Below are positions 1 through 64,000 of a stretch of DNA of 64,000 nt, piece after piece. The position numbers were made by a program, and so were the translations under genes. Source of the stretch: Lophium mytilinum. Lineage: Eukaryota. The stretch is from assembly GCA_010093605.1 (NCBI GenBank), contig MU004191.1:976816-1040815 (forward strand). Reading direction: 5' to 3'. The notes under the pieces were generated by a model. That model made no database searches and was not told the DNA's origin. It saw nothing but the letters and a program-made list of their open reading frames with translations. Every line of letters starts with the position of its first letter. Position 1 is the first letter of the stretch.

Positions 1-239
1 AGTTCTTTAAGGCTATATATCTATCTATTTATAGCTAGTAAATATTTATACTATATCCGCCGCTATTAAATATAATCTTAGTCTAAACTCTCTACTTTAT
101 CTTTCTTCTAGTCTCTACTATCTTTCTTCTCTAGCCTTAATTATCTCTAATAGTCTATTTTTTAGTATAATTATCTCTATTCTTATTATTATAGGTTGAA
201 AATCATTATTAAATAAGTTAAAAATTATAGGCCTTAGAA

Positions 240-3200
240 CTAAGGGTGCTAGTTAGCCTTTAAGTCTACTATTAGCACATTCTTAACTACTATAGTAGAT
301 AAGCTCCGGGGAGAGGAAAACTCTATTTATAAAGCGCGGGACTTAGCCTCTAAAGTTAAGCTAAGATAATAAAAGAATTCTTAAGCACGTTTTCTAATAT
401 AGGGAGAACTAGTTAAAATTTCCTTTTTATTCTATTAAGTAGGCTTTTTTTAATTGGCTTCTAGATAAACTAGAACTTACTTAGAACTTTTATTAGAATA
501 TAGTATTACTAGATAAAGCTAAGCTTAAACGCATATTTAATATATAGGCTAGTCTTAGGGCGGTAGTAATATAGCCTTAACTATAAGTAGAGGTAGGCCC
601 TATATTAAAAACCCCTTTTATAGTAATATCTTTAGATTAATAGGCCCTTTTTACTATCTTAAAGTCTATAGAAGCGCTAATAATAGATCTATCTTTAGAT
701 ATCTAACTATTAAGCTTAATATCTCCGGACGGAAAGTAAATTTTTAAACGCTTAAAGTCTCCGGACAGAAAGTAAATTTTTAAACGCTTAAAGTTTCCGG
801 ATAGAAAGTAAATTCTTAAACGCTTAAAGTCTCTAGATAGAAAGTAAATTTTTAAATACTTAAAGTCTCTAGACGGATAGTAGATTATTAAACGCTTAAT
901 ATCTCTAGATAGATAGTAGATTTTTAAACGCTTAATATCTCTAGATAGAAAGTAGATTTATAAACGCTTAATATCTTTAAATAGAGAGCTACTTTTTATT
1001 TACTTAATATCTCTAGATAGAAAGCTATTAGTCTTAGCCGCTAGTTAATATTTAGATAAATTTAATAAAGTAGCATTTAATATAACGCATAGAGTAGTAC
1101 TAACTCTACTAAAAATATTACTAATAAAATTTATAGTTAGTATAGTGCTAACTTAAGTTATAGTACTAGGTAATATACTTAAAGGCGTAATAGTAATCGG
1201 CTTAGAATAGAGTAAGTCTAGTAAGAATAAAAATAAATTAGAAAGTAATATTCCCCTTACTAGTATTAGTACCTCTAATAATAAGGAGAGCTTTAATAAT
1301 AGTAGCTTTTAGTTAGATTTTAACATTCCTACTACAGATAGTAATAATAAGTAGTAGCTACTAATAGTAATCTAAGTTCTCTTAATAAAGAGAATAATAG
1401 TAGTAAGAAGTTAGATAACCTCCGCGCTAATTATTAGTCTAGTTAACTTAAGTTCTAGATAAACTCCGCAGTTAATATACTAAGTAAAGCCCGGACCGAG
1501 CCTAAATATAATATAGCTATAATAGTGGCTAAATTTCTTAATATCTAGTAAGAGGGATTGCGGAGATTTACCTTTAAGAACCCTATCCGCTACCGCCTAG
1601 AAATTAAAGTAGGCTAATAATAACTTAGCCTTAATTTAGTTAAAATTATCTAGCTTATACTATTATAGTATAGTAAAATTTAGATTAACCTTACTTATAT
1701 ACCTAGTAGTCTAGGGTATAATAGTAATACTAACTTTACTAAACTAGGCGCCTAGATTAGTAATAAAATAATAGGGCTCTTATTAGCGTGCTTTCTTAAT
1801 AGAAGAGCTAATAATCTTAATAAAGTATAGCTAGATCTAGCCTCTTATTTCTATAACTTTATAGGTTCTATTTTAAATAATCTAAATAGGTACTTAGTAT
1901 TAGAAGAAGCTTATTATAATAGGTGTAATATTCTAGACTATACTATATATAAAGTTAGAGTCCTAAGATAAGTAGAGCTTAGAGACTTAGAATAAGTTGC
2001 GTATATTATTAAAGACTACGTTAGTAGGCTCCGCGTTTTAGTAATAGTAAATAGTATTATTTTCCCTATAGCTAGTAATAAGTCTTATTAGATAGTAGCT
2101 TATATTTAAGTATATAATAAGAAGATCTATATAAAGCTTTATAATTTCTTACCGGGGTATAGGCTAAAGAGATTAAAGCTAAAGAGACCTATATACTATA
2201 GGGCGGAATAAGATCTTCCTTATATTATATAGTTACTTAAACTTATACCGGGCTCTTATTTTTAGCCTTATAAGGTTAAGAATAAGGTAGTCTTTCTATC
2301 TTATAGGGAATAGTTTAATTCGGATAATTATAGACTAATTATTATCCTGCACGCGTTTACTTTACTTAATAGTAGAACGCCTACTAAGGCTATATTTAGT
2401 AAAGAAGAGAGTACTAAATTATATAAAATTACTATTTATAAGTTTTATATATAATTAAGAGACTAAGGTAACTTTAGTAAAGCTATTATAGAGTTTAAGT
2501 AGAGACTTAAAAATTATATTATTATTCTAGAGCCTACTCTAGGCTTAGATATTTTAAGCCAGACAATAAGTAAACTTAGCTAGTCTACCTCTAACTATAA
2601 TACTATAGATACTGCTCTATCTTAAATAGATATTAATTTACTATTATTACTTAGCACTTTTAATAACTACTACCTTAATATAGCGGCAATCCTTTTAACT
2701 ATTAGATATAGCAGTACTAAAAGTAATATAATTAGTATAAATAATACTATAAGAACTAAGAGTATAGTATAGAGATAGTAGACTATTTATAGGCCTATTA
2801 ATAAAACCTATAATTTCTCTTATAGTTTTACTAGTTTTAAGAATATAAATACCTACCTTAAGTTAACTACTAAGCCTACTATCTTTTAGGTAGAGTATAA
2901 GATACCTAGTAGAACTGCGCAGGTAGGTATCTTTAAGGGAATATATAATGCAAGCGTTTAAGAGTTACTAAACCGTATTAATAGATAACTAGATAAGTAG
3001 ACTATTCTAGTACTTTAATATAGTATTAAAGCTTTATCTATAGATATTAATAGCTTTAAATAGGCGATATAAATCTAGACTAATATTAATTTCTATTTAA
3101 CCTTAATTTTACTCTAGAGAAGTATTTAAGAGACTTTAAGTAATCCTAATAACGCGGAGTTTATACGCAGAGTATATATTAAGAATAGGGCCTAGCTAGC

Positions 3201-4302
3201 TTAGGCCTACTTTAGCTTTAAATACCTAGGGCTAGTACATGCCCTTAATTAAACTAAGGAGATAGTAGATAAGCTTAATTATTAATAGAGGAATAAGGTT
3301 CTAAAATATTAGTAACTAGTAAGAGTTCTTAACCTATATTCTACCTAGTATATTACTAAGTATAAAGTATCTAAATAGAATAATAATAGTCTTAATATTA
3401 GAATAATGCGAGTAAGAAAGAGAAATACTAGCTATTAAACGTATCTTCTACTCCCGTATTAGAGGGAAGGGTAAAATAGTAGTAGAAACACGTTTCCTAT
3501 TAAAATTCTAAACGCGAGTAATAGCGTTATCTATAGAGAGTATACTAGCTACCCTTACTTTAGATATATATACTATTATTATATTACTTATTCTACTAGT
3601 ATTACTTTACTAGAGAAGCGTAAGAGGTTTAAAATATAGATAATAGAAGAAGACGCGCTACTCTAGAAATATAAGAAGTTAAGATAGTAGACTATAGAAG
3701 AAGACGCGCTACTCTAGAAGCTAGTAAGATATAGCTTAGAATAGTTAGAAGTAGCTAAATATTTTAATAGGCGATTATAGTTAGTATTACGCGCGCGTGC
3801 TCTCTATTAGAGTTATAGACTTAGAGCTAGTAATATTTCTAAAATAGATATAAAGAACGCCGACTAGTTAATAGAGGTAAAGAAGCTACTTATAGAATTA
3901 GTAGGTAATTAATATAGACTAACTTAGTATAAAATAGCTATATATTTTAGTAGATATTTAGTAAGTATAGTCTATATAATATATAGTAGGCTTAGTAGAT
4001 AAAAGCTAAATATAGGTAATATAGTAAGTAAGCGGTCTAGAATCCTATAAATAACTAAAGAGAATAAGCTACTTAATAAACTTACTAGTAATAAATAAAA
4101 TATATAGGATTAAATTACTATATATTTTCTAGGTTATATAAATTAGGTATATAAACGGCGCTTACTCGCATTAAAGAAATTAAAACCCGGATACGCTATA
4201 AGAACTAGTAGTAAACGTTGCGCTTATTACGCTATATCTTATAGCGCTAACTCTAATAGTAATAACTCTAATAGTAATAACTCTAATAGTAACTCTAAGT
4301 AA
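240..4302 (+). pseudogene. RIP-inactivated large ORF with C-terminal Myb/SANT repeats (5' end approximate)
   Basis: Frame +1 from 3637, reading TAG/TAA as W/Q, gives W-T-x-EEDALLQKLVR-x-GLEW-x-EVA-x-YF-x-GR. Two further repeats follow (W..E.KKLL.ELV...W...A.YF and W..KE.KLL..L......W..I..YF.G.....C.RRL), then an acidic D/S-like tail and TAA at 4300-4302. The 36-bp repeat and the sampled 2161-2430 segment are in the same frame. Confidence 0.7.
715..1025 (+). repeat. 36-bp tandem repeat, ~8-9 copies (12-codon unit, de-RIP approx. VSGQKVDFQTLE)
   Basis: Unit TAAACGCTTAAAGTCTCCGGACAGAAAGTAAATTTT repeated with mostly transition differences. Confidence 0.9.
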
Positions 4303-5591
4303 GTATTTACGCCTATAGTCCCTAGTTTATTAAAAGTCTACTTAGAGTTTACTTTAGCGGAGTTTATAAATAAATTATTATTAGAAATATAAGTACGTAT
4401 TACAAGCGCTAATTATAGTATAGAATAGGTTAGTAACTTTTACTAGCAGTAAGAGTTTAAGTAATTTAGAGTAGGTTAGCGGGCGAATTACTTAAAAGGT
4501 ATTTATATAAGATAGCACAGCTATATAGCTATCTTCTTAGTTATATCTAGTAAGAGGAAGAAGAGAAGAGGGAAAAAAAGAGAGAGTTAGGCTAGTAGAT
4601 TAAAATTGCGTTAAATCCGTTCTAAACTAATACTCTTATAGAATATTAATCTTCTAGCTAGGTATATAGAGTATAGAGACTACTTTTCTTTTAGTAGTAA
4701 TTTCTATCTAACTCTACTCTATAACTAAGATACTCTAGTCTCTATACTCTATATTACTATCTTAGCCCGGCCCTCTTTTTCTAATAGTAACGACTAATAC
4801 TACTATATAGACTAATAGTAAGATTTACTTACTAAACTTATTTTAATGTCTAGTCTCTACTAATATAAAATCTTTTAAGCCTAACTAATTAAGCAGTATT
4901 TAACTATATAAGTAACTATTCTAAAACTTATATATACCTACTTAATACCTTCTTCTAGTAATTAGTCTACTAGAATAGTAAATATAAGTTAATATCTCTA
5001 TAACTCTAGAAGAGACCCCGCTGTAATTAAACCTAAAATTTAGTAGAATTTAAATCCTAGTTATATAATAGTAGAAGATCGGAGGTATTTTAAAATTAGT
5101 TATATATTTTAAACTATGTTAGAGAATTTAGACTAATTTAAAATAAACGTTAATTAAGTAGAATATTATTATTAAGTATTAAGAGGGAAGGTGCTAGAAG
5201 ATATATATATTGCCGCAGTTAGAAGTAGAATAAGAGGTAGTGCAACTCTAAGAAAGAATAGTATAGATAAGGCTAGCTAGGGATTTTAAGAGAATAGTAT
5301 ATACTAAGACTAGAAAATAAAGTATATATATTAATAGTAGTTAGATATTAACTATATAGATAGTTTAAGCGTATAGTCTAGATACTAGAAGAAGGCGGAT
5401 AAAAGAAAGGAAAATAGACTAAGAAGATAGTTTATTAGTTAATTACTACCTGCAAGCTACTAGTAGAACGGGTAGGTTAGTAGTATAATAGAAAGAATAG
5501 TATAGAAAATAATAAATATATAATAGAAAATATTAGAGTTAATATAGACTTAAGTTAACTATAAAGAGATAGAAAGAGGCGCGGCAGGGAA

Positions 5592-5594
<3 letters not shown>

Positions 5595-5648
<54 letters not shown>
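5595..5648. repeat. (GA)n microsatellite, followed by short (GATAA)n
   Basis: Seen directly. Confidence 0.97.
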
Positions 5649-5653
<5 letters not shown>

Positions 5654-5899
5654 GAGATAAGATAAGATAAGATAAGAGGGAAGAGAAGAGGAGGGCGGGG
5701 GTTAAGGAGTAACTACTATATAAGTAACTAACCTACATATTAAATAAGCTAAGATAGTAATAACTAGTAAGTTATATTATCTAAAAATACTTGCTAATCT
5801 TAAAACTAATTAAAATAATCTAGATATTATTACTATTTTATATTATCTACTAGCTATATCTTATATAACTAATAAATATATAGTTACTAGTTATAAGCT

Positions 5900-6950
5900 A
5901 TACTACTAACCTTTATATTTAGAAGAAATAAGACTAGCGCTACTTTTATAGAATCTACTAAAGAGTTATACCTAAGCTAGCATATTCTTCTTTTCTTTAA
6001 TCCGCGAAACCCTAATATATTAAGAACGGTAGCCTTTAAACTTTAGCTTTCTTTTTTCCTATTATAGATAAGTTAATAGCCTCTTATCTCTAACTAACTT
6101 TAACTCTTTTTAACTTTATTTTACCTTAGATCTACTTTCTCTACACTCTTAATAATACGGCTTTAATTAGACTACCTTAAACGCGGGTCTAAGTTTAGTA
6201 ATTATAGTATTGCATAGGATACTAAATTAACCTAATATAGTAAAAGCGCGCTCTATCTATTATAGTATGCGATGCTAGCACTCTTATAGCTTAGAAATTT
6301 ACTAATTACTTCTACCTATAGTCTAGAAACCGGCGAGACTTATAGAAATACTTCCCCTTAATTTAATAATAGAGATATAGAATAGAACTTTTAGAGTTAC
6401 TAATAGTTATCTATATTCTATATAGCGTTATACTAGATCTATACTTCTAATACTTTAAGGTAAGCCTAGCAGCTACTCTAACGCTATTTTTAATATCCTC
6501 GGGGACTATATTCTAGGCGCTAGAATTTATAGTTATTATATATAATAATAGTTAACTAGTAAGCTCTATATATATAAGGTTATTATCTAAGCTAATATAA
6601 AAGATATTCTTCTTACTAAGACCTAGAATACTATATATATTTTTATTAGAGAAGTTACTATTAATTAAAGAGACTACTATAAATAGGCACCTAGAGATTT
6701 ACTACTATTTACTAAACTACTTACTTATAGTTTTAGAGCGCGCCCGTTATATACTAATAAAATTCGCTCTTAGAGACTTAAGTACTATCTACTAACCTTC
6801 TAATTTACTTATTATAGATTCTAATATCTACTATAATTTAAACTACTATTACTAGGGTTAGTTTATATTTAAGAGAAGAAACTCTAGTATAATAAGAATC
6901 TTAAGGCTACTAACGGGGTATAGGTGTCTAGAATATATAATCTAGTAAAA
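5900..6950 (-). pseudogene. possible second RIP-inactivated ORF, product unknown
   Basis: One minus frame reads protein-like after W/Q restoration (e.g. VPEDIKN.V.VAARLTLK...GKYF.KSRRFLD). No family recognised. Confidence 0.3.
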
Positions 6951-7173
6951 ATTAATATAATAATTAGATAAAGATAGAAATATAAATAGATAATAAAGGT
7001 TAAAAATAAATAAAATTATTACTAACTGCGGTAAGTTCCATCCGTTACGTAATAAGTAAGGCTTAGCAGTTAGAGCCTTATTCTTATTTATTCCCCTCTT
7101 TATCTTATCTCTCTTTTAGGCTATATATAACTCTACTCTATATAGAATATTAGTAAAGTACTAAAACTTAATA

Positions 7174-8982
7174 TAATAATAGGTTCTAGCTTAGCTTTTT
7201 TACTAGCTTGCCTAGAGTTCTTAATTACCCCTACTACCTTATCTTTAATTTCCTCTCTCTACCTCGCCCCTTAAGCCGCATAATTTATAAAGCGTTAAGC
7301 TATATAATCTATAAAGTAATAATATACCTATATAGAATATTAGTAAAGTACTAGATTTAATTTAATAATAGGTTTTAGCTTAGCTTTTTTACTAGCTTAC
7401 CTAGAGTTATTTATTTAATCTTATTATATTTACTACTTTATAGCTTATAGTTTAGACGTTTTCCTCTTACTTATAGATCTACTATATTTTAGTATTATAT
7501 AGTATATTGCCTTTTATAATAGTCTATCTATAGCTAATAATAGTAGCAATAACGGTAGATTTAGTAATAGGTTTTAGCTTAGCTTTTTTACTAGCTTGCC
7601 TAGAGTTATTTACCTATCTTTATTATACTTTCTAGTTTATAGCTATTTTAATTACCTTCCTTAAAAGCCTATTAATAATAAATAGAGGCTGTAATAATAG
7701 TAGGTTAGATAATAGGTTCTAGCTTAGGTTCTTTACTAGCTTACCTAGAGTTATCTTATTATTTATTATATACTTAGAAACTATAAGCTACTATTCTTAT
7801 TTGCAACTTAAACTATTAATCTTACTAATACTACCTTATCTAGTAGCACTAGTCGATAAATAATATAGCTATTTTCTACCCTATCTATATTCTAGTTTAT
7901 ATAACCTATTCCTCTTTAATTAGTATAAACCGCTAGTAATTTTACAGTTAGGTAATAATTCTTAGCTTTAAACGCAGGAGCTCCCTCTATAACTACTCGC
8001 CCGCTATACTTCTACCTTAGTAAAAGATACAGAGCACTAATAACGTAAAAGCGGATTAACTAGATAATAGATTTTAGCTTAGCTTCTCTACTAGCTTACC
8101 CGGAGTCTTTATTCTACTTCTATTTTAAATTATTCTTATATATATTGCAGGCTATTCCCGCTATAAAACTAGACCCTAAATATCTTATTAGACTAAGCTC
8201 TACTAGTATCTCGGCCGATAACTTTAGTAGTTTCTATTTATCGACTAAATCTATATAAGTTATTAAGTTAGCGTTAAGATATATAATATTAGTAGTCTAT
8301 CTTACTATTACTAGGTAGTAGATAGGAGGCTAAGATCTTTTTTATACTTATATTCTAGAAATCCTATTACTTATAACTATCCCGTTACTCTTAAGACGGC
8401 AACTTAGTTAATTTAATAATAGGTTTTAGCTTAGCTTTTTAGCTAGCTTACCTAGAGTTATTTTTCTTTCTTCTTCTAATATTCTAAATTTTCTCGCGCA
8501 GTTATATTAATTCCAGCAGTTTTAGTAGTCTTAGTAGTTTTAGTAGTTTTAACTCTCTACTATTTTCTAATATCTTCTATGGCCTCCTAAAGTTTCTTTT
8601 ATAGATATTCTTATCTATTCGTCTTATTAATTACTTTTAGTTTCTTATTCTATTACGTCTCTTTTATCTACTTAGCGTAGGTTTATACTCTTTATTTATC
8701 TTATTAATTACTTTTAGTTTCTTATTCTATTATATCTCTTTTATCTACTTAGCGTAGGTTTATACTCTCTATTCGTCTCATTAATTACTTTTAGTTTCTT
8801 ATTCTGCTGCATCTCTCTCTTCTACTTAGCAAACTGTTAACTTAAATGTCGATTTAATAATAGGTTTTAGCTTAGCTTTTTTACCGGCTTGCCTAGAGTT
8901 ATTAACTACTAGTTATTATTAACTTAAAAGTCGATTTAATAATAGGTTTTAGCTTAGCTTTTTTACTAGCTTACCTAGAGTT
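7174..8982. repeat. array of eight 46-bp direct repeats with variable-length spacers
   Basis: TAATAATAGGTTYTAGCTTAGCTTYTYTACYRGCTTRCCYRGAGTY at 7174, 7363, 7562, 7707, 8062, 8414, 8855 and 8937. Confidence 0.92.
8610..8830. repeat. 77-bp tandem repeat (~3 copies) inside one spacer of the 46-bp array
   Basis: TYATTAATTACTTTTAGTTTCTTATTCT recurs at 8624, 8701 and 8778. Confidence 0.88.
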
Positions 8983-10142
8983 GTTAACTACTAGTTATTA
9001 TTAACTTAAATGCCGGTTTATTTTTCTTTTAGATTTTACAGTAACTTATAAAGATGTCTATTTATATTCTTATACTCTTACGCTTTTAACTTTCTTATTT
9101 TCTTTTCTTTTAGATTTTATAGTTAGTTATAAAGATATCTATTTATATTCTTATACTTCTTTATACTTTTAACTTTAAGGGACGGACTTTAAATCTATTA
9201 GTAGCGGAATAGATATATAATAGAGATTTACAGCTACCCGCTATAGATAACTTAGTAACTTCTAGGCGACTAAGATTTAGAGATAAAGGGGGCATATATA
9301 TATATATAAAATATATAGTAATACTTTACTTAATTATTATCTTATACTTTATTACCTTCTTTAGAAAGTAATTAGTATACTCCTCCGGTTCTAGCTAGCC
9401 TATTATATAATCTACGCGCTTCTCTACCTAGCTCGCCCTCTCTTTATGCCCCTTATATAACCTCTTATAATTAATCTACTTTCTTATACTTAATCTCTAT
9501 ATTATAACTATAACTTTAGGTTATATTACTAACTTATATACTAATTTTTTATAACTACCTCTTTTTCTCTATAGCTTTATTACTATATTAATAATTACTA
9601 ACCTACTACCGCCCTATTAGGTAATAGACAATTCTTACTACTTATTATATAATACTAGATAACTAGTAATATATAGTAATATTATTAATAGTTGCGTAAA
9701 CTTATACGCGCCCTTTTAGCTAAGTACATGCTTCTATAAAGGCTAGTCTTCTTAAGTAATCTTTAATATGCACTATTCCCTCCCCCGTTATACTATAGAT
9801 ACAATCTAATATTATAGTTATAGTATAGAGAAGCTTAGTAGTATAAGATAACTAGGTTAAATTTAAGAGGTTATATAAGGAGTAGAAAGAGAGGCTTCTA
9901 GAAAGGAACTATATATATAGAGAAGAGAGGCGCGTAGGCGCTAGGTAGGCTAGTATATAGGCGGTACTAGGTAATATAATAAGTATAGAAGTAGAAGGCT
10001 AGTAGCTAGTAACGGGTAAATATATAACTAGAGAATAGGGCATAATCTATTATAATCCGCGCTCTAGTTTTAAACTAGCTAATAACTCTATTACTAAAGA
10101 ACTATAGAAGCTTTTTAAAGAAAAAGCTAATATACTTACTAA

Positions 10143-13100
10143 GGGGAGAAGTTTTAATATACTCTCTTTTTACTCTATATATACCCCTTTTTTTATCTAT
10201 CTATACCCTTCTTATATCTAATCTTTTAATTAGCCTAGAGGGCTTAGATTACTACTCTAGCGCTTTATAGTAAGGCTATATAGCCTTTCTATTTTATTAT
10301 ATATTCTTACTATTTTTAATAGCCTATACTTAGCTATATATAAGGCTATAGAGAAGGCTATAAATAAAGCTATATATATAGGCTATATATAAGGCTAAGT
10401 AAGGCTACTTATAGTAAAGCTATATAGTATATCTATTTTACTATATATACTTTCTATTTTCTATAGTATATATAGGCTATTATATTACTATCTATATATC
10501 TATATATCTATAAGTATACTAAAATAGTTAAATTATTACCTTATTATAGCCTCTTTATATTAAACCTAGCCCCTCTATATTACTACTACGCCTCTCTAGC
10601 TATTTTAATCTATTAACCCCTCTATAAACTAATTATATAATACTATCTAATATTAGAGCTTCTTTTAAGAAAGTAGCGGCTTCTTATAAGAAAGTAGCGC
10701 TAGTACTATCTAAGGTTAAAAAACTAGCTAAGGCTAAGAAGCTAGCTAAAGCTTAGAATAAGCGCTATTATAATACTATATAGCCTCTTTTTTCTTTCTA
10801 AATATTTTATTCTTTATACTAGGCGGCTAGCTATACTTTTTAGGTATAGTAGTAGATATAGTAGTAGGTATAGGCATAAATATAGTAGTAGAAGGGGCCT
10901 AGCTATAACTATATACTTAAACTTAGGCGGATTAGTAAGTAAATTATTAAATTCTATAATAGCTAGTATATTAGCTAACTAAAAAGTACTCTAAGTAATA
11001 GAAGCTAGATAGAGGGCTATAAAAATAGGTAGTTCTAGTAGTAGAACTATTAGCGGGCGTTCTATAGATATATCTATAGGTCTAGCTACTATATCTATAT
11101 CTATAGTAATCTTAAATCTTAATAGCTCTCTCTATATATTATTATAGGTATAATAACCTCTTTTCTTAGTAGTAGGGCGGCTATAGTAACGCTTAATAAT
11201 AGTAGAATTAAGTACCTTCTAGAAAGAGGTAAAAGAAATAGCTAGCTAATATACTTCTAGCTAAATAAACTACTAATAGTAATCTATCTAATCTAGTTAT
11301 ATATAGTATATAGAATCTAATTAATTTATAAGCGCCTAGTATAGAGAATTATAAAGCTTATAAGTATATAGTATACTATAGATATTTTTAAAGATTTAAG
11401 TATAGTTATATAGGTTATATTTATTTAATTTTACCTTTTTAAGTTACTTATTAAGTAGAATAAGCGCCTATAGTATTACTTTTCTAAATAGATTATAGAA
11501 CTTCTTTTTATTAATATTATAATAAGTTCTAGTATATAGCGCTATCTTAAGGTTCTTATACTTTATTTTAGTAGTAAGAATAAGGTTTTATATATTAAGG
11601 AGAATGTTAAATAAATAGCTAGTTAATATCTAGAGAAAGCCTTTAAGCTAGCTATACGCGCCCTTATTTTATAATATAACTCTATAAAAAACTAAATTAG
11701 TATTATATACCTTTACTACTTCTTTATTTCTTAATTATTCTTTAAGCTATACTCTTATTCTTTTTAGCGCTACTTATTTAGTATATATATAGACCCTATA
11801 TAAAGTTTAGGTATTAAATTTAAATATCTTAGTATTAAGAAAAATTACTTATATAGTTCTAAAGTACCGCGCTATATAGGTATAGTAGGTAGCCTAAATC
11901 TATCTATATAGCTACTACTTATCCTCTATATACTTTACTAGATTAGGGCGCTTCTTATAGTTATTAAGTAGCTTCTTCTAAGTCTTATTAAACTATTCTA
12001 TAACCTCTAGCTTTATTATAGTAGTTTAATAGGTAATAAAATTACTCTTTTTCTTATACTACTTCTTCTTCTTAGCTATCTACTACTCTTCTATATTATT
12101 CTCTATTAGCGCATTAGAATAGCTTATAGAAAATAATAGTTTCTTTTTATATATATTAACTAGCTTAGTATTAATATTCTTTTTAATATACTATATATAG
12201 AGAAGGTGCTTAACTTCTAGCTATTATATATATAGTGCGTTTCTTAAAGCTTATTCTTTATCTATTAAGAAAATATATAGAGTAATAGAATAGCGCTTAA
12301 AGAGCTTAAAGAGCTACTATACTATCTAGTTATAGTTTACCTTCTTTTCTTATAGAAGGAAATAGTAGCTAATTTTAAAGTTATTATTTATATAAGTAAC
12401 GCCTATAATATATAGAAAGAGTATACTAAATTAGTTAGTTTTATAGGTATAGTCTATTAATATAATATTATAGTTTAATTAAAGAATCTTAATAGAATCC
12501 GGGTATATAAAGAAGAGGTATTTAATTTAGTTCTACTTATTCTTTATAAAGTTATAGAAGTACTTTCTATTATAGCTATTAGATACTAGGAATATAGAGG
12601 TTTCTAATATATTAAGAAGCGCCTAGATAGGCGTAAGGCTATTAAGAAGCTTCTTCTAGTAGCGTACGCACTTATTCCTAATATCTATAAGAGTAATAGT
12701 TACTTTCTTTTTAATAAGCTTTATATATATTTCTATAGGCCGCATTCTACTTAATATATTAGCTTAAATAAGGTAATTTATTAATACTAAGCGCTTTCTA
12801 TTATATATAACTACTAATAATTTAAGTATAGAAAAATAGTTATTATAAGAGGCCTCTATTATCTTCTATAGCTATATATATTTACTATTAAAGCTAGAAA
12901 GCTACTAAGTAAGAGTACTACTTATCTTATAGTTTACTCTATTAGTAGAGATACTATATATATATATAGTAGACTCTATAGTACTACTAAAGTAGTATTA
13001 AAACTATACTTTCTTTACTTTATAGCCCTTTTTATTTTTCTTTAAGTAGAACTTTATAAGCCTATAGCCGTGCGCTAATATATATACTTAAAGTACTTTC

Positions 13101-13373
13101 TTAGCTTTCTCTAGAGAGTTATAGGCCTACTATAGTAGTAGCTAGAGATTTATAGTAAGTATATTATAGAGGTATAGAATAAAAATATAATTATTTATAG
13201 CTATACTATACTTAAAGAGAGTATTTAGAATTAGTAAGAAACCTAAGTAAGTAAATTAGAGGCCTTAGAGAACCTTTCTAGGCTAATTAGAAGATTAAAT
13301 ATAAGGGGGGTATAGATAGATAAAGAAAGGGGTATATATAGAGTAAAAAGAGGGTATATTAAAACCTCTCCCC
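10143..13373 (-). mobile_element. RIP-degraded Mutator/MULE (Hop-like) DNA transposon, ~3.2 kb, 97-bp TIRs
   Basis: TIRs 10143-10239 and 13277-13373 (GGGGAGARGTTTTAATATAC...) differ only by transitions. De-RIP minus-strand translation gives MULE motifs YLFF.HP.S, D-C-TYKTN-x-F-G-M (~12454), TDKEQALRNAL and HLLC.WH..KN. No 9-bp TSD recognisable. Confidence 0.88.
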
Positions 13374-13375
13374 TA

Positions 13376-13983
13376 GATATAAACTAAATAAAAAGAGTTT
13401 ACTAACTATAAATAGAAGCTAGCTATAAAGTTTAAAATTAGTAACTAAGTTATACTTAATACTTATAATATTAAGATTTAATATTTAAATAAATTACTTA
13501 ACTATAAATAGCTTAGCCTATTTAAAGTTACTAAAGTTATTAATAATACTATCTATAAGCTCTCTCTTCTATATACTATAAAGAAAGTATTTAATATTTT
13601 CTATTTATAGCTACTCTATTATATTATATATAAGCTATTAAAAAGCTAAATCTAGAAAGAATTTAAATTTATTAAAATTAATAAAAAAGACTATAACTAA
13701 TAGAATATTAATAAGATTATTAACTTATATATTAATAATACTATACTTAATCTAACTACTATATAAAAAGACCTACTTTAATATAAAATTCTTAATACTA
13801 GTTACTATAAATAAAATACTAATTCTTAATAGAAGTTTTATACTAGTATTACTAACTACTATAATATTATTATAGACTATTACTATATCTATTTAAAAGT
13901 AAAAAATTTTTATAAGTTTTTCTAAAAGTCTAAATATTAAAAGCTACTACTTACTCTAATTATAATAATACTATATAGATAAT
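13376..13983 (+). mobile_element. RIP-degraded Ty3/gypsy (chromovirus) integrase C-terminus and chromodomain
   Basis: De-RIP translation FKIGDQV.LNT.NI......K.LDYKWLGPFKVTKVI..T.YKL.LP..MKKVFNVFH..LL (GPF/GPY motif), followed by chromodomain-like W.V.KI.DS...LQYKI...GY....W. Confidence 0.8.
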
Positions 13984-13993
13984 NNNNNNNNNN
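13984..13993. other. assembly gap (10 N)
   Basis: Run of n. Confidence 1.
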
Positions 13994-15539
13994 ACTTAAC
14001 TAGTACTAGCTAGCTAAGCTATTACTAATTTATATAAATTAGATAACGCTATACCGCGTAGACTGCGCGAATAAAGCTTAGTAATATATATAAAATTAAC
14101 TATATTACTAATTTTATATTTAAGACTTAGTAAGTATCTACTATAATCTAGAAAAATAATAAACTCTTTAAATAATTATAAGATAAATTAAATAAAGAAG
14201 AATTACTCTATAATAATAGTAAGTATATATACTAGAATAGAATACTATATCTTTTTTAAGTAGTAAGATTACTACTTATATTAACTATAATTAATAGCTA
14301 TATTAAGAGTACTATTACTATTTTTATTATAAAAGTTAATATCTATACTATAATCTAGTAAAATATATATAATACTTAGCTTACTAAGTTTAAATACTTT
14401 AATTAATAGTAAGTAGCTATTATCTAATATACTATTTAGGCGCACTTCTTATAGAAGTAAACCTTTATACCTAAAAAAATAGAAAGATTACCTAGCTATA
14501 ATATACTATTTACTAGGCTTAATTATAAGTTATAATTTTATTATATATAGTTCTAGGCTATAAGTCTAAATATATAGACTTATTATAGCTTAGCTCTAAT
14601 TTACCTACTTAACACCGCTATTAGGGGTAGTCTAGCTACTAAGTAGGCTAGAAAGTTATAGTTTTTAGTAATATTAATAGATAGAAATTAAGTAAATTAA
14701 AGTACTTTTCGCCTTCTAGTAAGTATAGCGACCCGCTTATCCCTACATTTCTTAATTATTATTAAAGTAGGCTTAATTCTAGTATCTAGGGTAATCTAAT
14801 ATATATATAATAACTTTAAAAGAACCTTAAGTTAACTTATACTAGTTATAGGGCACTTTCTAACTATTCCGCTTTAGAATTCTATTAGCTATCTTATTAT
14901 TCTACTATTCTAAGTTAGATCTAAGTAAGCTCTAAGGTAGAAAAAAGAAATAAATATACCTTAAAAGACCCTTTTAAAAAGGGCACTAGATACTTACTAG
15001 TAGGCTTTACTTTAGTCTATAAAAATAGGTCTTTCTTATTATTAGAATTAAAGTATTCTAGCTTTACTAATACTAACGCAGCTAGGGTAGACTTAGCAGC
15101 CTTTTTAGGCCTTAGGGTAGCCTTAGAGGCTATCTTAAAGTACTTTATCTTCTAAACTATACTAGCCTATCTATTATTAGCTTATTCTAAGTAACCCCTA
15201 AGGAGATTTAAAGATAAAAAGAAGCTTATAAAAGCTGCGCGTTTCTAAGACTTAGAAGGTATAGGTATTAGCGGGATTTCTATCTTTAGTTTAGGCTCTT
15301 TCTTTAACTACTTAAACTGCGCTAGAGTAGAAAGGCCGGTAGCTTTAATCTTCTTAAGTTCTTTCTTATAGCAAAGTATTACTATAATCTAATAGTTCTT
15401 AATCTTTATAATCTTCTTGCTACTAGGCTTTTCCTTAAACTTATTTTTTAGTTTAAGACTATAGTATTAAATAAGGTATATAGTAAAGTATTCTAGAGTT
15501 ATAAACTAGTCCTATATAAATATTAATAGTAAGCCTTAA

Positions 15540-16230
15540 GTATATTAGAAGTATATAAGAAGAAAGTACTTATATTATACTAGAAGTACTAGAACGTGTA
15601 GTCTTTATTCTTTTATAGCGGTTATAGCTTAAACTAGTAGTATACTACTCCCTCTAGGACTTTAACTTTAATATATTCCTTTCTCCCTAACTTCTTAGAG
15701 CCCTAAGATAGTTAGTATAAGTCTACTATAAGCACGCTCTAAGGATATTTAAAGGGCGCTTAATATATACTACTTTAACTATACTATCTATTTAGATATA
15801 TAGTTCGCTACTAAGTAGCACTAACCTAAGTACTAAGTATGCTCGCGCCTCTACCTTTAAAGAGATTGTTAGCTAAAAACTAGAAAGTATTAACTTCTCC
15901 TTACTTACTATGTTTATATAGGCGGGGGCTTTAACAGTTAAGTCCTATTTATCGCTAGATTAAACTATTTTTGCCATAATTTAGGCCTTATAAAGGCCTT
16001 AGGGCAGCCTTAGGGTGGTAAAGAAGGGCCTCTAGTAACAAGAAAAGCGGGAATTGGTTAATTTAGAGGGTGTTGTAGGTGGAGAGGTTGTGGAAGAAGG
16101 ATGAGGTCAAGATGGTGGGCAGTAGGTAGGACAAACCACGAGCGCGGCGGTCCCAGCTCCTCACTGCCTTTGCGAAAATCGGCGTGTCGTCCAGGAGCAG
16201 AATGAGTTCAAGACCTACACCGCCCATCAC
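15540..16230 (-). pseudogene. probable gene running into the RIP block, progressively inactivated
   Basis: ORF 16063-16329(-) continues in frame past TAA as IYQFPLFLLLEALLYHPKAALRPL*GLNYGK...GEV.TF*FLA.NLF.GRGAS...APF.YP*SVL.VDLY. TAA/TAG density rises toward the AT block. Confidence 0.5.
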
Positions 16231-16523
16231 TTCCACTCCGTTACTCCATTGGCGGCTATTTTCAGATGAGACACTGCTCACGGCAAGTCGAGTCCATCCC
16301 ACCGTCATTAGCCTGCCGATTGTGAACAATAGACTTCGTCACTTTTCAGAATGCCATCATATCAGCCGAAACATATGATATCTAGAGGCTACCATGCGTT
16401 TGATCTCTCTACAGCAATTTCTCATACTTCACCGTGTGTCTATTGGAGACTGCTAAGCTTCTTGGATACTCATCCTTCAGGCACGGTTGAGACAGTTCAG
16501 TGCTGTCTCACTCACGTCTCTAT

Positions 16524-17908
16524 ATGGTCTTGGATACCACTGCCACTGCTTTTGCTGGGACCCTCTTTGGTGCCTCCCTAACCGTCTCCGGCGTCTGGTT
16601 ACCCGAAGTAATCATCGGACAGTTCCAACTCCATGACTTCCACATGATCAAGGCCTTCCTCGTAGGAAGTGCCATTAGTGCGTACGCCTTCACTCAAAAT
16701 TCCTTCATCGATTTCACTAACCACACCGCAGCATCGTCCTCCCCTTCTTCGAACGGAATGGCCTGTTAGCATGCAAGCCCAAAGGCCCAACCAGTCTGGG
16801 CTGGTTCCACCGCTACGACGGCAACATCCTCGGCGGTCTGCTCCAGGGAGTTAGCATGGCGCTCACAGGCGCGTGTCCCGGTACTCTTGTCCCGCAAATA
16901 TTGATCGGATACCCATCAAGCGCACGCTTCGTGCTCCTCGGTGGCGTCCTTGGTGGAGTGCTCTTCACTCACATCTCACCGTGGCTATACCGGTCGTCAT
17001 CATCGCAGCCACCCATTTCGCCTATAAGCTGCATGCTCGACGACTTTGCGCCTTTCCAAAATGGCAAATCTAGACCCATCGACGAGATCACCCCCTCCAT
17101 CAACAGCAAAAACATCAAAAACGGCAGAAGCGAACCATCCTACCAACCCCCTCCTCCCCCAACCCTCCCCATACTCCCCGAGAACATCTCCCTCCCAGAA
17201 AACGACACCTCCCTCACCATCCCCTCTGTCCTCGACCCCATAATCGACATCTGCGACAGCCCTCTCAACGAACCCCCATGCCCTAAGCACTCTCTCCGGC
17301 CCACACCATGTCCCCTCACGATCCCCGCCCTCTTCAACCTCGACCCAAACACCTGCCTCCTCGCCTATCTTGCCTGCGTCCTCGCCATCCTCTCCGCCCT
17401 CTCCATCTTCGCCCCCGCACCCGCCCACAAACCCCAAACCCGTCTAAACGCCCACATAGGCGGTCTGGCAATCGGCGCCGCCCAGCTCGCAACCGCCGCC
17501 CTCATCCGCCTCCCCGTCGGCATGAGTCTCGCGTACGAAGAAGCTGGGGCGTGGCTGTGGCACCTCTTCCGCGCCCGCAAGCCGGCGCCGCGGTGGAAAG
17601 CCTTAACGTTCGCTGGCGGGATGGCGATTGGGTCATTCCTATGCACACCATGGGCGAAAGATATGCTAACCGACGATGGGGTTGGGGTAGGAGGGGGTAA
17701 GCCGGCGGTGAAAGTGTTGCAATGTGCGGTTATGGTGCTTGGGGCACGGATGGCGGGGGGATGTCCGTCTGGGCATGGGTTTAGCGGGATGGCGCTGCTG
17801 TGGGTGAGTAGTGTCGTTACTATTGCCGCGATTTTTGTCGGGGGGTTTGGGACGGCGGCGGTGATTAGGGTGGTTGCGGGGATGGAGGGGAGGGGTGGAT
17901 GGGTTTGA
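16524..17908 (+). CDS. YeeE/YedE (DUF395, thiosulfate/sulfur transport-like) membrane protein
   Basis: Motifs LFGASL..SGV..P.VI.GQF.L.DFHM, YDGNILGG.L.G..MALTGACPGT and GARMAGGCPSGHGFSG. One intron ~16683-16730 (GTACGC...CTAAC...CAG). Long Pro-rich central insert. Confidence 0.88.
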
Positions 17909-18479
17909 GAGAGTGAGCATGTGAGTCTGTGAGATGACATCTGTGTTTTGAACAGAGCCTAGAAGTTTCAGGCTTGGTGGTCTCTGCAGCCGTGTCGAGT
18001 TTTTAGCACCAATTTCAAGCTCCCGTTTCTTCCTGAGCTTAGTCTTTGCCACGTGACCTCATTCTCCTTTTTACCTATCTTAGCGAAAGCACGGTATGAT
18101 GGGCTGCGTTAGTTGAGAGAATCTCTAAGCTCTCTCGGGACTTATTCCAGCGTGCAGGGGTTTTTTCGTGCTCGTCCGACAACACGTACATACGTATGAT
18201 TTCATGAGCTGACGCACTAGATGGAGAGGAAGAAGCGATATATTGAAGACTACACCGACACCCCTTCCCTCGGGTCCCCATTTGCTATCTAAGCCCGTGG
18301 AACGGTATCAATTCGATCTAGCTACCCACTCCTCCCACTCCCTTTTCCCCGCTCTCCTCCATTACCACGATGCCCTCCTTCCTGCTGCAAAACTCAAGCC
18401 GATCCAGCCCCCCTCCCTTCTCTCATCCCTCCGTACCTCTCAACAGCCGAGCGTGCTCCAAGCCTAGTTGCGTCCCGCT

Positions 18480-19169
18480 CTAGGTGGTCGTCGCCGCAGC
18501 CGTGACAGTCGCGTCGGTGACCGTCTCCGTGACGTCGTCAGTCGCCGTGACGGTCACCGTAGCGTCCGTGATCGTCTCGGTAACATCATCAGTCGTCGTG
18601 ACCGTGACCGTAGCCGCGGTGAGCGTCTCGGTGGTGTCATCCGTCACCGTGTTCGTAACCGTGGTCGCCGGGTCCGTGAAGGTCGTGACGGTGACGGTGA
18701 CGGTTGTGGGGTCGTAGCTGGACGACGGGGGCTGGTAGCCGTGCGGGTACGGGCCGCCCTCCTCCTCCTGCTCCTGCTGCTGGTGGCCGCCGCCGTAACT
18801 TTCTTCTTCTTGGGGCTTTTCGTAGCCGCCGTGGCCTTGCGGGGTGGGGGTGGGCGAGGGCGAAACGGTGGTGTACTCGGTCTGGGCCCAGATGTGCTTG
18901 GGGTGGCCGTGGTACTTGGGGGTGTTTTGGGCCGGGGAGGGCGAGGCCTCTTCGTTCCAGTTGATGCTCTTGGCTTCTTCTGCGGCGGTTTTGGCGTTAC
19001 TGTAGGAGTCAGAGGATCAGCATTGGATTCAATCGACTTGCGTAGCGGAGAGAGAGAGGGGCAGATGAGAAGCCGTCAAGGGTTGAGAGACAAAAGGCAG
19101 AACTTACTCTACGTAGCCAGCAGAGCATAACGCCGGGACGGCTACGAGGGCGATGATGTTGGCACGCAT
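18480..19169 (-). CDS. small secreted Thr-rich repeat protein (~193 aa)
   Basis: ATG 19169, signal peptide MRANIIALVAVPALCSA. Intron 19107-19000 (GTAAGT...CTGAC...CAG). Exon 2 open to TAG 18480-18482, with 17-aa repeats ATVTVTxTDDVTETxTD. Confidence 0.8.
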
Positions 19170-19539
19170 CTTGAACGTGAAGGGATGGCGTTGAGAGATG
19201 GAGAGAGTGTGAAGGAGAGTATGAAAGAAGGAGAAAGGAGGGGACGCTGCCGAGGATACTACTTATGAGTCGGTCTGGATAGAGAGTGAGAACCACGGGT
19301 GTTGGTATATTTATACTAATTTCGGACCATACACTAGACCACCGCTCATCACTGACCCTCAAGCACTCTCTAGATCTCATCAGTAACCTCATGGCATGAT
19401 ATCACACCTTTTTGAGCGAGTAGGATTGGCTATGACTCTGTACCCCTCTCACTCAAGCCCACTCAAGCCCCCCAACAGATGCTAAGTCTCGCCGTTCCCC
19501 ATCGCCGTCATAGCAACGAATACTCTTCCTCATCAACTC

Positions 19540-19778
19540 TCAACAATAACTCAGAATGACGAGGTCCGTTACCGCCATTGGATCTTTCTGGACGTGCATG
19601 TCGAGCAGGTCTGTTAGGAGTTAGACCGTGTTGAAAATAGAATTCGGGAACGACAGGAACCATCAAAAAATCCGGCAAGGCGGGGCCAGACCCACAGGAA
19701 GTACTCGAAAGACCAAGCTAGCAATATCCCATAGACTGAGATCTTGATGAGTACCAAGATGGCCGAACCGAGGTTCAT
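19540..19778 (-). CDS. possible small single-pass membrane protein
   Basis: Good start context (TTCAACATG) and hydrophobic MNLGSAILVLIKISVYGILLAWSFEYFLWVWP. CTAAC...CAG acceptor near 19611, but the donor is weak. Confidence 0.3.
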
Positions 19779-20096
19779 GTTGAAGGTGGAGTGGTTGCGT
19801 TGAGAAGGTGGAGAGGGGTTGTTGCTGGAATTTAGAGTGATGAGAGAGACAGGAGTTGTGTTGGTGTTGGTGTTGGTGTTGACGTTGACGTTGGCGAAGC
19901 TGTGTCCGTGGTAGATATTTGGTTCTACCCGAGTTTTGACACATCCTTCCGTCCAATCATGAGTGACCAAGCACGTTACGAGAGGGTCAGTCTCAACCCC
20001 AAGCATCAAACTTAGGGTAGCAATACGTTCGTCTAGGAAAAGGATCAACTACGCCAGGGGCCAACCCACCCCAATATCCTCCAGCTACCACCGAAC

Positions 20097-23000
20097 CTAC
20101 GTGATAACTCTCTTCTGCCTCTTCGGTGGGTCTGGGATCAGCTTGTTCAGCTTTCTAACCTCCGTCCACCGACTCAGCGTACCCAATTCTAAAATGCTCA
20201 TCCGTCTAGTCTTTCCACTCGGGTTCCCAATAATGACTGCCTTCCAGTCATCGATCCCGAGCCCTTTGACTTCAGTACCAAACTCCGGCACTGCAGTGGG
20301 TCGGCGCGTCCCGAACGCGCCATTTGGAATAACTTGCACTGCCTTGAAGCGCCAGAGTGCGATCGTGAGCGCGATCGTCAGGAAGAGCAAAATGCCCGCT
20401 GTCACGCCTATCGAGGCTTGCGCGCCGATACGACGCGTGAGTATACCACCGACAGCAGTGGCAACTGCCGCTAGGAGGAAGCCGATGGTCTGGCTCAGGA
20501 AGATACCCGCTGAGACGCGGGGGAAACTGGAGTAGTTTGTACGGCGCCTGCGGTCTTCGACGGCCATGCTTTGGAGGCGATGGCGTGTATTGACGCCAGG
20601 CTGCAGGTCGCAAACGTCGTATGCCTCCATGATCAGGCCATGACATTCTGCAGTGGCGAGAACGGAGAAGAAAGCGATGACCCCTGCGAAAACTATGGGG
20701 ACCATGTAGGGGTACCGTCGACCAGCAGAAGAAACGGTGTACGCAACGCTAGCGGCAGGAAGGGCGAGCATGAACAGAATACGGCGGGCGAAATGGGAGG
20801 TCCAGACGACTTCACGTTCAAGGGTCATGCTGTCCGTTCGAGGTCCTCTTTTCCGTTCGCGGCTGAAGATGCCTGCTTTCGTGAGAGGAATGGCGAGAAG
20901 TGCGCCTATGGCTACGCTCATCACCCCGAGACCGACGTAGTCGGGATGCCATCGATAATCGCGGGAGAGCAAAGCTCCGAGCAGCTGCTGACATGAGCGA
21001 AGGTAACAGTTTAGAGTGGTATGCGTACCTACCACGATAACCAGCACGATCTGTGCGTATATCCAACCCAAGTAGAGTGCCAAAAAAGCGAAGCCCCATT
21101 GACAAATCATCAATGCCGAGAGTTTGACACCGGCCCATACCTCTTCAAACCAGTACTTTGGGCCTTGTGTGGATATGTGGAGTTTAACTTCCCCTTGCGA
21201 TATCCGGCGCGTAATGAAGTTTTCATCTCGATTGTAGACGTCGGTTACAGATCTTCTGTACTGCGACCGTCTAGTCTCAGGGGCGAGTACGTTTAAGACC
21301 AAGACAGCCGCCATCAAGATTATAACGATGTAGAAGCCCCAATCAGGATCCAGATTCTGAATGATGCCGGCACCAATCTGAAACCCGATCGCCAGAGATC
21401 CAATAGAACACCATGACCAGAGACCGAGCCACATACCCATGCCGCCTCCATGCCGCCGTACATCGTTGATAACGACAAGTTCTTGATGGGGTTTGTTGCT
21501 TTGGAGAGATACGCCGAAAAGGTCGAATAGCGTTGTAATGAAATTGACGTTTGCAAAGCCGAGGACAAGTCCTGAGATTCCACGGGAGAGAAGTAGACCA
21601 GTCTTGAAGATGTGGTTGTTGGGAGATCTTGGGCTTCCTACGACAATGGCCTGCGGGAATTGTAAAGGTAGGGCAATCGCCAAGGATCCGAGAATGTAGG
21701 GTTTACGGCCATGAAGGAGAGGTAGCGGCCACACAATGGCAGTAGACATTGCAAGTCCGAGGTAGAGACTTTGAAATCTATCAATGAGGATCTGGATTGA
21801 AACCCAGAAGAAGACTTACCACACATTTCCAAGGATCACTGTGTGAGTTTCGTCTGCCAACTGGTACTGAATTCGGGGAACTTCTCCAGCCTGTTTTCAT
21901 TTAGTTTAAGTTCTGAGTGCCGTTTGAGGAACTGCCCACGTATATACCAATAACGACGCCTAATAGAGAAGTGTTGATGCATGCAATAGTGGCGACAATA
22001 CGTTTCTTCGACGTGCTCCAGTTCCTTGCAACTGGTTGACGACGAGAATGTCTATGTATACCGTATCTATGAGCACGAAGCTGATCTCGAACCTCCATGC
22101 TTTTGGACTTCAAGTTTTGGCTGTATGCAGACGTGCCTGAGCTGCGCGCCAAGTCTGCGATTGGTACTGGTAGTCCGAACTCATCTTCGTCGGAGTCCAA
22201 GGGATTGTTTGAAGACGAGGAGGAGGAGCTCTTTTGTCGCTGATGGTGTCTCCTGTGGGGCCGGCGACGCGAATGGCCACGATCGATATCAATGACTGTA
22301 GGCCGTCTTGTGGCGAAATCGACAACACGGTCAGGTGCATATGACACATCCTCCTCGAGCTCTGTGAATCGTGATGCACCGGCTGGTGGGACAGCCTTTT
22401 TCAAAATGCCGTCACCCGAACAAGTAGAGCAAGAATCGCAGCTACTGGAACGTCCAGAATACGACGAAGCTGACGAAGTGGGGATCGTAGAACTTGAGGC
22501 CTTGAGAGGTGATCCGACAGCCATGAGATGCCACGCTCGAATGTTTGAAACCGTTCGTGCTGGTTTGGCGGCATCTTCAATGATATTAGCGACTTCATCC
22601 AACTTGCCCTGACCAGCCGCGTCTTCCAAAACGCGACTTGCTTCATCCATGAGGTCCTCGAACGCGTGGGTAGCATCTTCAAGTTTCCTGCGGGGTCTTC
22701 TCTCACCTCTTTCTGGAGACAACTGATCATCATGACTAGGAGACGCATTTGTGATTCCGAAAACGCGATCTGGCTTCGATCTGATCTTGTCCGGCGATGA
22801 GCACTCCTCAACGTAGTCTGTGAGCCCCTTGTAAGTGGCTGGAGACGTGATAGTTGGACTGGTAGTCTCTGAAACGACGATATTCGTCTTGTCACGTTGC
22901 AGACTTTGTGGAGAAGAGTTTCCAGACGAATCTTCGATTACAAGGACTGCGCCGCCTCCAACTGACTTCTCATCATTGATTTTCTTCGCCGTTTTTCTCT

Positions 23001-23517
23001 TGTTGGGTAATAAGCCTGCAGACGCGGCTGACGATAGTCGCTTTGTCAAAGGCGCATCGTTCGTTTTGCGACGGATAGATGAATCTGATCCGACAGATCT
23101 AGTGGCGAGCTTGGCTTGAGGGACAGTTATCGGGGTCGGCTTGGGTCCGAATGGTGGAGGAGAGCCATTCGAAGGGCTTGACACAGTGCTGCTACCAGGG
23201 AAACCTCCAGGGACCTTGTTATTGCGTGGTTGATCAGGTGTTTTGCCTGGAGGCGATTTCCCATCTAACCACGGAAGTCGGTTCCTTGAGATGCCAGGCT
23301 TGACAAGACCCCCTTTTGCGTTTTTCAATACGACCTCATGCTGGCTAGGTTTGACTTCTGGTTTCTTAGGCTGTACGGGCTTCGACGGGGAGCCGATTGA
23401 AGCGGTGGGTCTATTCCATGGCAAAGGCTGTCGAGGGCGTGTGGTCTTCAGTCTGCCGCGAGCTCCGTCTAACGATTGACCTGGAGATTCTGCGGCTGCT
23501 TTGGGCTCACTGGGCAT
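20097..23517 (-). CDS. MFS transporter (DHA1/polyamine-transporter-like) with long disordered N-terminus
   Basis: ORFs 21901-23517 and 20097-21749 joined by short introns. Motifs PVARNWS..KK..AT.AC.NT, AGEVPRIQY, PLPLLHGRKPY, PETRRS. Many TM segments. Confidence 0.88.
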
Positions 23518-24072
23518 GCCGATGGACCTGAGAAGGCAACGCCGGCACTTGTTTCGCCCGGCGGTCGAACTCTCTGCTGGAACTCTCCGAATGTTTGACC
23601 GTCAGGCTAATCTCTATACACAGTCTCCGCGTATGAAATATAGAAATCGGTGGTGATTGTTTAGAGTTTGGTAGAAAGGTGGTAGGAGTGACTGTCGGTT
23701 GTAGGAAAAGGAAGACTGGTTGTGAGAGGTGCTCGTCAAGACGCACAACTTCGGCGTCGTGAGAAGTGATAAGGAAAGGATGTGTTACAGGCCGCTTTGC
23801 GTCAGCCTAACGACCAAAGAAAATGGGCTTTGAGACAGTGACGTATGTGGCCAGCGCCGGGTTGACGCAAAGAGGCTGTTACTGACTATGAAGGAGACAG
23901 AGATGAGAAGAGGGTGCAGAAGCTCGGGGAGGTGAGATGGCTGTTTGTCATTTGTTTCGTGCCACCACCGCTCTTTCCCAACGATCCTAAAACGGAATGA
24001 GCGAAAGACTAGCCCCCGCATATTTCTCATGAACTTGAATCCTTTGATGCCGTAAGAAATGATATTTTAGGG

Positions 24073-25975
24073 CTATAACGCTTCGAGAATAGTTTTCGTC
24101 ATAGCAAGAACCTTTTCTTCTTCAAGTCTTCTCGCTATCAGTTGCAAACTCACAGGCATACCATGTACTAGATCTTTGTTATCTAGTGTAGGGAGAGTTA
24201 GCGAATGCAGATTCATAGACATGTATTCTGCATCGGGAGCTCACATTCGTCTCGAATTTCCTTATCTGTCTCAGTCATGGGTTGGTAGTCAGAACCATAC
24301 TGGTCTACCTCTTTATTTGCTTTCACGCGGCAAGGGAAAGATACAGCGGAATAGTCAAGGACGTTAAAGGTCCCAGTGTAGCCCACATGCTTAAACTTCC
24401 CACTTTCAACGGATGCGTACGGGGTAGTTGGGCCTAGAGAAGACATTAGTACCGCGTTCTCTAGTTGCTTTAAGATAGCCTAAATGAGTTACCCAGAAGA
24501 GCGTCGACGCCATGACAGTTCCATTGGTCGAGATATGCTTTTTGAAAGTCGGTTCGCTCTAAGTGCAGCTGCCACATCTCGTGAACGCCCATCTCTGAAG
24601 CAAGTTCATAGCCACTCATCTCTGGTCGGAAAGGTTCATCGGTAGGCTTCAGGATATGGCGCACGGATTTACCGCCATCTGCGACGAACATTCGTTGCTG
24701 TCGTGCACTGTGAGAGATGGTACTGCGACATCAGAATTGCTGCTTACTATAAGGCTGACGGCCTGCTTGTGCGTACTCGTGTCCCAATCTATAAGTTCAT
24801 GTCCCGCTTTCTTTAGCTTTTCCACGGTTTCTCGCAACGCACGCTGCACTGGTGGAGTCGGCGTGACCATCCCATCATTCCAGATCACCCCAATTTTCAG
24901 CTTTAACTTGGGCTCGACAAGGCGCCATGGAATCGGAAGACATTTTGGGTCATGCATCCAGGGCTCAAGCCCGACAACTGTCTTTGAGAAAAGCACTATA
25001 TCATCAAGGGTCTTTCCCATAGGTCCGTTGACGCTAGCAACCGCCTCCTGACCCGCAAGTCCAGAACGCGCACGCAGAGTCGGGAAACGGCCGAGAGATG
25101 GACGTAGTGTGAAAATACCAGTACATGCTGCAGGTATTCGAAGGGATCCGCCTAAATTCGGTCAATTTGAGTTCCAACCGCTCTCAGTATTATCAAAAGC
25201 TAGAACTTACCTATATCGGTTCCTATCCCAAGAGGACTTCCACCGAAGACGATCAACGCCGACTCACCCCCAGAGGAGCCCCCTGAGGTTAGTGCCCGAT
25301 TCAATGGGTTTACAGTCCGCCCGAAAACGTTGTTCACTGTCTCTGCGATCATCATGGCCGTTGGAACGTTCGTTTTGACATAGAACACAGCACCGGCGTC
25401 ACGGAGCAGCTCTACTAAGGTGCTATTGTATGTCTGCGGGTCATCCACCCATGACGTGAAGCCCACTGTGCTGTCCTTTCCAACTATGTTGAAGTTGTCC
25501 TTCAGCGATATTGGCAGACCGTGGAGGGGTCCAATTGTTTTTCCAGTCTTTGCAAGATGTTTGTCTAGGGCCTTTGCGGTCTCAACTGCTTCATCGAAGA
25601 ATGCCTCACTTAGGCAGTTCGTCTAGAGACAGGCACTGGCCATCAGTAAAGGCCATAATCGCCGAATCTGCAGTTTCTATAACGTACAAGCTGATGAGCC
25701 GCTGCCGCCCTCTTGCAAAAAGCCTTGGTAACATGCTCGGATGACCACGCTTTGCTGGCAATCTTCTCAAGCAGCGCTGACGCAGTGGTTGAGGTTATTT
25801 CCAATTCCTCCGGAGTGAACCATTTGGACTCTGCGGGAAACTGGGATACATCCAGCTGTGTCTCTGGAGGGAGAATGTCGGTAGGGATGCGAAATGCAGG
25901 TGGAATTGACTGCGTCAGTGCGGCGCGTTTAGCGGAGGCCTTTTTTGCCCACACCGTCTCATCGACTACAGCCAT
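24073..25975 (-). CDS. amidase-signature family enzyme (acetamidase/general amidase)
   Basis: GPLHGLPISLKD, VKTNVPT.MM..ET.NN.FGRT.NP, TSGGSSGGE, GTDIGGSLRIP. C-terminal HGMPVSLQLIARRLEEEKVL. Multiple introns. Confidence 0.93.
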
Positions 25976-26588
25976 CTTTCCCTCAGGCTTTCGCGTGGTG
26001 TTTGTCTCTCAATTGATCGCAAGGCGCGTTCTTATACCGCTTTGGACGGAGCAAACATCTGTATGTATTCTATGTGGTCCCTGGGTGGCGAGGTGACCCC
26101 TCAAAAGAACCCCATTCGTTCCCCACTTACACCACCTTTAGATGCCCCGGATCCCATGCCGTGCTGATTGCAACCCTTCTGCCGATCAAGCGCTACGATT
26201 ACATATAGCATGAAAGCCGCGTGATGCCTGCATGTTTGGCTCTTATCGCAAACCTTACTCCTCTTTTTCGGCTTCAACGTGCCGATTTCTGAATTGTCGA
26301 GCCGTAGGCCAGATTTCTGTACGGGCCCATTGGGTACTCGCTCTGTGACATCTGCCGAATATCAGAACACCATCGAGGAAGACCTGGGCCTTGGCAGTGT
26401 CGGCTTTCCGTGTTCCTATCTTTCTCGTATTCTATCAGGGAAGCGCATACCTAAATCAGACTTTGACCTCTTTGACGACCTGTGACCCTGATGCCAGGGT
26501 AGTCTGTCGCGATTATAAACTACTTGAAAGGCCCACCCAGTTCAGTCTTCTGGCTAGTGCTTCAGGTGTCTACCGAGCAATCGCCAAA

Positions 26589-28280
26589 ATGGGTTCCAAA
26601 TTTATGGACTACCTGCGCGGCACGCAGAATAAGCCAGGTGAAAGAGCGCTGGTCCAGAAGCTCGATTTCTTCATCCTTACGTTCTGTTGCCTCATGTACT
26701 TTTTGAACTACGTTTGTACACGCATTGTCCGGTCACTGATACTTTAAACTAACGCTTATGTAGCTTGATCGATCTAATTTGGCGAATGCATATCTCTCTG
26801 GGATGAAGGAAGACCTGAATTTCAAAGGCAATCAGTTCAATCAAATCAATACTGTCTTCACGGTTGGGTAAGTCAAGTTAATTTTACGCTTCTTGCCGTA
26901 TGTACTCGAGTGCCAATACCTGTCAGATACACGATTGGCCAAGTGCCGTGCAATGTTGCACTTTACTACATCAAACCGCGAATTTTCTTCCCGTCCATGA
27001 TGGTCATCTGGGCTGGCCTGACCATGTGCACTGCCGCTGTCCACAATCCCCAGGGGATCATGGCAATCCGGTTCTTCCAAGCCATTGCAGAATCCAGTAC
27101 TTTTGTAGGCACCCACTACATTCTAGGCTCGTGGTACACAGAGAAAGAACTCGGCAAACGCAGCGGTATTTTCACTGCCTCTGGCTTAGCTGGAACTATG
27201 ATCGGCGGCTTCATTCAAACCGGGATCAACTCCAGCATGGATGGACTGAGTGGATTGGCAGGATGGCGATGGCTCTTCATCGTAAAAATTCCATCATCCC
27301 GGGCTTCTTATTCCCACCTGCTAATACACCCCCTAGATCGATGGCATAATCACCCTTCCAGTCGCGCTCTACGGCTTCTTCTTCTTCCCCGACACTCCTA
27401 GTACCACCACAGCCCCCTACTTCAGCGCCGACGAAAAAGCCCTTGCCCTATCCCGCGTCCCCGAAGTCGACGAACGCACACCCATCTCCCTCTCCTTCCT
27501 CAAGCGCTGTTTCCGCTCATGGTACTGGTACGGCTTCGTAATGCTCTGGATCATAGCCGGCGAAACAGAGTCCTTCTCCTCCAACTCCCTCCTCGGCCGT
27601 ACGCATTCCCCCCTTGTGTTAGCCACCCCCTACCTCATCGTGCTAAACCCCCTCGCAGTCTACATGAAAGCCAACCCCACGCACAAATACACCCGCGCTC
27701 AGCTAAACGACTACCCCACCGGCGTGCCCGCCGTCGGCATCATCTCAACCCTCTTCTGGGCCACCCTGACCGACTTCTGGGGCGGCAAGCGCTATCTCGT
27801 CGGCTACTGGATCGGGATCACAGGCGTCGTAACGTCCGCCATGATCCTCGCCCCGGGCGCGAGCACCGCCGTGCACTTCGGCGCGTACTACTGGGCGGGT
27901 TCTGTGTACGCGTGCCAAGCGACGTTCTTCGCGTGGGCGAACGATGTGCTGCGGTACGAGGAGGACTCGCTGCGCGCGGTGGTGATTGCGAGTATGAATA
28001 TGGGGAGTAATGCCGTGAATGCGTGGTGGAGTATCATCTTCTATTCGGCGGACCAGGCGCCGCAGTTTACGGTAAGTATCCGATTGCTTTTGAGCTTTTC
28101 GAGAGGAGGTTACTGATTTTAGTGCAGAGAGGTATGTGGGCAATGATCGCCACGTCGATTGCGCTCGCGGTCTGGACGACGGGGATGCTGTATATGACGG
28201 TTCGCGAGGAGAAGAAGAGGGTGTTAACTCGCGCAGAAAGTATACCAGGGAAATCGGAGGTTGTGGAGGAGAAAGTTTGA
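26589..28280 (+). CDS. MFS anion:cation symporter family permease (pantothenate transporter Liz1/Fen2-like)
   Basis: [76 protein letters not shown]. Several introns. Confidence 0.9.
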
Positions 28281-28792
28281 GGATACCTTACCTACTACAC
28301 TCAAATACGCTACATATATCTACCCAGCCTTTGGCATTCGATTCTAAAGAAGAGCATACGCCGCGCTCGCGAGTTTCTGGAGTTGCCCCCTTTGGAAGAG
28401 ACCAGTCAAAAAGGCCCTGCATGTTATCAAGAAGTGCAAACGGGAGCACCTCCGATTTCTAGGAATAGTTAACATCACAGAATTAGCTTACCAAAGACTC
28501 CCATAGGTGGGGATAGAGGCGAGCATACGTGAAATCAGGGGACGTAGTCAGCCATGAACGGACGGCGATCAAATATCTTATTCTCAAGTAGTGTCAAGCC
28601 TGATCTTGATCAGCTATATAACGTTTATAACGCCGTGGGCCCCGTCCTATGCATGAGCCTCTCGCCGAGAACGCCGAATCCCACATTGTTAGTTTCAAAT
28701 GACGCCACACCATGCAAGCTCTGTCATCCGGAACCTCTATCGAAAATCACCGCGAGTGCCTCTAATTTCCTTTTTCAAACCATTCAAGCTGA

Positions 28793-30807
28793 CTAATTAC
28801 CCCATCCTGCATTCCCGAATCCTTGAGCAAATCCGCTCAACGGGTCTGCATCTATACCATCTAGATTCAGGTAGTCGTCCAGCATAGCAACGTCGCCTGA
28901 CAGCGCTGGCTGATGTTGTTGCTGCAGTGGCTGTGGAGGTGGAGGAGGTGGTGGATCAATCCCATCTACGACATTCGTTCCGTGTGGCACAGCACCTCCA
29001 AAGGCGCTTACACGTTGGTCGATCCTGTTGAGTGCGTTGGAGCTATCGCCTCTGCTATTCATCCACGTGCCGACGTCGCCATTGCCTCTCACTACCTCGG
29101 CGCGGCAATCTGAATCCGGCTGAAGGATTGGGGCCAGCATGCTGGACTCGTACCAGCGGCCTTTGATGTCTGTTATTTCAACACGGGCCTGAGGAGAGAC
29201 GAGGTTCCAAAGGCCGTACGAGCCGAGGGCCGGGAGGGTAAGGCTATTGCGCCAACGGAGATCTTCGCGGACACGAAGGGGGAGAGCTGAGAAGTTCGGG
29301 ATATCCGGTACTTGTGTGCGCGATGGAGACGTGCGCGAGATGAAGGTATAGACGTCGCCGACGAAGTATGCGACGGTTGGGGTAGGTAAAGGAACGGCAG
29401 ATGAAGATGTGGTTTGGGGCTGGCGCCGCTCGAGAATCGCAGTCACGATCATGATGTCGCTACCGCTCCCTATGCGGAGACGGACAGGCTCGCCGGCCCA
29501 TATCTTTTCGGCACCTAGGTACATACCGTTGAAGTAGCGTTCTTCAAATCCGTTTTGAGTGACCGAGGTTCGCAGAAGCTCGAAAGGCGTATAAGTCCCG
29601 TCGATGGCCTTCGCACCGAGGATGGAAGCATCGACCTCGACATCACCGCCGTGGCCGTACTTTTCAGTCAGCAGGCCATGCCAGTCGACTTGTTGGTAGA
29701 GTAACGAGCGACTTAGCAGGTATGGGGTGGTGCATGGAGGAGCAGACCACGCAAGCCAGGGGCGGAGAAGACTCTCTTGGTCTATGATTGAAGTGTGCGG
29801 GTGTTGCAGGGGGTGCGAGAGAGGCTGAATCAGGTAGTTTCGTAGCTCTGTCTGCATCCACCGCCGTATTATGACTCCTAAGCCCCAGGCACTGCCGCGA
29901 TTGTGCCAAACAAGCTCACCAGATCGGAATATGAATCTGTTGTACTCAGCATCAAACTGCTGATCACGAGATCGAGGTTGTGGGAGCGGAGACGGCGTGG
30001 GTGCAGTCACTCGCTGGGCCAAGGAGTTAGTACGTATGTGTCCATCGAGAGGATTCGGAGTCGAGGGCTTGGAAGTGGTGGGCTGTGAAGGATTGATGCT
30101 CATCCTACGCACGTTCTCCGAGAGGGCTGCCTTTCCAATAGCAGGCGATTTTGTGGAACCCTCCTCCTTCTTGATGCTGGGAGCTGGAGTGGAGGCTTTT
30201 TCTTTGTCCTTTGCTGTCTTGTCTCCCTCTATCTCCTCTGGGCAACATATCTTGCAAGAGCAATTGTCTTGGTCTCCATCCTTATCCGTCGTCAGCCAAA
30301 GGAGGTGAGGGAAGAAGTCTGCAGGGCTTCTGAAGCGCTTTCTCGGCCCCATGGGGTGGCCATATAGGTACGCATCTTGACGGTCATGACCGCCTCCGGA
30401 ATGGTTCTTGGAACGGTGGGATCTGTTGCCTTCGCCAACGGGCCCGCTAGACTTGATGTGCTCGTAGAGGCGGTAGTTCTCTGGGAATTCGTATAGGATG
30501 CTTGTGGTGGCCTTGTCTGGAGTGGGTGAGCGAGTGCTATGAATGGGGAAGAATCGAGCCTAGAATACATACCTTTGTCTTGCGGACTTCCGATCTCCCT
30601 CATGAGCATGCCTGCAAGCTTTCTCCGCCAGTCCATGTGCTTGACTTCCTGGGGCCCCAACTCGCGGTAGTAGTCTTGCATGCCCTTTGCGTCTGGCGTT
30701 CTGTCGAGCTGCTCTTTAGTAGGTCCATTCTGCTGCTTGCCCGTCCGCGTAGGTATTTCTGTCTTGCCGTCGGAGCGCGCAATGTGGAGGGGATAAAATC
30801 GTGTCAT
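28793..30807 (-). CDS. clr2: cryptic loci regulator 2 (Clr2-family silencing protein)
   Basis: HMDWRRKLAGML, FPENYRLYEH.K, DAYLYGHP.GP.KRFRSPADFFPHLLWL...C.CKIC (Clr2 N-terminus). GMYLGAEKIW.GEPVRL and GRWYE (Clr2 C-terminal domain). One intron ~30572-30505. Confidence 0.88.
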
Positions 30808-31448
30808 GATGCTGGCATGGCTGGGAGTGCTCTTTCTGAGAGGTGAGGCGCGTTTGCTGGAGGACCTTCAAGTCTCGGGGAAAGGTCGTCGTACGTACAA
30901 CCTCCGAAAACGTAGATGCAGCAGGCAATCAGGCTGTGCAGTCTAAGGGCAAGCTACAGCGAGATTTCTTACCGCTTGGGGTGGCTTGAATGAGGTTCAC
31001 GACTGTCCAGAAGAGTTGTGGTGGCGTTCGAATAAAGCGGTGGTTGAAGTATGCTTGGCACCATTTATCCAAACGCGTGAATGCGCGACTGAGGTCCCGT
31101 CCCATCCCTCCGCCGCAGAAAACCCCCCTCAGCACCCACCACTGGACTTCCGTCTCGCTGCAGACAGGCTCGGGGCGAAATAGATTTCAGTTCACCAACA
31201 GCGCTATAGACAGGCTGCTGCCCCTGGTTTGCTGGCTGCGCGTAACCATTTCTTACTTACATTCCACTTTGACAGCGGCGGGTCCTTCCTGGCCTCTTTT
31301 CACTACCTCGCCCATGTATCACTAGAACTTCACCTCTCTCGCGTCCCCGACCTTCCGCCGAACCCCCGAGCTGCTCGCCTAGAGGCTGACCTCCGTCACC
31401 ACCTTTTCACTCTCCGCAACAGCCTCCTTCGCTACATCCACTCCCACG

Positions 31449-34400
31449 ATGGATCTGCCCAGAGTGCGGCTAGGGTCTCCGCTCCCAATCACTCCAAAGA
31501 AGCGGCCGCATGGCCTTGTCGACGACCTGTTGCAGCAATTTGGATCCGTGAACTCGCCTTCGTCCATTACCAAGGCCAGAAAAACCTCCATCGCCACCCC
31601 GATTACAAGTGAGCGCGAACGCCGACATCGCAAGTCGGACGGGGGCTACGTCGCATCAAGCTTGTCCAACACATCGTCTACCTCTACCTCGAAAACGCTT
31701 CCGATGCAGGATACGCCGCCTTCGGAGGACAAACCTAAAAATGAGAATGGCATGGAGGAAATGCAAATAGGGGACGACGCGGTCACGTCGGGACGCTCCA
31801 TGAGGCCTCGTAGAGCGCAAACGCAGAGGAAGAGTGTGGAAGATCTGAAGGTCGAAGCATCACAGCGGCGGGAGTCGTCTAGCCGCCGCAGTACTCGAAA
31901 TGCGAATAAGATTCTAGTTTCCGACACCCTCTTCGATGACTTCGAGGAACCTGCTAAGACTGTCAAACCGAAGCCTGATACAGCTCGCAATCGAGTGCGA
32001 GAGGAAATTGCGGCTCAGACAATGGTCAAGAGAGACAACTTCATCCTCGCACACAAGGACTATTTCCTGCCTCTTCTCCCTGAGACCAACTATGTCGCAA
32101 AGCTCGCTAGACAGGCCAGCTCGGAGCCTGCGATTTCCCATTATGTTGATTTCATCGAGCAGCCGAAAGGGTACGTCCTGATTTCCCACTGTGCGAACTA
32201 TACAAAATGCTAATACATCTCAGTGTGAAAGCAGTGATGAAGCCGTACCAGCTCAGTGGCTTGTCTTTTCTTGTCCATATGTACAATAACGGAATGTCGG
32301 CCATGCTTGGCGATGAGATGGGACTGGGAAAGACGCTGCAGACTCTTTCACTGTTCCAGTATCTTGAGGAGCGCGATCAAGCCTCTGGAGCCGCATCCGC
32401 AGAGAAGAGACCTTTCCTAGTTGTCTGTCCGCTCAGTGTTCTTAGCTCGTGGGTTAGTGAAGCCCGCCGCTGGGTGCCTGACCTGAACGTTCTCCGTTTC
32501 CACGGACCATCAAGTCAGCGCGACCATCTGAAGAAGGTCGCAACCGGCCAAGAAGACTGGTTTGGTAATGAAACGAACCAGTCCAAAAAGAGAAAGGCAG
32601 ACCGCAAGCTTGGAAAACGCGTGTCGAAGTTACCCTCTGGAGGCGATAATAATGATTACAAAATCGTCATTACAACGTACGAGACGTTCATGTCTGAACA
32701 AAGCTGGTTCAAGAAAGCATTTGTTTGGCGTTATGCGGTCCTTGACGAAGGCCACAAGATCAAGAACATCGACACAAATATCTCGAAGGCTCTCCAAGGA
32801 CTGAAAGCCGAGTATCGGCTCATCTTGACCGGCACGCCTCTTCAGAACAATCTTCACGAGATGTGGGCGCTTCTCCATTGGCTTTATCCCGAGGTTTTTA
32901 TTGAAAAGACTGCCGATCTCTTCAAGTCGTCCTTTGACTTGAGCAAAGGCCTTGTGAGTACTACAGTAATGGATGACGCTCGCCGACTCTTAGAGCTGGT
33001 CATGCTACGCCGGATGAAGAGCAGTCCCGGTGTCAACCTTGGTCTGCCACCCAAAGAGGAGATCCTGCTCTATGTGCCTCTCACTCCTATGCAGAGATTC
33101 TGGTACACTCGACTCCTGACTCGAGCAGGCGATGGTCTACTCCAAGATATCTTCACCGATGCCAAGGCTAAGGAGAAAGACGCATTAGTGAAAGATACAG
33201 TGGACGATCAAGAGTGGACAAAAATTGCAGAGATCGAAAAACATGCGGAAGACAAGTCGGATGAGTGGGCTGAGACCAGAGCAATCATGAAGCAGGCCAT
33301 TCAGCAAGAGAAAGAGGATTTGACCACAAACTCCGCCTGGAAAAAGCTCATGAATCTCGTCATGCAATTGCGGAAATGCTGCAGTCATCCCTATCTTCTC
33401 CCTAATGCTGCGCCAGAGCCAAATGAGCTGGGGGAGCACGTCATCCGCGCGTCGGGCAAATTCATCGTTCTCGAGAAGCTACTAACGGAGGCCGTAATTA
33501 CGAAAGGAAAGAAAGTCCTCATCTTCTCTTCCTTCACCAAGACGCTGAATTGGTGTGAAGACCTTCTTGCCCTGATGGGCGGTAGAGGAAGTTCCTTCAA
33601 ATACCTTCGATTCGATGGTCACACAGGCCGAGCGCGCCGCAATCTAGGCATCCGTATGTTTAACGACGTAGACTCGGCTTACAAGGTTATGCTGCTTTCC
33701 ACTCGTGCTGGCGGGCTAGGCATCAATTTGGCCACTGCCAGCGATGTCATCTTCATGGATGAAGATTGGAACCCTCAAATCACTTTGCAGGCCGAAGCAC
33801 GCGCACATCGTATTGGGCAGACCAAGCCTGTTACTATCTACAAACTTTGTACCCAAGGCACCGTCGAAGAGCAAATGATGGGTCGCATCCGGAAGAAACT
33901 TTATCTTTCCGCTAAAATCACGGAGTCGATGCGAACTATCCATGGCAACAACACTCAAAAGAAAAAGCAGAAAAAGGGTCGCGTGGAGTCAAATGAAGAT
34001 GATGCACCTATGCTCGACACGTCACAACTGATGTCACTTGTTCGCCGGGGGGCTCAGACCTTGTCGCATCCTCAGATTGATGTAACAGAGATGTTGAGCT
34101 GGGACTTTGCTACGATGATCGAGAAATGTCGCGACAAGCCTCTTGATCCGCACGTGCATCCAGAGGGTGCTTCATCTAGCCGTGTAGACGAAGAAAAGTG
34201 GCTTTCGGTCATGGAGAAAGTTGAGTGTGCTGTCTTCGACGGCAAACGGTACCAGCGTGAAAAGGATGTAGAATCTAAGACCAACATCCTTCCCACGGAA
34301 GTCACGCGCGAAGACCGCCGAAAAGGCAAAAATACCACCGTCAAAGTTGGTGGCTACTACATTAGTAAGGAGTCCATGGGTTGTGCCGATTGGGAGGCCG

Positions 34401-35450
34401 TTCCGACATTCGCTGGCAAGGACCCTCGTCTTGCCGAACCTAAGCGCCAAAAGAAGCAGGTCGTCAATCACGAAGAACATTGCCATGTTTGCTATGACGG
34501 CGGTGAGATAATTTTGTGCTCGGGCTGCCCGCGAACGTAAGTTTGGAGATCAGGCAAATTCAAGAGTAAAAAACCCAAGCTAACCTTTTCCAGGTATCAT
34601 CAAGACTGTCTAAAAGAACATACCAAGGCTAATCCACACGCCTGGAACGGTTTCTACTGTCCACAGCACGAGTGCTCTGATTGCGGAAAGAAGACCACCG
34701 ATGCTGGAGGCCTGATCTTCCGTTGCAGATGGTGCCCACGTGGATATTGTGAAGGTATGTGGCAAGACTCCCATTTTTATTGAAGGATGGACACTGACAG
34801 TCTTTTAAGATTGCCTTGATTGGGACAAGACGAAGCTTATCGGCGAGAATCTTCCTGAATACGAGATGCTTGGTATGCCCGAGAACGAGCAAGCCTACTA
34901 TATCAACTGCCCAGGGTGCACCGATTGGGGCAATGCAGACGATGAAGCTAAGGAGTGGTTCACCTCAACCGAGCGACGATACTCGACCGACTACACGGCC
35001 TGGCGTGAGCAGCAAGAAGTCGAGCATCAAATGTACCAAGAGCAAATGGCACAGCTGAAACTTGACGAGGCGAATCAGAGTAGCTTCAAAGAAGAGGAAG
35101 AGCAACAGGAGGAGATGCTTCCACTTGGCATTGATTACGATGAATTAGGCTCGGATGACATGGAGTACGAGGAGACACGCGGCACCAGCGAGCAACTTTC
35201 GAGCCTCGACGAACCTCCGAGCCTATCTGATTCTGTAGCTGAGACGCCTGCCACGGTAGAGAGCGGTCTTTCAACGCCAAAGCTGAGGTTGAAGTTTGGG
35301 ATTGCTAACAACGCCAAGAAGGACCTCAGAAAGAAGCGAAAGGTTTTCCACGACGACGACCAGGATGATGATGAGAGTGGTTTGTGGGATACGGCTTCTG
35401 ATCCCCTTACCACAGCGGCTAAGAAGGTGAAGGTCAGTGGACGGTCTTGA
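31449..35450 (+). CDS. SNF2-family (ISWI-like core) chromatin-remodelling ATPase with C-terminal PHD-type fingers
   Basis: LGDEMGLGKTLQT, VLDEGHKIKN, LTGTPLQNNLHE.WALL, LRKCCSHPYL, STRAGGLGINL, WNPQ...QA.ARAHRIGQTKPV. Then C..C.DGGE...C..CPR.YH..C and CPQHEC.DC...C..CP..YC..C across introns. Confidence 0.93.
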
Positions 35451-36311
35451 TAGGACTACTCGTTCTCAAGATTCGGTGGCTTATACGCCAGCGGCTCTTG
35501 CGACAAAGATGCGTTACGGTCCTGCGAAGACGTGGTGCGATCAGCAGTGTGCATCACCCTCGGTATTTCTGGATCGGTGTGCTTTGCTTACATGTGGTAT
35601 CGAGACCGCTTCTGTACATGCACGCACTGATGTACGTGATTTTGTCACCAGCAGCTGCTATTCTCGGCCATTATGGGTTTCTGGTTTCTTAGTTTGGGCC
35701 CTGAGGGTGCATATGTCAAGGTATACCCCATTGTATTATATACGGAGCATCTGCTGCAGCAAGTCACTTTGGCTTTTAGTAGTCACAACACTGTCCGAGT
35801 GGACGCTGCGTTGCATAAATCTGAACCAATAAAGGAACAGAATTAAATCAGATTCAATGAACTGGTCTTTGTGCCGTGAGGAGTGATGCTTGGGCCATGC
35901 GATGATCGTGAGTGGTCCTCCCGCTCACTAATCGATCCACCAGCGAATTGCACAATTTCACATCTAATTCCGCAAGGTTTTCTACGTTGGTACGCTGGGC
36001 AATGCGGGGCATGCTGACGACGACTTTGGCCGGGTTTGCCGGTACGCTGGAAGCAGATTGTTTGGTCTGTATGCAATACGGTCTGATTTCTCGACTCCGG
36101 GACTCTTTGCATCCGGCCCCTTGTAAAATGAGGGACTTACTTCCCCATCAAAAATGGGGTACCTTCTACAAAATTTATTGCTCACTTGATTCCATTTGCT
36201 CTCTAAAGCGCTTTTCGCCGTCATACTTGAGACTTTCTGTTCCTGTTTTGTGTTTGGAAATCAAGAGTAGTTTTGCTTTCATTGATAGTTGCGAACTGTT
36301 CTCCACCAATC

Positions 36312-37141
36312 ATGCGCTTCCGCACCGGCGCCATCCTCATCGGTGCTCTAGCAGCACTCATCAGCCTCTACTCCGTCCTGGAAGCGCGTCTCTCAGACTT
36401 TTATATCTTCGATTCGCCATCCCTCCACGCACTCGCTCGCGAAGCGATCACTAACCATGGCAACGACACCGCTGCTATGGTGCGCTACATCGTCGATGAC
36501 CTCTCGCAAAAGCACCCGAAGAACATCAATCTAGAAGAAGAATGGGTCTTCAACAACGCCGGTGGTGCGATGGGCGCGATGTATATCCTCCATGCGAGTG
36601 AGTAACGCGAGCGTCACGTGATATCGCAACTACTCCTACATCTACAGTAGACCCTAGCTTCTGACATCCATGTTCTAAGAGCCTAGTAAATTAACAATCG
36701 TTCCTAGGTGTAACAGAGTATGTCATTATCTTCGGTGAGTCCACTCCCAGCCAACTTGTCCTGCTCAAACCTGAATTCGAACTAAAAACTACCCCAGGCA
36801 CAGCCGTTGGCACCGAAGGCCACTCAGGCCGCCACCCCGTTGACAACTTCTTCCACATCCTCACCGGGACGCAAACTGCCTACACACCCGGCCCCGGGTC
36901 TTTCCTACCAGAAGTATATCCGCCCGGAAGTATGCACTACATGCCCCGCGGCACGGTCCAGCAGTATAAGATGGACAGCACGTGCTTCGCGCTCGAATAC
37001 TCGAGGGGTTGGATCCCGCCGATGCTGTTCTTTGGGCTGGCAGATATGGTGACGAGTACGCTGGATTTCCAGAATATATGGCGTACAGGGTTGATCACGG
37101 CGCGGGAGATGGGGCGGAATTTGGGGGCTGGGAAGTTTTAG
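36312..37141 (+). CDS. ERG2: C-8 sterol isomerase (sigma-1 receptor family)
   Basis: [59 protein letters not shown].AD. Two introns. Confidence 0.95.
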
Positions 37142-38397
37142 AGTGGCTAGGAGAGGGTGTGGCTGGGGGGTTTCGGGGCGGAGGGGTTAATGTCTAATCT
37201 GAGCTCAGATCGCAGATTTGTGTGAATGGTATCAAGCCTTGATTGGGCCAGTTCGTTCCGAGGGGCTTCACTGCGTTACCGTGGATGCCCTTAGGTTGTG
37301 CCATGGACTGAGGTTGTTCGGCTGATTTCCGGTATGTACTATAAGTGTAAATTTAAACCTTGTGGACCGCAGTCCTTCCATCTGGCACTGTTGGAAAGTC
37401 GCATTGGAAAACTAGTGTGTGTCTTGATCGGCCTGACACGAACCTTGGCAGACGGTCTTGGGCGGTGGTAGATCAATATAAATTAGCTAGACATGTGTCT
37501 CCTCGCTCCAGGGTCTTGTCTGCATCGACTCACCAGAAAAAAGTGGCAGCGCCAATGGATATTAGTAATAGGCGAGAGCCTCCAGTGTCGGCTGCTTCAC
37601 TTCCACCGGTGTACCTATCAACTTCGTACGGACTGAACACTACGGAATACCGTGCGCGAAACAAGGGCTTTTGTGTGTGAAATCCCCTGTTCTACGCACG
37701 GTAGTGTTCAGTCCGCACAAGGCGGGACGTCCCGACCTTATCTTAAAATAGAACAATCTTCGCGGCGTAACTTGAACCTGATTAGCGTCTGCCGGAGGAT
37801 ATGCAATCCTTCAGCCCCGAGAACGTCCTTCATCTCCTTGATCCTCCAGCACACGTGCTTGGCGGAATCCTTCCCAGCTCGCTTCCGTTCTGTTGGAAGT
37901 GTTTGGCAGGGAACAAACTTGCTGCCTGAATGATCAGAATGCTCGCTGACAACTGCTGTGTCGAAGTATCTTAGCCCCAACATTTAGCCCCCAAATTGAC
38001 AAGGCTGCGAGGCTAGCTAAAGTGAAACTCCCTGCCGCACTTGGTGCCTGGCGCGATAAAGCCAGGTCGTTCCCTGTAGAGTACGTCACTCGGCTTCGGT
38101 CCGCGTTCATCTGGTTGGACAACAGCTGGATGTCTGCAAATCAGCGCCTACGGGCTCCTTGAAACCAACGTGCAGTCTTGGCGAAAGTCCGCAGCCCTGC
38201 AGCCTTGAAAGCTGGGAGTGCGCACATGGGGTGTGGTTGAACGTGCTGCTCGCAGGGCCTAGCTATGGTTCGGTTCTCTTGAATCCTTCTCGCGCAGCTT
38301 CTTCCTTAAAGCTAGTTCTAACGACCTTTTTCTGCTTTTTGCCCTTTTCCGTGCTGGTCGCAGTCGGGATCTCTGTTGAGATCCATAGATCGGATCC

Positions 38398-41300
38398 ATG
38401 GCTGGGGCGTACAGCTATGATTCTCTTCCGCCGTTATACGAGTCTCAGGACTTAGCAGAGTAAGCGCTGATTCCACAGCGATCTTTTAGGCAAACAATTA
38501 GGCTTATAAAAAACTTCTATAGTGGGCGCGAATACTCCTTGGACTTGGCATCGACTCTATATTCCCCAGATCCGCGACAATCAGGATCCGACTCTCCTCT
38601 ATCGAAGAACGTTGATGTCAAAGATGGTGCCAGTATACATAGTACCTCGACGGGTTACTCGACTTCATCCTCAAGCTTCGAAAAGCTCAAGCATGGGCTC
38701 GGACTAAAGTCACTTCGGCGCAAGGCCGTAGGAAGCTGGAGGCTAAGCAAGACCAAGCGTGCTTGTGAGACCGAATATGTTCGCGTGGGAAAGGGTTGGT
38801 GGCAGGATCAGCTCCTGTCTGATCGATCTATCCGAGGAATGGCTGCCCTAACGGCCATGTTCGCCATCGCTATGGTATGCTTGAACTTCCTTTACATATT
38901 GCTATATGTGATTGGCGCCAGTGTCTCTGTGCTAAACCTCGTAGATTGTTATTATGGCTACCAATGCAGGCGCGTTCAGGAACCGGCCAAACAGGAATTC
39001 CACGTCTGTCGGCGGGAACGAGCAATCATGTAAAAGTGTGCAGCGTACGAACTCGGCTTTGCTCATAATCATCAACATTGCCGCGACTATGGTTCTAGGA
39101 ATGTCCAATACGTACCAGCAGATGGTGACGAGTTTGAAAGTCGGGGACATCAAATACGTCCTATCGTATGTCCTCGTCCCATCCAAAATCCTTGTCTAAA
39201 GCTAACCTGAAACACAGAAAATATGGCGATACACGGGTTGGCACAAATTCCCCCTTCGCCATTAATCACAAGCGTGAAGGAAAGCTCAATGCTTGGCTGG
39301 CATGGTTACTTCTTATCTGCACATCGCTGCCTGTGCATTTCCGTATGTACGTTTCAGTCTAATTACCCTGTGTCCATACTAACAGAAGCTACAGTCGCTA
39401 ATAGCTTGATCGGACCATCTTTGGTGTTCACCCCACCAAAAGCCGTTGAGTACAATGCCACTACCATCACAGGCTACAGGTCTTACAGCTACTCTGACAA
39501 CTCGATCACGGCCGAAAACTCCTTCCTCTGCTGGAGCGCCTTACGGACCGGCATATCCAGGTTTCCTGCCGATAGCTATGGCCGGTTAGGTTTGTTCGAT
39601 CAGATGGATGATTCGAGCTATTATAGCTCGAGCGCAACGAACTACGGCCGGATAGTTGTCGCCTACGACAAAGGAAACTGCAGCAGTCTCGTAAACAACA
39701 CCAACGTTATACAAGCGCAAAGCGAATACAACAGAACGCTCGAGTATACGCAATTCGAGGTTGGAAGCTGCCTCTTGGGCACTAACGTTTTTTGTGATCT
39801 CCACGAGCCATCAACTGGAGCCTGCCGATTAAACATTCGGATGCAAGCTGCCTTCATACTGGGCGGATGTCTTGTTATCAAAGCGATTTATATGATCGCA
39901 GTCAACCTGATTGCTCGCGGAAAGGTTAAGCGGCAATGTTTGACATTTGGCGACGTCATTGTAGCCTCGGCGTCGGACCCTGAGCTTCGAGTGAAAGACG
40001 AGTGTAGGCCTATCAATCTATATTTCAAATGTTGCTTGCTGATTATGACTAGGTATGGTTAATGCAGCTGAAAGTTATCGCAGGTACATATTACCCCAAC
40101 ATTACTCTCCTGCCCAGAACTGGACTACTTACTGAGACATCTCTACGATAGGCAGACTGATCATACCTGTCACAAACACTGCACGGCCGAACCCTCTACA
40201 ACTGGGGACGAAATCGGACATTGTCAAAAGTGCAAAAAGTTTAACGTTGTGAACAAATTCGTTCCTCTTCCTCAGCCTACCATTGTAAGATAAAAGCAGC
40301 ATATTCTAACCTTGATCTGCCACCACTAACGACTTACCCAGGCCACCAAGATCAAGAAGTCTCTTATCAGCAATCTCGGAAATACAGCACTCACACAAAT
40401 GTCAGTCAATCATCTTCCCGGTCTCCGCTAACAGTAGCTGACAAACCCGAAAGGGCTCTCCTGTTCATCTGTAGTTTAGCTATGCTGATGGGCTCCATCG
40501 TTGTAGCTTACATGGCCGGCTCTTCGTTTAGCTACCAGAAAGCCAATTGTAAGACCAGGTACGACCGCATGTACGAAACTTACTGCAACGAATCCGATAC
40601 AACAAGGCTTGCTCAAGTTTCGGGCGGGTGGGGAGGCTTCAATTCCTCTTTGCAGGCCGCCTCGCTTCCCCCGGACAAGCTTTCAAGTGAACTGCTAAGC
40701 TTCTGCATCAGTAACGGAGCACAGTACGTCCATGAGCCTACGCCTCCCAGCTGAAGTTTGGCTAAAATGTCTGCAGATTCGTTTACTCGCTACTTTATCT
40801 CATGCTCATTTACAACATCACATTGATATGCCAGGAGAAGGATTGGGGGGATCTCGAAACACGTCGGCGTCATCTACGCTGCACGATTGTAACCGGGGAA
40901 GCATTCCGTGAAGATTATTTACTGCAACTGCCAAAATATGTCCTGTTTCCAATAATGGGTTACAGTGTACTCACACACTGGATGATCGGCGAGGCTCTCC
41001 AAACACAAGAAAGTGTCTGGCGTGACACCAAAGGCGACCATCCAATCGAGCACTCACAATACATCGTAAGTCGACTTCCTGAACCTCTGTCTGACTATAT
41101 GACTGATCAGAGTAGATCGTCTACGCAGCGTACCCCCTATGGGCAGCAACCGTCTTAATACTCTTCATGACTGGACTCTGCTGGTGGGCGTTCACGTATC
41201 GTCGAGAAGGCTTCATCCCTCAGATGTTTGGTTCGCTACGGGCTTGCTGCGCCGCAACTTCCGAGCTGGATGATTTTACTCCAGATGGAATCCAATGGGG

Positions 41301-41448
41301 AGATCTAGGCGCTGGCGAGAAATTTCGGCATGCGGGTCTATCGGCAGAGCCTGTGGGCAAAATCCATCCGAATGAATTATACGCGGGTCGTGGGGAGCAT
41401 AGCAAGCAGACTTCTGGACCGGTGCGGAGGCTGGTGCACGACGATTGA
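38398..41448 (+). CDS. multi-exon integral membrane protein (DUF6536-like fungal family)
   Basis: Spliced model from ATG 38398. LLIIINIAAT..LG.SN.YQQ, WLLLICTSLPVH...NS, C.L........GGCLVIKA, LTFGD.I, Y.LQLP.Y..P.M..S...HW, SL...AA resemble this family from memory. Confidence 0.7.
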
Positions 41449-41809
41449 CTGAGGTGGTAGGGAGATCTCATGTGATGCATTGGATCTATATGATCTGCTT
41501 TGGCTTGATCTCTTCAGGAATGAACGTTTTATACCCGTTTGGTATTGGTAATGGTAACTCAGATAATGTGCGACGGGTGACGGGAATGGACCTAGAAACA
41601 TTTACACTTAGATAGACATACGAGGGTGCGTTAAGAGGAATGAACAGCATCCATCTTCGACGTTCGCAATACCGTCAAATTCATTTGTGAGATGAAGGTA
41701 ATAAATCACGTGCCGCTGACCTAAACGCCAAGTCGCACCCTTGCCAAAAGTATTTCCTCAATCTGATACCACACCAACTCTCACACTTCCATACACAAAA
41801 CCACCCACA

Positions 41810-42887
41810 ATGCCGTCCGCCAAACCGAACCCCAAATCGCGAAACCATAGGGTCCCTACCTCCGTCTCCTCCTTCACAATCCTCCCCCTCACGCTCCCCC
41901 CACTTCCAGCTCTCAAATCGCAACCATCAACCCCACACTACCTCTACATCCAACCGCACGACCCTAAACTCCCGGAGCCCGATACCGAGCGCAGTCTTTT
42001 CATCGCCAACGTCCCCATTGATGCTACCGAGGGCGCAATTCGCGACCTCTTCGCGGACCAGCTCGGCGGCGGGCGAGTAGAGCGCGTAGTGTTTGAAGCC
42101 AGTGTACCGAGCTATGCGGCGCTGAACACCAATCAGGCCGATGGGACTAGGGGTGAGCGGAGGGGCAAGAAGAGGAAGAGGGGCGTGGTCAGTGAAGACA
42201 AGGTGGGGGTAGTTGAAGATGCGGAGACGGCGCTGCCCCGCGTTTGGGAGCGCGGGCTGTGTGTTAGTGGGAGCAGTGCGGTAGTTGTCTTTGTGGATCG
42301 GGCGAGTGCAAAGGGGGCATGGGTGGCGCTGAGGGCAGCTGTCAAAGGGGGCGAGGAGGTGGTGTGGAGGGGCGAAGGGGGTTTAGGGGAGAAGAGTGAG
42401 TTCGATATTCATGCGTTGCAAGGAAGATTGCTAATGAGATGCTATAGGATACCGGAACCATCATTCCCTAACTTTCCCACCCCGAGCTACGCTTCAGAAG
42501 TCGATAAACGCCTACCTCACGGCGTTTACAGAGGCCGAGGCCATGAGAGACCGCCTACGTGCGAAACAACGCGCTGTGCCAGATGAAGACGGATTCGTTA
42601 CTGTTGTTCGTGGCGGACGAATCGGGCCAGCTAGGATGGAGGAAGCCCAGGCAGCCAAGGAGAAGGCGGAGGAGAAGGATAAGAAGAGAGTTGCCAAAGA
42701 TGACTTCTACAGATTCCAAACGCGGGAGAAGAAGAAGGAGAGGGAGATGGACCTGCGGCGGAAATTTGAGGAGGACAGGAAGAAGGTGCAAGAAATGAGG
42801 GAAAGGAGGGGCAAAGTCGTGGTAAGTGGATCCTTCGAATCGTTTTGAACGCAGATTTGGCTAATGTTTCTCTAGCCTATGTCATGA
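41810..42887 (+). CDS. RRP7: ribosomal RNA-processing protein 7
   Basis: HYLYIQPHDP...RSLFIANVPIDATE..IR.LF, VPDEDGFVTVVRGGR, DFYRFQTREKKK...LRRKFEEDRKKV..M. Two introns. Confidence 0.93.
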
Positions 42888-43805
42888 TTATGATACCCAT
42901 TCTAGAAGAACATGGTTGGAGCGCATATATGAGCAGCTCTTGGTCACGGGAGTCCCTACCTAGAATATAGGAACGGCAGTATTGCCTCAAGAAAGGATAC
43001 ACAACGATCACCTCGGTGTGTCAGACAGTAATGGGGAACTAAGCCAACCTCTTCGCGGACTATAGACCGTAATTGACACAACTTTTCAACCGCCATCAAG
43101 ACACCGAGGCATCCAACTTCTCCACTGCAACCTTATGTGATATGCGACTTTAAATACGCCATCTGCACCAAGTGTGACTGATGAAGCATCAGAGCTGCTA
43201 ATATAGCCTCATACCCTAGACGAGGCTACAACCTATATTCTTGAGCAGAGGCTCCTTGTCCATTTCTTCGAACGGCCTTCGCAGAATCTTATTCAAGAGC
43301 TCCATGGCCGGAACGAGCAACTCGGCACGTGCTGATCAGGTTTTAGATACCCCTATAAAAACGCTGAGATAGGCTCCCCGCGACACCCTTGTGTCCTCAC
43401 ATGCTCAACATCTCAACCGACTAACGAACGCGCTACAACTTGCTATAGGATATGTAATACAAGCATCTCCAAATCAAAATACCAGATAACTATCCGATGT
43501 TGAGGTCTTCGGGCATCCGGGCATGCAAAACCTCACCGAATGCGGAACGCTACCTCGGCAGTTCTTGGCCCTTCACATGGCAGTGACGAAATCCGGGGAA
43601 GGTCATGCTGCACTTTCTCCCGGCGCACTCCATATAAACGCCTTTCACAAGCCATTTTCTGACCTCTATACCCTTCTGTTAACCTTCAGCTTCCGCTCCC
43701 TATCATAACTATTCAACCCTCTTCCACCCACTGCAGACTCGCCCAACACTCCCGCCCACGTCTCACACCACTGGACAAAGCCTCCCACAATCCACCACAT
43801 CTACA

Positions 43806-44251
43806 ATGTCTCTCAAGAACGGTACGAACGTTTCGCTCGCACGCGAAGCTAGGATAGCGAAACTAACAGCACCACAGACGCCTTTCCCTCCTCCGCCGCC
43901 TTCGACGCCATCGCCGCCTCCCTCTCCACCTCCGACGCGGACCGCAAAGACGCCATCAAGAAGGGCGGCACCATCTTCGCCTTCACATTGAAGAACGGCG
44001 CCGGCGAGACAGAGTCCTGGTACATCGACCTCAAGGAGACCGGCACGGTTGGGAAGGGCGCGGCGCCCGAGGGCAAGAAAGCCGGCGTCACGTTGAGCTT
44101 GTCGGATAAAGACTTTCAGTCGCTGATTGCGGGCAAGGCGAATGCGCAGAAGCTGTTCATGGCGGGGAAGCTGAAGGTTAAGGGGGATGTGATGAAGGCG
44201 ACGAAGGCGGAGCCGATTTTGAAGAAGGCGCAGACGCAGGCGAAGTTGTAG
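43806..44251 (+). CDS. peroxisomal SCP2 sterol-carrier/fatty acid-binding protein
   Basis: MSLKN-DAFPSSAAFDAI, SWYIDLKETGTVGKG.AP, NAQKLFMAGKLKVKGDVMKA. C-terminal PTS1 AKL. Intron ~43822-43878. Confidence 0.93.
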
Positions 44252-46469
44252 ACGGGGAGAGGGAGGAAGAGGGATGTGTATATTAGAAGATCAGTCATGT
44301 ATATCAGATGTCTGCTTGCGTTTCCAGCGCCTCGAACGGTATGAGTCCTCTCAGACCAGTAAAGTATCGCTGAATCTTACTTTCCGAGGTCTGATATCGC
44401 GTCTACTCATCTTTCGAGGCATTTGACACCTTTTCTAAGGATTTCGAATCCTGGAACTCCTTACTAGACCACGGAACAGGGTGAACGATCTCATGTACAT
44501 AGATTTAGAGAATTAGGCAGTCCGACACATTGAAGAGGATTCCCTTAGTACAAGTTCTTTCATAGACGGGCACACTCATTCTTCTTAAGAGGGACACGTT
44601 CTAGTCAAGATCTCTCTAACCTCGGCCAGGCTCTAGACGTCGTTTTTACTAAAACAATTGCTCTTCTCCTCAAAAGCCATCTCACATGGCTTTACTGTCT
44701 GGCTGGCGCTATCCCCTTTCCGTACGCAGAATCACATCCGGCATGACTTCGGCCTAGTAGTAAATTACCTTTACAGCTAGACTGACTTCACTGGTTCTAA
44801 TCCTGACGTCGTCCTCCCCTGAGCCACTTACGAGTACTGTCCTGTCAGGCCCACCGTTCTTTGAAAAGCCCGTCCGTAGACTTGCAGTTCCTTGACTATC
44901 CGCCTCTAAAGGCTTTTTGCAATCCGCTGTGCTCTGGTAACCACTGCCCATTTCTCGCTGCGGTCACTGCAATCTCGCCAGATTCTTCCGTGGTATGAAG
45001 TGCCTTTGAGACCCAACCATCGATTCCGAAAACGAAACGAGGACGGAAACACTGAGAAAAACGACAATTGATTGTTCTGGCAGTGGGTCTGATTATGTTG
45101 ATCAGACTGCTCTAGTGCAGTTCGTTCTACTCCCCGGAGCAACAACACTTTGAAGGCATACTTGAGCAGAAACTTTCAGACCAGTGTTAGATCCCTGCAA
45201 TAGGATGTAGTACCTGGATCCAAAGAACATACGGAAGCACCTAAGGTCATAGAAAACTCAAATAATCCACTATGCCAAAACGACCATCAACCTCAATCCA
45301 AGAGGAACATGCCGGCCTGAAAGCAGCAAGAGACGTCCTCAACGGTCCCGACTGCCTCAAACGCACCCCCACTATTTGCCCCCAAGCCTCGCTCCTCTAC
45401 GTGCAAAGAACTTGTCAATTTGTACACACCTTCGTTACCACACGTCTCTGTTGCAACAATATTTCGTTTCTTTCGTGCTTCGCTAGCTTCCTCAATTTAC
45501 AGGTTTCTTATATCAAAATCTTACTCCAACACCCCCAAAGACCCCTCTCTCCAACTTCCCAGGCCAGTTCGCCCCTGTCAAAGTCATCCCGCAGTGCGAA
45601 TGGGATGTTCTGTACGAGCGTTTCGAATATTCACCGGTCGGCGCCGGAAAGAGCGCGAGGACCTTGTTTAAAGATTATCCAACCATTTCAGGGTCCGAAT
45701 TATCTCCACCACAAGGGTAGTTGCTCCCTTTGTCCTTCTGCCGGCGAAACCCAGCCTGGGTTTAGAGTACTCTTTTTACGAGTTGGACTATTTGGAGTCA
45801 TTAGATTACAAGACTTGACGCATTTGGCGCTGTCGCCCTAATTCAATAGTCAGTGGTTTTGATGGACATAGATGAGGCCTATGTATCCAAGATATGTGGA
45901 TGTGCTCTTAACTCATGAGATATTAGGTACACATAGACAGGTAATATGTATTGACATAGGTACCTTACATGAACAACAAAGTGCGATGAAAGGCTGCTAA
46001 AAGATCACCTTACTCAGGGGTTATACTCAATAGAGACCAGTCGCATATCAAGAATAGATTTCTTAGTGGAAATTAAGGAGTAAGGTTCAAAATCCATAGG
46101 TTAACAATCAAACTCTAGCTCCCTTCAATCCGGTGAGAGCCCCTCTCCGCACTGTGATCTGCTGGCTTGTACTTATCGGCTTTAGTATTCGAATTTAACT
46201 TCGCAGCAGGCTATATGTCACTCGAGGTATGCTTTATTGTCCCCCACTATCCACTCCGCTCTTAACCACTTCCACACGAAAAATAAGAAGAGAACGGAGA
46301 TAGATCTGAGGTTGCTATCAGCGTACAGTGCGCTCGGTGTGTAGGCACCTGTAGGCGAGTTGCTTCGTATGTAGTCAAATCCGGGTGCTTGGGCCTCCGT
46401 GACGCCGAGCTGAGAAGAATATGGGTACGGGAGTTCCTCAGTTCCGTAGGCGACCACAGATTGTCTTCA

Positions 46470-46860
46470 CATTGTTGGAATATACTGCAGAGAGACGAGA
46501 CAGGTTAGTGGGGAACTGTACGATGCAACACGACTGAGATCAGCCGGGCCGGGAAAGATGTTGAAGGTGGGTGAGCAGGTGTTTGGGCTGGCATATGGAG
46601 AAGCGTATATGGAATATATTACTATCTACACGCGAAGGCCAGTGCATAAGCCGAATGGGTTTAGTCGGAAAGATTGTGCAGATATGCTGGAGGTAAGTTA
46701 TCCATCCCTTTGCTCCTCAGATCCTCCCGCGCGATTTGTCTGTCTAGAAGCATGTGTGCCCATCCGACAGCATCACCGCTAACGCTTCTTCCAGACCTGG
46801 ATCACTGCAACCCAGTCCCTGTACCCAACCCGCTACTACAACTCCGGCTTCATTAGTACT
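46470..46860 (+). pseudogene. degenerate fragment of NAD(P)H:quinone oxidoreductase (PIG3/zeta-crystallin MDR family)
   Basis: LKVGEQVFGLAYGEAYMEYI...HKP...E, intron, TWITATQSL matches family pattern VGDEVFGLAYGGAYAEY...PETWITA.QAL. Key residues are altered and no N- or C-terminal continuation is visible. Confidence 0.7.
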
Positions 46861-47410
46861 CTGTTACGCCGATCTGGGCTGGTAAACGGCCCGAAGCAGC
46901 TGACAGCCTCAGGGAGTATCCTGCACGTTTTGGTGATTTCTTTAAATCTATGCTCGTGAAATGAAGGACAGCACTGCATTGCTTTTCGTCGTCACTGTTG
47001 TTTTATTGTAGTTGAAAAAGTACAGAAGCCGACGTGATGGAGCAGCTTCTATTTACGAGCGTCCCAACGCAGTAAGTATAGTCCCGCCGGAGTCGTGTTA
47101 AATTCCTAACTGACTGATACCGACAAGCAACCACTATTGACTCAATGAATGAGGGTCATGCGGCAACTATCGAGGCGTGAGGTCGACAGGTTGGTCTTTG
47201 ATACTCGGTTGGACGGGCCTGTCAACTTGCCCTGACGGACTTTATGCACCGGCCGGAGACTCTCCAGGCCGAGTCTAGGAGACATAAATCAAGTCAAGTT
47301 CTTCCTTAGAAGTATAAACAATCCATCTAATCAGTAAGAGACTGCTATTTGCGATCTCATAAGTCTAATAACAACGGTTACAGACTAAAGAGATCCGCCA
47401 TCGCCAAGAT

Positions 47411-48469
47411 ATGCCCGCCATGCCATCCCGCTCCCAGATCTCCGCCCGATATAGCCGGACCACGCTAGGTTCTAAGAAGACGTTTGAATATGCCTGTGTC
47501 GGGGCTGGTGTGGCCACTAATATCCTGTTCTTCGTCGGACTCCTGGCCGGATCCATGATGCCGCCGCTGGCCCCTGCCCACACGGCCGAAGAAGTGTACG
47601 TAAGGTCCTATTGTATGATACTAAAGTCCTCTGGTGTCAATTCCCCTAGAAATGTGTTGAAAGACGACTTGAACACCTACTTGAGTCGCGTTTGAGCACA
47701 TATTGCAGTCATCTTGAGCACCAACTCAAGCTAAAATGGTGTCTCAAACACGATTCAAGTGGGACTCGAGGACAACCAACACCAAAGGATTGAGCATCTA
47801 TCCAAATTCACACCCCCTTCTTCACGAAACCCCGCTAACTTATGTATTACCACCTCAAGTGTCAGCCACTACAAACGCCACCTCACCGGCATCCGCGTCC
47901 TCGCAACCTTAGTCCTCTGGTCCGGCCCGCTCTACGTCATGTGGACGGCCGTCTGCTCCTCCCAAATGAAGCGCATCCCGGGCGTCCCCCACGCCGTAAC
48001 CGCAACCCAGCTCGCGTCCGGCGCGCTCGGCGCCGTGGGCTTCTACGCACCCGCCATCCTCTTCGCAACAACCGCATACCGCCCAGAGCGCCCGCCCGAG
48101 ATCACCATGGCGCTGAACGACCTATCATGGATCTTCACCGTCTTCGGCTTCACCCCCGTCGTCACGCAGAACGTCGCGTTCGGCTGGGCGATCCTGGCGG
48201 ACTTGCGACCTAAGCCGCTCTTCCCGCGCTGGCTGGGCTGGATGAACGTTATTTTGCCTTTTGGGCTGAGTCCGGGCATGGGGCTTCATTTTGTGCATCA
48301 TGGGCCGATTGCGTGGAATGGGTGGGTGACGTTTTGGTTGGGGTTTGTGTGGTTTGGGGGGTTGACGGGGGCGAATATTATGTATTTGATTCTGGCGATT
48401 GGGAATGATATGGAGCGGGATGCGGTGGAGGAAGTTGTGGTTGAGGATGTTACGAAGCGGAATTGCTGA
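47411..48469 (+). CDS. uncharacterised multi-pass integral membrane protein
   Basis: Exon 1 ends PPLAPAHTAEEV. Intron ~47597-47859. Exon 2: HY......IR, AYRPERPPEIT.ALNDLSW, PLFPRWLGW.N, GPIAWNG...FW. About six TM helices. Confidence 0.8.
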
Positions 48470-48802
48470 GGTGAGTTTTTCGTGTTTGTGCGGCCTTTTG
48501 TAGTTTACTGAGAATGGTAGGATTAGCAGTACAGCGTGGAATACACTTCCAGATCGAAGAATAATTGACTCGTAAAGCTATTTTATTGTCTATTAGGTAT
48601 GGCAGATCTAGTCTCTTGTCTTAGAGCCTGATGCTATAGATATGAGGAATGAAGGTGCTTTGTGTAAGCGTTGAGTAGATTTTCTAGAACTGAAGTAAAG
48701 ATAGCTTGTATCTTAGCTCTACTAAAACACACCACCTTGTCGAAGATCCACATAATCAGTAAGAGCCTCCGAGAAATGAAGTTGTAGCAGGGGGCGGTGG
48801 AC

Positions 48803-48931
48803 GAGTTCTTATAGCTGGGCTAGATTATATTGATGACTCATCAGCGCTAGAGGTTTTAATTGACTCTGGGTGGAGTAAACGGCGTAGCGCTGATGAGTCA
48901 TCAATATACTCTAGCCCTGCTATAAGAACTC
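48803..48931. repeat. near-perfect inverted repeat (47-bp arms, 35-nt loop)
   Basis: 48803-48849 is the reverse complement of 48885-48931 with 2 mismatches. Confidence 0.95.
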
Positions 48932-49456
48932 CGTCTCAGACAGTTCCCCTATAGTGGGCGACATGAAGAGAGAAGGTACCCCACACGTATTGATGTCGCT
49001 GACGCTCTCACTCAAAGTCTTCGCAGAACGATACGAGTTTCTAAAAATGATAAGACATGTTCCACAGTATGAAATTAGTAATGAATGTATATACAACAAG
49101 CTGCGTCTCAGCGTAATAATCGTCAAAAGCGTAAAGCGTGAAGCGTCCGCGCATCATCATCGTGAAGACCGTTCCGTCCACCAAACGAAGGTGAGAGAAG
49201 GGAGAAAAAACAAACAAAAAGAAAGCCGCCGCCTCAACTCTGTGCTTGCCAGAGGAAGCCGGCTCTTGCGCCACCGACCATAAACCCCGACCGTCCATGC
49301 AGAAGGTGCCACCATCATGAATACACCTCATAAGAAACAGAAGACCTCGTGCTCCGATCCCGAACCTTGAGTACGCCAGCCCAGCCCCGCGTTACACCAC
49401 CACTACAACTGATACCTTTACATGACGTAGTGACTAGCGTACTTTTCGAGCGATGC

Positions 49457-51086
49457 TCATCTCCACGAGAACACCGAGCTCCTCAAGAACCTCCTCATAT
49501 GCTCACTCCCACCCCACACCTGCTCCCGCGCCTTCTTGCCCACCACCGCGCTCCGCCCCTTGCTCAACCACCTCGCCAACCCCTTCCCTTGCACCTCTCC
49601 CTCTCCCTCTTCTTCGCCCATCAGTGGTCCTAAGATCCGCGGCTCCATGTCAACCGGGCTCAGCATCACAGGCACGTCCATCACCTCCTCCGCCTTCCGC
49701 TTCCACTCTTCAGAGCCCGTCAGGCGCGTCAGCGGCGCCAGCGCATCATCCCAATCGCCGGAGCGCAGCGTGACGTCTTCGAAGTTGAAGTCCGCAAGTG
49801 TGCGGCGGTGCGCGTGGATGAAGGATGAGATTTGGGACGAGTCCATGAGCGCATTTTCGAGCTCCATGGCGCGGAGGCGGGGGAACTTGAGCGTGCGGGG
49901 TCCCGTAAGCTGGGGCTTCACCTGAGCGGAGTGGGAGCTTCCTGGTGGAGTGGGCGGTTGCATGCAAGGCTCGCGGTCTAGAGAGAGCGGCGAGGGGCCG
50001 CGCTCGCCGCGCCAGCGGAAGAAGAGACGGGTTAGAGTGGGCGCGAAGGCGCGGAGGTAGGCGTGGAGGATGCGGAGGTGCTCGGTGCGCGATTTCTGGG
50101 CAAAGGGGAAGGAGTCCATGTGGATTGCTAGTTTACGGATTTGGGCCCAGCGGCGGGACGAGCGGGGGGTGGATCCGAAGGCGAGCATGGGTTGGAGGTA
50201 GAGCAGGCCGCCGGGGTGGATAGGGAGGAGGGAGAGGGTGGTTAGTTGGGGGAGGTGAGCGCGCTCGATGGCGATGCGGAGAGAGATGAGAGCGTAGTCG
50301 ACAGTGCTGCGGCGGTAGCGTTGGGCGGTCTCTTGACCTGGGCAGCTGATTTTGAGATGGGAGAGGGCTGGGAGCAGTGAGAAGGCTCGGATGAAGGCTG
50401 GGATGTTGGTTGCGGCGTGGAAGAGGGGTGGGTATTGCTTGATGAGGAGGTCGGTCATCTCCCAGGATCCATACTTGGGTTGCTTGACCTTTCCGGCCAG
50501 CGTATTAGGTGGATGGACCTGGGGTTCATAGAGAAATGGTCGGTGTTCCCCGGTCAACGGGTCGACCAATGGAGGTAGGAAAGTCTCTGAAGTGTGAGGC
50601 ATATTGAAAGTGAGAGTCTTCACGTGACGGCCAACTCTCTCCAGGGCAGCCATGCGCGCCGGCTTGGTAAAGGTGCTTGGCTTGAAGGTGATTGAGACAT
50701 CTTGAAACAGGAAGGGCGTGGCTCGAGTAGCAAAGTCGTGGCACACCAGGCGGACATTGGACAGCTCCTCCTTGGGCACCTCTTCGAGCAGCGCATTGCG
50801 ACAGGTATCATTCAGCCAGAATCTGAGGAATGAGGAGCTTGTCGACAACACGAGGTTGCAGATGGAGCTGTTCGATCGATGTGCTGATTGGGAACTGTCA
50901 GTGACGTTGCGCGAAGCACGGTGTCTATGGCAGCTCACATCTCCCGTCAGCTGAGGCGGGCGTCAGCGGGATTTCGCCGAATAGCAGCTTCGAAGAGGCG
51001 CGCGAGGCCTTGGAGGCCTGGCTGCCATGGCTCTCGCCTGATACCGATCGCTTCAACGACGGAGGCGACAGGTGAGTGGACGTCAT
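49457..51086 (-). CDS. conserved fungal protein with F-box-like N-terminal motif
   Basis: ATG 51086 (MTSTHLSPP...LLFGEIPLTPASADGR). Intron 50938-50884 (GTGAGC...CTGAC...CAG) keeps the frame. LLEEVPKEELSNVRLVCHDF is F-box-like, followed by an LRR-like region. Confidence 0.75.
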
Positions 51087-52281
51087 ACGTGGAAAAGGTC
51101 ATGAAAACGCAGCAGAGTGGAGATTTAGAACAAGAGTTTGATTTTGAGTCGCGATAACAAGAGCGGGAAAGCAGGAACCTCAGAAGCATCAGGCATCGCG
51201 CGTGGCGGCCGTCTATTTACTGTGGCAGGGCGCGAGTGGAGCATGTCTGCACGTGAGACGCAGGTATGAGTCAAAGCAAAAGTCGTTGGAGGGGAGGGCA
51301 GGCTTGGGGTTTTGCAGCGACGCTGGATTCGGGCGAAGTATTGCGCAGAATCACGACCATCTCGCGGTGCGCGGTCGCGCTCTTCTTTATATCGACGTGA
51401 TGATTTGGCCCGCTGGCCGGCCCGGCGGGTGCCTGATTCAGGGCTTGAAACGTTTGGGTGAAGCAGCCAGTGAGAGGTGCAGAACTTGTCGTGTCCGTCG
51501 CTTTTTGCTGCATTAGCGCATGCAGGAGGGAGGAAACATCGAGGCTGGGTGGCGGGGAAAAGGCCGCAAAGACGGTGAGTCCCGCCAAGCGCAGCACAAG
51601 GCGCGTTCACGTTTAAGTGCACGCGTCGTCTGTTTGGCCATGGCAGACTTAAAGTTTGTTTTGATTCTCAGGAACGGGCAAATGGATGAATTGCGGGTGG
51701 TGCGTGCAGCCACGGACTACGGCACCCTGCAGAAGTTTCGAAACTTCGGCTCTCCTCAACACCATAGGCCCATCGTGACATTGCCTTCGCAGTCCCTACG
51801 CGTATCCGGACACGTTCACGACGTTCCACCATCCTGGTGATACTCCAACAAACAGACTCTTCACGCGTCACTTCAATGGTTAGGACAAAATAGCGCCTCC
51901 TGTTGCACTGTACTCCAAAATTACCCACGCGACATGGACATCCCAAGCTGTAGCGTCAGAGTGTCTCAATTACTCAATCGGCCGCTGGTTGGATGGTAGG
52001 TGCGAGTCACGTGCATTAGATCTCCTCGCGCCAGTTCACTAGAACTTGAACTCTAGATGAATAAGTCATCATCAAGTGGGTATCACGTAACGAAAAGATG
52101 TCTCAACAGCGAGGATTTGTCCTATAAATACAATGTCTTTTTCTTATATATACATATGTTCTGAAAGCATTCGACGCGTTGGCGAATGTAATGGTTGCAA
52201 ATATCTACACACCTACGAATAAAACCCACCAGACCACGATCATCATTTTTCTCGAGCCCCGTACCCCTCCAAATCCAAAAC

Positions 52282-53517
52282 TCACTGGCACTGGAAATAC
52301 CACTCATTGACGTTCATACACGTTGTCCCGCTAACGCACTATATCGTTCAGTTAGCCGCATCCTCAACTATCAGAGCATCCTCAAAACATACCTCTGTCG
52401 CACCGGTCCAGCTCTTTCCTCCACACTGAGCCCAATGCGCCGCAGTCAGCCCATTACCACCACTCGACGCCGTCGCCGCCGCCGCAGAACTTGACTTCGC
52501 CGCCGCAGAGCTTGACTTCACCGCCGCAGAGCTTGACTTCGCCGCCGCAGAGCTTGACTTCACCGCCGCAGAGCTTGACTTCGCCGCCGCAGAACTCAAC
52601 TTAATCGCCGCCGCCACAGAGCTCGACGCGCCCTTTGCCGTCGCCGTCGCACTCAGCGTCCCACTAACCCCGGGCGTCGGTGTCTCATCATTCCTCGCAC
52701 AGCCCGTCAGTTCCGTCAACTGCGTCGGACAGGTAACCTTCTTCCAGCTAACCGCAGGATTATTCGCATTCTGGAACCAGTCGAAGCGCCAGTAGCACCC
52801 AGGCTTCAATTTATCCGGGAAAGAGTCACAGTCCGAGCGAGAGGAGATGCCGCCGTATTGCGCGCCCCAGCCGTTGGCAGGTGCGCCCCACTCGTTTGTA
52901 CAGCCGTTGTAAATGCCGACGCCGCCGCCAGGTATGGCCAAGTCGAACTGGTTGCTGCCCAGGTCGCCTCCTGTATTGGTGGCTTGGACGACGAACTTCT
53001 TGCCAGAGACGGGGCCGGAGGTAAAGGTGAGTCTGGCCGTGGAGTTAGTGGGATCTTTGCAATAGGATTGGCGGAGGAGAAAGGTAGAGCCTTACTCGTA
53101 GCAGGAACAGCACCAGCTAGACTCTGAGCCCCCTGCTATGTTCACGGCCGCGAAGCCGTAACTTAGGTCGTCGTTGACAGCCCATGGGCTCTTTGTAGAT
53201 CAGGTAAGTATATTGACTTCAAGTTGTAGGTATTGAGGTCAACCGTTACATACCTGGTTCGAGCACATGAATGCAGGTCCATTCGAGACCGACGAATCGC
53301 AATTTGACTTGGCCGCCATGTCTGCGAGCGGATTGTCGCTTATGTCGCAGCTCACAACAGGGGAGCTGACCGATGCTTTCCCAGCCCATCCACAAGACCC
53401 TTTGCAGCAGTCCCAGTAGCGTGTTGTCGCGCCAGTGCCGGAAGTCTGCGCATTGGTGATGGTTGCGCTGCCTCCGAGGAGGGCAAGCAGGGCAAGTGTC
53501 TTCATGATGGATGCCAT
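52282..53517 (-). CDS. secreted GH45 endoglucanase with Ser/Ala linker and C-terminal CBM1
   Basis: Signal peptide, [54 protein letters not shown]1 [22 protein letters not shown]...NEWYFQCQ split by an intron. Confidence 0.95.
52480..52600 (-). repeat. 21-bp coding tandem repeat (A[A/V]KSSSA x~5) in GH45 linker
   Basis: GCCGCCGCAGAGCTTGACTTC-type units seen directly. Confidence 0.92.
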
Positions 53518-55078
53518 GGTTGAGAAAGAAAGCCAAGAGTAAAGCGTTGACTAGGAAGTGAGAAGAGAGACGTGGAGGAGAAGAAAAGCTCAAGCAAAGC
53601 TTCAGTTAGAATATGAATCGAACGGCGCAATCATCCAAATTGGTCTCACCAAGTCATGGCTACCTAATTACCGGAAAAGGTATTAGATCTCCACTCTTTC
53701 AACGTTCGTTTAAAAACATTCCGGCAGGTCTCCTTCGCAGCCGCCCGCTCGATAGAGCTATCCCATGACTAGATTATGGCCTAGAGTTTCAGAGCGTTCC
53801 ACTTACTCTCCCTCAGACGCGCCACTTAATTCTACAAACGCCCAGTATGATATCAGGGTGAACAGGTGCGTTCGTATGATTTATCGCGGAGCAAGCGAGC
53901 CCGATCCGTCCTTTGGCTGGGGCGAGGGCGTTCTGTGGATTCATATGGAGTTACGGGTCCTCAGGCCTTTCATCTGTCTCGAATTAACGAGCTCGTGGTA
54001 GTGTGGCAATCACGGGACACTACCGTACCAGGGTTAGTGCGCGCGACAAAACATAGACAGAAGCCCTCCTTTGCGCGCTATCTTAACCTTACATGTCTGA
54101 GCGTATCAGCTCACCGCAATCGTAGCCGACAGGTGGGCCGTCAGCGCCCGACAAGTTATCTCCGGGCCCATTATTTCGCTAAGGACCTCGGGAGTTTGAG
54201 AGATCTATTAGCGTGCCCAGGAGGGCTTCCGTATACACTTAATCAATACGGTAGTGCAAGCACTCGCTATCAATTGACTAAGTTTCTATGGATTTGGTCT
54301 TTATTGTAGATGCGTTTGCCGTTCTCGAGTTCATCGTGATTTCGGTTTCGGAGGGAGCAAGGCACGTCAGAAGTTTCGTGTAACGAAACTGATTAGAAAG
54401 TAGGAGTCTGCAGATATTATGCTGGGATCGGTAGGATGGAAAGTAAGAGACTGAGGATGTGCTTGTTCTTTGGCTAGAGTAACGAACGGCATAGTTGATT
54501 TTAGCTCGTCGCGCTCTAAAATAGCTCCCGCGTCAAATCGTGGGACGGGATCGCGCTATCACGTGTTCATCTCCGATCCTGACCACACACTTTTCATTTC
54601 TTAAACCTCTTGTCTCTCGAAATCAATTTACACGTGGATTGAGCAAGCTGGTGTTACAGTTTCCAATCTCTTTGCCTCCATGTGGAATGCCGCACGGATG
54701 TCGCGTTCCAATGTCTTGAACCTGAAGACGTTTCTCCGGAGACCGGCCTACGAATATTTCGTACTGAGATCGGCCCGTTGATTGAGTGAGAATCATCATA
54801 GTTTCAATCAGTAGGCCACAGAAGGCAACCCAACCAAACGCCTTTTGTTCATTTTAGTATTAGCGTACATTATACTGAGATGGTATTTGGCTCGATAGAA
54901 CCCCTAATACCATATCATAAAGACCCTCATCACCCCTTTTAGCCCGGGTTCATCGTACCTTATTATCATCCCCTTCCCCGTGACATCTTCGTTCATAGCC
55001 CACGCTCTCAATCTTTATCAGTATCGCTTCTTCGTCAATGTGTTATAGCGGTAGATTGCGGCGTCGCACAATCTTTTT

Positions 55079-55786
55079 TCATCCCTTGATCGGCACAACG
55101 AGCGAAACCTCCTCCCCCTTCTCAATTCCCAGTCCGACACCCTCGCCATCACTCCCACTTCCATCAGATTCTTGTAACATCCCACCCCCGACTACTCCTT
55201 GCTGCTCGAATCCACCTTCGCTCTTCCGCTCCCTTAGCGCCACCATGCTGCCGTCGGCACCATCCGATGTACTGTGCACGGATTTGTACCCGTATGGAAG
55301 CGAAGCACTGAGCTTACGGGCGTGATTCTTCCAACTTTTGATTCGTGGGACCTGGGTATGAGAGTGTGCTTGCGGGGAGGTGTGAGTCTCAGGGTTATCA
55401 CGGAACGTGAGGGTGGTGGTGGAAGTTGAGGTGAGAGGCGTGGAGGCGTCAGTGCCGAACATGCGGGTGGCATCAGCGGCGGCTTTTGAGCGAATGAAAG
55501 CTTGACTAATGGGTGTTACTCATTGATTTATGATTCCAATTGCAAGCAAGACTGGTAGATGGGAAAGGGGGCAGGACTTACTGCTCTGCAGTCAAGCCCG
55601 GCATGCAGATGTCTACTCGACGGACATCCGTGGGTGAGCTCTAGACAAACGAGTATCAGCGGTTGCATTCGACGACGTGCCAACTTCAGGGCTTACGATT
55701 TGGAGCGAGGGCTTTTCGTGACCTTGACAGGTGCAACACAGTAAGACGCGCTTGAACGAGGCCAGGATTTCATTCGTATTTTTCAT
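55079..55786 (-). CDS. small 3-exon hypothetical protein with Cys cluster and CRIB-like motif
   Basis: ATG 55786 in CACC context. MKNTNEILASFKRVLLCCTCQGHEKPSLQI / SSPTDVRRVDICMPGLTAE / QAFIRSKAAADATRMFG joins ORF 55079-55462 via two canonical introns. Confidence 0.7.
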
Positions 55787-56723
55787 GGTGTGATTACACT
55801 TTTTAGAAGTAAAACAGGGTCTTTAACAGTCGTGGAGGTCGTTGAAATGTAAAGATATGAGACAAATTAACACGCTTGCTCAACGCAACAATGAACAAGT
55901 AAGGCACACAGAAATCATACACACACTTGTCTAGTAACGAAAGTAGAAGGAGATATCCCGAGGTTGTTGGGAGTCGCTGTGATGAAGCAAAAGAGACCCT
56001 TAGATTGCTGTCTCAAAGGTATATAAGAGGCTCGGACATGAGTTGACGGAGATGACTCGCCACGCGAGTACTCTGTACATTCCTTACTTATTGAACTCAG
56101 GACAATGCTAAGGTACCAAGGTACCACATTCCTTGTTTCCAAAAACTTGATGAAGCACACCGGATAGGTTGGCGAGGTTTGAAATATGCTGGTTACGTCA
56201 AACTTCAATCTTTCTAGTGTTCAGTGGAAAGTAAATTATTAGGCATGCTTAAGCGCATTCATGTTGATAAGTCGAGTACCGATACAAAACTCTACACGTG
56301 TCTATACTTGATGAGTAGAAGGGGTTGACACTCAAGTCGAGATTTCGCTTACGAGCTGTGGAACGTTCCTTGCTTCTCCGGGAGCCACTGACGCATTCCG
56401 TCCAACGCGTGTTAGAGACGCGATTGAAAACTTAAAATGCCTTGCTGCTAAGCAGGTGGCAAAACCCCACCTGCATTTCATATCCGATCCAAGCAGCGGA
56501 ACTTTCCGGTACACATAAATCAAGGCTCTTGTCACACTGGTTACCTTATCAACGAATGTAAGCATCATTATATGACAGTGCGTTCAATGCTCGTGCGTAA
56601 GCCTTGCATCTGGGATTGGCTAATGCATCACGGTGCAGGTTCCACATACTTGACCACCAGGAACGAGAAACATCTGGTTTCTCATGTATCCATAGAGCTA
56701 CTCAAATCGCCCTTCTCGCTGAT

Positions 56724-58229
56724 CTATTTCGGATAGTCCTTGATGTGGTAGCTCTTGAGCTTGACGAACTGGTCGAAGCCGAATCTGCTCAATGTCTGTC
56801 CTTTGCCCGAGTCTTTCCAGCCGATCCACGCAAGATCCTGCTGACATTAATTTATGCTCGTAGATTTGATCGATTTAACTTACTGGACTAGGGAAGTCGC
56901 AACGATTCACAAACACAGTCCCTGCCTCGACGTCTTCCACAAGTTCATGGCCTTTTGCAACATCCTTGGTCCAGATACTAGCAGTCAATCCAAATTGGCT
57001 ATCGTTCATCAACTTGACAGCCTCCTTATCATCCTTCACCTTCATGACTGGAATTACCGGTCCAAAGGTCTCTTCAGTCATGACAAGCATGTCGTGGTTG
57101 ACATTCGTTAGAAGAGTGGGGACAACGTAGTTACCGTCAGACGGAGGCGATTTGAAGGACTCGTTCTCTGGTGTAGCATCTTTCGCACCTTTTTCAAGAG
57201 CATCCTTGATATGAGAGCGAATTGTTTCTGCCGATCGCTTCGACACGACGGGACCAACATGCGTCTTAGTATCGAAAGGATCTCCAAGTTTGTAGCCCTT
57301 GAGGACTTCTTGTACAGCGGACACGAACTCGTCGTAGATCTTCTCATCCACGTAGACTCTCTCAACGCTGCAACAGCTCTGTCCAGAGTTAAAGATGGCG
57401 CCATCAACGATCTCCTCGGCCGCCCATGGGATATCCACGTCGGAGCGGATATAAGCCGGATCTTTGCCACCGAGTTCCAGACCGACTCGCACAGCCACAC
57501 GATCACTAGCAGCAGTCTGCACAGCAAGGCCTCCGGCTACAGATCCGGTGAAACAGACAAGTTGGACTTGAGGCGATCGAACCAAAGTTTCGATCTGGCT
57601 CAGTGACCCACAATGGAAGTGCTGCATGACACCTTCGGGCAGACCGGCTTTAGTGAAGATCTCCTGGATGTGTTCGGCCGTCGTGGGTGTCTGAGGAGAC
57701 GGCTTTAGGATGACAGAGTTCCCCGCAAGCAAAGCCGGTACAATCGAATTGATCAGGGTCAGATATGGGTACTGCAGTGAACATCAGTTGCCGTACAAGT
57801 AGAAAAGAGCCTCATGAGACAAACATTCCATGGGAACAAAATCAAGACAGGACCGATCGGCACCTTCCTGATATACCTCTTGAAGCCTTTCTCGGCTTCG
57901 CCGTCTGTGTCGCCGAGAGCATCGTCGCTGATCTTGAGGAGATACTCGCCGCGTGCCACAGCCGTGGTGACCTCCTTGGCTGTGTAGGCGATCGGACGGC
58001 CCATCTGCTCAGTAATCTCCTTTGCTAGCTCATCCTGCTTGTCGTTGAGGAGTTTGAGCGCTTTCTTTACAATCTTCTGTCGCTCGCTGAGAGACGTCTT
58101 CCGATACGTCTCGAAAGCTTTGGCTGCAGTAGCCGGGAGGGCTTGCAGATCGCCCTCTGTCAAGCCATTACGAGTCAAGACGGGCTTGTTGGTAATTGGC
58201 GAGATGGTCGTGAGTGTTTCGACGGACAT
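56724..58229 (-). CDS. aldehyde dehydrogenase
   Basis: FPWN-YPYL, ILKPSPQTP, FTGSVAGG, LELGGKDP, FNSGQSCCSVER, EETFGPV, FGLTAS, GWKDSG.G. Two introns. Confidence 0.95.
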
Positions 58230-61200
58230 GATGTGGCTCTGCAATGTCAGACCTTATGGAGAGACTGATTGCGTGGACTCAACTGAGAATTTGAGGTCGT
58301 TCGCCTTTTCGCAGTTTGGAGTCCGATGCCGGGCTATGACGTCCCTTTGCGCTAGGTTTGTTTCGGATTAGAGTCAGCCTTACGAAGACGACCAAGGGAC
58401 CTCGCGACGAGCTGTTGCTGTTCATCACCAACTCATCAGCCACCTACACAGCTCCACAGACTTCAGCCTCTTCATTTCGCAAAACTTGGCGGTGGGCGCC
58501 TATCCAGGTACCTATCTCATTTGGGGGTTACTCAATTTCAAGCCCACGCCGAAAGACACATTAACAGCATTCGCGCCTTTCACGCGAAGGCTAGGCTAGA
58601 CTCAGATCTAGGTATCTATACGCGTGTTTCACGTTTTCGGGGTTCATTCTGGAGATGATCTGTTTCAACTTTTATAACAGGTAGCTTGCTTCAGCTCGCA
58701 TTTCAGGGCCTTGTCTGGTGGCTCTTCCGTCTTTACAGCACTCTTTGCCACTTGTACCAGCACTTTCAGCCCCAGATATAAGACCACAGCAGGTCGGGGA
58801 AGTATTCTTTGCCCTGAATTTATTTCTCTGCCGTTATTTCAGCTTCAGCTTGCAGTGGTGTTGTTTTGTGTTCCTACCAGCCGAGATCAGCAAAGCCCCC
58901 ACGACCAAGCTGTTCAATCTTGCCGGAGAACATTGCTGTGCGTGCATCTATCAGCTCAGAACCCAAGCAAAGAGTCGATGGGAAGCGCATGCTCTCGGAT
59001 GTTGCCTGAACTTTTGTTCTTACTCCTAGGAAAGCCGGGGAGTACCTGCCGCTCGAACTGCATGCAGCATCAACCTGCATACCGGAGTTTCTGACCGCAA
59101 CAAGGAACCCATGCTGTGCAGGCGGGCCTTCAAGCACATTTTGAGCCCGAAGTCGCATAAGAAACCGCTTACGGAAAGCCCAGCAGCATCATGCTGATCA
59201 TTTCGTCCAAGACATTGTTTCAAGATTTTCCCGGGTATTGAATGGCTGCCGCGGCGAAAGGCCCGAGCTGTAACACCTGCAGGCTCTAATCGTTCCAGGT
59301 TTTCCGTCACACTTGATGGATCAGTGGCGACTTGAGGGACTATTTCGAGGATTCCAGATTCGATCTCAGTTGTCCTGATGAGACAAGAAGCATACCATTC
59401 CAAAAAATGATTCTACTCCTTCCTAGTATAATACGGAAAGCCTTGTAAGTGCTAACGCCAAATCACAGCATTCTAATTAGGTCCGAGCCGTACAAAACTG
59501 GCATGTACCGAAAATATTTGGTCTCCCCTCGGGGGAGCCGATGGCTGTAAGCCCAGAATGAAAAGATTCATATGAACGACAGGGATGGGCAACTATCGAC
59601 AACTGAAAGTCATCGCTCGATGTTTGCAGTGGGAAATGCGAGAACAACGCATACACATGACAGACTCGGCAGATGGCGTTACAAAAAAGAAGCTAAACAT
59701 TCTACCTAGAGGTAGCATCACTAGCCTGCGAATCGAAGGCAGACCAGAGAACATTATTGAACATTCACACCGTCGCAGCACTCCGACCGAAGATCGGAAG
59801 CTATACCTATCTCGCGACGTCACGCATTTGGCCTCTTCCCGAAGCTGTGGGTGAGGGTCAGCCCGTCAATGGCATTCATTAATTCACAATCACCACAATC
59901 TCAAGCCGCTTTGTGCTCTCACAGCCCCCACTGCTATTCTGAAACGTTCCCTTATTTCAAAATACGAAAGGATCTCTTTCAATGTAGCTCAGCCAGGTCT
60001 CGCGTCTTTGCCTTTTCTGGTCCTCAAGCCAGCTTACGTGGATCTCAGTTAGCGGGTCGACTTTTTGAGACAGCAAGCCTTCGCCATTGCTCGTCTTGAA
60101 GTCTAATTGGGCACCTCGTAACGTGGCGAGCTACGAACGACCCTCCGAAGACCGCCGTCATTATGAAGTACACACTTAGCCGAGAAGGAATGCGTACCAT
60201 TGCGCTGGAAACGCGGTGAGCGTTGGGTCGTCCCATCAGCTTGCCAATTCGTACTACGATGAGCAGTTGGCACTAGACGCATGAACGGCGGTGCTGCAGA
60301 CCAGAAAAATTTTCTAACAAGCCTGGAAGCGAAAAAAGTTCTAGGACTTCATTGGACCAAAACGTTGTACAACGCCCAGCGTGTTAGCGATTTCGCCAAC
60401 CACGTGCGCTCGATATGTCCGTTTGTCACGCCGCACGGAGTGGTATGTACGTAGCAGCTTGATCGGGAAAAGCGCACCGTGGAGGGTGCAGTAGTCGAGG
60501 ACACCACTTCATGCCCCCGCCTGGAGGCTGCTGAGACGTGCTCGGAGGTGTGGAGTGATACAGCTCGGTTCGTCTGCCGCTGTACCGATGGGCCGGCACT
60601 ACGAGCGTCAAACGGCTCCCTCGATCGTTTGGTCGTGACTCGTGAGGCTGGGAACATGGATGACTGCGTTGGCCCCAGTCCCACCCCCCTTGCCCATCTC
60701 TTCTACCTCCGGGCCCGATCGGGACAAGTTGGCGATCAATCTTGCCTCACCTGGGCACCCAGCTCCCGCAAAGCCGTTGGTGCAAGCAGATCACCCACCG
60801 ACATCGCGAGGTCCGCTAGGCGCTGGTCCTGGCCGCAATGCCTGTGGGCGCGCCCGCGCCCTGGACCTGAGCTTCACCCTCGCCGCATCATCTGCGTAGG
60901 TTGCAGCTATCAAGCGCAGTCATTTTGAACGCCCTGGCAGTACAGCGGCCCTAGATTTCGTAGCTAGGTCAACGATCGCCCGGAAGGATGTGTCCGGGCC
61001 AGATAGAGTAGACCCTCTCGATTCGGTGTTCCTGCAGAGGCAACCGCCAAAATGGGCTTTGAAAAAAGAGTAAATGACGATAGTTCAGGACCGTTGAAAT
61101 GCGGAACGAACCGTAACGTACATGTTTGAAACCCTCCCCAGGGTGGCGTGGATCATGTGAGAGGTCGCTATGGCATGGTCTTCCAGATAGTTGAGCAGAT

Positions 61201-62777
61201 CGTCTCCGTATGCCCATTGTCATCAGACAGCGCCGTCAGGTTGATTGTGATCGAAGCAGGGAAGGCTATGATGTGGAATCAAAAGGCAAGCAAGGCAATA
61301 ACGGGTTCATACGCCGCTACCACTCATGGAAGACCAAGACCAAGTATGTCAACCCCGCTGGTCCCCATCAACTCGTTTAAGAACTTGATATCTTAACAGA
61401 GCTATTATTCTAGTCTTCCGACCCCAATGCACCCAGTCTCCCCGAAGGGTAACTGGACAGATTCTGTCATGCAGCTGGCTTCCCGGAGGCCCTAAGCACT
61501 CTTCGTATTGTGGAGGACTTGCACGATATGCATTACCGAAGCACATAATAGACGCCATTGTCATGCAAGACGTTTCTGGATCCTGACGCCAGCGATTCGA
61601 AACTGGGATGATCCCAGCCAGCCATGTGGCCCATGACACGGCAAGGAGAAAGGCTCTATGGCTTCGTCTTAAGGAGTTGTGGTGGTTTGATGTTGTGGGC
61701 ATTGATCTATGCCGTCACAGCTGTCTTGAAAGCGGGAGTCCTGGACCTTCCCCGGCGATCAACACGGAGTCTGCCGACGGAAGAGAAGCTGGGGTGCAGC
61801 ATGACCAGCATTCCTGCTTGGTGGCGAGCAGAATGTGCTTGGTGTGCTACTAGGGCCCTGTGCTCGAGGGCCGTACTCGTAAGTATATGCAAAGTCGGGC
61901 GGTCTAGCGGAAGGGAGCGGCCGCTACTCGCCGTGTCTGCGGACGGGATGGCCGTCAATCGGGCTGACTGTGAATCACATATGCCGGTAGCTGGTGCACC
62001 GGGTGGATCACCGAGAGTATGGGTCAGCAGCAGAAGCGTGTGGTGGTCGAAGACGGGGTCTTGATTCGCATGTACCGTTCGGTACATGGAGCAAGCATCG
62101 GCACAGCAAGTTAGGCTCTCAGGGCCGTTATTTTGCGGCGATATAGGCCAGGTCTGCACCGATCAGCCAATATCATGTTTGATTGCGGTGGTGGCCACTG
62201 TGGAAAACGGGGTGCAGATGTCAAAGGCCTGGGGTGGAGGCAGCTGGCGATCCTGGAGTCGTCTGTGGCAGTCGTCGCTCGAGAAGACGGCTGACATCTC
62301 GTTTAAACTAGCCTTGGAGTATCTGAGGCCTCTGACCAACGATGCAGCTAGGCCCGGAGTCGGGGTTTCTCTAGGATGTCGGCCGGTATTGGACACCAGC
62401 TCCCGCTGCAGTCTCCACCGAAGCCTGCGCAGAAGCCCTGGAGCAGTGGAGACACTCATGGAGCTACCATACCCCGCGACTTCGCTAGACACGGCGGAGG
62501 ACGCGCCGCAGGGAAGGTATATTGTACTCAGGCACACCGCAGCCGGCGGGCCAGCCAAGATATCCTACCCTTCACCTGCACACCATACTTTCTTACCGTC
62601 GCCCGGTACTGCGTGCTCGTCCTCTACTCATCGTCTGACTTCCTGCCCCCCGCTTTCAAGTGCTCCTCCAGCTACCACTCCGTCTGTTCGTGATATCAAA
62701 ACCATCTGTCGTCGACTAGCGTTGGTTGGAGAAGTGGAGCTCGTCGCTGTACGGCCGAGGTTGCGGCCGCTAACGCG

Positions 62778-64000
62778 ATGATTTCCACCAGTCTTCATCA
62801 GTACACCCCGGCTTTCAACCACCTGCCCTCGCAGAATCTGGGCAACCACGACCAACACCAGCATCTTCACAGCCAGCATATGGGCCAGACGGGACTGGAT
62901 GCCCTCGCCCACAACTCTCAGTACGCCCTCCACTACCAGCAGCCACACCACGTCCTGCCTACGGGCAAAGGCATCGTCAAACCACGCCATCACGGCTACA
63001 GTAATGGGCCCATTGCAGCAGCTCCCCGCAGCCAGCGCAACGCCATGCTCCATGACCGCTCGGGACGTTCTTCGGCATCAGGGCCGGTGCGCCGTCGCAT
63101 CAGCCGTGCATGCGACCAGTGCAATCAGTTGAGGACCAAGTGCGATGGAAAGACTCCTTGTGCGCATTGTATGGGTGTGTATGGGTGCGTGCTTGATTTC
63201 CTACCTGCTAGAAGCTAATACGACTCAGAATTTGGCCTGACGTGCGAGTACGTACGGGAACGCAAGAAGAGAGGGAAAGCGTCCAGAAAGGACATCGCCC
63301 AGCAAGCCGCAGCAGCGGCGGTGGCGGGCACCAATCCAGAGTCTTCCCCTGGCAGTCCAAGATCTCGCGACGGCTTTTCTTCCGGGGATCAAGGCCTCAC
63401 TGACTCCACCACAGGAGGCCATGAAAGGTTTGATCGGCCACGCTCAATTAGCGATCTTCCACCGCCGAATCTACCTCCTCCAAGGTCTTCCAGAATAGCT
63501 AGTAGCCACAATACTGACGGTAGTGCCATGTACGATGGAATCAACCCTTTGTCACGAAATATGAATCTGTCAGCCATCGACGGTATGTCTGAAAACGGAC
63601 TTCACCACCAGATGGCACCTTCCAACATCGTGGATCCCAGTATACAAGGCCCTCGAATGGACAACAGCGGTGTCCATGATCGCAATATCCCCATGGTCGG
63701 AATGTCTGACTATGGCTCCTTGGACAACTTCAACCGCAACATGATGCATCCTTCTGCCGCCGCACCTAGCCATTCGGCGATGCACAGTGGAGCCAACGTC
63801 CTCCCTCAGCCCATCGTCCCATCAAATAGCATGCCAGAGTACTCAGACGGCCCTTACTCTATGATGAGTCCCCAAAACCAGCAGGCTCCTCCAAACGCGT
63901 ACCGCATGCCCACTAGCGAGTCACCAATGCCAGGCTTCATGGGAAATTCTCCAGTGTCCGGCTCACCTGGGTGGCTGTCGTTGCCATCGCCATCAGCTAC
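62778..64000 (+). CDS. xlnR: xylanolytic Zn2Cys6 transcriptional activator XlnR/Xyr1 (3' end beyond window)
   Basis: [28 protein letters not shown], intron, [22 protein letters not shown] is the XlnR DNA-binding signature. Also GLDALA.NSQYAL and [11 protein letters not shown]. Confidence 0.92.

Follow-up and report, generated by a model that had tools for sequence, protein, structure and literature searches.

A direct-repeat array of conserved boxes and freely varying spacers in RIP-saturated DNA of Lophium mytilinum, possibly a row of former docking sites

The array and its surroundings

The DNA analysed was a stretch of 64,000 nucleotides of Lophium mytilinum (assembly GCA_010093605.1, contig MU004191.1, positions 976,816 to 1,040,815, forward strand), here called the window, and all coordinates refer to it. 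Its left part, from position 1 to about 16000, is a RIP-saturated, AT-rich block that hosts an array of eight short boxes in the same orientation. Two indices diagnose RIP: TpA/ApT, when it clearly exceeds about 0.89, and (CpA+TpG)/(ApC+GpT), when it falls clearly short of about 1.03. They were 1.84 and 0.18 for 7001–9200, 1.80 and 0.10 for 1–15500, and 0.75 and 1.18 for the rest of the window, and the array region is thus RIP-affected. With its full RIP signature and nested dead transposons, including a MULE, the host block is like the large RIP-affected AT-rich regions of Pezizomycotina, whereas the array itself belongs to no recognisable repeat family of the block.

A preliminary description had listed eight same-orientation copies of a 46-bp core with periods of 189, 199, 145, 355, 352, 441 and 82 bp. 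Copy number, orientation and periods were exact; the core extent was revised, as each copy begins 3 nt earlier and the box measures about 52 nt. The following features were defined, with bit scores from the nhmmer profile of the box:

7133..7169, + strand: flank patch 5' of box 1, present again 5' of box 2 (7323–7359); local duplication beyond the box
7171..8985, + strand: whole array, eight direct boxes of about 52 nt and seven spacers (by profile, pattern and alignment)
7171..7222, + strand: box 1, 60.3 bits; G40 and C16 (box numbering) retained from the ancestral form
7360..7411, + strand: box 2, 60.0 bits; identical to the consensus
7478..7558, + strand: part of spacer 2 homologous to spacer 3 (7619–7703), far more diverged than the adjoining boxes
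7559..7610, + strand: box 3, 60.4 bits
7704..7755, + strand: box 4, 58.2 bits; 7 differences from the consensus
8059..8110, + strand: box 5, 54.3 bits; most divergent and least RIP-mutated, second CCGG (CCCGGAGTC) and CTTCTCT kept
8411..8462, + strand: box 6, 57.2 bits
8614..8830, + strand: 77-bp tandem repeat, 2.8 copies, within spacer 6, unrelated to the box unit
8852..8903, + strand: box 7, 61.3 bits; first CCGG (ACCGGCTTGCC) kept
8934..8985, + strand: box 8, 62.7 bits; true 82-bp tandem pair with box 7

Spacers 1 to 7 measure 137, 147, 93, 303, 300, 389 and 30 nt. When both strands of the whole window were searched with the profile, eight matches were obtained at 54.3–62.7 bits, followed by scores of at most 6.8 bits; all eight boxes were full length (profile positions 2 to 56 or 57), with no half-decayed intermediates. 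A 33-nt pattern with at most 3 mismatches recovered seven of the eight copies and had no match in 100 shuffles, and a RIP-degenerate 38-mer recovered all eight, exclusively on the + strand, again with none in shuffles. With the degenerate pattern no other box was found in the window, its 48 kb of un-RIPped DNA included. Neither a minus-strand box nor an inverted arm was present in the window, of which 7.1 kb is visible on the left of the array, and no terminal inverted repeat lies alongside it. A metagenome scan with the 38-mer returned 0 loci. An 18-nt inferred ancestral motif returned 79 single-hit loci from metagenomes, which were rejected as chance matches since none of the 79 carried the first half-site (see below) and none had two hits.

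Contigs from public reads, which probably represent the assembly's own sample and are hence not independent, agreed with the window without any difference over 5702–7216, 7578–8437 and 8943–9832; their breaks inside the array are those that repeated 31-mers would cause. The organism's own contigs did not hint at another copy, of 80% likeness or above, over 1–9350, unlike over 9351–14300; as variants can go missing from contigs, the evidence is weak. The lack of such a hint is odd for a mobile element, though old copies could have been lost.

Conservation of the boxes and age relative to RIP

Column identity was 0.87 within the box, 0.39 on both flanks and 0.30 for random sequence, with the fall occurring within a few columns, the value for the box being inflated at former C/G sites, as RIP saturation drives homologous copies to one end state. 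Differences from the consensus comprised 22 transitions and 7 transversions (8 × 52 nt), in line with the earlier statement that the cores differ mostly by RIP-type changes; non-RIP divergence therefore amounts to just 7 transversions per 416 nt. Units 2 and 3 allow a direct comparison: their boxes are identical at 50 of 52 positions with 0 transversions and 0 gaps, whereas outside the box 91 columns match, 12 differ by a transition and 25 by a transversion, and 24 contain gaps. By both measures the boxes have been kept far better than their flanks.

The spacers share patches only, as had been described, and are not as alike as the cores. By plain alignment, pair 7–8 alone among the 28 spacer pairs outscored all 100 random segments of the AT-rich block; after collapsing to purines and pyrimidines, pairs 2–3 and 7–8, the only two that are clearly homologous, outscored all 200 controls. 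The remaining 26 of 28 could not be clearly aligned even in that reduced alphabet, and short common patches occur elsewhere. Together with the few transversions in the boxes, this argues that the spacers differ by origin or turnover, not by uniform decay. The patch shared by 7133–7169 and 7323–7359 marks a younger local duplication reaching past the box. No convincing match of a spacer was found elsewhere in the window, the best (43 nt, 77% identity, E 0.002) being low-complexity and AT-rich.

That the box was originally richer in GC and had two CCGG sites, as proposed beforehand, follows from copies 5 and 7, and its end is inferred to have read roughly ...CTTCTCTACCGGCTTGCCCGGAGTC. As box 7 retains the first CCGG and box 5 the second, the array existed before RIP struck. 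Within the box, two direct 9-nt half-sites (TAGCTTAGC and TAGCTTRCC) start 17 nt apart, a pair that is unremarkable given a roughly estimated 0.4 such pairs expected by chance per 52-mer of that composition. The suggested pairing of the CCGG palindromes into a hairpin was not borne out in the present-day boxes, which as DNA fold no better than their shuffles (z −2.06 to +0.79); for only one of the eight did no more than 5 of the 200 shuffles do as well.

The array is not a simple satellite, as had already been argued from its spacing. No hidden period of about 80 bp was present, and the top autocorrelation lags, 388 and 352, are box-to-box distances. The tandem units of 77, 81 and 82 bp are mutually unrelated (82 versus 77, z 0.7; 82 versus 81, z 0.4; 77 versus 81, z 2.5, a score reached by 8 of 300 controls). 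Homology over the whole unit, as in a tandem minisatellite, was restricted to boxes 7 and 8 (8837–9010, 82 bp, 2.1 copies, 94% matches), with units 2 and 3 homologous in part. Insertion at a fixed point of the 82-bp unit was considered as well, since by eye several spacers looked alike at their ends to the 30-nt spacer; scores were marginal at best, and this for the 5' part of spacer 4 and the 3' 15 nt of spacer 6 alone, so the idea was dropped. Satellite arrays may keep one conserved protein-binding box, as does alpha satellite with the CENP-B box. Such arrays are similar in that a short box in one orientation is conserved well above the remaining unit; they differ in that here only boxes 7 and 8 form a true tandem pair, with 2 and 3 a partial one, and no fixed period exists.

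Coding, RNA and mobile-element content

The array is non-coding, in agreement with the preliminary description: translation of 6501–9500 in six frames, with stops as X, gave 0 Pfam families. Likewise nothing was found in the six frames of 1–7000 or on the + strand of 9001–16000. The sole Pfam match in 1–16000 was a MULE transposase domain on the minus strand (12176–12466); its detection indicates that the stop-as-X search works in the block, in which RIP lowers the sensitivity of protein-domain searches. Membership of a large mobile element, which had been suggested, found no backing in 1–9500, where 0 transposon protein domains were detected on either strand, a PIF/Harbinger DDE transposase (DDE_Tnp_4-type) included.

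A Myb protein upstream had been put forward as a possible partner of the boxes. In the candidate frame (3601–4050, frame +1), where a putative Myb-like relic spans 3685–3822, Pfam found no family even with E relaxed to 10. The closest PDB match, a MYB21 repeat, was not significant (E 0.35), and stop codons of the query aligned with the Myb tryptophans or next to them. A connection between this candidate and the array is only weakly supported, and nothing ties the one to the other.

Rfam searches of 6500–9500 (E up to 1) and of the whole window (gathering score) were both negative, and ARAGORN predicted 0 tRNAs in 1–16500. Readings of the box as a tRNA A/B-box, a C/D-box or a TFIIIC site were compared by eye and rejected, each failing at one key position at least. 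The read run X3, guessed to be RNA, had nothing on 1–9350, which says nothing about expression.

Possible origin and role of the array

The array is tentatively read as what RIP has left of an iterated series of boxes to which a protein would have docked, part of an extinct element or of a non-coding locus; the boxes would have been selected or homogenised while the spacers turned over. This is a possible account, held with less than even confidence. Before RIP, the locus would have borne at least eight direct copies of a GC-richer box of about 52 bp, which most likely served as repeated docking sites, either for a DNA-binding protein with sequence specificity or for a partner of the box transcript. 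The boxes may have come from a mobile element that has since died out, in its non-coding part, or from a non-coding locus, and a binding function would lie behind their conservation, with selection or homogenisation holding them constant and the intervening DNA changing through indels and local duplications. RIP would then have swept the region, C to T and G to A independently in each copy, with loss of CCGG from most copies, and left an array that is presumably inert now.

The closest functional parallel is provided by the transposase-binding repeats of Galileo and Muta1, which are long-TIR, Foldback-like elements. According to the passages cited, Galileo has secondary binding sites about 70, 561–577 and 701–718 bp from its end (PMC3688188), and the subterminal repeats of Muta1 are 12 bp long with linkers of 3–4 bp, a higher repeat number giving more transposase binding and excision (PMC5499845). 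As far as these accounts go, both present iterated same-orientation short boxes across 0.1–1.2 kb of non-coding transposon DNA, with binding sites lying within larger direct repeats and repeat number mattering for binding (PMC3688188, PMC5499845), and the array is like the secondary sites of Galileo in its single orientation and irregular spacing (PMC3688188). It differs from what is described there in the length of its box (52 nt versus 12–18 nt) and in its unrelated spacers of up to 389 nt, and no inverted partner arm, terminal motif, transposase or second genomic copy was seen. Subterminal repeats in known elements are also far shorter and more closely packed, which weighs against the docking reading. 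Among the results of the literature search that gave these subterminal-repeat comparators, no similar array in RIP regions appeared, although one may nevertheless have been published.

The main rival to the docking reading is a neutral one, in which the array would be a by-product of serial, overlapping local duplications; the box would be the segment common to young duplications and never have been functional, and RIP convergence together with spacer indels would mimic a repeat with unrelated spacers. This is judged rather unlikely, although several observations speak for it. The neighbourhood is rich in local duplications without a box, namely tandems of 24, 77 and 81 bp and the patch pairs 7283–7310/8262–8289 and 8336–8359/8465–8488. 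The flanks held in common vary from pair to pair (37 nt on the 5' side for boxes 1 and 2, about 35 nt on the 3' side for boxes 2 and 3, 53 nt upstream for boxes 3 and 4, the whole unit for boxes 7 and 8); such differently sized extended flanks are what serial neutral duplications would give, and they count against docking sites. The little non-RIP divergence of the boxes would also fit youth. However, random breakpoints should yield truncated copies, whereas all eight boxes are complete with the same sharp ends; the homologous units 2 and 3 have diverged far more in their flanks than in their box, contrary to what uniform neutral decay predicts; and the three long spacers (303, 300 and 389 nt) are without counterpart in other units.

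Insertion of a miniature mobile sequence on eight occasions, either MITE-like or as a minus-strand duplicated intron of a RIP-destroyed gene, is improbable. Insertion would be expected to give sharply bounded copies of one length and orientation, irregularly spaced between unrelated flanks, as seen here; on the minus strand the box starts with AG/GTAAGC, and box 4 ends in the branch-point-like ATCTAAC. However, the donor GT is a RIP product: five boxes have GTAAGC and three GCAAGC on the minus strand, and the + strand G that yields GCAAGC in boxes 1, 3 and 7 is the pre-RIP state. Neither a conserved acceptor nor a polypyrimidine tract is seen past the box, no frame carries an exon-like protein signal, inspection of the flanks showed no target-site duplication or terminal inverted repeat that was consistent among copies, the degenerate pattern gave no further copy in the 64 kb, and the core was not recognised as an LTR or MITE terminus. 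Introner-like elements and intron duplications within the same gene are documented in wood-dwelling Dothideomycetes, the cited passages giving the former about twice the length of regular introns and a stable structure (PMC3609843). Such elements lend the intron variant a precedent in the same fungal class and, so far as described there, resemble the array as near-identical short segments in one orientation, irregularly spaced in unrelated surroundings (PMC3609843). Unlike them as characterised in that source, the box of about 52 nt folds no better than shuffles (PMC3609843). Further differences are that its donor was ancestrally GC, that it has no conserved acceptor and that no further copies were found in the window.

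An array of small RNA genes, that is, a tandem-dispersed RNA of 50–90 nt, snoRNA-like or transcribed by Pol III and later killed by RIP, has a slim chance. Unit size, single orientation and a conserved body with variable intergenic spacers would fit, and a C box, TGATGA, altered by RIP could underlie the TAATAA with which the box begins (by eye, such motifs being common in RIP DNA). That reading does not fit boxes 3, 4 and 5, though, comparison by eye with A/B boxes and tRNA arms fails at key positions, and no Rfam match, ARAGORN tRNA or fold signal was obtained.

The preliminary description had likened the layout to CRISPR or integron arrays, and in the alternation of direct repeats with unrelated inserts the resemblance stands. 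Both analogies nevertheless fail: the host is a eukaryote, a RIP-bearing fungus, spacer lengths vary between 30 and 389 nt, the period is irregular, and cas genes (with no Pfam family in 1–9500 on either strand), an integrase or other recombinase, a structured repeat and spacer matches elsewhere in the window are all absent. That the boxes were site-specific recombination sites of a fungal mobile element and the spacers captured DNA, as in an integron, is highly improbable, since beyond a layout of same-strand conserved boxes and unrelated inserts of widely differing length there is no recombinase or integrase domain in the six stop-as-X frames of 1–16000, the boxes are unstructured, and the spacers have neither an ORF or domain nor a convincing match elsewhere in the window (best E 0.002). 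To our knowledge, no such cassette-capture system exists in eukaryotes.

Taken alone, the array matters little, being a single, dead and apparently unique locus in RIP-wrecked DNA with no living function to assay. Its value is that of a marker: the conservation cliff at the edges of the boxes shows that a short element was once held constant amid changing surroundings, and such conservation footprints survive RIP saturation. In a far-reaching version, given very little credence here, arrays of conserved boxes and free spacers would be a recurrent functional class of non-coding DNA in this fungus, of which the present one is a RIP-killed paralogue, serving as docking rows for a dedicated DNA- or RNA-binding factor or, most boldly, as recombination sites of a segment-capturing fungal element. 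Intact relatives, if found across the genome or in other species, would provide a box that can be tested and possibly the factor that binds it.

The array and its surroundings

Eight direct copies of one family (boxes 1–8, about 52 nt each, 7171–8985, plus strand) were detected with a repeat finder, starting at 7171, 7360, 7559, 7704, 8059, 8411, 8852 and 8934, each 3 nt before the start given in the preliminary description. The latter proved to be a good account of a real feature, and its start-to-start distances (189, 199, 145, 355, 352, 441 and 82 nt) were reproduced exactly. A 33-nt pattern at up to 3 mismatches matched 7 of the 8 copies and had 0 matches in 100 dinucleotide-preserving shuffles; a pattern degenerated for repeat-induced point mutation (RIP), with all T set to Y and all A to R, matched all eight, on the plus strand only, with no other match in 64 kb. 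With an nhmmer profile built from the boxes, these scored 54.3–62.7 bits, and elsewhere in the window the top score, both strands included, was 6.8 bits, a gap which sets the copy number at exactly eight, every one full length; decayed intermediate copies were absent from both strands of the 64-kb window. Contigs from two public sequencing runs (X1 and X2) showed 0 differences from the window over 5702–7216, 7578–8437 and 8943–9832, an agreement which is not independent, as both runs stem from one sample and are probably the assembly's own. The contigs are interrupted within the array, an outcome that repeated 31-mers would produce.

The array lies in an AT-rich block from 1 to ~16000 (GC 0.20–0.31; remaining window about 0.5), which is RIP-saturated, with TpA/ApT of 1.8 and (CpA+TpG)/(ApC+GpT) of 0.10 (outside, 0.75 and 1.18). 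Features of the block and its edge were as follows.

714–1024: 36-bp tandem repeat, 8.6 copies, 85% matches, also within the RIP block
3608–3822, frame +1: possible Myb/SANT-like relic region, with a 51-bp tandem duplication at 3608–3709
5595–5690: long (AG)n/AGAGA-rich simple repeat, strong purine skew
6000–10000: strand composition switched to pyrimidine-rich
8614–8830: 77-bp tandem repeat, 2.8 copies, within the array, unrelated to the box unit of 82 bp
9022–9176: 81-bp tandem repeat, 1.9 copies, adjoining the array, unrelated to the box unit of 82 bp
9437–9894: MITE-like unit of ~458 bp, two inverted 45-nt repeats, 84% complementary, flanking 368 nt, where similar-sequence contig cover first climbs steeply
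10143–13373: RIP-mutated Mutator-like (MULE) DNA transposon, 3.2 kb, containing a transposase domain; 98-nt terminal inverted repeats, 93% complementary, first bases GGGGAGARGTTTTAATATAC; many similar contigs among the genome's own reads
12176–12466, minus strand: MULE transposase domain (Pfam, stops as X, E 1.1e-7)
13984–13993: assembly gap of 10 N, in the repeat-rich portion of the block
~16000: sharp AT/GC boundary, GC 0.33 to 0.53 in 250 bp, RIP indices back to normal
16721–17905: sulphur-transport family ORF, where the first intact-looking genes start just past the block

One contig links 10130 to 13374, corresponding to the MULE empty site. Reading stops as X, no Pfam family was found in six frames of 1–7000 or 6501–9500, the latter in agreement with the array being non-coding as described, nor on the plus strand of 9001–16000; recovery of the MULE domain indicates that this reading is effective on RIP-mutated DNA. 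Summed contig depth over 1–9350 was near that of single perfectly matching contigs (X1, 21–44; X2, 72–101, and 170 in 8801–9350) and rose to 189–3934 over 9351–14300. Contig depth thus gave no indication that the array region exists twice at ≥80% likeness; this is weak evidence, contigs losing variants and short matches.

Box conservation and spacers

The eight copies were aligned together with their flanks (25 nt upstream, about 45 nt downstream); column identity, averaged over pairs, was 0.87 across the ~52 box columns versus 0.39 in each flank (random expectation from base composition, 0.30), the fall spanning only a few columns. Departures from the box consensus were 22 transitions and 7 transversions in 416 nt. 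Box 7 retained ACCGGCTTGCC, corresponding to ACTAGCTTRCC elsewhere, and box 5 retained CCCGGAGTC, corresponding to CCTAGAGTT elsewhere; the ancestral box thus carried both CCGG sites, as had been supposed, and the copies lost them independently, which places the array before RIP action. Pairing of these palindromes had also been suggested; folded as DNA, the eight present-day boxes were no better than shuffles (z −2.06 to +0.79), just one being equalled by ≤5 of 200, and the hairpin claim went too far. Within the box, TAGCTTAGC and TAGCTTRCC form a pair of similar 9-nt half-sites in direct orientation, their starts 17 nt apart; by a rough estimate, such a pair is statistically unremarkable for a 52-mer of this composition.

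The spacers measured 137, 147, 93, 303, 300, 389 and 30 nt, and the 30-nt stretch downstream of box 8 (counted as spacer 8) repeats spacer 7. All 28 spacer pairs were scored against random segments from the RIP block. Using plain local alignment, only pair 7–8 exceeded all 100 controls, with 3–4 of 100 equally good for the marginal pairs 2–3, 1–5, 4–7, 4–8, 6–7 and 6–8; upon purine/pyrimidine collapse, by which RIP-type transitions are removed, only 2–3 and 7–8 exceeded all 200 controls, with 5–8 of 200 equally good for 1–2, 2–4, 4–7 and 6–8. Short shared patches from window scans were:

7133–7169 with 7323–7359
7419–7448 with 7618–7647
7505–7557 with 7650–7702
7283–7310 with 8262–8289
8336–8359 with 8465–8488

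The long spacers 4, 5 and 6 had no counterpart in other units in the pair comparisons, and no spacer had a convincing match in the rest of the window, as protospacer-style targets would give. With few pairs above controls and no hidden ~80-bp period in the array, spacers were not as alike as boxes once RIP changes were removed. The nearby 77-, 81- and 82-bp tandem units are mutually unrelated; copies of the first two differ at CG versus TA sites and would therefore also predate the last RIP. Units 2 and 3 (box plus adjoining spacer) are homologous throughout, their boxes being identical at 50 of 52 positions with 0 transversions and 0 gaps, whereas the other aligned columns comprise 91 matches and 24 gaps, along with 12 transitions and 25 transversions. 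In comparison with the flanks around it, the box was thus kept or else homogenised, consistent with the preferential conservation originally described.

Candidate function and alternatives

The favoured reading is that of a short element which would be either constrained or homogenised. The best-fitting mechanism, put forward tentatively and at somewhat less than even confidence, would be docking sites set in a row and serving a sequence-specific binding factor. The closest functional parallels are the secondary transposase-binding sites in Galileo's ends, which are long and carry internal repeats (PMC3688188), and the subterminal repeats of Muta1, higher numbers of which give more binding and excision (PMC5499845). 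Unlike such transposons, the array has no inverted arm, transposase or terminal motif and no sign of a second copy, so that membership in these families is not supported and its assignment to a mobile element was overdrawn. The Myb protein proposed as binding factor fared similarly, with no tie to the array across 3.4 kb. Frame +1 of 3601–4050 (...xxTIEEDALLxKLVRYSLExLEVAKYF...) gave no Pfam family with the cut-off relaxed to E 10. Among 177,635 PDB sequences the top match, to a MYB21 Myb repeat, fell short of significance (E 0.35), with query stop codons at or beside conserved Myb tryptophans; a RIP-mutated Myb/SANT-like relic at ~3685–3822 is plausible but not established.

The strongest alternative to docking sites, though rather unlikely, is serial micro-duplication without selection in a region prone to duplication. 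Plain decay of a tandem duplication is disfavoured by boxes that are uniformly full length, by the abrupt fall in conservation at their edges and by the contrast of box and flank within homologous units. Less probable still is a small inserted unit or a duplicated intron. On the minus strand the box opens with a donor-like AG|GTAAGC; an introner-like element was rejected, as the pre-RIP G in boxes 1, 3 and 7 gives GCAAGC instead of the GTAAGC donor, the acceptor is not conserved, a stable fold is absent and the conserved part is just ~52 nt (introner-like elements are described as ~2× regular intron length and stably structured; PMC3609843). A dead small-RNA gene cluster is very improbable, with 0 Rfam matches at E up to 1 in 6500–9500, 0 across the full window at the gathering threshold, and 0 tRNAs by ARAGORN in 1–16500. 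Cassette capture is scarcely credible; recombinase, cas gene and regular spacing are all absent, which confines the proposed CRISPR or integron resemblance to layout.

A RIP-degenerate 38-mer had 0 matches in a metagenome collection. An 18-nt inferred ancestral motif gave 79 single hits in metagenomes, which are taken as chance matches because none of the 79 carried the first half-site and no locus had two hits. With no relatives found in the window or this collection, the array, which is now dead, is apparently unique. Overall, the preliminary interpretation stands for a non-coding, pre-RIP array with preferentially conserved boxes, and goes too far on the mobile element, Myb link, hairpin and CRISPR/integron analogy.
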